A stretch of DNA of 32,000 nt. It comes from an uncultured Deinococcaceae bacterium. Its GTDB lineage: Bacteria > Deinococcota > Deinococci > Deinococcales > Deinococcaceae. The position numbers were made by a program, and so were the translations under genes. Position 1 is the stretch's first letter. Each line of letters begins with the position of its first letter. Below are positions 1-32,000 of this stretch, one piece after another. Where the stretch lies: positions 56,308 through 88,307 of the forward strand of contig CAXULY010000021.1 of assembly GCA_964252075.1 (NCBI GenBank). Direction: 5' to 3'. Under the pieces are notes generated by a model. It was not told the origin of the DNA, ran no database searches, and worked only from the letters and a program-made list of their open reading frames with translations.

Positions 1-2
1 TG

Positions 3-176
3 TTCGAGCTGGCGTGGGCGCACCAACAGCACACGCCCATCGTGCTGGTGATGGAGCCGGGCAACGTGCACGATCATGCGTTCGTGCGTGAGGTGGCGAC
101 GTTCCGGATGGACACGCTGGAGCAGGCGCGCGCGGTCGCGGAGCACATCCTGTTGCCGGACCACGTGGGGCAGTAG
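3..176 (+). CDS. 3' end of an incomplete CDS, hypothetical protein (..FELAWAHQQHTPIVLVMEPGNVHDHAFVREVATFRMDTLEQARAVAEHILLPDHVGQ*)
   Basis: The frame is open from the window edge to TAG at 174-176, with GC-rich third positions. A palindrome and a hairpin/T-run terminator follow. There is only a weak resemblance to nucleoside 2-deoxyribosyltransferase-like proteins, and I did not rely on it. Confidence 0.5.
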   Translation, partial: FELAWAHQQHTPIVLVMEPGNVHDHAFVREVATFRMDTLEQARAVAEHILLPDHVGQ

Positions 177-190
177 CGCCCCACGTCTAT

Positions 191-214
191 TTTTGATAAC
201 AGCGATTATCAAAA
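191..214. repeat. Perfect inverted repeat TTTTGATAA-cagcga-TTATCAAAA (9-bp arms, 6-nt spacer), AT-rich
   Basis: Read directly from the sequence. It lies between the stop codon at 176 and the terminator at 215. Its function is unknown; it could be an operator-like site or part of a compound terminator. Confidence 0.6.
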
Positions 215-242
215 GGCCGCTGGACACCCCAGCGGCCTTTTG
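215..242 (+). terminator. Rho-independent terminator (GGCCGCTGG-acacc-CCAGCGGCC followed by TTTTGT)
   Basis: A 9-bp perfect GC-rich stem with a 5-nt loop and a T-run, directly after the partial CDS. Confidence 0.7.
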
Positions 243-276
243 TGGGCTTAGGCTCGTCATGAAAAGGAGGACCGTC

Positions 277-552
277 ATGAGGCACCGTTGGGGACCGCTC
301 ACGCCGGAAGCCGAGCAGGCGTTCACGCTCGGACTGGACGAGGCCGCCCGTCAATGCGTCGTCTGCGGGCTGATTCGACGCTCATCGGAGGGACAGCCGC
401 TCTATCAGGTGGTGCGGCGGGGGAAGTTGCGGCGCCTGCTCGCGCACGATGACAAGGGTGGGCTTTTCCAGCGGCTCCCCGCCTGCAGGCCTGAGCGGAA
501 GGTGTACGAGAGTGGTCACGTGCTGCGGGAGTTCCCGCCGCCCACGCCTTAA
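277..552 (+). CDS. Small hypothetical protein (91 aa; contains CVVCG and a later Cys)
   Basis: AGGAGG at 265-270 lies 6 nt upstream of ATG 277. The tracked ORF 76-552 was trimmed to this start. A hairpin follows at 574-601. Confidence 0.6.
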   Translation: MRHRWGPLTPEAEQAFTLGLDEAARQCVVCGLIRRSSEGQPLYQVVRRGKLRRLLAHDDKGGLFQRLPACRPERKVYESGHVLREFPPPTP

Positions 553-573
553 TCGAGAAAACAAATGTTAAAA

Positions 574-601
574 GGCGGGGCGCCCAACCGGGCGCCCCGC
601 C
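574..601. terminator. Bidirectional hairpin terminator (GGCGGGGCGCCC-aacc-GGGCGCCCCGCC)
   Basis: A 12-bp perfect stem between convergent genes (277-552 on + and 676-1317 on -). On the minus strand it is followed by TTTTAAC, and on the plus strand by TTCCTGTGT. Confidence 0.65.
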
Positions 602-675
602 TTCCTGTGTGCCCTGGACCCTCAGCGCGCCGCCGAGGCCCCTTCACGGCCTTCCTGTGCGGGGGCTCGGCGGGT

Positions 676-1317
676 TCACTTCAGCAGCCCGAAGATTTTG
701 CGCGCACGCGCCGCCAGCGTGAACTTGCCTGACAGGTCAGTGTCCGCGTCCAGCGCCAGCAGCTGACCATCATTCACGTACCCCACCCGCTCGTAGCGAC
801 CATCGGCCATCAGGTACGCCTCACCGCTGAACCCCACCTGACCTTCCTGACTGTAGCCGGACAGGTAGAGGGTGCCGCGCCCCGCCTTATCCCGCAAGGC
901 CACGATCAGGTGCAGGCCCATGACGGCATTTGACGCGCTGACCCCCTCACGCCTCCACGCCTCGGTCGCGGCGTTCCGCCGCACCTCACCCAACCAGTAC
1001 AGGTAGTAGTGGAAGTAGCTGGGCCACACCTCGTTCGAGAGGGTGAGGCCTTCAGGGTACGCCTTGCGGTCGAAGACGGCGTTGAAGATCAGGAACCCGC
1101 CGTCCGCCTCGGCGGTGATGTTGCAGCCGCAGTCTTTGACGTAGCGCGCCTCGCGCTTGTCGGTGTAGTTGAGGTAGTTGGGGTTCACCTGCTGCACCGC
1201 CGCCGAGAGGTACGCCTTGTAGTTGCTGCCCAGACCGTTGCTGTGGAAATTCACCACGCTGCCCGCGCTGGCCGCCCCGCACAGCGCCAGGGCGAGTGCC
1301 CATGCCTTCATGCTCAT
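676..1317 (-). CDS. Secreted hypothetical protein (213 aa) with an N-terminal signal peptide (MSMKAWALALALCGAASAGS)
   Basis: This is the C-terminal part of tracked ORF 676-2274(-), starting at the ATG complementary to 1315-1317. It has a hydrophobic signal-like N-terminus and a natural-looking, Tyr/Asn-containing composition. A TAnnnT box (TACCCT) sits 6 nt upstream of the ATG. Its orientation is opposite to all neighbouring genes. Confidence 0.75.
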   Translation of the reverse strand: MSMKAWALALALCGAASAGSVVNFHSNGLGSNYKAYLSAAVQQVNPNYLNYTDKREARYVKDCGCNITAEADGGFLIFNAVFDRKAYPEGLTLSNEVWPSYFHYYLYWLGEVRRNAATEAWRREGVSASNAVMGLHLIVALRDKAGRGTLYLSGYSQEGQVGFSGEAYLMADGRYERVGYVNDGQLLALDADTDLSGKFTLAARARKIFGLLK

Positions 1318-1386
1318 GTGCCTAGGGTAGCGGTTGCCCGGCGCGCCAAACGGCGCAATCTCGCGCCCCCCGGCGCCGTCGTCAGG

Positions 1387-2280
1387 ATGCGCCGCATGAT
1401 CGCTCCTTTCCAGGCCATCCCAGCGCCGAGCGGCGGCGCCGTGAAGCTCATCCTCGGGCACGTGGGCGACCTCGCCGCGCTCATCCTCGCGACCAACGCG
1501 CCCACCCCGCCGGACTCCGTGACGCGCGCGGGCGCCCGCGTGGTGCACCAGGGCCGCGTGCGGCTGCGCGAGAACAGCAACCCGCACGCCCCGCGCTTCT
1601 ACGTGATGGACCTCAATACGGACGCCCTGCCGGACGGCGAGGTGGTGTACTACCACGCCTTCGAGCAGCTGCCGGACGGCACGCACCGCCCCGCCGTCAC
1701 GGTGTCGTGCACGCCCCGCTGCCTCCGACAGGCGGTCGTGCTGCTCATGCGGGACCTCGTGAAGCCCCGGTTGCGCTACCACCTCACGCGCGGCATCCAC
1801 GAGGGCGCCCTCACGGACTGGTTCCAGGGCAACCCCGTGCAGGTGTTCGAGCAGGAGGTGCGCGCGCAGGGCGTGCCGCTGCCCGCCATCTTCATCAAGG
1901 AAACCGCGACGCCCGCGCCGGACGCCGAAACCATCGGCAAGGCGGGCGGGGAGTACCTGGAGCTGGACGGCACCGCCACGCGCGAGTACCGCCACGCCTT
2001 CAACACGCGCGTCGACGTGCTGCTGCTGTGCGGCAACGCGGTGGACCGCGCGCAGCTCGAGCAGTACGTGGAGGGCGCGCTCCTTCAGGACCTCGATTAC
2101 TACCAGCACGGCGGCATCGAGAACCCGCAGGTGTCGCGCTTCCCGCGGCACGACCTGGATGACGGCGGCGCGGAGTACTACACGTGCGAGTTCACCCTGC
2201 AGGGCACGACGTACGCGCGCGTGGTGGAGACCCTCACGTGGGGCGTCACGGACAACCGCAGCGAGGGGCGCCACCAGTGA
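1387..2280 (+). CDS. Hypothetical phage protein (297 aa), possibly tail-completion or neck related by position only
   Basis: Tracked ORF 1009-2280 was trimmed to ATG 1387 (MRRMIAPF..) so that it does not overlap the divergent gene. Third-position GC is high. It lies upstream of the sheath gene. Confidence 0.65.
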   Translation: MRRMIAPFQAIPAPSGGAVKLILGHVGDLAALILATNAPTPPDSVTRAGARVVHQGRVRLRENSNPHAPRFYVMDLNTDALPDGEVVYYHAFEQLPDGTHRPAVTVSCTPRCLRQAVVLLMRDLVKPRLRYHLTRGIHEGALTDWFQGNPVQVFEQEVRAQGVPLPAIFIKETATPAPDAETIGKAGGEYLELDGTATREYRHAFNTRVDVLLLCGNAVDRAQLEQYVEGALLQDLDYYQHGGIENPQVSRFPRHDLDDGGAEYYTCEFTLQGTTYARVVETLTWGVTDNRSEGRHQ

Positions 2281-2331
2281 GGGCCGCGCGACCCCCCGCG
2301 CGGGACCTCAACGTGCCGGGCGGAGGAAGCA

Positions 2332-2589
2332 ATGGCTGATGAATCGAAAGGCAAGGGGGTCGTGAGCCCCACGCCGGACACCCCGACCGCCCCGCAGAAC
2401 AGCGGCCCGGCCACCCCGCCGGACGCCGCACCCACCACCGAGCCGCGCCTCGCCCTCTCGCGCTTCCTGGCGACCGAGCCGGGCGTGCGCCCCGTAACGC
2501 GCACCATCCTCACCAAGGTCTTCGGGGACGAGAAGCACACCGCGAGCGAGTGGCGCGCGCTCGTGCAGCAGAACCGGGGGAATGAATGA
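2332..2589 (+). CDS. Small hypothetical protein (85 aa, Pro/Thr-rich N-terminus)
   Basis: GGAGGA lies about 6 nt upstream of ATG 2332. Its stop overlaps the sheath start (ATGA at 2586-2589). Confidence 0.65.
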   Translation: MADESKGKGVVSPTPDTPTAPQNSGPATPPDAAPTTEPRLALSRFLATEPGVRPVTRTILTKVFGDEKHTASEWRALVQQNRGNE

Positions 2590-4334
2590 GCACCGGGAAA
2601 TTCGCGGATTACTTCGCGGGGCGCGCCATCACGCTGCCCGGCGTGTACACCGACACGGACGCGTCCGCGCTCGTCGCGCCGTCCGGCGTGCCGCAACGCG
2701 CCATGGTGATTGTGGACGTGGCGCGCGGCGGGAACGTCGGCCTCGCGACGCGCGTGCCCGCCGCGCAGGTCGTGCCGCTGCTGCGCGGCGGGCACGGCGC
2801 GCAGCTCGCCAGCATCGCCACGAACGAGGGCGGCCTCAAAGAGGTGTTCTTCGTGCGCGTGAACGCCGCCACCGCGGCGGCGCTCGACGTGGGTGACGGC
2901 ACCATCACGCACCGCAACCCCGGCACGGGCAGCCGCGCCACGAAGGTGGAGCGCAGCGCGAACGCCGCCCGCGCGGACGCCTGGGACGTGCGCGTGACCG
3001 ACACGTCCGGCGCCTTCCCGCCCGAGGCGTACCTCGGCCTTGGCCCGGTGCTGGACGTCACGTACGCTGGCACGGGCAGCGCGCCCACGCTCGCCATCAC
3101 GGCGGCGACCGGCACCACCACCTTCACGTTCGGCGCGACGGACGACACGGACGCCGTGGAGGTCGTGACGAGCGACCAGGCCGCGACCGCGCAGCTCCTC
3201 GCGGACTTCCTGAACGGCACGCCCAGCTGGACCGCGAAGGTCTCGGGCAACCCGGCGTTCCCACTCGCGCAGGTGCCCGCGCAGACCGTGACGTTCACGG
3301 CCAGCAAGGGCAGCGTGTCGGGCGGCTTCAACACCATCGCGGTGGCGCTGGAGAACAGCAACATCGTGGCTGGCACGCCCAAGGCGGGCGCGGCGCGCCT
3401 CACGAGCGGCGCGGAGTACCTGACGGGCGGCTCCGACGGCAGCGCCCCCACCACGAACGACTGGATCAGCGCGCTGCGCGTGTGCGAGAACCTGCCGGTC
3501 ATCAACATCGTGATCGGCACGGGCGACCCGGCGGTCGTCGCGGCGCTCGAAAGCCACGTGCTGCGCATGAGTGAAGTCACCGCGAAGCGCGAGCGCATCG
3601 GCTGGACGGGCCCCGGCCTGCAGGTCAGCAAGGCGGCGTTCAAGTCGGCGGCCATCACGCTGGCGCTGCAGTGCGACTCGTCGCGCATGGTCGTGGCGGG
3701 CAACGAGGTCATCACGAACGACCTGCTGACCCGCAAGCTCACGCGCTTCGACAGCACTGCGCTGGCGGCGTTCGCGGCGGCCCTGAAGACCGCCGGGCGG
3801 CCCGAGGAGCCCCTCACGCACAAGACCGTGCCGATGCAGCTGCAATACAGCTACGACCCGGACGCGGACCTCGTGGACCTCATCGAGGGCGGCGTCATGG
3901 CGGCGCACTACGACACCGAGGCGGGCCGCAACCTCATCACGCAGGGCCTCACGACGTACACGGATGACGCGAACGTCGCGTACCGCAAGATCGCCGGTCA
4001 GGACACCATCGACTACCTGAACAAGCGCCTGCGCGTCGCGCTGGAGCCGTTCGTCGGCAAGGTGGGCGACCAGACGCTCGCGCAGCAGGTCGTCACGAAA
4101 GCGGCGGGCGTGCTGAACAGCGAGATCCGCGACACCCGCAACCCGCGCGGCGTGCTGATCGCCGGGCTGGACCCCGAAACCCGCGCGCCCGTGAAGGCGT
4201 GGGACTCGCTGGTGGCCGAAACGAACGGCTTCGACGTGCTCGGCGTGACGTTCAACGCGCGCATCGTCGGCGAGATCGCCAAGGTGTTCGTGACCACCAC
4301 CCTCAAGCCCGTGACGCTCACGGCGAGCGCGTAA
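2586..4334 (+). CDS. Phage tail sheath protein (582 aa)
   Basis: The N-terminal ..AITLPGVYTDTD.. resembles the PGVY motif at sheath N-termini. The size fits, and the gene sits immediately upstream of the tube, chaperone and tape measure genes. Confidence 0.85.
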   Translation: MSTGKFADYFAGRAITLPGVYTDTDASALVAPSGVPQRAMVIVDVARGGNVGLATRVPAAQVVPLLRGGHGAQLASIATNEGGLKEVFFVRVNAATAAALDVGDGTITHRNPGTGSRATKVERSANAARADAWDVRVTDTSGAFPPEAYLGLGPVLDVTYAGTGSAPTLAITAATGTTTFTFGATDDTDAVEVVTSDQAATAQLLADFLNGTPSWTAKVSGNPAFPLAQVPAQTVTFTASKGSVSGGFNTIAVALENSNIVAGTPKAGAARLTSGAEYLTGGSDGSAPTTNDWISALRVCENLPVINIVIGTGDPAVVAALESHVLRMSEVTAKRERIGWTGPGLQVSKAAFKSAAITLALQCDSSRMVVAGNEVITNDLLTRKLTRFDSTALAAFAAALKTAGRPEEPLTHKTVPMQLQYSYDPDADLVDLIEGGVMAAHYDTEAGRNLITQGLTTYTDDANVAYRKIAGQDTIDYLNKRLRVALEPFVGKVGDQTLAQQVVTKAAGVLNSEIRDTRNPRGVLIAGLDPETRAPVKAWDSLVAETNGFDVLGVTFNARIVGEIAKVFVTTTLKPVTLTASA

Positions 4335-4345
4335 GGAGGCCCTGA

Positions 4346-4882
4346 GTGACGGTCTACAACAACTACAACAGCGTGAAGTCCCGCCACGCGAACACCGCCA
4401 AGGTGATTATTGACGGCGAGGTGGTCGCGGAGTGCATGTCGATCAGCGTGCAGGAGTCCGGCGGCACCGACCAGACGTACACGGTCGGTGAGGCCAAGCC
4501 GCAGGAGAGCATCCACAACCGCTACAGCGCCAGCGCGCAGATTCAGCGCGTGATCTTCAAGGACGGCGCGCTCCAGAAGTACACGATGGGCGGCTCCGGC
4601 CTGCTGGACCTCCCGACGTTCACCATCCAGGCGATTGACGAGATTGACGGCGCGGTGCTGTTCACCTTGATCGGCTGCACGCTCGCGTCGCGCAGCACGA
4701 ACATCCAGGCGAACCAGCGCATCATGAGCGACGTGCAGGTGCTCGCGCTGGACTGCCAGGACAAGGACGGGCAGGTGTCGGGCGGCAGCACCTTCGGGCA
4801 GGACGGCGGGGCGGGCGCCGCCACCACCAACGACACCACCCCGCGCGGCGGCAGCGCCGGACTGGGCCGACCCGTTCCCTGA
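4346..4882 (+). CDS. Phage tail tube protein (178 aa, XkdM/tube-like by position)
   Basis: GTG start at 4346 preceded by AAGGAGG (4332-4338). The size and its position directly after the sheath gene fit a tube protein. The C-terminus is Gly-rich. Confidence 0.75.
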   Translation: MTVYNNYNSVKSRHANTAKVIIDGEVVAECMSISVQESGGTDQTYTVGEAKPQESIHNRYSASAQIQRVIFKDGALQKYTMGGSGLLDLPTFTIQAIDEIDGAVLFTLIGCTLASRSTNIQANQRIMSDVQVLALDCQDKDGQVSGGSTFGQDGGAGAATTNDTTPRGGSAGLGRPVP

Positions 4883-4888
4883 TCGTCA

Positions 4889-4902
4889 GTTTGTCAACAA
4901 AC
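4889..4902. repeat. Perfect 14-nt palindrome GTTTGTCAACAAAC within a CAAACAA-rich low-GC spacer
   Basis: Read directly from the sequence, immediately after the tube stop codon and before the hairpin at 4913. Confidence 0.5.
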
Positions 4903-4912
4903 AAGCAAACAA

Positions 4913-4937
4913 ACCGTCGCCCCAAGCGGCGGTTTTT
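4913..4937 (+). terminator. Intrinsic terminator or attenuator after the tube gene (ACCGTCGC-cccaa-GCGGCGGT followed by TTTTT)
   Basis: An 8-bp stem with one G-U pair and a T5 run. An attenuator after the abundant sheath and tube genes is a common phage arrangement. Confidence 0.6.
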
Positions 4938-4970
4938 CGCGCTCCCCGCGCGCCCCGCCAACATGGGGGC

Positions 4971-5384
4971 ATGGACGCCACCACCTCCGAAGTCGTCACC
5001 ATCACGCACGCGGACGCCACGCTGAGCGGCCCGGTGATCTTCCGCTACCCCACGGCCTTCGATCAGATCGCCATCGGCGCGCGCGTCAGCGACCTGCTGA
5101 ACGCCGGGCGGGACGTGCAGTTGCCGCGCGTGCACCCCGCCGACGTGATGCTCGACACGTACCGCCTCGCGCACGCCGTCGCGACGCTGGAGCACGTCAT
5201 TCACACGGCGCCGCGCGGGCTGTACGAGAGCGTGAACGGCCGCGCGGTGCTGAACGTCGGGCGGCTCGTGGACGAGGACGACGACCAGGGCGGCCTCATC
5301 ATGACGCTCTACGCAGCGTACGAGCAGTGGAGGTCGTCCTTTCGACGCGCGCGAAGCGCAGCACCTCCAGACGCTGGCGCGTGA
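4971..5384 (+). CDS. Tail assembly chaperone, short (G-like) product, 137 aa
   Basis: It lies between the tube and tape measure genes, is acidic, and has GGGGG upstream of the ATG. It overlaps a downstream open frame in the +1 phase. Confidence 0.7.
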   Translation: MDATTSEVVTITHADATLSGPVIFRYPTAFDQIAIGARVSDLLNAGRDVQLPRVHPADVMLDTYRLAHAVATLEHVIHTAPRGLYESVNGRAVLNVGRLVDEDDDQGGLIMTLYAAYEQWRSSFRRARSAAPPDAGA

Positions 5385-5709
5385 CGACGCCGCGCGCTTC
5401 ATCGCCGCCGCCGCGCACCGGGTGGGCGAGAACCCCCTCGCGGCGCTCGGCGTGCCGGGCGTGTGGTCCGTCGAGCGGGCGGTGTTCCTGCACGACCTGC
5501 TGACGCCGCGCGACCAGGGCGGCAAGACGCAGGGCGAGCTGGACGACGGCGCGCAGGCGGTGCTGGACGCGATGGACGCGCGCGACTCGTGGACGCAGGC
5601 GACCCGCACCGGGTACCGTGGGCCGCGCGGGCGCGTGCCCACGAAGGTACGCCAAATGGCGCATACGCCAGTCCCTCGACGCATCAACATCCAGTGGAAT
5701 CGCGTTTGA
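4971..5709 (+). CDS. Putative frameshifted long (GT-like) chaperone product, join(4971..5342,5344..5709), about 245 aa
   Basis: The +1 phase is open from 5305 to 5709 and reads as natural sequence (..FDAREAQHLQTLARDDAARFIAAAAHRVGENPLAALG..). A UUU CGA site at 5340-5345 would allow a UUU to UUC slip ahead of the CGA codon (probably rare in GC3-rich genes). The last 20 or so codons run into low-GC DNA. Confidence 0.5.
5340..5345 (+). other. Candidate +1 programmed ribosomal frameshift site (UUU_CGA)
   Basis: The zero-frame codons are TCC TTT CGA. A P-site Phe tRNA can re-pair on UUC (5341-5343). The zero frame terminates 13 codons later at 5382-5384. Confidence 0.4.
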
Positions 5710-5919
5710 GTTTTATTAGCAGGAATAAACCATGCGATGAATTCAGACCTCCGCTCAATGCTTCAAAAAGGCCTTTTTCCCGTGGTTGTCATAACAAACA
5801 GGGAAAAGGGTCGTATTTACTTGCTACTCATCCGGCTCATAGGCTCTGCTCAATTTGCACATCATCATTGACACTGTTGCAGACGAGCAATTTAGCCTAA
5901 TGAAGCCGCCCCAAGTTCA

Positions 5920-5948
5920 TTGACATTGGCGCGCTAACACATTACGAT
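5920..5948 (+). promoter_or_regulatory. Sigma-70-type promoter TTGACA-N17-TACGAT
   Basis: TTGACA at 5920-5925, an exact 17-nt spacer, and TACGAT at 5943-5948, inside the low-GC island. A second TTGACA at 5868-5873 lies within a duplicated 12-mer, TCATTGACAYTG (5865-5876 and 5917-5928). Confidence 0.5.
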
Positions 5949-6014
5949 GAAGGAGCCTGAGAGGGCGGGAAGCTTGACAGTCAGGACACCAGGGGCACCA
6001 AAGGCAAAAGGATT

Positions 6015-6042
6015 GCAGGTGCCTCTTGCCGGAGGCACCTGC
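6015..6042 (+). promoter_or_regulatory. Perfect 11-bp hairpin (GCAGGTGCCTC-ttgccg-GAGGCACCTGC) in the leader of the mini-ORF
   Basis: Read directly from the sequence. It lies about 60 nt downstream of the predicted transcription start and 18 nt upstream of ATG 6060. Confidence 0.55.
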
Positions 6043-6059
6043 GGAAAGGCAAGGTGACT

Positions 6060-6194
6060 ATGCGTCTAAACCAACGCAAGTCTACCAAAGCCACGCGCAG
6101 GCCTCAAGTCCCCGACTTTGAGGCAAAGGTTCAGCTGTTGAACCTGCTCGTGAATTTGGCGCGACTCGTCATCGAGTTGATCCAGCACTGGTAA
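6060..6194 (+). CDS. 44-codon mini-ORF (MRLNQRKSTKATRRPQVPDFEAKVQLLNLLVNLARLVIELIQHW)
   Basis: It runs from ATG 6060 to TAA 6192-6194, with AAGG upstream. Third-position GC is 32/44, higher than the local GC of about 55%. The N-terminus is basic and the C-terminus is a hydrophobic or amphipathic helix. A terminator follows. It is too short for the ORF track. Confidence 0.4.
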   Translation: MRLNQRKSTKATRRPQVPDFEAKVQLLNLLVNLARLVIELIQHW

Positions 6195-6237
6195 ATTGCC
6201 TCCTCGCGTGACCTGACCACCGCCCGCCCGCAACGGC

Positions 6238-6264
6238 AACGCCCCCGCAAGGGGGCGTTTTTCA
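6238..6264 (+). terminator. Rho-independent terminator (AACGCCCCC-gcaa-GGGGGCGTT followed by a T-run)
   Basis: A 9-bp stem with a GCAA tetraloop and a T-run, which closes the low-GC cassette just before the tape measure gene. Confidence 0.7.
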
Positions 6265-6307
6265 TTGGTCCCCACCCGCCCCCCGAGCGTGCGCCCAGCA
6301 TGACGGC

Positions 6308-9300
6308 ATGACGCAGCGCCGGGTCGAAATCGCCGTAGAGGGCAAGGTCGTCGTGGACGCCGACGTGACCAAGGCCAAAGAGAAGATCAAGGGCCTCAGC
6401 GACGACGGCCTGATCGGGCAGGGCCCCACGCCCAGCGACCCCAGCAAGGCGCCCAGCAACCCCTTCCAGCAACTCAACGCCAGCTACTTCGGCGCGCAGG
6501 CCGAACGCGCCCTCGCGGGCATCCTCCCCCTGATCGGGCAGGAGCACCGCACGCCGGGCCGCGAGCGCACCCTCGATGAGCGATTGGACCGCGCGCTCTC
6601 GAACGCGCAGCTCGGGCAGCGTGACGACCTCGTGGAGGTCCTGACGGGCCTCAAGAACGAACTGCAGCAGCAGCGCCTCACGCGCGGCGCGGGCAGCGGC
6701 GGCGGCTTCGGCGGGGGCGGCGCGCGCCCACCCGGCAGCCCCCCACCGCCCGAAAACGAACCGCCCACCCCGCCCAACAACGCCGGGAACTGGCTGAAAA
6801 ACGTTGGCGGCTGGCTGGAGCAGCAGGGCGGACGCAGCCTGCTGGGCGGCCTCTCCGGCACTTTCGGCGGCGCGGTGGGCGGGGCGCTCTTCAGTGGCGC
6901 GTCGCGCCTGCTGGCTGGACCCGCCGGTTGGGCGCTCGGCGGCCTGAGTGCGGCCAACTGGGCGTTTAACGCGGTCAGCAACGCCGTGACGGAAAAGGAC
7001 GCGCTGGGGCGGACGGAGATCCTGGGCCAAGCGGATTTGGCCCGTCAGTATGGCATTGACCGCAACATCATGCCGCTCTTCCGCACCAAGAACGGCTGGA
7101 GCAACAACCGCTTCCAGGCGCTCGGTTACACCGCCAGCGAGGCCGAGCACGTGGCGGCCCAATACGACCGGCCCGGCGGGATGTTGGGCGACGTGACCAG
7201 CATCCTGGGCTTCTCGCGCTCCACCGGGATGAACGAGGGCACGGTGTCGCAGATCGCCCGGCAATTCGGCATCGCGGGCGTCGGTGGCGCCCAGGGCGGG
7301 CACGCCGACGAGTCGCTGCGCGTCCTGAAGCTCGCCGTGACTGAAGGGCTTAAGGACGGGATTGCGGGCTCGGACAGCGTGGAGGCCATGAAGGGCTACC
7401 TGTCTCGCATCAGCAGCGGCGGCAACAGCGTGAACGGCACCAGTCTCGCGTACTTCGCGCAGATCATGCAGCGCCTGAACGCCGACCCCAACGGCAACCC
7501 AGCGATGCGCGGGCAGGCGGGCGCCAGCCTGGCGAGCGGGTTCATGGCTGGCGTGAACAACCAGTCCGACCCCGGCATGAATTACCTGCTGACCAGCATG
7601 TTGATGAAGGGCGGCAAGCTCCCCAGTGCCCGCGCGCTGGGCCTGACGCTGCCTGCGAGCGACCCGCGCAACGCCGGTGCCAAGCCCGACGAGTACGCCC
7701 TCACGGACGAGGGCGTGGCGTACGAGTCCATGCGCCAGCAGAGCCCCCTTCAGGCATCGCGTTACCTGCTGGAGCGCGCCAGCACCGGCAAGAACCCCAC
7801 CCTGCTGAGCGGCCTCTACAAGGACATTGACGCGGTGGCGGGTGGCAACACCCAGTTGCGCTACATGATGTACAAGCAGCTCAATCCCGGCGCCAGCGAC
7901 GAGCAGGTCTACTCGCTGATGGGCGGCAAGGGGCTCAGCGGGGTCATGGCGAACAACCCGCAGTCGCTGCAAGCGCACAAGACCGGCCAGAGCGTGACGT
8001 CCGACGTGCAGGCTGGCAACGTCGTCGCGGCCGACACCCTGAAGTTGCGCGGCGCCGAGGCGGACCGGGCGCTGGTCAAGAGCCTGGCGAGCCTTCAGGT
8101 GTGGGGCAACATGGAGCGGTCCCTGTCCGACATCAAGAACAGCGTGGCCGACCTGCAGGGCGGCTTCGCGCAGTGGTTCGCCAACTACGGCAACCCGCAG
8201 GGTTCGCTGGCGGGCGAGGCGGGCGTCAGCGGCGTGTGGTTCAATGGCGCGCGAGGGGCGCCCGGCCTGCAACCCGGCACGGGCCCCGGCACCGGCGCAC
8301 CCGGGACCACCTACACGCCCGCCTTCCAGCCCAGCGCCAGCGCCGCCCAGATGCGGATGCTCTCGGCGGTCGCGCAGAAGGAGACCACCAACGGCAAGGA
8401 CCCCGCAATGGACGCGCCCGGCACGTCCATGAGCGGACTCTTCCAGCTCAGCCCCGCGCGCGGTCGGGAGCTGGTGCAGAAGTACCTCGGCGCCGCCCTG
8501 AAGGGGGACAACACCGCCGTGCGCGAGTGGCTGCGCGCCCATCCCAAGGAAACCGACCAGATCAGCGCGCAGGAGTTGATGGACATTGACGGGCGACTGC
8601 GCGCGCAGGGCCAAAAGGACGGCGTGAGCCTCTCGGACGCCCAGTACGCTGGTCTCGCCGGCATGATCTGGCACCGCAACGGCGGCGGGAGCATCGCGCC
8701 CGCGCTGAAAGCCGGCAAGCTGGTGTCCGCCCCCCTGTCGGCCCTCGCGCGCGCCGGTGGTCCGGACGGCGTGAGCGACTACGACTACTTCCTGAATGTG
8801 CAAGGCAATTACACCAACCCCCAACTGCGCCCGGCCGCCCTGCGAGGCGCGAACGGCGCGCTGGGTGGCGGCGTCACCACCACCGCACCCAGCGACCCCA
8901 CGGCGCCCGGCGGCCCCGCTTGGAAGTCGTCGCCCGAAGGGGCGCGCATCGCCGCGACGGCCACCACGGCGCTCTCCGCCAGCTGGGCGGAGGAGGCCGC
9001 CGGGTGGTGCTCGCGCTTCGTGAAGCAGATCATGGTGAAGGCCGAAGGGCAGGCCGCCGCCGCGCTGTTCGGCGGCACCTCCAAGGACACTGAGGGCCGC
9101 TGGGGCAAGAAGGGCTGGAGCAAGACCCTCAGCGAGGTGGGCGGGAAGTCCGGCCTGCGCCCCGGCGACGTGGTGTTCGCGGACTGGGTGGACCCCAAGG
9201 ACGGCGTGAACAAGGGCCACGAGGGCGTCCTCGACGCGAACGGCAACGTGGTCGAGAACTCCTACCGCGGGAAGGGCGGCAAGCAGGTCACGCCGCTCGC

Positions 9301-9646
9301 CCGGTGGGGCCAGATCACGCACGTGGGCCGCTGGGGCGGCTTCGACGCCCCCGACGGGGGCGGTACACCACCAAGGCCGCCCGCCCGTCCGCCCAAGCCG
9401 CAGCGGCCCATCCCGCCACCCCCGCACGCCGAGGTGCCCGCGCGCCTGCGCGGCGCCCTCACGGCGGGCATGCAGGGGGGCACCACGCTGCACCTCACGA
9501 TTCCGGTGAGCGCGAACGTGCACATCAACGCGCAGCAGCGCGCCGAGATTGAGCGCGAGGCGGGCGGCTTCGCCGTGAAGGTCACACAGATCGTCGCGCA
9601 GAACCCCGTGAACGTCGCGGGCGTGCGTCAGGCGGCGCAGTCGTGA
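6308..9646 (+). CDS. Tail tape measure protein (1112 aa) with C-terminal lytic transglycosylase-like and CHAP/NlpC-P60-like regions
   Basis: The size and position fit a tape measure protein. It has Gly-rich hydrophobic segments (LLGGLSGTFGGAVGGALFSGA..). An SLT-like motif, AQKE(692)TTNG...SGLFQLSP, lies near 8340-8720. A Cys/His pair, GWC(901)SRFV ... GH(971)EGV, lies near 8990-9300. A Pro-rich tract follows at 9355-9440. Confidence 0.85.
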   Translation: MTQRRVEIAVEGKVVVDADVTKAKEKIKGLSDDGLIGQGPTPSDPSKAPSNPFQQLNASYFGAQAERALAGILPLIGQEHRTPGRERTLDERLDRALSNAQLGQRDDLVEVLTGLKNELQQQRLTRGAGSGGGFGGGGARPPGSPPPPENEPPTPPNNAGNWLKNVGGWLEQQGGRSLLGGLSGTFGGAVGGALFSGASRLLAGPAGWALGGLSAANWAFNAVSNAVTEKDALGRTEILGQADLARQYGIDRNIMPLFRTKNGWSNNRFQALGYTASEAEHVAAQYDRPGGMLGDVTSILGFSRSTGMNEGTVSQIARQFGIAGVGGAQGGHADESLRVLKLAVTEGLKDGIAGSDSVEAMKGYLSRISSGGNSVNGTSLAYFAQIMQRLNADPNGNPAMRGQAGASLASGFMAGVNNQSDPGMNYLLTSMLMKGGKLPSARALGLTLPASDPRNAGAKPDEYALTDEGVAYESMRQQSPLQASRYLLERASTGKNPTLLSGLYKDIDAVAGGNTQLRYMMYKQLNPGASDEQVYSLMGGKGLSGVMANNPQSLQAHKTGQSVTSDVQAGNVVAADTLKLRGAEADRALVKSLASLQVWGNMERSLSDIKNSVADLQGGFAQWFANYGNPQGSLAGEAGVSGVWFNGARGAPGLQPGTGPGTGAPGTTYTPAFQPSASAAQMRMLSAVAQKETTNGKDPAMDAPGTSMSGLFQLSPARGRELVQKYLGAALKGDNTAVREWLRAHPKETDQISAQELMDIDGRLRAQGQKDGVSLSDAQYAGLAGMIWHRNGGGSIAPALKAGKLVSAPLSALARAGGPDGVSDYDYFLNVQGNYTNPQLRPAALRGANGALGGGVTTTAPSDPTAPGGPAWKSSPEGARIAATATTALSASWAEEAAGWCSRFVKQIMVKAEGQAAAALFGGTSKDTEGRWGKKGWSKTLSEVGGKSGLRPGDVVFADWVDPKDGVNKGHEGVLDANGNVVENSYRGKGGKQVTPLARWGQITHVGRWGGFDAPDGGGTPPRPPARPPKPQRPIPPPPHAEVPARLRGALTAGMQGGTTLHLTIPVSANVHINAQQRAEIEREAGGFAVKVTQIVAQNPVNVAGVRQAAQS

Positions 9647-11088
9647 CGGCCATCCACCACAGCCACGTGTGGGCGGAGCTGCTGCACACCGCCGGACGGG
9701 CGGGCGACGTGCACCCGGCGGACTTCCAGGTACTGGCGTGGTCCGACACGGCCGCGCTGGGCGCCACGCCGACCTTCAGCCTCACGATTCCCGGGCGGAC
9801 TGCCGTGGCGGGCGGCGCGCGCGTCCCGTGGAGTGAACTGATCGCGCAGGGGGACGTGCTGCGCGTCGCCGCGCACAGCACCGCGCACGCGGACGCCACG
9901 CCGCGCGTCGTGAGTGACGGCCTGGTGGTGGACGTGCTGCCGAGCGAGGTGCGCACCAAGGACGGGTACCAGTACACCACCACGTACCAGTGCGAGGGCT
10001 TCCAGCACGTGCTGATGAACGATCAGGTGGCGTGGTGGATGTTCTACGGCAGCGCCGAGGGGTGGGCGCGGGCGCGCGGGGAGCTGCTGCCCGACGACCT
10101 CAGCGGGCGGCTCGACAAGGTGATCGCGAATTACCTCTCGCGCATCGCGTTCAACAAGAGCGCGTGGCAGCGCGGCGGGCTGAGCCTCGGCGCGCGCGTC
10201 GGGTACCACCTGCGGACCCTTACGCCGCTCGTGCCGCCCCAGATCAACATCAGCGTCGCGGAAGGCACGCACTGGAGCATCATGCAGTCCTCGCTGGACG
10301 ACCTGCACGAGTTCTACACGTGCGTGCAGCCCGCGGACTTCAACCCGCAGGGCGGGTACGCGCACCGCCCGAACGTCCGCGAGCCCGTCATCCTGTCCAG
10401 CGCGCCGGACCTCACGCACGACGACGGCCGCACGTGGGTGATGGTCCGCCCGCGCCCCTTCCCGTTCGCCGAGGTGGGCGGCGCGGGGAACCTCGGGGAG
10501 TGGGCGCGCGTCCCGCTGCACGACTTCACGGACGTGATGGAGCCCATCGAGGGCGCCGCCCTCGCGAGCAGCCTGCGCGACGTCCGCAACTTCTTCCTGA
10601 TGGTGCCCACCGTGCAGCTGCTGAACAGCGAGGTGGCGTTCACGGCGGGCGTCGCGGTGCAGAACCGCGACGCCATCGGGCGGTACAGTTACCGCCCGTA
10701 CAAGACCAGCACGAACCTGCTGATCGACGACACGCACCGCGCGGATTTCGTGGACCTCGCGCGGCAGTTCAGCTGGCGCCTCGCCGGGCAGTGGAACCGC
10801 ATGGACGAGATGGGCAGCACCACTCTCACGCTGCCCCTCGCGCCGCACATCCAGGTGGGCGACCGCGTGCGGTTCCGCGCGCCGCTCGGCGACGAGACGC
10901 AGGTGGTGGAAGGGTACGTGCAGGGCCGCACGCACAGCTGGAACAGCGAGCAGGGCGGCACCACCAGCGTCAGCGTGACGCGCGCGCTGCCGGTGGGCGC
11001 GTACCGCGACCCCAGCTGGTTCGCGAAGGGCCTCAGCGCGGTCGAGGTGAACATCCGCGCAACCGCGCCACAACACCGTCCAGGCTGA
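9643..11088 (+). CDS. Baseplate hub / tail-tube initiator-like protein (481 aa; function assigned by position)
   Basis: The GTG start overlaps the tape measure stop (GTGA). Codon bias is coherent. The slot directly after the tape measure gene is normally occupied by hub/gpD/XkdQ-type proteins. Confidence 0.55.
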   Translation: MTAIHHSHVWAELLHTAGRAGDVHPADFQVLAWSDTAALGATPTFSLTIPGRTAVAGGARVPWSELIAQGDVLRVAAHSTAHADATPRVVSDGLVVDVLPSEVRTKDGYQYTTTYQCEGFQHVLMNDQVAWWMFYGSAEGWARARGELLPDDLSGRLDKVIANYLSRIAFNKSAWQRGGLSLGARVGYHLRTLTPLVPPQINISVAEGTHWSIMQSSLDDLHEFYTCVQPADFNPQGGYAHRPNVREPVILSSAPDLTHDDGRTWVMVRPRPFPFAEVGGAGNLGEWARVPLHDFTDVMEPIEGAALASSLRDVRNFFLMVPTVQLLNSEVAFTAGVAVQNRDAIGRYSYRPYKTSTNLLIDDTHRADFVDLARQFSWRLAGQWNRMDEMGSTTLTLPLAPHIQVGDRVRFRAPLGDETQVVEGYVQGRTHSWNSEQGGTTSVSVTRALPVGAYRDPSWFAKGLSAVEVNIRATAPQHRPG

Positions 11089-11117
11089 CCCCCCGCGCGC
11101 CTCACCATCCTGAGGGC
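11086..11117 (+). repeat. 32-nt intercistronic spacer beginning TGACCCCCCGCGCGC (copy 1 of 3)
   Basis: TGA (the stop of the hub gene) to ATG 11118 is exactly 32 nt. The same 15-mer and the same spacing recur at 18618, and a 2-mismatch variant recurs at 13676. Confidence 0.6.
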
Positions 11118-12509
11118 ATGAAGCACGATTACGCCGCGCTCCTCGCGCTGTTCGGCCCCATCATCACGGAGCGGAAGCTGGGCCGCTACGAGGTGCGGCG
11201 CCTCATCCCGGAGCTGAGCGAGAAAGGCGCTCGGCGCCTGCTGGAGATGCTGCGGGGTGAGCGCCCCGTGCCGCCCGCCCCGCGCGCCCTCACGGTGTCG
11301 TGCGCGCCCGCGCCGGACCAGCAGGTGCAGGACACCGAGCAGGACGGCGAGCGCACCGTCACCGCGAAGGGCGGGCGCATCAAGACCATCGAGGACCTGA
11401 TCGCCGCCGCGAACGTTGACCTCACCCTGTGGGAGGTCACGTGGGCTGAGGTGAACAAATACGAGATGGGCCGCAAGGCGCAGCGCAGCCGCCTGGACTA
11501 CACGGATGGCAAGGCGAACGGTAAGGTGCGCGATTCGGGCGGCGTGCACGTCGAGGAGCTGTACCAGGTCAAGGTGAAGCTCAAGCCGCGCCGCGACGTG
11601 GTGGACCTGCTGGCGCTGAAGGAATCGGCGCTTGCGGAGGTGCGCGCCGCCGCCGCCACGCTGCCCCGCGCGCCCCGCCCGCAGGTCGCGCGTCCCCGCA
11701 CGGGGAACCTGCTGTACCTCGGCATGCACGACCTGCACCCCGGCAAGATGGTCGCGCCGGAGGAAACCGGGCACGTGTGGAACCCCGAGCTGGCGCGCGA
11801 GGTGGCGCTCAAGGCCCTCACGCGCGCGCTGGAGAAGGCGAGCGCGCACGGCTTCGACCGCATCGTGCTGCCCATCGGGCACGACCTCAGCCACGTGGAC
11901 GGCAACAACAACGCCACGACCGGCGGCACCGCGCAGGACGTGAGCCGCCGCTACCACGTGCAGCGCCGCCTGGACCTCGCGCTCGCCGGGGCGCTCATCG
12001 AGCGCGCCGCGGAGTTTGCGCCCGTCGAAGCGGAGGCCGTGCCGGGCAACCACGGGCGCAGCACGGACCTCGCCATCGCGGAGATGCTGCGCGAGCGCTA
12101 CCACGCCGACCCGCGCGTGCAGGTCCGCGTGAGCCTCGCGCCGCGCGTGTACCTGAGCCACGGCGTGAACCTGCTGGGCTTCACGCACGGCGACCGCATC
12201 AAGGCGCAGGCGTTGATGAGCCTCATGGCGCGCGAAGCGAAGCAGGAGTGGGCCGCGAGCGAGCACCAGGAGTGGTTGATCGGGCACACGCACGCCATGA
12301 GCGCGCTGACCGAGAAGTACCTCGTGGAGCAGACCGGGCAGGAGCACGTGGGCGTGCGCGTTCGAGTCTTACCGAGTCTGACCGCCACCGACTACTGGCA
12401 CGCCGCGTGCGGGTACGTGGCGAGCGGGCGCGCGCTGGAGGCGTACCTGTACCACGAGGCGCACGGGTACGAGGGGCACGTGAACGTCCCGCTGCGCGAG
12501 GTGCTGTGA
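11118..12509 (+). CDS. Calcineurin-like metallophosphoesterase (463 aa) with an N-terminal region of about 190 aa of unknown function
   Basis: The ordered motifs are GMHDLHPG (DxH), GHDLSHVDG, PGNHG (GNH), FTHGD and IGHTHA (GHxH). GAGGG lies upstream of ATG 11118. Its stop overlaps the GTG start of the spike gene. Confidence 0.8.
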   Translation: MKHDYAALLALFGPIITERKLGRYEVRRLIPELSEKGARRLLEMLRGERPVPPAPRALTVSCAPAPDQQVQDTEQDGERTVTAKGGRIKTIEDLIAAANVDLTLWEVTWAEVNKYEMGRKAQRSRLDYTDGKANGKVRDSGGVHVEELYQVKVKLKPRRDVVDLLALKESALAEVRAAAATLPRAPRPQVARPRTGNLLYLGMHDLHPGKMVAPEETGHVWNPELAREVALKALTRALEKASAHGFDRIVLPIGHDLSHVDGNNNATTGGTAQDVSRRYHVQRRLDLALAGALIERAAEFAPVEAEAVPGNHGRSTDLAIAEMLRERYHADPRVQVRVSLAPRVYLSHGVNLLGFTHGDRIKAQALMSLMAREAKQEWAASEHQEWLIGHTHAMSALTEKYLVEQTGQEHVGVRVRVLPSLTATDYWHAACGYVASGRALEAYLYHEAHGYEGHVNVPLREVL

Positions 12510-13678
12510 CGCGCTTCCCGCCCATCGCACTCGCGCAGGTTGAAGCAGCTCACCCCGAAGATTTTGAATTGGATATTATTTTCCCGAATTACAGCAATTT
12601 GCAGGGCATCCGCGTGCCCATCGCGGCGCCGGGCGGGGGCGCGTCGCGCGGCGATTACGACCTCCCGCGGCGCGGCGACTGGGGCGTCGTGGTGTTCTAC
12701 CTCGACACGCCCCGCACCGCTGTGTGGCTCGTGAGCCTGCCAGATGCGCTGTTCAACACCAAGCCCAAGGAGGTCTTCAAGCGCGACCCGCGCGCGCGCG
12801 TGCGGTACGACCTGCCGGGCACGCAGGAGATCCATTACAGCAACGGCGACCACGAGCAGCTGTACCCGGACGGCACGCTGCTGCGCGTGACGGCCAGCAA
12901 GGACGGCAGCACGGGCAACACGGGCGGGCGCGTGACGCGCACGCCGTGGGTGGTGGGCCAGGAGAGCCCAGCGGACAGCCGACAGGAGGCGCGCCGCACC
13001 TTCCAACCCAGTTCAGCGCCCGTGGACGTCATGCTGGACCACAGCAGCGGCGCGCAGGGCGTGCTCACGGCGGACGGCAGCTGGCGCCTCACGACCGCGA
13101 AGGGGCACCAGATCATCGCGCACGACGCGACCGAGCGGGACCGCGACCCCAAGACCGGCCAGATCACCGCGCGCCCCGAGGAGGACGAAGGCAAACGCAC
13201 CGCGTCGCGCATCGAGCTCAAGACCGAAATCGGGCATCAGGTCATCCTCAAGGACGACCCGCAAATGCAGCTGGACCGCAAGATTCTGGTGCGCAGCAGC
13301 ATCGGGCACACGTTCGAGCTGCACGACAAGCCGGACACCGACCAGTTCATCCGCGCGCAGACGGCGGGCGGGCACCTGCTGGAGCTGCGCGACAAGCCCG
13401 ACGAGGCGTCGCACATCCTGGCGCAGACCGCGGGCGGCCTCACGCTCATCCTGGATGACGCGACCGACAGCATCAGCATCATCCGGCACGGCACCAAGAT
13501 CCTGCTCAAGCCGGACGGCAGCATCGAGGTGGACGCCACGACCGTCACGGTGAACGCCACGCACGTGAACCTCGGCGGGCCGGGCGGGAAGGGCGTCGCG
13601 CGCATCGGGGACGCCGTGCAGGCAGGGCCGTACACCGGCACGATCACCGCGGGCAGCACCACCGTCACGAGCGTCTGA
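12506..13678 (+). CDS. Baseplate central spike (gpV / gp5 / VgrG-like), 390 aa
   Basis: The N-terminal OB-fold-like signature is ..DLPRRGDWGVVVFYLD.. This is followed by periodic beta-helix-like repeats (HQIIAHD, HQVILKDD, HTFELHDKPD, HLLELRDKPD, LTLILDD, ILLKPDGSIEVDA). The GTG start is trimmed from tracked ORF 11777-13678. Confidence 0.7.
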   Translation: MTRFPPIALAQVEAAHPEDFELDIIFPNYSNLQGIRVPIAAPGGGASRGDYDLPRRGDWGVVVFYLDTPRTAVWLVSLPDALFNTKPKEVFKRDPRARVRYDLPGTQEIHYSNGDHEQLYPDGTLLRVTASKDGSTGNTGGRVTRTPWVVGQESPADSRQEARRTFQPSSAPVDVMLDHSSGAQGVLTADGSWRLTTAKGHQIIAHDATERDRDPKTGQITARPEEDEGKRTASRIELKTEIGHQVILKDDPQMQLDRKILVRSSIGHTFELHDKPDTDQFIRAQTAGGHLLELRDKPDEASHILAQTAGGLTLILDDATDSISIIRHGTKILLKPDGSIEVDATTVTVNATHVNLGGPGGKGVARIGDAVQAGPYTGTITAGSTTVTSV

Positions 13679-13707
13679 CCCCCCACGCACGCCCGCACAC
13701 TCCCCCC
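13676..13707 (+). repeat. 32-nt intercistronic spacer TGACCCCCCACGCACG.. (copy 2 of 3, variant)
   Basis: TGA (the spike stop) to ATG 13708 is exactly 32 nt, and the spacer shares TGACCCCCC with the other copies. Confidence 0.55.
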
Positions 13708-14364
13708 ATGAGCCGCCCGAGCGACGAGACCCTCCGATTGCGCCGCAGCAGCGTGTATGTGCTGCGCCTCCTCGCGCCGAACGGTCGCCCCGCGAACCCC
13801 GGCCTGCCCGGCGTCACGAACGGCGAGTTCCGCTTCGAGTACGCCCCGCAGCGCGTGGAGTACCAGGACGGCCTGCGCGCGCAGGTGGTGCCGCAGGGCG
13901 CGACGGGCGCCCTCGCGGACGTGCAGGGCATCAGCCCGCCCGCCATCACGGTCAACTTCACGTTCGGGGAGGCGGGGCGCCTCCCGACGGGCGGCCTGGA
14001 CGGGCGCGAACTGCACGCCGCCATCGAGGGCGTCGTGCGCTGGTACGTCACGCGCGTCGCCGCGGAAGGCCGCGCGCGCCAGGCGCTGCACACACTCGAG
14101 TGGCACGACCCGTACAAGGCGCAGCACTGGGTGGTCATCCCGATGAACACGCCGTACGGCGCGCGCGACGCGACCGGCCCGTACAAGGAGAGCGCGACCC
14201 TGAAGCTTCAGGCACTCACGCGCGCCGATCAGGGCGCACCCGCGGCGCCCCTCATCCGCTTCGCGCTCGCGAACCCCGTGAGCGCCTGCCCGTACGCCCC
14301 GAACTGCGGGCAGGGCGGACCGCGCTGCGCGGGGTGTCTGCTGACCGGCACGGAGCTCGCGTGA
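13708..14364 (+). CDS. Hypothetical baseplate-module protein (218 aa) with a C-terminal Cys cluster (CPYAPNCGQGGPRCAGC)
   Basis: A tracked ORF with high GC3, sitting inside the baseplate gene block. Confidence 0.65.
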   Translation: MSRPSDETLRLRRSSVYVLRLLAPNGRPANPGLPGVTNGEFRFEYAPQRVEYQDGLRAQVVPQGATGALADVQGISPPAITVNFTFGEAGRLPTGGLDGRELHAAIEGVVRWYVTRVAAEGRARQALHTLEWHDPYKAQHWVVIPMNTPYGARDATGPYKESATLKLQALTRADQGAPAAPLIRFALANPVSACPYAPNCGQGGPRCAGCLLTGTELA

Positions 14365-15044
14365 CCGTCGCGCAGGATGTGCTCGCGAGCGCGGACCCCC
14401 TGGCCGCGCAGGCGACGGCCGCGCACAGCGCCGCCACGGAGGACCTCGGCGCGGACGAGGCGCGCACCGCCGCGCGCGCTCTGCTGGGCGCGGCGCGCGC
14501 CGCCAGCAACGCGACCGCGCAGAAAGTCGCGCAGGACGTGATCGGCACCCTCGCGGACGCCGCGGGCGCCCTGGCGGGCGGCAACCAGGCGCAACTCGCG
14601 CAGGCCGCGCAGACCCTGGCGGGCGTGCAGGCGAGCGTGCAGGCCGTGCAGGCGAACCTCCAGGCGGGCGTGACGCTCGTGGACGCCGCGCAGCGCCTCG
14701 CGCTGAACCCGCAGGGCGCCCTCACGACGGACGCCACGACCCTGGCGAGCGTCCTGCGCGTCGCGGGCGAGTACGCGCAGCGCAGCAAAGCGCCGGGCCT
14801 CGCGCGCGCCGTGACGCTCCTGACGAGCCTCGCGAAGCACGCCAGTGACCTCGCGGCGAGGAAGGCGAACCAGCAGCCGCCCGCGCCTCTCACGCCGCTG
14901 GAGTTCACGCTGGGCGTCAGCGTCCCGTTCGCGCTCGACGCGCTGAGCGGCGACCCCAGCCAGAAGTACGTCACAGCGGGCCTCATGGGCGCGTCGAAGA
15001 CCCTCACGGCCCTCGCGGAGGCGCGCGCCGGGGGTACGCCGTGA
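14361..15044 (+). CDS. Ala/Gln-rich helical hypothetical protein (227 aa)
   Basis: GTG 14361 overlaps the previous stop (GTGA). It is trimmed from tracked ORF 14100-15044. Its function is unknown. Confidence 0.6.
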   Translation: MTVAQDVLASADPLAAQATAAHSAATEDLGADEARTAARALLGAARAASNATAQKVAQDVIGTLADAAGALAGGNQAQLAQAAQTLAGVQASVQAVQANLQAGVTLVDAAQRLALNPQGALTTDATTLASVLRVAGEYAQRSKAPGLARAVTLLTSLAKHASDLAARKANQQPPAPLTPLEFTLGVSVPFALDALSGDPSQKYVTAGLMGASKTLTALAEARAGGTP

Positions 15045-15646
15045 CGGTCGCGCGCGGCGCCGTCCTGGCGGGCGAGAACATCGTGACGCTCGCCGCGCGC
15101 CTCACCGGGGACGCGCGCAGGTGGCAGGAACTCGTGACGCTCAACGGCCTCACCCCGCCGTACGTGTCCGACGCGGGCGGGCCGGGCGTCCTCGCGCCGG
15201 GCGACGCGGTGCTGTACCCGACCTCCAGCGAACCCGCGCCCACCGTGGACGCGGCGCTGCTGGAGGTCCGCACGTACTTCCGGGACCTCGCGGTGGAGGG
15301 CGGCGACCTTCAGTTCAACGCCGCGGGCGGCCTCGTCACGGTGAGCGGCCTGGAGAACCTGCAGGCCGCGCTCGGGCGGCGCCTGCGCACGCTCATCGGG
15401 CGCCACCCGTTCCACCCAGGCTTCGGGAACCGCGCGGTGCTGGCGCTCGGTGAGGTGGCGGACGAGGGCGCGCTGGCGCTGCTGGCGAGCGACACGCGCG
15501 CCGCCATCACGCGCGACCCGCGCGTGCAGGACTGCGCGGTGGCGCTGGAGTGGGCGAGCACGCACGTGCTGCGCGCCCACCTCACGGTCACGCCCGTCCC
15601 GCCCGGGACGGTCTTCACCCTCTCGGAACTGCTGGACGTGCGGTGA
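15041..15646 (+). CDS. LysM-like domain fused to a gp25/GPW-like baseplate wedge protein (201 aa)
   Basis: The N-terminus GENIVTLAARLTGDARRWQELVTLNGL...LAPGDAVLYP is LysM-like. The segment LQAALGRRLRTLIGRHPFHPGFG matches the gp25/W signature. It lies upstream of baseplate J. Confidence 0.7.
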   Translation: MTVARGAVLAGENIVTLAARLTGDARRWQELVTLNGLTPPYVSDAGGPGVLAPGDAVLYPTSSEPAPTVDAALLEVRTYFRDLAVEGGDLQFNAAGGLVTVSGLENLQAALGRRLRTLIGRHPFHPGFGNRAVLALGEVADEGALALLASDTRAAITRDPRVQDCAVALEWASTHVLRAHLTVTPVPPGTVFTLSELLDVR

Positions 15647-15802
15647 TTACAGGCATCCGCCGCACGGCTCCGGCGCGAGCAGCGGCGAGAAGCACCCGCC
15701 GCAGGGTTCCGGCGCGAGCGTGAGCGCGAGGAGCGTCACGAGGGCCGCGAGGGCGAGCGCGAGGGTCTTGAGGGGCGGGACTGCGGTGCGGGTGGTCGTC
15801 AT
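15647..15802 (-). CDS. 51-aa hydrophobic peptide with a duplicated LAPEPCGGC motif (MTTTRTAVPPLKTLALALAALVTLLALTLAPEPCGGCFSPLLAPEPCGGCL)
   Basis: I reverse-complemented and translated it by hand. 48 of 51 third positions are G or C. It has a signal- or TM-like core. The TAA at 15647-15649 abuts the TGA of the convergent W-like gene. TAGCGT sits 6 nt upstream of the ATG. It is too short for the ORF track. Confidence 0.6.
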   Translation of the reverse strand: MTTTRTAVPPLKTLALALAALVTLLALTLAPEPCGGCFSPLLAPEPCGGCL

Positions 15803-15884
15803 GCCCGCACGCTAGCAGCGCCACGCGCGGGCATGGCCGGATTTCCACTTTTTCGCAGCGACCAACCGTGAATTCTTCAATCGG

Positions 15885-15986
15885 TCAGCAGGTGCCGCAC
15901 ACGACCGGCACGTCCCGCAGTGCGAGCGCGAGGGCGGTGAGGGCGAGCAGGAGGGCCAGGGGCAGGCGGACGCGCAGGAAGGTCAT
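15885..15986 (-). CDS. 33-aa hydrophobic peptide ending in CGTC (MTFLRVRLPLALLLALTALALALRDVPVVCGTC)
   Basis: Hand translation gives nearly all G/C third positions. It has the same architecture as the 51-aa neighbour, a TM or signal segment followed by a C-terminal CxxC, and lies 82 nt upstream of it on the same strand. Confidence 0.55.
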   Translation of the reverse strand: MTFLRVRLPLALLLALTALALALRDVPVVCGTC

Positions 15987-16088
15987 CACGCCCCGATGCT
16001 GGCACGCCGCGGCGCGGGGGGTGCGTGGTTTCGGTCTTGCGCACAGGCGAAATCATGGCCCCCCGCCTCCGACCGCACCCTTGAGCGC

Positions 16089-17150
16089 ATGAGCCGCTAC
16101 CCGAAGTCGTTTGACCAAAGCCTGGGCGACCTCGCCCGCTCCCTGTGGGGCGACCTGGGTAGGCAGCCGGACCTCGTGGAGGGCAGCGACCTGCGCAGCA
16201 TCCTCGAAGCGGTGGCGTTCCAGGTGGCGGACCTCAGTTACCGCCAGGAGGCCGCCATTGACGCGGCGGTGCCGGAGGCCATCTACCGCGCGTTCGGCTT
16301 CGAGTTGCAGCAGGGCGTGAACGCGCAGGGCGTCCTCACGGTGACGCTCGCGGGGCCCCTGCCGTACGACACCACCATCCCGACGGGCAGCGAGGTGCTG
16401 ACGGACGGCGGCGTGAGCGCCCTCACGACCGCGGAGCTCACCATCGCGGCGGGGCAGGTGTCGGGCACCGTGACGGCCCTCTCGGCGCAGCCGGGCGCCG
16501 CGGGGAACGTGCCGGCGCTGGCGTTCCGGCGCTTCGCGTTCACGGTGCCGGGTGTGTCGGGTGTGACGAATCCGCAGGCCTTCGCGGGCGGGCGGGACGT
16601 GGAAACCCTCACGGAGCAGCAGGACCGCTTCATTGCGTTCCTCGTGTCGCTCGACGCGTCCAGCGAGGGCGGCCTCGCGGAGCTGCTGCTGCGCACCACG
16701 CTGAACGGCGAGTCGCTCACCGCGTGCCGCGTCGTGGACGGCACGGAGGACCCCAGCATTCCGCCGGGGCGCTTCCTCGCGTACTGCTACCGCCCCGCGG
16801 GCATCACGGACGCCTACCGGGACGCGCTGTGGCAGGTCATGCAGTCGCGCCGCGCGGCGGGCGCGCTGGGCGCCATCGTGCGCGTGACGCCCACGCCGGT
16901 GGACGTGGTGGTGACGGTCGCGACGCGCCGCGCGGGCGTCGCGGTGGACCTCACGCGCGCCGCGCAGGCGTACTTCACCGCGCTGCCGTTCGGCGCGAAG
17001 GTCAGCTACGAGAACCTCATCACGGCCCTCACGACCAGCTCGCCGGACGTGCGGGAGGTGACGCTGGTGAGCCCGCCGGCGGACCTCATGGCGGCGACCG
17101 GGCAGCACTACCGGCTGGGGGACGTGCAGGTGAGTGAGGTGCTGCTGTGA
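16089..17150 (+). CDS. Baseplate J-like protein (353 aa)
   Basis: ..GVLTVTLAGPLPYDTTIPTGSEVLTDGGVSALTTAELTIAAGQVSGTVTALSAQPGAAGNV.. is the typical Baseplate_J pattern. The position fits. ATG 16089 is trimmed from tracked ORF 15996-17150. Confidence 0.85.
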   Translation: MSRYPKSFDQSLGDLARSLWGDLGRQPDLVEGSDLRSILEAVAFQVADLSYRQEAAIDAAVPEAIYRAFGFELQQGVNAQGVLTVTLAGPLPYDTTIPTGSEVLTDGGVSALTTAELTIAAGQVSGTVTALSAQPGAAGNVPALAFRRFAFTVPGVSGVTNPQAFAGGRDVETLTEQQDRFIAFLVSLDASSEGGLAELLLRTTLNGESLTACRVVDGTEDPSIPPGRFLAYCYRPAGITDAYRDALWQVMQSRRAAGALGAIVRVTPTPVDVVVTVATRRAGVAVDLTRAAQAYFTALPFGAKVSYENLITALTTSSPDVREVTLVSPPADLMAATGQHYRLGDVQVSEVLL

Positions 17151-18607
17151 CGACCACGGTGAGCGTCGCGCGCGGCCTCACGGTGCCGCTGGGGGACGGC
17201 GTGCGCGCCGTGCGGGTGCGCGCCAGCGGCAGCCCCGTGGACGGCGCGAGCCGCAGCGCCTTTTGGGTGGGCCGCGCGGCCCTCGCGCCCCAGTCGCCCG
17301 CCGTGCTGGTGCAGCCGCTCGGTGAGGGCGAGGTGGTGGCGCTGCCCAGCGCGCCCCTGACGGCTGAGGGCCTGCCGCTGGCGCAGGTGGGCGCGGACGG
17401 CTTCACGCGCGTGGGCGCGGGCAAGGTGCCGACGACCGAGCTGGGCCTCCGCGCGAACGCGCCGCTGAACGGCCTCGCGCTGTTCCTGGACAGCCGCGAC
17501 CTGCTGAACGCCGCGGGGCACGGCACGGCCGTCACGGTGGTGATCGAGGTGTGGCGCGACGCCGACGCGCTGGAGGTCATCACGCGCGACGTGCGGATCT
17601 CGTTCACGCGCCCGACGGGCGTCGCCACGTACCTCATCGCGGCGAACGGCTCCTACCTGACCCTCACGGGCGTCACGGACGACGCCCTCACGTACCGCGT
17701 GACGTTCCGCGACGGCACGACCGCCGAGGGCCTCATCGAGGACCGCCCGGAGGGCGTGACGTTCCTCGCGGGCGACCGCTCCCCGGTGTCGGTGGAGCTG
17801 CTGGACGACGCGCTCAGCACCAGCGGCAACATCCTGGTGCGCGTGTCGCGCGAGCGGCCCGCCACGAGCCCCACGAACGCCCTGAGCGCGTGGCCGCTCC
17901 CCCCGTACCTGGACCCAACGAAACCGAACCTCGCGGCGCTGCTGCGCGCGTTCTCGGTGGCGCTCCAGATCGGCGCGGACGACGCGGGCGACGCGCTGGA
18001 CGTGACGCGCGCGCAGGGCGCGGACGTGGACCGCGTGGCGCGCTACTTCGGCGTGTACCGCCTGCCGGGCGAGCGGGACGCGGAACTCGCGACGCGCGTG
18101 CAGGGCGCGCTGTTCCCCAATAAGCAGAGCCCCGCGGGCATGAGCGCCTGGCTCGCCACGCAGGGCGCGCCCGGCGCGGTCGTCGAAGACCTCGGCACCC
18201 TGCTGGGCCGCAACCCCTACATGCTGAACGGGGAGTGGCGCCTGGACGGCACCGTGAGCCTCGGCAGCCGCAGCGTGAAGGGCGTGGACCGCCCCGGCGT
18301 GTTCAACGTGCGCTTCGACACCGCGCCGCCGATTGGCTGGGAGAAGGTGCGCGCGCTGGTGGACCGCGCGGCGAGCGCCGGCATGATCGGGCGCATCGTG
18401 CACACGAACGACACGCAGGCGAGCGTGCTGGGCCGCAGCCGCGCGGACCTCACGGCGCGCGCCCGCAGCGCCGTCGCGGCGCCCACGTACGGCGTGCGCC
18501 TCACCGTCACGAGTTCCCGCCTGCAGCTCAACGGGCGGTGGGACCTCACGGGCGCGCAGGAGATTGACAGTGACCGCAACGGCCCGCCCACGGTGGACGT
18601 GTACTGA
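17147..18607 (+). CDS. Baseplate/tail protein, gpI / DUF2313-like C-terminal half (486 aa)
   Basis: The GTG start overlaps the J stop. The segment ..NLAALLRAFSVALQIGADDAGDALDVTRAQGADVDRVARYFGV.. resembles P2 gpI / Mu gp48-type proteins, which follow J. Confidence 0.65.
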   Translation: MTTTVSVARGLTVPLGDGVRAVRVRASGSPVDGASRSAFWVGRAALAPQSPAVLVQPLGEGEVVALPSAPLTAEGLPLAQVGADGFTRVGAGKVPTTELGLRANAPLNGLALFLDSRDLLNAAGHGTAVTVVIEVWRDADALEVITRDVRISFTRPTGVATYLIAANGSYLTLTGVTDDALTYRVTFRDGTTAEGLIEDRPEGVTFLAGDRSPVSVELLDDALSTSGNILVRVSRERPATSPTNALSAWPLPPYLDPTKPNLAALLRAFSVALQIGADDAGDALDVTRAQGADVDRVARYFGVYRLPGERDAELATRVQGALFPNKQSPAGMSAWLATQGAPGAVVEDLGTLLGRNPYMLNGEWRLDGTVSLGSRSVKGVDRPGVFNVRFDTAPPIGWEKVRALVDRAASAGMIGRIVHTNDTQASVLGRSRADLTARARSAVAAPTYGVRLTVTSSRLQLNGRWDLTGAQEIDSDRNGPPTVDVY

Positions 18608-18617
18608 GCGCCGCGCC

Positions 18618-18649
18618 TGACCCCCCGCGCGCGGCGCGACCATGCACGC
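18618..18649 (+). repeat. 32-nt spacer TGACCCCCCGCGCGC.. (copy 3 of 3)
   Basis: The 15-mer is identical to copy 1 and lies exactly 32 nt before ATG 18650. Here the TGA is not the stop of the upstream gene, which ends at 18607. It is embedded in the hairpin GCGCCGCGC...GCGCGGCGC (18608-18637). Confidence 0.55.
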
Positions 18650-19036
18650 ATGGACTACCGCATGACGCAGGCGTACCAGTTGCGGGTCGCCAAAACCATC
18701 ATGAACGAGGTGGGGGCGGGCAGCCTCAAGCCCGCGACGGTCGTGCTGGGGGACGGCGCGTACGACGCCGCCACCTTCACGGTGCGCCCGCCCGCCGAGA
18801 CGATGTACCACCCCACCACCAACGTGCCGGCGCAGGTGGCGCGCGCGGGCGGCGGCGTGAGCGCGCACGCGGAGCTGCCCGGCGACGGGGACCTCACGTA
18901 CATCAACGAGGTGGGCCTCCTCACGGATGACGGGCTCCTCATCCTGCACCGCACGTTCGCGCCGCAACCCCTGGTGAGCGGCATGTCGCTCGCGCTGGAC
19001 TTCATCCTCAACCCGGAAGCGCTGGCGCTCGCATGA
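18650..19036 (+). CDS. Tail-collar fibre-type N-terminal domain protein (128 aa)
   Basis: ..VVLGDGAYDAAT... and ..YINEVGLLTDDGLLIL.. resemble the conserved fibre N-terminal (DUF3751-like) signature I/V-x-E-I/V-G-L-x-D-x-D-G-x-L. Confidence 0.6.
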   Translation: MDYRMTQAYQLRVAKTIMNEVGAGSLKPATVVLGDGAYDAATFTVRPPAETMYHPTTNVPAQVARAGGGVSAHAELPGDGDLTYINEVGLLTDDGLLILHRTFAPQPLVSGMSLALDFILNPEALALA

Positions 19037-19497
19037 TCGGGGACCCCACCGCCGAGTTCTCCTACGCGCTGCGCGACCTGCAAGAAACCGACCTCGCGCT
19101 GCCCGAAACGTGGGACCCGCAGCTCCAAGCGCTGCTGAACAACGACGCCATCCTGAAGCGCGCCGTGGACCGCCTGCTGAACCCCGGCCTCATGCTGGGC
19201 CTCACGGGCGGCGACGACCGCCGCGTGCTATACGTGAAGTCCGACGGGACGTGCGCGAACTTCGACCCCGTGACGGCCAGCGCGCCCATCGCCTCCTTCG
19301 TGAAGGTGGACGGCGCGTACTACGGCCCCAACAACTACGCGCCCGTGGGCAACCTGCAAATGGAAACCGCGTACTTCGCGGGCGCGGACGGCGTGCTCAC
19401 CACGATTCCCCCCACGCAGGGCGAACGCATCTTCGTCGGCGTGGCCGCCTCGCCCACCCACCTGCAGGTGCGCCTGCTGCCCCTGTACCGGAGGTAA
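19033..19497 (+). CDS. Hypothetical fibre-associated protein (154 aa)
   Basis: ATGA overlap with the upstream gene and coherent codon bias. Confidence 0.6.
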   Translation: MIGDPTAEFSYALRDLQETDLALPETWDPQLQALLNNDAILKRAVDRLLNPGLMLGLTGGDDRRVLYVKSDGTCANFDPVTASAPIASFVKVDGAYYGPNNYAPVGNLQMETAYFAGADGVLTTIPPTQGERIFVGVAASPTHLQVRLLPLYRR

Positions 19498-19500
19498 GGC

Positions 19501-20649
19501 ATGCAACTCGGCATCACCCACCAGATCAACGGCCTCGCGGTCGCGCTTCAGGCGCAGGGCGAGGCGCTGAACCCCTCGTGGAACTACGGGGACGGCACCG
19601 CCGCGGCCACTGGCTTCAGCGTCACGCACACCTACGCGCAGGCCGGCACGTACACCGTCACGCTCACGATGACGGACCCCACGAACAGCGCCACCACGCA
19701 GCAGGTCACGGAGAGCATCACGGTCGGCGCGGGCATCGTGTCGCAGGGCAGCAGCGGCGCGACCGTCGCGGTCGTGCGCCCGAACGGCTTTTTGGGCGTG
19801 GGCTTCGACGTGCAGAAGGCGATTTTCACGGGCGCCACCAGCGGCCCCGGCAGCCTCGCCGTCACGACGCGCGCGGACGTGACGCTCACGCTGACCGGCC
19901 CGAGCAACTACGCGCAGCAGAAAAGCGGCCCCAGCGCGACGTTCGACACGCTCGCGGCGGGCGAGTACAGCCTCGCGTGCAAACTCGCGGACGGCACGCT
20001 GCTGCGCACGTACGCCGTCACCATCCTGCCCGGCCAGAACCGCACGATTGTCACGGCGTTCGCGAAGCTCATCGTGCAGGCGCAGAAGACCGGCGAGACG
20101 TACACGGGCACGCCCATCTACCAGGGCTTCAGCATTGACCAGATCCTCGTGCGGCCCTCGAACGCCAACTACTACACGCCGCCCGGCCCGCAGGGCTCCG
20201 ACCCGCACTACCAGACCGTGAACGGGCGCGGCACCTACACCTTTGACCCCATCCCGGCCGGTCAGTACCGCATCAACACCACCATGTTCAACGGCAGCGC
20301 CATCGTGCACCCCACGTATGACGTGACGGTGGACGAGGGCGGCACCATGACCGTCACGGCGGGCACCACCACGGTGTCCCCGAACACCGGGCGCCTCATC
20401 GTGCAGACGGGCCTGCCAGGCGTCGAGGTGAACCTCACCGCCGCGAACAGCAACGGGCAGGCCGGCACGTACACGCCCACCGTGACGGGCGCGGACGGCA
20501 GCGCGACCTTCAACCTGACCTTCGGCGGCGCGAGCAGCATCAGCGGCAGCGCGCGTGCGGTCAAGAACGGGTATGTCACGTCCACCCTGAACTTCCAGGT
20601 GCTCTCCGGGCAGACGCAGACCCTCACGTTCACGATGCGCGCCGGCTGA
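19501..20649 (+). CDS. PKD-domain protein followed by Ig-like/beta-sandwich repeats (382 aa); fibre or decoration protein
   Basis: WNYGDGTAAATGFSVTHTYAQAGTYTVTLTMTD is a classical PKD motif. Later periodic segments (FDTLAAGEYSLACK, FDPIPAGQYRIN) suggest repeated beta-sandwich domains. Confidence 0.8.
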   Translation: MQLGITHQINGLAVALQAQGEALNPSWNYGDGTAAATGFSVTHTYAQAGTYTVTLTMTDPTNSATTQQVTESITVGAGIVSQGSSGATVAVVRPNGFLGVGFDVQKAIFTGATSGPGSLAVTTRADVTLTLTGPSNYAQQKSGPSATFDTLAAGEYSLACKLADGTLLRTYAVTILPGQNRTIVTAFAKLIVQAQKTGETYTGTPIYQGFSIDQILVRPSNANYYTPPGPQGSDPHYQTVNGRGTYTFDPIPAGQYRINTTMFNGSAIVHPTYDVTVDEGGTMTVTAGTTTVSPNTGRLIVQTGLPGVEVNLTAANSNGQAGTYTPTVTGADGSATFNLTFGGASSISGSARAVKNGYVTSTLNFQVLSGQTQTLTFTMRAG

Positions 20650-20661
20650 GCCGCGCCCCCC

Positions 20662-20694
20662 GAGCGCCCGCGCGGACACCCCGCGCGGGCGCTC
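20662..20694 (+). other. 14-bp perfect GC hairpin (GAGCGCCCGCGCGG-acacc-CCGCGCGGGCGCTC) with no T-run
   Basis: Read directly from the sequence. It has the same ACACC loop as the terminator at 215-242. It could be an RNA-stabilising or termination element. Confidence 0.5.
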
Positions 20695-20706
20695 ACCGTT
20701 GGCGGC

Positions 20707-21726
20707 ATGGCACCCCTCTTGGACCTCGCGACGAAGCTGTGGACTACCACCATCTTCAAATTGCGCCTCGCGCAGCTCGTGACGGACGGCGCCGCGGACG
20801 GCGACGTGCCGACCTACCAGGATGGCGTGGTGGCGTGGCGCCCGCCGCAGGGCGGCGGCGTCACGCTGGAGCAGGTGCAGGACGCGGTGGCGAACCTCGT
20901 CAAGCCCGGCAGCAACGTGGACGTGACGTACGACGACGACGCGGGCACCCTCACCATCTCCAGCACGGGCGGCGGGAGCGGCATCGAGCCCTTCCCGTAC
21001 ACCGGCCTGTACCCGGCGGTGCTGTTCACGCCGACCACCACGACGGGCGAGCTGGACGTGCGCTGGAGCGAGAGCGACCAGGGCGCGAACGCCGGCTCGT
21101 TCGTGCTGTTCGGCTTCCAACCCGGCCAGGAGAACACCGTGTCGGGCTACGCAATGGTCGTGGCGAACGAGGACCACATCCCACCGGGCGCGTTCGCGGT
21201 GGTGGCGGACGGCCAGAGCCCCCCGCGCATGGCGTACCGCGACGCGAACGGCACCGTCAGCACGCTGGGTGGGGGCCTGAGCGTCACGGTGGGCGCGGAC
21301 GGCTACGCGCACTTCGAGGAGGGCGGCGGTGGGAGCGGCGGGAGCGGTGGGGGCACGCCGAGTCGCGCCACGGCGACGTACACCACCGGCCTGCTGAACG
21401 ACGGCGCGACCGAAGTGGGCGAAGTGCCGCTTGGGAAGGGCTACCGCCTCTACAACCTCACGGCGACCAGTGCGGCGTGGGTGCGCGTGTACCTGGACGC
21501 GCAGGCGCGCAGCGACGACGCGAACCGCAGCGTGAACACCGACCCCGGCCCGAACGACGGCGTGGTGGCCGAGATGATCGGCACCAACGCGCGCTACGCC
21601 AGCAGCACGGCGGGCTGGGACGCCAAGGGCACGCCGGACGGCCACATCCCCATCAGCGTCACCAACCGCAGCGGCGCACCCGCCGCCATCACCCTGACCT
21701 TTCTCTACATCAGCCAGGAGGCTTGA
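20707..21726 (+). CDS. Tail fibre-like protein (339 aa)
   Basis: ..SNVDVTYDDDAGTLTISSTGGGSG.. and Gly-rich linkers are typical of fibre shafts. The gene lies in the fibre block. Confidence 0.6.
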   Translation: MAPLLDLATKLWTTTIFKLRLAQLVTDGAADGDVPTYQDGVVAWRPPQGGGVTLEQVQDAVANLVKPGSNVDVTYDDDAGTLTISSTGGGSGIEPFPYTGLYPAVLFTPTTTTGELDVRWSESDQGANAGSFVLFGFQPGQENTVSGYAMVVANEDHIPPGAFAVVADGQSPPRMAYRDANGTVSTLGGGLSVTVGADGYAHFEEGGGGSGGSGGGTPSRATATYTTGLLNDGATEVGEVPLGKGYRLYNLTATSAAWVRVYLDAQARSDDANRSVNTDPGPNDGVVAEMIGTNARYASSTAGWDAKGTPDGHIPISVTNRSGAPAAITLTFLYISQEA

Positions 21727-21728
21727 GC

Positions 21729-22592
21729 ATGAGTGTCTACACCAGCATCCACACCCGCGCGCAGAACAGCGGCGGCACCAGCACCGACAACTGCAAAGCC
21801 TTCGTGCAGGAGATTGACGCGCGCCTCACGCAGGCGGGCTGGACGCGCACCTGGGCGAACAACGACTTCTCGCAGGGCGGCACGCTGCCCGCGATGGCGT
21901 ACCTGATGCCGCAGGCGGGCCTCACGAACCGCTGGGCGGTGCGCTTCGACTTCAGCATCGCGGGCGGTGGCTCCGTGGACATGGCCGTGACGACCGGCAA
22001 GGCGGTGGACGGTGCGGGCGTGGTCGCGGGCGCGTCACCCGCGCGCGGCCTCCTGACCCTCGTGCCCGGCGCGGGCGGCAACGACACCGTGGTTGTCGCC
22101 AGCGAGTACGGCTTCGCCACCGTGATGTGGTGCAACGGCAGCTTCCCCAGCTTCCTGGCGGTGGAGCGGCGCCGCAACATCTCGAACACCTACACCGACG
22201 ACCTGCTGGTGGCGGGCACCGCCTTCAGCGGCAGCGGGACGGGCTGGGTGAGCAACAACGGCGTCCGCAACATCGTCCGCAACTGGACGGTCGGGGAGTA
22301 CGCCGAGCAGGGCATGGCGTACCTCGCGGGCGCCCAGAACGCCGTCAGCTACACGCCCAGCACCCTGAGCACCTCGGACGGCAACGTGGGCTACCCGATG
22401 GGACTCTTCAGCACCTCGGGCGGCCTGGGCGGCGCGCTGCGGCTGGTGCAGGTGTGGGCGACCGGGGACGCCGTGCCGGGCGCCGACCAGAGCATCGAGG
22501 TGGACGGCGCGAGCCGGTTGTACTACTGCCTCAACGTGGACAACGTAGCGGGCTTCCCAGCCAGCGTGCGCCTGCTGGTGGCGAGGCAGTAA
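21729..22592 (+). CDS. Hypothetical fibre-module protein (287 aa)
   Basis: ATG 21729 lies 3 nt after the previous stop. It is trimmed from tracked ORF 20739-22592, whose upstream part overlaps the previous gene out of frame. Confidence 0.6.
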   Translation: MSVYTSIHTRAQNSGGTSTDNCKAFVQEIDARLTQAGWTRTWANNDFSQGGTLPAMAYLMPQAGLTNRWAVRFDFSIAGGGSVDMAVTTGKAVDGAGVVAGASPARGLLTLVPGAGGNDTVVVASEYGFATVMWCNGSFPSFLAVERRRNISNTYTDDLLVAGTAFSGSGTGWVSNNGVRNIVRNWTVGEYAEQGMAYLAGAQNAVSYTPSTLSTSDGNVGYPMGLFSTSGGLGGALRLVQVWATGDAVPGADQSIEVDGASRLYYCLNVDNVAGFPASVRLLVARQ

Positions 22593-22762
22593 TGGCCGCG
22601 CCGACGCTGGGCAAGGCGGACGACTTCGCGGCGGGCCTCGCGCAGGGCGTGCGCTTCCCCGAGAAGTTCAGGCAGGCCACGGGCACCGTGGCCGTCACCG
22701 AGGACAAGACCACGCGCCCCCAGAGCGGGGCGGCGTGGCCCCGTCAGGTCGCGGGGCGCTGA
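22592..22762 (+). CDS. Small hypothetical protein (56 aa)
   Basis: ATG 22592 overlaps the TAA of the upstream gene, GAGG lies upstream, and almost all third positions are G or C. Confidence 0.5.
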   Translation: MAAPTLGKADDFAAGLAQGVRFPEKFRQATGTVAVTEDKTTRPQSGAAWPRQVAGR

Positions 22763-22781
22763 GCACGAAAGGAATGCGAGC

Positions 22782-24329
22782 ATGATTGACACCCCCACGA
22801 AAGCGCAGCACGAGGCCCTCATCGCCCGCGTCACGACCATTGAGCAGAACCCCGCGCCGCAGGGGCAGAGCGCGTACGAGGTCGCCGTCGCGGGCGGCTT
22901 CACCGGCACGCCCGCGCAGTGGTTGGCGAGCCTGGAAGGCGCGGACGGCCGGAGCGCCTACCAGTCCGCCGTGGCGGGCGGCTTCAGCGGCACCGAAGCG
23001 CAGTGGGTGGCGAGCCTGGAGGGGCCGGACGGCAAGAGCGCGTACCAGTCCGCCGTCGCGCTGGGCTTCAGCGGCACCGAAGCGGCGTGGGTGGCGAGCC
23101 TGAAGGGCGCGGGCTTCGTGGACCGCGGCCCATGGGCGCCCGGCACGGTGTTCGCGCTGGGCGACTACACCTCCTACCAGGGCGCGTTCTACAGCACGCT
23201 GACGCCCCACACGGCGACCGCGACGTTTGACGCCACGAAGTTCGTCAACCGCCTCCAGCCGCCCGACCCGTACATCGTGCCGGCGAGCGCGGGGCTGGAC
23301 CACAGCGGCGTCGCGAACGACCGCTTCTGCTGCCTGCTGCCGGGCAGCAAGGTCCTCAAGGAGGCGCAGCCGTGGACGTACGACCTCAAGGACGCGGTGT
23401 TCTACTACAAGGACTCCCTGGGGAACCTGTGGCGCCGCGGCGCGCCGAGCATCACGGTGCCGGGCGCGACGTTCACGCCGGGCGCGCGCGGCGTGCTGAT
23501 TGACAAGACCAGCCTCACCGCACCGAATTACGCCGCGTACCTGGCGAGCGCCATCCCGGCGAACCTGCAACTCGCGGTGATGCGCCCCTACAAGGAGCTG
23601 TTCATCGCGACGAGCGCCACGACGTTCGAGTTCAGCGACGCCTCCACGCAGATTGTGGATGGGTCCAGCGTGGCGGCCATCACGGACAACCTGAGCAGCT
23701 ACGCGGTCGCGCAGACGGGCGTGCTCACCGCGACCTTCGATGTGCCGTACCGCGCGCTGGTGGACCCGCTGCTCGTCGGCAGCGACACCAATTACCCCGG
23801 CGGCGTGTTCGGGAAGATGAAGTGCGGCACCAGCGGCAGCGAGCGCTACGCCGTGACGCGCACGAACACCGCGGGCACGTTGGACGGCGAGGTGCTGGAA
23901 ATCATCGAGAACGACACGGGCACCATCGGGTACCTCGGGTGGATGGCCCGCGTGAGCGGCGCGCAGGGCTCGGAAACCAACATCCGCATGCAGCTGGACA
24001 CGTCCGGCCTCACGTTCGTCACCACCCTGAATGGCTCCGCGAACACCGTGAAGAACGCGACGGGCGGGAACCTCACGAACACCAGCGTGAAGCTCGTGCA
24101 GGGCACGCTCTACTGGGGGCGCTTCCGCTTCGAGGGCACCAAGCTGCGCGGCAAGGTGTGGGTGGTGGGCACGCCTGAGCCGGACGCGTGGATGCTGGAA
24201 GGCCTGCAGAACAGCGTCATGACGGCCGGCAAGGTCGGCGTGGGCGCGAACGCCGGGTACATCAAGTTCGGCATGTTCTCGTTCGTCGCGAACGCCGACC
24301 CGGCACCGACGCCGGCGGTGGGCGCATGA
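22782..24329 (+). CDS. Tail fibre / receptor-binding protein (515 aa) with a triple 28-aa repeat and a C-terminal jelly-roll-like domain
   Basis: There are three copies of G-x-SAY-x-x-AV-x-x-GF-x-GT-x-x-x-W-x-ASL-x-G, a motif widespread in phage fibres. GDYTSYQGAFY resembles a carbohydrate-binding motif. Confidence 0.8.
   Translation: MIDTPTKAQHEALIARVTTIEQNPAPQGQSAYEVAVAGGFTGTPAQWLASLEGADGRSAYQSAVAGGFSGTEAQWVASLEGPDGKSAYQSAVALGFSGTEAAWVASLKGAGFVDRGPWAPGTVFALGDYTSYQGAFYSTLTPHTATATFDATKFVNRLQPPDPYIVPASAGLDHSGVANDRFCCLLPGSKVLKEAQPWTYDLKDAVFYYKDSLGNLWRRGAPSITVPGATFTPGARGVLIDKTSLTAPNYAAYLASAIPANLQLAVMRPYKELFIATSATTFEFSDASTQIVDGSSVAAITDNLSSYAVAQTGVLTATFDVPYRALVDPLLVGSDTNYPGGVFGKMKCGTSGSERYAVTRTNTAGTLDGEVLEIIENDTGTIGYLGWMARVSGAQGSETNIRMQLDTSGLTFVTTLNGSANTVKNATGGNLTNTSVKLVQGTLYWGRFRFEGTKLRGKVWVVGTPEPDAWMLEGLQNSVMTAGKVGVGANAGYIKFGMFSFVANADPAPTPAVGA
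22863..23114 (+). repeat. 3 x 84-nt in-frame tandem repeat encoding the fibre motif
   Basis: Amino acids 28-55, 56-83 and 84-111 of the fibre align with each other, and the DNA copies are visibly similar. Confidence 0.85.
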
Positions 24330-25951
24330 GCAAGCCCAGCCTGTTCCTGCAACTGAACACCGCGGGCGCGTGGCCCGCGACGTTCTGGAAGGCGAACCCC
24401 GCGCAGGCGGTGAAGCGCGCGGGGCGGCGGTCGTACGTGAAGACCGCCGTGGACGACCCGCTCGCGCTGGTGTGGGACCCGACGCTCATGCGGGTGGTGG
24501 AGCTGCGCTCGTTCAGCAACATCATCATTGCGCCGCTGCCCGACGACCCCGGCGAGAACGCCAAGTGGGAGGACTGGGACGTGCTGCGCAAGGAACTCCT
24601 CGCGCACCAGAACGATACGGAGTGGGTGGTGAACGGCGGCACCAGGGGCCGGAATTTCAAGGTGAGCGACGCGAACCGCGCGGCGGGCAAGAACGGCCTC
24701 TACATGCCGTACGACAGCGATTGCGTGTTCACGCTCCTGAACATCCGCGGCGTGGGGGCGCCGCAGGGCACGGACGGCACGGGCGCCACGTACCTGATCG
24801 GCGGGTACCGCTTCAAGCTCATCCTGGTGAACGCCCGCCTGGAAGTCGAGATGGCGTTCCTCGCGGACAAGAGCGCGGGGCGGCACATCAGCGCGGACGA
24901 GTGCAAGCGCTTCGAGGCGCACAACTGCACGTTCATCGGCGGGCGCGGCATCTACATCCGCGGGCACGACGGGCAGTGGAACGGGAACACCGCTGCGGGC
25001 GACCGCATCGTGGTGGAGCAGTGCGATTTCATCAACCTGAACGGGTGCCGCAGCGACGGCGCGGGCAGTTACAAGAAGACCAACTGGGGCTACACGCACA
25101 TCAAGAACACCACCCGCATCAACGGCGGCGGTGAGATTGGCTGGGAAGTCGCGAACGCCGTGCAGATCAACGAGTGCTGCAACATCGGCTCGCTGTCCGT
25201 CGCGCGCAACCGCATCATCGGGGAACTCGGCAAGATGCGCATTGAGGATGCGTTCTCGTGCGTGAACGGGTCCGGCTGCAAGGACGAGTCGAGCCGCGGG
25301 TACTGGGAGGATAACGTCATCTGGAATCCGGGCGGGTGGGACTGGACGTACCAGCCGGGCGTGTCCCTCAGCTACAACGGCAGCAACCAGATCACGGCGG
25401 GCGCCACGAGCTTCCAGGACGTGACGAAGACCAGCTACAGCGGCACGTGCGGCCTGTGGGGCGACAACGCCCTCACGGACGTGTGGGCGAACAACACCGG
25501 GTACATGACCATCCGGCGCAACGTGTGCTTCGGCTTCCGCGCCATCTTCTCGCAGCAGGCCGGGCACTACCTGATCTTCGACTCGAACGTGATGTACCTG
25601 TGCGACCGCGACCTGTTCACCGGCGTCCTGCTGCCGGGCGCGCAGGCCACCTTGCAGGTGTCCGACTACCGCAAGGCCACCGCGAGCGACACGAATACGC
25701 CCATCTGGATGAACAACACGTACAGCAACAACATCATCTACAACCTCGCGGCGGGCTCAAACCCCAGCACGCAGAGCACGGACCTGCTGGACCCCAAGGA
25801 AGGCGGCAGCAACCGCAACGGCAGCCAGCCCATCAACAACCTCCGCATGATTCGCCCGGCGGACGGCGGCCTCGCCGCGTACAACGCCGCCATGGCGAAC
25901 GCGCAGGGCGCCGGGTACAGCTACGGCACGTCCCTCCCCATCGCGGTCTAA
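24326..25951 (+). CDS. Right-handed beta-helix (pectate-lyase-fold-like) tailspike / depolymerase candidate (541 aa)
   Basis: There are periodic PbH1-like segments (NCTFIGGRGIYIRG, IVVEQCDFINLNG, NAVQINECCNIGS, WEDNVIWNPGG, MTIRRNVCFGF, LIFDSNVMYLCD, YSNNIIYNL). It is the last gene of the late operon. GC in the two lines I counted was 50-60%. Confidence 0.7.
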   Translation: MSKPSLFLQLNTAGAWPATFWKANPAQAVKRAGRRSYVKTAVDDPLALVWDPTLMRVVELRSFSNIIIAPLPDDPGENAKWEDWDVLRKELLAHQNDTEWVVNGGTRGRNFKVSDANRAAGKNGLYMPYDSDCVFTLLNIRGVGAPQGTDGTGATYLIGGYRFKLILVNARLEVEMAFLADKSAGRHISADECKRFEAHNCTFIGGRGIYIRGHDGQWNGNTAAGDRIVVEQCDFINLNGCRSDGAGSYKKTNWGYTHIKNTTRINGGGEIGWEVANAVQINECCNIGSLSVARNRIIGELGKMRIEDAFSCVNGSGCKDESSRGYWEDNVIWNPGGWDWTYQPGVSLSYNGSNQITAGATSFQDVTKTSYSGTCGLWGDNALTDVWANNTGYMTIRRNVCFGFRAIFSQQAGHYLIFDSNVMYLCDRDLFTGVLLPGAQATLQVSDYRKATASDTNTPIWMNNTYSNNIIYNLAAGSNPSTQSTDLLDPKEGGSNRNGSQPINNLRMIRPADGGLAAYNAAMANAQGAGYSYGTSLPIAV

Positions 25952-25966
25952 CGCCTGCCCCGCCCC

Positions 25967-25994
25967 CGCCCCGGCCCGCGCGCCGGGGCGTTTT
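25967..25994 (+). terminator. Rho-independent terminator (CGCCCCGGC-ccgcgc-GCCGGGGCG followed by TTTT) ending the late operon
   Basis: A 9-bp perfect stem with a 6-nt loop and a T4 run, 16 nt after the stop codon. Confidence 0.8.
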
Positions 25995-26013
25995 GGTGTG
26001 GCACCACGTTGCC

Positions 26014-26046
26014 TTGTCACTTAAACTTTACAAAATTCGCTATAAT
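26014..26046 (+). promoter_or_regulatory. Promoter with a consensus -10 TATAAT (26041-26046) 6 nt upstream of ATG 26053, a leaderless-mRNA layout
   Basis: The TATAAT is perfect and sits in an AT-rich stretch. There is no Shine-Dalgarno sequence between it and the ATG. The possible -35, TTGTCA (26014-26019), has non-optimal 21-nt spacing. Confidence 0.6.
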
Positions 26047-26052
26047 GTCAGC

Positions 26053-27591
26053 ATGCCAGCAAACAAGACAGCAGACATGGACCACCTGCCCACCACCGAC
26101 CTGCAAGGCCTCAAGCTCGGCATGCTGACCGCGCACCTCCTCGCGCGCGGCTACACGCTTGCGGACCCCAGCCCGTTCAAGGGAGACATGGCCGAGCGCG
26201 CCGCCGCGACCGAAGGCCGCCTCATCGCGGTGCTGCTGCACGGCCCGCGCGAAGTGGCGGTCGCCGGGCTGACCCTGATGGGCGAGGACAGCGTGGGCGT
26301 GGAGGCCACCGCGTACGGCTTCCAGCTCATGCAGCGGGATCTGCCCGACCTCATCAAGAGCACCGCGTGGCCCACGGGCATCAACCTTGAGGCCTTCAAC
26401 GACGCGGACGCCCGGGCGCTGGACAAGCTCATCGCCGCCCTGCTGCGTTACGCCGACCCGGAGTCCTGGGAGGCCGTCAGGACCGCCACGGCGGACCGCT
26501 GGGTGGGCAAGCCGTATCACGAGGACGGCCACACGCTCGCCGACACCGCGTTGGGCATCCTCAAGGACGGCGCGGACCTCTCCCCCACCTTCCTGCACCT
26601 CGTGCACACTGCGCTGGGCCTCACGGACGCGCCGCTGCTGCCCCTGCCCAAGCCCAGCCCCAAGGAGGCCTTCGAGAAGCTGCGCGAGGCCACAGGCGCC
26701 GCCCTGAACGGCGTGCGCCCCGAAGACCTGCGCGACGACGCGCCCCTCACGCACGAGTTCAAAGAGAGCGACCTCGCGCGCGCCGCCCAAGCGGCCCACG
26801 AGGTGAACCGCGTGTGGAGCCTCACGCACGGCGACTTCTCGCACCGCACCTGGCTGGACGCGCCCAGCTGGCAGCGCGAGAGCGCCGTTAATGGCGTGCG
26901 CCACGTCCTCACGGCACTCCAGCAGGGCCGCACGCCCCGCCCCGAAGAGAGCCACGAGAGCTGGTACGCCGAGAAGGAAGCCGCGGGTTGGGTGTACGGC
27001 GAAGTCAAGGACCCCGACGCCAAGACGCACCCCTGCATGGTCCCCTACGACCAGCTGTCCTACGTGCAGCGCGCCAAGGACGCGCTGTTCAACAGCACCG
27101 TCACGGCGTTCCTGCGCGCCCTCGCGGGCGAAACGGTGCAGCCACGCAGCACCGTTCAGGGCGCCATCGAGTCCGCCATCCACCACATGAGCGCCGCTGG
27201 CGACGCGCTGAAGATCATCGCCCCGGGCGCGCCCACCGAGCACGCCCGCACCACGGCACCCCTGCTCGTGCTGGCAGAGGTGGCCGCGGAGCGCGAGCGG
27301 CAGGTCACGCAGGAGGGCTGGACGCCCGAGCACGACGACGCACACGCGCAAGGCGAGATGGCCGCCGCGGCAGCCGCCTACGCGCTCGCCGCTGTCTCAG
27401 GTTACGGAGCGCACACCTTGGCGGAAGAGGACAACATCGCCATGAGCCTGGACGAGCTCAGCAGGCACGCATGGCCCGAGGGTTGGAGCGGCAGTTGGTT
27501 CAAGCCCACCACCCACCGCCGCAACCTCATCAAGGCCCTCGCGCTGCTCACCGCGGAAGTGGAGCGCCTGGACCGCGCGGAGCAGGCGTGA
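26053..27591 (+). CDS. RyR-domain protein (512 aa): unknown N-terminal region, RyR-like domain, C-terminal EGWTPEHDDxH module
   Basis: ..AAHEVNRVWSLTHGDFSHRTWLDAPSWQRESAVNGV...ESHESWYAEKEAAGWVYGEVKDPDAKTHPCMVPYDQLSYVQRAKD.. (about 26770-27130) matches the bacterial/phage RyR repeat pattern (HExW..GW.YG..d...K.HP.lvpYdeL). ERERQVTQEGWTPEHDDAHAQGEMAAAAAAYA (about 27289-27385) is a motif I recall from phage proteins of unknown or NTP-pyrophosphohydrolase-like function, with low certainty. Confidence 0.7.
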   Translation: MPANKTADMDHLPTTDLQGLKLGMLTAHLLARGYTLADPSPFKGDMAERAAATEGRLIAVLLHGPREVAVAGLTLMGEDSVGVEATAYGFQLMQRDLPDLIKSTAWPTGINLEAFNDADARALDKLIAALLRYADPESWEAVRTATADRWVGKPYHEDGHTLADTALGILKDGADLSPTFLHLVHTALGLTDAPLLPLPKPSPKEAFEKLREATGAALNGVRPEDLRDDAPLTHEFKESDLARAAQAAHEVNRVWSLTHGDFSHRTWLDAPSWQRESAVNGVRHVLTALQQGRTPRPEESHESWYAEKEAAGWVYGEVKDPDAKTHPCMVPYDQLSYVQRAKDALFNSTVTAFLRALAGETVQPRSTVQGAIESAIHHMSAAGDALKIIAPGAPTEHARTTAPLLVLAEVAAERERQVTQEGWTPEHDDAHAQGEMAAAAAAYALAAVSGYGAHTLAEEDNIAMSLDELSRHAWPEGWSGSWFKPTTHRRNLIKALALLTAEVERLDRAEQA

Positions 27592-28397
27592 ACCTTCAGG
27601 GCGAGCTATTTCACGATGGCGATGTTGCTGCATCGACGCCTCTCGCGCTGGCGCTCGCCGAGCGCGACGCGGGCGCGCTGTTCGTCGTGAATCACTCCGG
27701 CGGCAAGGATTCGCAGGCCATGCTCATCCACGTGCTGGAGGTGGTGCCCGCGGCACAGGTTCTGGTGGTGCACGCCACGCTCGGTGAGAGCGAGTGGCCC
27801 GGTGCGCTGGAGCACGCCCAGCAGCAGGCGGACGCGGCGGGCGTGCCGTTCCTCGTGGCGCAGGCGAGCAAGACCCTGCTGGGCATGGTAGAGCGGCGCC
27901 ACGCGACCCGCCCGGAGGTGCCCTCGTGGCCCAGCGCCAGCACCCGCCAGTGCACCAGCGACCTCAAACGGGGGCCCATCACGCGCGAGGTGCGGCGGTA
28001 CGCCACCGCGCGCGGCATCACCCGCATCGTGAACTGCATGGGGCTCCGCGCCACTGAGAGCAGCGGACGCGCCAAGCGCCCCGCGTGGAGTGACCACGCC
28101 GAGCACGGTGCCGCCGGGCGCAGCTGGTACGACTGGCTCCCCATCCACACCCTCAGCACCGCGGACGTGCTGACCACAGTGCACGGCGCGGGCCAGCAGC
28201 TGCACCCGGCGTACGCCATGGGCAATGAGCGCCTGAGCTGCGTGTTCTGCATCATGGCCAGCGCCTCTGACCTCCGGAACGGCGCGCTGCGCAACCCCGA
28301 GCTGTACGCCCGCTACGTCGAAATGGAGCGCCGCACCGGGTACACGCTCCATATGAGTCGCAAAAGCCTGCCCGAACTGACCGGGGTGCCCGCGTGA
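27588..28397 (+). CDS. PP-loop ATP pyrophosphatase, PAPS reductase / DndC-like family (269 aa)
   Basis: SGGKDS PP-loop at 27696-27713, the family-typical ..RQCTSDLKRGPI.. and a C-terminal LSCVFCI. The GTG start overlaps the upstream stop. Confidence 0.8.
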   Translation: MNLQGELFHDGDVAASTPLALALAERDAGALFVVNHSGGKDSQAMLIHVLEVVPAAQVLVVHATLGESEWPGALEHAQQQADAAGVPFLVAQASKTLLGMVERRHATRPEVPSWPSASTRQCTSDLKRGPITREVRRYATARGITRIVNCMGLRATESSGRAKRPAWSDHAEHGAAGRSWYDWLPIHTLSTADVLTTVHGAGQQLHPAYAMGNERLSCVFCIMASASDLRNGALRNPELYARYVEMERRTGYTLHMSRKSLPELTGVPA

Positions 28398-28431
28398 CCA
28401 GCAGTCCACACAACCAAGGAAAGAGGCACCG

Positions 28432-28677
28432 ATGACCGTCACGAAACTCTCCTACGCCGACCCCTTCGGGGACCTCCGCAGCAGCGGCGAGCACATCAGC
28501 AGCAGCGTGCGCGCCGCCCGCGAAGCCGCCGAGCGCGAGCTCACGCAGCACCGCATGGTGTTCGAGCAGTCCAGCACCACGCCCGCCCTGCAGGCGGTGG
28601 GTGAGCGCAAGCTCTCCAGCAGCGCGAAGCGCCGCCGCCGCCGCGAGCGCAGCAAGCAGCGGGCGGGCGCGCAGTGA
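28432..28677 (+). CDS. Small hypothetical protein (81 aa, Arg/Lys-rich tail)
   Basis: AAGGAAAGAGG lies upstream of ATG 28432. It is a tracked ORF. Confidence 0.6.
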   Translation: MTVTKLSYADPFGDLRSSGEHISSSVRAAREAAERELTQHRMVFEQSSTTPALQAVGERKLSSSAKRRRRRERSKQRAGAQ

Positions 28678-28925
28678 CGACCATGAGCATCTTGGAGCGC
28701 CTGCAGGGCGCAAGCCACGAGGCGACCCTCGCGGTCTTCGACGTGATGCGCGAGCACGCCGCGCGCCACCCGGAGAAGTCGGTGGGGCAAGTGCTGATGG
28801 ATTTGGAGGTGCTGACCGCGTACCGGTCCGACGATCAGCTTGACCCCATGTGGCACATTCGGGACCCGCGCGCCGAGAACTCACTTCAGGTGCTCCAGCG
28901 CCTCATGCAGAAGGGGCACTTTTGA
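28674..28925 (+). CDS. Small hypothetical protein (83 aa)
   Basis: GTGA overlap with the upstream gene, and third-position GC stays high through to the stop. Confidence 0.6.
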   Translation: MTTMSILERLQGASHEATLAVFDVMREHAARHPEKSVGQVLMDLEVLTAYRSDDQLDPMWHIRDPRAENSLQVLQRLMQKGHF

Positions 28926-29341
28926 CCGCCGCGGATTCGCAGCGCGTGCCGCCCGAGTACACGCCCGAGCTCACGCTCGTGGAGTGCCTTGATCGTTTGG
29001 CCGAGCGCTTCCCTCAGCACGTCATCCGGCAGCACCCGTCGAACGTCTACTACCGCTTCGTGTTCCCCACCTGGGAGCGGTCGGAGGTTTACCCTTCGTT
29101 TGCGCCGGACGGCATCCTGTACGGCCTCACGCTGCTGGCTGAGCAGCTGGGCTTCACGGCGGAGGTGTGCCTGACGCGTCCGGGCATCCCGGAGCGCGCG
29201 CGGAACGGCAAGTGCAACGCCGTCGTGTATGACCCGCGGTTTCACAGCGGGTACGGTCCCACGCCCGAGCACGCGCTCGCGCTCGCGCTGGAGCAAGCCA
29301 CGCGCCCACGCGCGCCGCAGGAGGACCACGATGCGGAGTGA
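28922..29341 (+). CDS. Hypothetical protein (about 139 aa; start uncertain, TTG 28922 or GTG 28946)
   Basis: The tracked ATG at 28850 was rejected because third-position GC is low across 28850-28921 in this frame, while the overlapping upstream gene has high GC3 there. Confidence 0.5.
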   Translation: MTAADSQRVPPEYTPELTLVECLDRLAERFPQHVIRQHPSNVYYRFVFPTWERSEVYPSFAPDGILYGLTLLAEQLGFTAEVCLTRPGIPERARNGKCNAVVYDPRFHSGYGPTPEHALALALEQATRPRAPQEDHDAE

Positions 29342-29942
29342 CGCGCCCATGAAGCGGTGCTCCAGGTGTGGCGGGCTGTTCCCGCGAGACACCGAGCACT
29401 TCTCGCGCGACGCCTCACGCGCAGACGGCCTGCTGGTCTACTGCCGGAGCTGCACCAGCTGGAAGACCCAGAGCCCCGAGGAGCAGCAGCGGCTGCGTGA
29501 GCGGCGCCGCGCGCGGTACTGGCGCCAGCCGGAAGTGGAGCGCGCCCGCCAGAAACTCGTCCGTCAGAAGCACGGCGCCACCATGAACGCGGCGCGCCGC
29601 TCCCGAAGTGAGGCGCGTGCGGCGGAGGGGTTCACGCCGGACGGCACGCCGAAGCGCTGCTCCACGTGCGCGCAGGTGTTCCCGGGGGACGCTGAGCACT
29701 TCCCGAGGGACCGCTCGCAGAAGGATGGGCTGAGGACCCGCTGCCGCACCTGCGAACGCGCGCGCGTGGCGGCCCGACCCGTCACGCCCGCACGCCTCAA
29801 GCTCAAGCGGGCCAGCAGCGCGCGCCGCAAGGAGCGGCGCCAAGCGGAGCCCGAGTTGCGCGAAGCCTACAACGCGTACCACCGCCAGTGGCAGCAGAAG
29901 CGCCGCGCCACCAGGCGCGCAGGAGAGAACAGTGACCAGTGA
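29331..29942 (+). CDS. Basic protein with two copies of a CxxC...CxxC zinc-ribbon motif (203 aa)
   Basis: AGGAGG lies 7 nt upstream of ATG 29331. KRCSRCGGLFPRDTEHFSRDASRADGLLVYCRSC and KRCSTCAQVFPGDAEHFPRDRSQKDGLRTRCRTC are internal duplicates. The linker and C-terminus are Arg-rich. Confidence 0.7.
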   Translation: MRSDAPMKRCSRCGGLFPRDTEHFSRDASRADGLLVYCRSCTSWKTQSPEEQQRLRERRRARYWRQPEVERARQKLVRQKHGATMNAARRSRSEARAAEGFTPDGTPKRCSTCAQVFPGDAEHFPRDRSQKDGLRTRCRTCERARVAARPVTPARLKLKRASSARRKERRQAEPELREAYNAYHRQWQQKRRATRRAGENSDQ

Positions 29943-30474
29943 AGCCCCCCGACCCGTCCCTGCGGACGCCCTGCCGTTCGAGTGCCCCGCGTGCGGGCAG
30001 CGCCTCGCCGCGCGCCTCAGCTGGGCCATGCAGGGCGGCCTGAACAGCGGGCACGGCACCTGCACCCGCTGCAACACCTTCCTGCACCTCGAAGTGGCGC
30101 CCGAAGGCGGGCGCATGATCGCACAGCGGTGGAGCGAGTACCACTGGCAGCAGGTCAAGGAACTGCCGGACACCCACTGGGAACGCGCCATGTGGCGCGC
30201 GGACAGGCTGAGCGACCGGGTGGACGCCGGGCAGGTCACGATCTTCCACGCGGTGCGGTACGCCCTGCATCAGGGGCAGCACCGCGAGCGGTTCCTCGCC
30301 CGCCTGACGTTCATGGAGGGCGCGGGCGCCGCGATGCGTGAGCACGCGGTCTACCAGCGTGACCAGGGGCGGCGCCAGCCCGATCACGCCGCACACTTCG
30401 AGGCGCGCGCCGCGCTGCTGGAAGGTTTGGCGTCCAGTTGCATGCCTGCAGAGGAGGCCCAGCATGGGGCGTAA
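29932..30474 (+). CDS. Hypothetical protein with an N-terminal zinc ribbon (CPACG...CTRC), 180 aa
   Basis: A tracked ORF whose GTG start overlaps the upstream gene by 11 nt. Confidence 0.6.
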   Translation: MTSEAPRPVPADALPFECPACGQRLAARLSWAMQGGLNSGHGTCTRCNTFLHLEVAPEGGRMIAQRWSEYHWQQVKELPDTHWERAMWRADRLSDRVDAGQVTIFHAVRYALHQGQHRERFLARLTFMEGAGAAMREHAVYQRDQGRRQPDHAAHFEARAALLEGLASSCMPAEEAQHGA

Positions 30475-30892
30475 GGCGAAGTTGAAGGCCCAGCGCGCGA
30501 TGGAGCGGCAGTTGCGCGTGTCCGACGCGTGGCTGTCCGTCACGCCCGCCCTCGCGGCGTCCCGCGCGCGCCACCTGGTGAGCACCGACGGGGGCCGCGA
30601 CGCCTTCACGGGCAAGCAGGTGGTGGGCACGTGCCCGCCCGAGCACGCGCAGCGCTTCATGGACGAGCTGCACGGCCTGTTCCCCGAGCACGCCGTGTCG
30701 TGCATGACGGCGCCCTCGTGGGTGAACGTGCCGGGCGTGGCGGACCACGCGGGCGACGGTGAGCCGTTGTCGCTGCTGATCGCGCCGGACCTCGACGCGG
30801 CGCAGCTGGAGCGCTGGCACACGCACCTGGACACCTTCGCGCCCGGGCTGGGCCTCGGCCACACCGAGCGACTCGTGAAGGATGACGCCTGA
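30464..30892 (+). CDS. Hypothetical protein (142 aa)
   Basis: GAGGAGG at 30451-30457 lies 6 nt upstream of ATG 30464. It is trimmed from tracked ORF 30338-30892. Confidence 0.6.
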   Translation: MGRKAKLKAQRAMERQLRVSDAWLSVTPALAASRARHLVSTDGGRDAFTGKQVVGTCPPEHAQRFMDELHGLFPEHAVSCMTAPSWVNVPGVADHAGDGEPLSLLIAPDLDAAQLERWHTHLDTFAPGLGLGHTERLVKDDA

Positions 30893-31515
30893 TGCGCCTC
30901 GTCCTCATCAGCGACACGCACCGGCGGCACAAGGACCTCGTGCTACCCGAAGGGGACGTGCTGGTGCACGCGGGCGACCTCACGGAGCGCGGCACCCTGC
31001 ACGAGGTGGCGGACGCCCTGGCGTGGTTCAGCCAGCAGCCGCACCCGCACAAGGTGTGCATCGCGGGCAATCACGACTTCTACTTCGAGGAGCAACCGCG
31101 GCTCGCCCGGCGCCTTGTGCCGCGCGGCGTGACGTACCTGCAGGACAGCGGCGTGACCATCGAGGGCGTGCGCTTCTGGGGGAGCCCCGTCACGCCGTGG
31201 TTCATGGACTGGGCGTTCAACCGCCACCCTGCGGGCATCGGGGCGTACTGGTCGCGCATTCCGGGCGGCACGGACGTGCTCATCACGCACGGCCCACCGC
31301 GCGGCGTGCTGGACAAGCTGGACCACGCGGACGGCCACGTGGGCTGCCCGCAGCTGCTGGAGCGCGTGCAGAAGATTCAGCCGAAGGTGCATGTGTTCGG
31401 GCACATCCACGAGGGGTACGGGCAGGTGGAGGTGGGCGGCACGCGGTTCGTGAACGCCAGTACCTGCGACGTGCGTTACCAGCCCAAGAACGCGCCCGTG
31501 GTGGTGGATCTATGA
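30892..31515 (+). CDS. Metallophosphoesterase, MPPED/YfcE-like (207 aa)
   Basis: The ordered motifs are ISDTH, AGDLTERG, AGNHD, ITHGPP and FGHIHEG. Confidence 0.9.
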   Translation: MRLVLISDTHRRHKDLVLPEGDVLVHAGDLTERGTLHEVADALAWFSQQPHPHKVCIAGNHDFYFEEQPRLARRLVPRGVTYLQDSGVTIEGVRFWGSPVTPWFMDWAFNRHPAGIGAYWSRIPGGTDVLITHGPPRGVLDKLDHADGHVGCPQLLERVQKIQPKVHVFGHIHEGYGQVEVGGTRFVNASTCDVRYQPKNAPVVVDL

Positions 31516-32000
31516 CCGTCGGCTCGCATCACGTGTGCGAGGCCTTGCGGCGCCGCTACCCGGCGAACGAGTACGCCGTGGCGTTCGAGGTGAGCAACAG
31601 CACGGGGTACGGCGCGAGTCGACGCGCGGACGCCCTGGCGCTGAGCCTGTGGCCGTCGCGCGGCTTGAAGCTGCTGGGCTTCGAGGTGAAGGTGAGCCGC
31701 AGCGACTGGCAGCGGGAACTGAAGGCACCCGCGAAGGCCGAGGCGTTCTTCGCGCAGTGCGACGAGTGGTGGCTCGTCACCACGCCCGGCATCGTGAAGC
31801 CCGGCGAGCTGCCCGAGCGCTGGGGGCTCATGGAGTTGCAGGAAGACGGCAAGCTGAAGGTCAAGACGTCCGCCGCGCCCCTCGCGCCCGCGCCACTGGA
31901 CCGCGCGTTCATGGCGTCGTTCATGCGCGCCGTGACGGACCAGGCACAGGCGTTCGTGGACCGCCACCTGGATGCCGCGGCGCGCGTGCTGGCGGACGAG
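31512..32000 (+). CDS. MmcB-like PD-(D/E)xK family protein, 5' part (163 codons, continues beyond the window)
   Basis: I translated it by hand from ATG 31512 (ATGA overlap): ..RRADALALSLWPSRGLKLLGFEVKVSRSDWQRE.. gives a D...E-x-K nuclease-type core. The frame is open to the window end with high GC3. It is not in the ORF track because no stop codon falls inside the window. Confidence 0.65.
   Translation, partial: MTVGSHHVCEALRRRYPANEYAVAFEVSNSTGYGASRRADALALSLWPSRGLKLLGFEVKVSRSDWQRELKAPAKAEAFFAQCDEWWLVTTPGIVKPGELPERWGLMELQEDGKLKVKTSAAPLAPAPLDRAFMASFMRAVTDQAQAFVDRHLDAAARVLADE

Follow-up and report, generated by a model that had tools for sequence, protein, structure and literature searches.

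HK97 gene 15 was the first moron to be described (Juhala et al. 2000; Cumby et al. 2012; reviewed in PMC3594210), and an exclusion function has been demonstrated for its product, gp15 (PMC3594210). Accessory and defence hotspots, in which a fixed site receives varying cargo, are described for P2/P4 (Rousset et al. 2022, as cited in PMC10884400). The locus analysed here lies in a window of 32 kb (the whole stretch of DNA examined, from an uncultured Deinococcaceae bacterium) and can be set directly beside the first of these systems. A low-GC island occupies the same slot as gene 15, which in HK97 lies between gp13/14 and gp16, the tape measure protein (TMP). The cargo is in each case a single very small ORF, of 62 aa in HK97 and 44 aa in the island, and a terminator (a predicted one in the island) precedes the TMP start by 12 nt in HK97 and by 43 nt here. 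The GC content of gene 15 is 31-35% against 55-60% in its flanks; the island is likewise far below its surroundings, and both elements are missing from related phages. The features of the locus are the following, in window coordinates.

4971-5384, plus strand: tail assembly chaperone G, 137 aa, the upstream flank (PHROG tail assembly chaperone families)
5337-5709, plus strand: chaperone extension T, in the +1 frame, with a core that ends at GYRGPRG (~5611-5631)
5687-6304, plus strand: inserted island (moron) of ~620 nt, its left border placed at the GC break
5737-5871, plus strand: possible second ORF of 44 codons, MNSDLRSMLQKGLFPVVVITNREKGRIYLLLIRLIGSAQFAHHH, low confidence
5770-5812, plus strand: long hairpin with strand bias, lying in the 5' half of the island, which is AT-rich (-22.4 kcal/mol, z -5.4)
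5865-5876, plus strand: copy 1 of a 12-mer, TCATTGACACTG, holding a -35-like hexamer without a matching -10
5917-5928, plus strand: copy 2 of the 12-mer, TCATTGACATTG, 52 bp from copy 1 and overlapping the -35 of the island promoter
5920-5948, plus strand: predicted sigma-70-type promoter TTGACA-N17-TACGAT, a consensus match at 10/12 positions
6014-6043, plus strand: 13-bp hairpin in the predicted 5' leader (-24.9 kcal/mol, z -4.7)
6052-6057, plus strand: Shine-Dalgarno-like AGGTGA, read from the sequence, 2 nt before the ATG
6060-6194, plus strand: mini-ORF of 44 codons, MRLNQRKSTKATRRPQVPDFEAKVQLLNLLVNLARLVIELIQHW, beginning at the first AUG 3' of the predicted transcription start
6079-6107, minus strand: candidate antisense promoter TTGAGG-N17-(TGg)TAGACT, weak (8/12 positions), with an extended -10 candidate, speculative
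6238-6264, plus strand: predicted intrinsic terminator, in which a perfect stem of 9 bp closes a GCAA loop and TTTTT follows (-18.9 kcal/mol)
6308-9646, plus strand: tape measure protein, 1112 aa, the downstream flank

Both flanking genes have clear counterparts in the closest relative (L001). G is 62% identical to its L001 homologue and has a GC3 of 0.91, T is 46% identical to L001 T with a frame GC3 of 1.0 for 5440-5619, and the TMP is 39% identical to that of L001 over 703 aa, the two N-termini aligning from residue 1. The likely shift site between G and T is TCC TTT CGA at 5337-5345, with GGAGG upstream at 5329-5333; T is in the +1 frame in all relatives, and UUU CGN stands at the site in five of six. 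The source record presents 5422-5709 as a separate gene of 95 aa and annotates nothing in the island, the mini-ORF at 6060-6194 included.

The island differs sharply in composition from the DNA around it. GC falls from 81.7% at 5581-5640 to 50.6% at 5701-6180 and 44.1% at 5710-5920, and 60-nt windows give 38-58% across 5680-6190 against 72-82% upstream; the GC profile and the windows both bear out the sharp break pointed out in the earlier note. With a threshold of <58%, the segment 5641-6220 is the sole long low-GC tract in the window, the other tracts reaching at most 160 nt. The island has about 50% GC, compared with 70% for the whole window and the genome and 82% just upstream; its right border is uncertain and falls within 6195-6304. 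The reported collapse of GC3 in the T frame after about 5641 was found as well (1.0 to 5619, 0.74 for 5620-5679 and 0.47 beyond).

The related proposal that the insert replaced the native 3' end of T is only marginally right: no meaningful part of T was replaced, the island encoding just the final ~8 codons (INIQWNRV) and the stop codon, ~5686-5709, and the core as far as GYRGPRG is intact. Beyond GYRGPRG, the T tails vary in length and sequence among the relatives. Survival of the native T 3' end downstream, corresponding to an in-frame or intron-like insert, was considered and rejected: the DNA alignment was suggestive, but at the peptide level the T frame downstream of the island gave p values of 0.40-0.99 against the T tails of relatives, with 0.79 for L001. 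One off-frame exception, L002 against frame 2 (p 0.04), occurred among 16 tests.

Relatives were found only through a search with the sheath protein and in a phage collection, and they number about ten, a set from which turnover rates are not estimable. Scans of genome contigs and of viral contigs, like look-ups of exact proteins, yielded neither the source nor close kin. One sheath homologue (P0007) lies on a plasmid of Deinococcus geothermalis. In the metagenomic loci L001, L002 and L007/L009, and in Thermus phage Lalka27a, the T stop either overlaps the TMP start or lies 3 nt from it. In other relatives the junction is occupied. The block found there in L003 measures 5.4 kb and encodes an antirepressor, a PIN protein and an HTH protein as well as PDC-M02, a PADLOC candidate defence system whose A and B components matched at E 1e-53 and 5e-88. 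In L004/L005 the site is taken by a minus-strand gene, and in Thermus phage Cumys by another gene on that strand, unrelated to that of L004/L005. These junction cargoes are mutually unrelated. Since the relatives have T and TMP either adjacent or separated by unrelated cargo, the island is an accessory insertion at a hotspot. The presence/absence comparison with related prophages that the earlier note had proposed has this outcome: the segment is absent where T and TMP abut, and different cargo takes its place in the others. The contrary case, a relative carrying the segment as coding sequence of the chaperone or the TMP, was looked for by blastn and tblastx and was not encountered.

Judged from its sequence, the island is a moron on every in-silico criterion of the Juhala/Hendrix definition. 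It lies between genes that are adjacent in relatives and adds some 620 nt there; it has a predicted promoter of its own, by consensus only (10/12), and a predicted factor-independent terminator downstream; and its composition is unlike that of the surrounding phage genes. The suggestion that an autonomous transcription unit in a tail operon fits the moron concept thereby gains support, both from the comparison with relatives and from the match in position with HK97.

The predicted promoter is the single sigma-70-like match in all 32 kb and would place a transcription start near 5955. The duplicated 12-mer (TCATTGACAYTG) is present at both places reported for it, 5865-5876 and 5917-5928, and its first copy could be either a decayed promoter or a site for a regulator. 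Together with the third TTGACA, at 5974-5979, three of the seven such hexamers of the window fall within 112 nt, all on the plus strand. The perfect 11-bp hairpin at 6015-6042 extends to 13 bp, smaller hairpins were folded at ~6101-6124 and 6127-6145, the palindrome at 5765-5778 is present, and the terminator consists of a stem at 6238-6259 plus the T-run. Every sequence feature listed in the earlier note was thus recovered, and the signals exceed chance: among 3000 dinucleotide shuffles of 5687-6300, 1.6% contained a plus-strand promoter scoring 10/12 or better, 0.07% a terminator with a perfect stem of 9 bp or more, and none contained both (0/3000). In the island itself the two signals stand in the right order and on the right strand.

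The mini-ORF has the 44 codons and the GC3 of 32/44 ascribed to it, and its codon-position counts (GC1/2/3 = 26/14/32) depart from uniformity with a chi-square p of 0.0005. The AGGTGA before it is complementary to UCACCU at the 3' end of the 16S rRNA. The longest ORF of the island has 69 codons, and one of the remaining ORFs, at 5737-5871, again has 44 codons. The latter has codon-position GC of 25/14/19 (p = 0.06), lacks a Shine-Dalgarno sequence at a suitable distance and matched neither a family nor a homologue. The claim that 5710-5920 holds no credible ORF therefore needs qualifying, as this ORF exists, and stands in so far as its support is weak. A further ORF at 5947-6057 was rejected for lack of coding periodicity and because its ATG shares bases with the -10 hexamer.

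In the AlphaFold2 model of the 44-aa peptide, residues 1-19 are unstructured and residues 20-43 form a helix (block-mean pLDDT 89-96 over 21-44). The helix has a hydrophobic moment of 2.05, and the best 19-residue Kyte-Doolittle mean is 1.47, below the usual transmembrane threshold; a narrow polar stripe (Q25, N28, N32, R35, E39 and Q42) runs along it, the rest being hydrophobic. Of the basic N-terminus and hydrophobic helix described earlier, the basic head and the helix are retained, but the helix is amphipathic, not plainly hydrophobic. Such a model would suit a membrane-associated, self-associating small protein.

The island cargo is an orphan in everything searched. The mini-ORF had 0 matches among 1.84 billion representative proteins and no candidates in a 5.8-billion protein set, tblastn-type scans of viral and metagenome contigs were empty, as was tblastn of phages and plasmids, and the product was unmatched in Pfam (E up to 10), PHROGs, NCBIfam and PADLOC (0 families). 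Compared directly with HK97 gp15, it gave no BLASTP alignment at E up to 100, and neither YebO nor any other Pfam family matched. No fragment of a known protein family was detectable in the six frames of the island, and a comparison with 4227 Rfam families returned nothing significant even at E up to 10. At the DNA level, blastn of phages and plasmids gave no match to the island, the loci of relatives showed no blastn or tblastx similarity to it, and the window holds no second copy. Exact-pattern scans of viral contigs for two of the island hairpins found nothing. Metagenome matches to the 12-mer, in 120 contigs, were discarded as chance, these contigs otherwise having at most 28 nt in common with the island (E 0.03 or worse). 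The two of these contigs that were inspected, L103 and L127, are tandem repeats.

We give about an even chance to the reading that the island is a horizontally acquired moron at a recurrent hotspot in a temperate phage from the Deinococcus-Thermus lineage that has a contractile tail, specifying in the lysogen an RNA of ~310 nt that encodes the 44-aa peptide. With the late operon silent in the lysogen, host sigma-A RNA polymerase would start at the 5920-5948 promoter, near 5955, and stop at the 6238-6264 terminator, yielding a strongly folded RNA. The first AUG (6060), following AGGTGA, would allow translation of the 44-codon ORF into a product with a basic, disordered head of 19 residues and a single helix of 24 residues. 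By analogy, the role of this peptide would most likely be a benefit to the lysogen at the cell envelope, e.g. superinfection exclusion. Several observations weigh against the reading. Neither the ORF nor the DNA has a homologue in anything searched, the mini-ORF is absent from the annotation of the source record, and 600 nt of DNA at 50% GC would be expected to contain a 44-codon ORF by chance; the island has other ORFs, of 44 and 69 codons. The three hairpins of the mini-ORF region (z -3.2 to -4.0) would suit a non-coding RNA equally, and the Kyte-Doolittle mean is low for a transmembrane segment. Some 230 nt (5687-5920) are unaccounted for, and a strong terminator 43 nt before an essential late gene would require read-through.

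Folding bears most directly on the possibility that the moron product is a structured non-coding RNA of ~310 nt, perhaps accompanied by another RNA made from the 5' half, and that the ORF is incidental. The plus strand folds far better than its shuffles, both at 5955-6265 (z -6.2) and at 5690-5955 (z -5.1; the minus strand of that segment gives -1.2), and in a 150-nt scan the plus strand of the island gives -2.5 to -4.9, beyond the values of about -2.0 to +1.5 in flanking coding DNA. The hairpins are strand-biased, that at 5770-5812 reaching -13.9 kcal/mol and z -2.7 on the minus strand, and the mini-ORF lacks a homologue. However, the z-score is due in part to the terminator and to the single 13-bp hairpin, none of the 4227 Rfam families matched significantly, and codon periodicity (p = 0.0005), AGGTGA and the placement of the first AUG favour translation; we consider an RNA product of this kind rather unlikely. 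Orphan status could also mean decay. If the island were what is left of larger cargo, comparable to that of L003 (5.4 kb) or to the genes on the minus strand in L004 and Cumys, and now a functionless spacer, one would understand the absence of homologues and of any ORF longer than 69 codons, the ~230 nt without an assignable feature, the lack of annotation in the source record and a first 12-mer copy that resembles a promoter having lost its -10. This seems quite improbable to us, as promoter, Shine-Dalgarno sequence, uninterrupted periodic ORF and perfect terminator are intact and ordered, the pair of signals is matched in 0/3000 shuffles, and the six frames contain no fragment of a known protein family. 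The minus strand raises a different possibility. A speculative antisense RNA of ~70 nt, from the candidate promoter at 6107->6079 (fold z -3.2), might span the Shine-Dalgarno sequence and start of the mini-ORF and end at the 6042->6015 hairpin, which on this strand is followed by a short T-run and scores as a terminator-like site. The cassette would then resemble a type I toxin-antitoxin module with the 44-aa peptide as membrane toxin, a reading we regard as very unlikely. It would accommodate a small peptide with a basic head and one helix bearing a narrow polar stripe, a long structured 5' leader, an extended -10 candidate on the minus strand (TTGAGG-N17-TGgTAGACT) and the toxin or defence cargo of relatives at the same site. 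It is weakened by an antisense promoter of just 8/12, by an interrupted minus-strand T-run (AATCCTTTTG), by the lack of any toxin or antitoxin family match in Rfam, Pfam and NCBIfam, and by a helix less hydrophobic than those of typical type I toxins. A bolder version, to which we also attach little probability, would see in the island an undescribed type I toxin-antitoxin-like or exclusion family, with a pore- or bundle-forming peptide whose translation is controlled by the 13-bp hairpin of the leader and by a cis-antisense RNA that ends at this hairpin; if true, Deinococcus-Thermus phages would carry an RNA-regulated toxin or exclusion module at the chaperone/TMP hotspot.

There is hardly any likelihood, in our view, that the island is a self-splicing intron, a transposon or MITE, or an internal regulator (promoter or attenuator) of TMP expression. 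The T frame does enter the island and soon stop, as exon frames do at intron borders, but Rfam gave no group I or group II match at E up to 10 and a remnant of the T tail downstream finds no support (p = 0.79 for the T frame against L001). Introns target conserved sequence, and the site here is the variable end of T. The highly structured plus strand would suit an intron or a regulator, and the position of the terminator just upstream of the TMP gene a regulator in particular; however, relatives express the TMP without any such element. As to mobile elements, the island has neither terminal inverted repeats nor a target-site duplication and is not flanked by a pair of repeats; nor was a tRNA or tmRNA found that would indicate a tRNA-linked element.

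The preferred reading, an acquired moron probably encoding a small peptide, challenges no concept: its position is that of the first moron, HK97 gene 15, so the island appears to be an ordinary kind of element with an orphan cargo. What it adds is that the chaperone/TMP junction is a cargo hotspot also in an unrelated lineage, the contractile-tail phages of Deinococcus-Thermus with T in the +1 frame, and that a compact, orphan unit of predicted promoter, leader, mini-ORF and terminator can be overlooked by genome annotation. Small unannotated prophage peptides have repeatedly proved to be exclusion or defence factors, which makes the mini-ORF a cheap candidate for a functional test. The host is moreover radiation-resistant, and its prophage biology has barely been studied.

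Beside the likenesses to HK97 given above stand several differences. In HK97 gp15 the transmembrane segment is N-terminal and the tail hydrophilic, whereas the island peptide is modelled with a basic, disordered head and a C-terminal amphipathic helix. HK97, an E. coli siphovirus, uses a -1 frameshift, in contrast to the sheath-bearing phage of Deinococcus/Thermus type described here, in which T is in the +1 frame, and the island is twice as long as the HK97 insert, with ~230 nt of it unexplained. The type I toxin-antitoxin loci of prophages (hok/sok, tisB/istR, ibs/sib) are comparable in having a small basic peptide with one helix, a structured leader and, possibly, a cis-antisense RNA over the ribosome-binding site; they differ in that the island has no family match and a weak candidate antisense promoter. 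With respect to cargo of the PADLOC type, L003 matches PDC-M02, whereas the island cargo matches no model. The hotspots of P2/P4 share with this junction a fixed position between conserved genes and unrelated cargo, which here includes one candidate defence system (L003); the difference is that the present hotspot is situated within the operon for tail morphogenesis in Deinococcus-Thermus myophages.

A low-GC island lies in the tail-gene module of the window, which has a GC content of 70%, between T, the +1-frame extension of the tail assembly chaperone, and the gene for the tape measure protein (TMP). GC collapses at about 5685-6195, from 81.7% at 5581-5640 to 50.6% at 5701-6180 and 44.1% at 5710-5920, in agreement with the sharp compositional break described in the earlier note. 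The island is the sole long low-GC tract within the 32-kb window.

Tail genes, and predicted signals of the low-GC island
2586-4334, sheath
4346-4882, tube
4971-5384, chaperone
5920-5948, plus strand, promoter TTGACA-N17-TACGAT
6015-6042, perfect hairpin (13-bp leader hairpin in folding)
6060-6194, plus strand, mini-ORF of 44 codons, GC3 32/44
6238-6264, intrinsic terminator
6308-9646, tape measure

The signals that the earlier note had read in the island were all recovered: a scan returned the promoter, scan and folding the terminator, and folding two smaller hairpins; a duplicated 12-mer (both copies), a third TTGACA, the perfect hairpin, a palindrome at 5765-5778 and the mini-ORF with its GC3 were likewise in place. 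No sigma-70-like match other than this promoter occurs in the whole window. These signals exceed chance, since among 3000 dinucleotide shuffles of the island an equally good plus-strand promoter occurred in 1.6%, an equally good terminator in 0.07% and the two together in none (0/3000). Judged from the -10 element, transcription would start near 5955. The predicted plus-strand transcript (5955-6265) folds at z -6.2, and 5690-5955 at z -5.1 on the plus strand versus -1.2 on the minus strand; flanking coding DNA gives about -2.0 to +1.5 (150-nt scan). The statement that 5710-5920 holds no credible ORF needs qualification, as a 44-codon ORF exists at 5737-5871 on the plus strand, though a weak one.

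The first AUG 3' of the predicted transcription start, at 6060, opens the mini-ORF and is preceded by a Shine-Dalgarno-like AGGTGA (6052-6057). Codon-position GC1/2/3 is 26/14/32 of 44 (p = 0.0005), a coding-type periodicity. In a single-sequence AlphaFold2 model, residues 1-19 form a basic, unstructured head and residues 20-43 a helix predicted with confidence (block-mean pLDDT 89-96 for residues 21-44). In our reading of the sequence, the polar residues of this otherwise hydrophobic helix (Q25, N28, N32, R35, E39 and Q42) would share one face, given their 3-4-3-4-3 spacing. The helix described as hydrophobic in the earlier note is amphipathic (hydrophobic moment 2.05) rather than simply hydrophobic; such a layout would fit a small protein that is embedded in a membrane or forms bundles.

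The best reading is that the cassette would be a lysogen-expressed moron making a 44-aa peptide, with a role, by analogy, perhaps at the envelope, for example in exclusion. A purely non-coding RNA would accord with the folding statistics and with the lack of mini-ORF homologues, but codon periodicity, the Shine-Dalgarno sequence and first-AUG placement argue against it. An attractive but weak alternative is a type I toxin-antitoxin-like module, in which a minus-strand TTGAGG-N17-TGgTAGACT (6107->6079) could drive an antisense RNA of ~70 nt over the Shine-Dalgarno sequence and start codon, ending at the 6042->6015 hairpin, scored as a minus-strand terminator; its weakness is that this promoter matches just 8 of 12 positions. 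A decayed remnant would account for ~230 unassigned nucleotides but leaves the intact, ordered signals unexplained. Intron, transposon and TMP-regulator readings failed their tests (Rfam, repeat search and T-tail comparison). It seems to us improbable that the cargo is a new toxin or exclusion module under RNA control.

At the level of sequence the cargo is an orphan. Rfam at E up to 10 returned only noise for the island, and no island ORF matched Pfam, PHROGs, NCBIfam or PADLOC. DNA and tblastn searches of phage and plasmid collections yielded no match to the cargo, nor did viral and metagenome contigs scanned in translation; nothing related to the mini-ORF was seen among 1.84 billion representative proteins or in a 5.8-billion protein set. 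The source record calls zero genes inside the island; no tRNA was found at it, and neither terminal repeats nor a target duplication around it.

Relatives were retrieved with the sheath protein (41-53% identity; cultured Thermus phages, 32-40%). The best named relative in this search was a Deinococcus geothermalis protein, and close kin of the source genome were not found in the contig collections searched. The T stop and TMP start overlap or lie 3 nt apart in the metagenomic loci L001, L002 and L007/L009 and in Thermus phage Lalka27a. Other relatives carry cargo there.

Cargo at the T/TMP junction of relatives
L003, 11190-16478, 5.4 kb of lower GC: PDC-M02 pair, P22-type antirepressor, HTH protein, PIN protein
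L004, 11100-11516, and L005, 5428-5925, minus strand: 138-165 aa
Thermus phage Cumys, 8885-9373, minus strand: 162 aa

In L003 both members of the pair, a DUF4365 protein and its partner, match PDC-M02, a candidate defence system in PADLOC (E 1e-53 and 5e-88). The protein of Cumys is unrelated to that of L005, and none of this cargo resembles the island. As the junction is bare in some relatives and differently occupied in others, sequence comparison identifies it as an accessory-gene hotspot and the island as one more cargo variant, which supports the moron proposed in the earlier note.

T, with a GC3 of 1.0 in its frame at 5440-5619, is 46% identical to T of L001. Its conserved part stops at GYRGPRG, beyond which relatives' tails vary in length and sequence. 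The window's tail, PTKVRQMAHTPVPRR, is weakly similar to that of L001 (p = 0.03) and, being still L001-like, places the left border of the insert at ~5686. Replacement of the native chaperone 3' end thus holds only for the last ~8 codons and stop of T, which are island-encoded. A T remnant in the same absolute frame would hint at an in-frame or intron-like insert; a native T end surviving 3' of the island was rejected (T frame versus L001 tail, p = 0.79).

T is in the +1, not the -1, frame in the window and all five relatives examined. The chaperone overlap holds UUU CGN in five of these six (window 5329-5345, GGAGG-TCG-TCC-TTT-CGA; L001 ~10344-10362; equivalents in L002, L003 and L007), with GGAGG upstream of the shift site in the window, L001 and L002. 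The arrangement, an SD-like element plus a slippery Phe and a slow Arg codon, is reminiscent of the +1 shift of prfB type.

The TMP start, ATG 6308, lacks a Shine-Dalgarno sequence; coupled to the T stop in relatives, it is uncoupled here by the island, and a 3-codon ORF, ATG ACG GCA TGA (6300-6311), overlaps it. TMP has no Pfam match at E up to 0.01, whereas relatives' TMPs carry Peptidase_M23; another lytic domain may lie in its C-terminal part. At 12540-12600, just past a stop codon, the baseplate region, otherwise at 70% GC, has a short AT-rich patch, gattttgaattggatattattttcccgaattacagcaatttgc. The tail module is closed by a 9-bp GC terminator (25967-25990). Beyond it, a perfect TATAAT (~26041-26046) stands just 6 nt upstream of ATG 26053, suggestive of a leaderless-type start for the gene at 26053-27591, which encodes a RyR domain. 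A 91-codon ORF (277-552) has an AAGGAGG Shine-Dalgarno sequence and no Pfam match, and is bracketed by terminator-like hairpins (163-186, ~215-243 and 570-605); 163-605 looks like a second moron-like unit.

All four in-silico hallmarks of a moron are found in the island, and its interpretation as one is supported. In the archetype, HK97, gp13/14 end at 8145, gene 15 (62 aa) occupies 8203-8391, a terminator 8398-8422, and TMP starts at 8435; GC is 31-35% in the gene 15 region versus 55-60% in its flanks. Although the phage lineages and the peptide layouts differ and the sequences show no similarity, the cassette shares the architecture and the slot of HK97 gene 15.

Follow-up and report, generated by a model that had tools for sequence, protein, structure and literature searches.

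A phage-specific insertion between baseplate genes W and J carries two tandem antisense mini-genes for putative small envelope peptides in a moron-like arrangement

Phage context of the locus

The window analyzed here, that is, the whole stretch of 32,000 nt, has a GC content of ~70% (0.704). Pfam and PHROGs scans identified a contractile-tail module on its plus strand, which includes the following genes:

2586-4334, plus strand: sheath gene (phrog_279)
4346-4882, plus strand: tube-like gene
6308-9646, plus strand: 1112-aa ORF of tape-measure size, without Pfam or PHROG match
15041-15646, plus strand: baseplate W-like gene, 201 aa (phrog_975 baseplate protein, 1.8e-22)
16089-17150, plus strand: baseplate J gene, 353 aa (PF04865, 4.7e-16; phrog_6, 1.6e-32), the N-terminus of which aligns with those of homologues

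Further downstream of J, PKD- and CBM-bearing fibre-like proteins are encoded. A codon model trained on twelve plus-strand genes of the window found exclusively plus-strand coding from ~1351 to 32000 and minus-strand coding at 676-1317, in agreement with the first-pass annotation, according to which two ORFs of 51 and 33 aa located between W and J are the only minus-strand genes besides the one at 676-1317. Neither an integrase nor a repressor gene was detected in the 32-kb window, and no tRNAs were found.

The closest homologues of J among 5.8 billion protein clusters are 38-44% identical to it. The best named one is encoded on a plasmid of Deinococcus geothermalis and the best matches from isolated phages belong to Thermus phages; together with the fitting GC content, these matches point to a host within the Deinococcus-Thermus phylum. 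Since even the best J homologues display only this level of identity, there is no close relative in which conservation of the minus-strand reading frames could be followed, and a search for J in genome and viral contigs returned no match, nor did the window's own proteins lead to any contig record.

An insertion between the W-like and J genes

The W-like and J genes are separated by 442 nt (15647-16088); the gap reported in the first-pass annotation is thus real, its length having been given as 443 nt. In six related loci encoding the closest J homologues (L001-L006, corresponding to four distinct phages: L001, L002, L003-L005 and L006) the two genes are only 21-36 nt apart, and in Thermus phages Cumys and Lalka8 they overlap by 4 nt. 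Comparison with these loci divides the gap into two parts:

15647 to ~16057: phage-specific insertion of ~410 nt, starting directly after the W stop codon
16058-16088, plus strand: retained ancestral W-J spacer of ~31 nt, immediately 5' of the J start, aligning with the spacers of L001 and L002 (CCCCCGCC...CACCCTTG)

It is the alignment of positions 16058-16088 with the L001 and L002 spacers that sets the J-proximal bound of the insert. Judging from this comparison, the gap arose by insertion, and none of the related loci examined contains the extra DNA. Its GC content (0.711) may be compared with those of the window (0.704), the W-like gene (0.756) and J (0.727), and no further copies of the mini-gene unit that it carries were found in the window or in the related loci.

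The gap had been described as devoid of a plausible plus-strand gene, and every plus-strand frame within it indeed scores negative in the codon model. The eventuality that the gap belongs to a longer plus-strand gene, which the first-pass annotation had named as fatal to an antisense reading, is ruled out by these negative scores and by the fact that W ends, and J starts, where their homologues do. An extended J gene starting at 15996 was likewise rejected: the homologues start at the position equivalent to MSRYPK, and the plus-strand frames score negative.

Two antisense mini-genes and their paralogy

Two ORFs are present on the minus strand of the insert, with the translations originally proposed; the shorter one also possesses an in-frame GTG at 15989, which would yield a 34-aa form, and is referred to below as ORF33/34.

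15647-15802, minus strand: ORF51, 51 aa, MTTTRTAVPPLKTLALALAALVTLLALTLAPEPCGGCFSPLLAPEPCGGCL; GC3 0.92
15653-15680 and 15692-15719, minus strand: in-frame duplication within ORF51 (39-nt unit), encoding LAPEPCGGC twice; 25/28 nt identical
15803-15884: spacer between the mini-genes, of lower GC content (0.62), containing a hairpin and a -10 motif
15885-15986/15989, minus strand: ORF33/34, 33 or 34 aa, (M)MTFLRVRLPLALLLALTALALALRDVPVVCGTC; GC3 0.94; start at ATG 15986 or GTG 15989

Gene calling on the 88,309-bp source contig had already listed ORF51 as P0011. It converges on the W-like gene, its stop codon directly adjoining the W TGA with an intergenic distance of 0 nt. The encoded peptide starts with a basic N-terminus, continues with a hydrophobic helix of 18-19 residues (hydropathy 2.19 in a 19-residue segment, preceded by a charge of +2 and followed by one of -2) and ends in an acidic tail, in which PEPCGGC occurs twice. 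ORF33/34 is similarly laid out: its N-terminus is basic, and its hydrophobic core, 16 residues long and located between arginines (flanking charges +1/0), ends in ALA, followed by LRDVPVVCGTC, such that CGTC constitutes the C-terminus.

The two mini-genes are tandem paralogues, as judged from their colinear alignment, which extends from ~30 nt upstream of the ORFs through the CxxC motif with a local score of 35, compared to 14.4 +/- 2.4 for 1000 dinucleotide shuffles. In this alignment GTG 15989 of ORF33/34 coincides with the ATG of ORF51, and two of the three gaps within the coding sequences measure 3 nt or multiples thereof, the third being a compensating 1-nt pair near the N-terminus, a pattern that favours coding as well. 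In tblastn searches of the window, apart from itself each peptide matches the other one best, with 43% identity over 37 aa. Composition-corrected BLASTP, which sees only the CxxC end, does not find the peptides significantly similar (E = 0.16). The dN/dS ratio between the paralogues (~0.77) is saturated and therefore uninformative.

Evidence for coding

Several features suggest that both mini-genes are probably real coding genes, although taken together this evidence is moderate. GC contents at the three codon positions are 0.69/0.62/0.92 in ORF51 and 0.76/0.50/0.94 in ORF33, as compared to 0.78/0.52/0.97 and 0.71/0.51/0.96 in the confirmed W and J genes, respectively; given each ORF's own GC content, the binomial probability of such GC3 values is 0.001 for ORF51 and 0.002 for ORF33. 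In both regions, the frame of the ORF is the only one of six to score positively in the codon model. On a per-codon basis, however, the scores (0.22 and 0.39) do not attain the range of the structural genes (0.52-0.86), and a handful of spurious antisense ORFs reach similar values. Also to be set against coding is the low complexity of the (Leu-Ala)n-coding DNA, which yields 3-nt periodicity by itself.

The internal repeat of LAPEPCGGC, initially estimated at ~21 nt, is real and longer than that, spanning 28 nt; as the copies are 39 nt (13 codons) apart, the repeat is in frame. Over the nine codons the copies differ at three third positions (gag/gaa, ccg/ccc and gga/ggg), all of these changes being synonymous and none nonsynonymous. 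The neutral probability of synonymous-only changes, estimated from the share of synonymous sites, is ~0.02, which indicates that the PEPCGGC motif has been under selection at the peptide level after the duplication.

Predicted expression signals

The following elements on the minus strand are relevant to the expression of the mini-genes:

15809-15814, minus strand: -10-type hexamer TAGCGT, preceded by TGC, 6 nt 5' of the ORF51 ATG; predicted leaderless promoter
15996-16001, minus strand: CAGCAT, 6 nt 5' of GTG 15989; positional counterpart of TAGCGT, not a TANNNT match
15800-15811/15824-15835, minus strand: hairpin with 12-nt arms (1 mismatch) and a 12-nt loop, the 3' arm of which, in minus-strand RNA, contains the ORF51 ATG

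The TAGCGT-N6-ATG arrangement in front of ORF51, already pointed out in the first-pass annotation, is present in the sequence. Within the 64 kb represented by both strands of the window there are 41 TANNNT sites, and only three ORFs with GC3 >0.85 have such a site 5-8 nt before an ATG or GTG, in each case with a spacing of N6: the 213-aa minus-strand gene at 676-1317, which is the sole long minus-strand gene of the window, the gene for a 512-aa RyR-domain protein at 26053 (with a perfect TATAAT) and ORF51. In the Deinococcus-Thermus group, leaderless genes typically carry a -10 motif ~6-7 bp upstream of the ORF, which suffices as a promoter, and the same position of the -10 motif, ~6-7 bp 5' of the ORF, has been described in D. 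radiodurans (PMC12340547); in D. deserti, 60% of the mRNAs are leaderless, including those of many novel small peptides (PMC4007540). A TANNNT at the leaderless distance from the start codon is found for ORF51 and not for ORF33/34. The suggestion that the mini-genes are expressed independently from the minus strand thus finds a sequence signature in the case of ORF51, i.e. the rare TANNNT-N6-ATG of the leaderless type. No sigma-70 consensus promoter (-35/-10) was found for the mini-genes, nor does the region 15400-16300 contain an intrinsic-terminator-like site on either strand; the only candidate, a GC hairpin spanning the two facing stop codons (15637-15666), has no U-tract and is not significant (z = -0.9).

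The 8-bp hairpin described earlier over the ORF51 start represents the perfect core of the 12-nt arms listed above. Folded as minus-strand RNA, the region reaches -32.5 kcal/mol (z = -2.73), a value that none of 200 shuffled sequences attained, as compared to -29.2 kcal/mol (z = -1.45) for the plus-strand RNA. If ORF51 is leaderless, the 5' arm would lie outside its mRNA, and the ATG would hence be sequestered only in transcripts that start further upstream, for example in read-through from ORF33/34. A role of the mini-genes as leader peptide or attenuator was rejected, there being no downstream gene on the minus strand.

Predicted topology and processing

According to the positive-inside rule, both peptides are predicted to adopt an N-in/C-out orientation, which would place the cysteines of their CxxC motifs on the extracytoplasmic side. 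An AF2 prediction for ORF51, made without an alignment, consists of a helix at residues 10-29 and an unstructured tail (mean pLDDT 64), and amounts to a generic helix only. With its terminal ALA, the hydrophobic core of ORF33/34 conforms to the classical -3/-1 pattern of signal-peptidase I sites, and the peptide could accordingly be cleaved after this triplet to release an 11-mer. A proline at +1 is known to block cleavage by signal peptidase I, and such a residue follows the only plausible site of ORF51 (TLA/P); for this reason, ORF51 probably remains membrane-anchored. Neither peptide qualifies as a lipoprotein, since the lipobox [LVI][ASTVI][GAS]C is absent and the residues preceding the first cysteine are A-P-E-P in ORF51 and V-P-V-V in ORF33/34.

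Searches for relatives

The two peptides were claimed to belong to no described family, and all searches concur with this. ORF51 and a profile of the two peptides retrieved only P0011, i.e. ORF51 itself, from a word-indexed collection of 5.8 billion protein clusters, and 1.84 billion representatives, scanned in full with HMMER, yielded P0011 and P0012, the latter being a repetitive junk translation. Neither peptide has a match in Pfam, PHROGs, NCBIfam or PADLOC, Rfam returned sub-threshold noise only, and the literature on the 'CGGC motif' contained nothing relevant.

At the nucleotide level, no relatives came to light when viral, genome and metagenome contigs were scanned for patterns with confirmation by tblastn; a back-translated LAPEPCGGC pattern found no match in viral contigs, and metagenomes contained no exact copy of a 22-mer taken from the spacer. 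The pattern CGGC-N9-CGGC occurs at 96 loci in the viral contigs of IMG/VR, all of which are GC-simple repeats or unrelated Cys-rich ORFs, with 0/96 displaying a hydrophobic N-terminus. Gene finders often miss small ORFs, so that the negative result in protein collections carries less weight than that of the nucleotide scans, which for their part detect only fairly close relatives.

A moron-like cassette

We consider the insert to be, with a probability of roughly 0.55, a moron-like cassette for two small peptides of the envelope whose CxxC motifs would face outward, the role being assigned by analogy and from the predicted topology. The insertion, the ORFs, their paralogy, the coding signatures and the promoter-type motif are seen in the sequence, and the scenario is inferred as far as transcription, translation, topology and function of the peptides are concerned. 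In it, ~410 nt entered the genome of a contractile-tailed phage directly after the stop codon of the W-like gene, bringing in two tandem, paralogous and antisense mini-genes for products with a basic N-terminus, one hydrophobic helix and a CxxC-ending tail. ORF51 would be transcribed alone, as a leaderless mRNA from TAGCGT, independently of the late operon and in opposition to it. Both peptides would insert N-in/C-out, which would expose the cysteines to the oxidising conditions outside the cytoplasm and let them engage in disulfides or metal binding, ORF33/34 perhaps being cleaved after ALA and ORF51 probably staying anchored. Their likeliest role would be a change of the host envelope akin to that brought about by other membrane proteins of tail-operon morons, for example by blocking the entry of DNA from superinfecting phages.

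Morons, as defined by Juhala et al. (2000) and summarised more recently, are recognized by extra DNA between neighbouring genes, a promoter, a terminator, deviant base composition and expression in the prophage (PMC3594210). The insert does represent extra DNA between genes that are adjacent in relatives (442 nt versus 21-36 nt or a 4-nt overlap). In contrast to classical morons, however, no terminator of its own was detected here and its GC content is the same as that of the phage, for which reasons we refer to it as moron-like rather than as a textbook moron.

The best parallel is offered by HK97, in which gp15, a small inner-membrane superinfection-exclusion protein, is encoded inside the tail operon (Juhala 2000; Cumby 2012; reviewed in PMC3594210). 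Like HK97 gene 15, the insert consists of extra DNA between adjacent tail-module genes, appears to encode small membrane-targeted products and, as a possible further likeness, displays signs of its own promoter in the case of ORF51. Unlike gp15/YebO, to which they show no sequence relation (no Pfam or PHROG match), the peptides are encoded antisense to the operon and by two tandem paralogues. A second parallel is with the leaderless genes of Deinococcus-Thermus (PMC12340547; PMC4007540), with which ORF51 shares its very small size and a TANNNT located exactly 6 nt 5' of the ATG; the mini-genes differ from those in being phage-borne and in that ORF33/34 has CAGCAT instead. Finally, P22 SieA, T4 Imm, phi80/N15 Cor and lambda Lom/Bor are phage-encoded envelope proteins produced apart from the late genes, as is predicted here. 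Those proteins are mostly larger or lipoproteins and are unrelated in sequence to the present peptides, which are without a lipobox and possess a CxxC tail.

The kind of element is thus already known, the two peptides themselves being orphans. A bolder proposal would be that they exemplify a new class of phage peptides, leaderless and single-pass, in which an extracytoplasmic CxxC would be the active part, serving perhaps to capture or wrongly oxidise some component with cysteines, be it of an incoming phage or of the envelope of the host, or else as a sensor of metal or redox state, with the antisense placement coupling shut-off to late transcription; we regard this as speculative and unlikely.

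Alternative explanations

The alternative that fares best, albeit an unlikely one, is that the ORFs are non-functional: the insert would be an insertion scar, a regulatory spacer or else a noncoding element of the repeat or MITE-like kind, whose GC-rich, low-complexity DNA of the (CTCGCG)n type is open on the minus strand by chance. High-GC DNA does give rise to long accidental ORFs in many frames, and the insert is a singleton without homologues in the searched collections; codon-model scores that are lower than in true genes and matched by a few spurious ORFs, the dN/dS ratio of ~0.77 and the lack of both a terminator and a consensus promoter all fit this explanation as well. It does not readily account, however, for the common succession of start codon, basic N-terminus, hydrophobic core, Pro-x-x-Cys-Gly-x-Cys and stop codon in both ORFs, for the low GC2 and high GC3 in exactly these frames, for synonymous-only divergence of the duplicated motif or for a rare TANNNT placed precisely where it would be functional relative to the ATG. 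A repeat is further disfavoured by the uniqueness of the unit in the window and related loci and by the empty Rfam result.

Type I toxin-like peptides are a more remote alternative. The hairpin would in this case sequester the ORF51 ATG in longer transcripts, pairing with the antisense late-operon RNA would act as a second control, and the target would be membrane integrity or lysis timing. Many type I toxins (hok, ldr, ibs, zor) occur as tandem paralogues, and both peptides are likewise shorter than 60 aa, tandemly encoded and equipped with a single hydrophobic helix; in these traits, as in their association with a mobile element and in the RNA structure that covers the start codon of ORF51, they resemble Hok/Gef, Ldr, Ibs, ZorO and TisB. 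Hok even shares with them an N-terminal helix followed by a periplasmic tail containing cysteine, and the late transcript is necessarily an RNA fully complementary to the mini-genes. Unlike type I toxins, though, the peptides show no homology to any toxin family in Pfam, NCBIfam or PADLOC, and there is no signal of an antitoxin sRNA, in that the insert lacks a plus-strand TANNNT from which one could be transcribed and Rfam is empty. The predicted leaderless mRNA, starting at the ATG, would moreover leave the 5' arm of the hairpin outside, and apparent selection on the CxxC motifs suggests a function beyond membrane poisoning.

Least probable of all is that the peptides are Sec-exported precursors from which removal of a signal peptide releases Cys peptides of 11 aa (ORF33/34) and ~21 aa (ORF51) with a metal/redox, signalling, bacteriocin-like or RiPP role: the core of ORF33/34, of only 16 residues and ending in ALA, and the CxxC motif, well known from metal binding and redox chemistry, would suit such precursors, but the proline at +1 of the only plausible site in ORF51, the lack of a lipobox and the absence of any RiPP or bacteriocin precursor match in NCBIfam do not. 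The related proposal in the first-pass annotation, that of precursors of modified peptides, is left without contextual support, given that the neighbours are baseplate genes, that no export or immunity genes lie nearby and that Pfam and PHROGs revealed no modifying enzyme among the ORFs of the window.

Implications

As a singleton without relatives in the searched collections, the moron-like cassette is for now of limited general significance. If its peptides are made, it would nevertheless provide a clean and compact example of a moron in the little-explored phage-host biology of Deinococcus-Thermus, and the leaderless, -10-adjacent mode of expression would enable an insert of ~0.4 kb to be expressed autonomously from within a late operon. 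The apparently selected PEPCGGC motif, for its part, points to an extracytoplasmic thiol or metal activity, which is absent from the known small exclusion proteins.

Possible accessory genes and putative signals around the tail module

The features concerned are the following:

676–1317, minus strand: 213-aa gene, the sole long minus-strand gene of the window
5710–6307: gap of ~600 nt that separates the tail-chaperone region from the 1112-aa gene
6308–9646: 1112-aa gene of tape-measure size, with no family match
15637–15666: 9-bp GC hairpin (CGTGCGGTG / CGCCGCACG)
26053–27591, plus strand: gene for a 512-aa protein with an RyR domain (PF02026, 9e-11)
27600–28397, plus strand: PAPS-reductase-like protein (phrog_424, 1.6e-43), downstream of the tail module
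29229–29942, plus strand: protein uniting endonuclease VII/HNH-like and Lar-like zinc motifs (phrog_1035, phrog_5558), also located past the tail module

The 213-aa gene carries TACCCT, a TANNNT motif, exactly 6 nt upstream of its ATG, a leaderless signature shared with ORF51, one of the two minus-strand mini-genes that lie between the genes for the W-like baseplate protein and baseplate J. Searches of its product against Pfam, NCBIfam and PADLOC returned no matches. The gene may represent a second accessory gene with independent expression. The product begins with MSMKAWALALALCGA, which resembles a signal peptide.

The GC hairpin extends across the junction where the W-like gene and ORF51, which converge, meet with their stop codons (TGA and TAA, respectively) directly adjacent. 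It lacks a U-tract, and its folding energy does not differ significantly from that of shuffled sequences (z = -0.9); even so, in a host of high GC content it could serve as a pause site or terminator in both directions. The W-like protein itself (15041–15646, plus strand), whose N-terminal segment of residues 13–42 matches a baseplate-hub PHROG, is ~200 aa long, as are its Deinococcus-type relatives (197–200 aa), whereas the protein preceding J in Thermus phages reaches only ~105–120 aa.

The gap upstream of the 1112-aa gene contains no convincing coding frame and has a lower GC content (~0.65); possibly, it is another insertion, or a regulatory or RNA region, within the late operon.

The RyR-domain protein strongly matches several PHROGs of unknown function, and its gene directly follows the tail-fibre genes. 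A perfect TATAAT is located 6 nt upstream of its ATG, so that a new leaderless transcription unit probably starts here, just past the tail-fibre genes.
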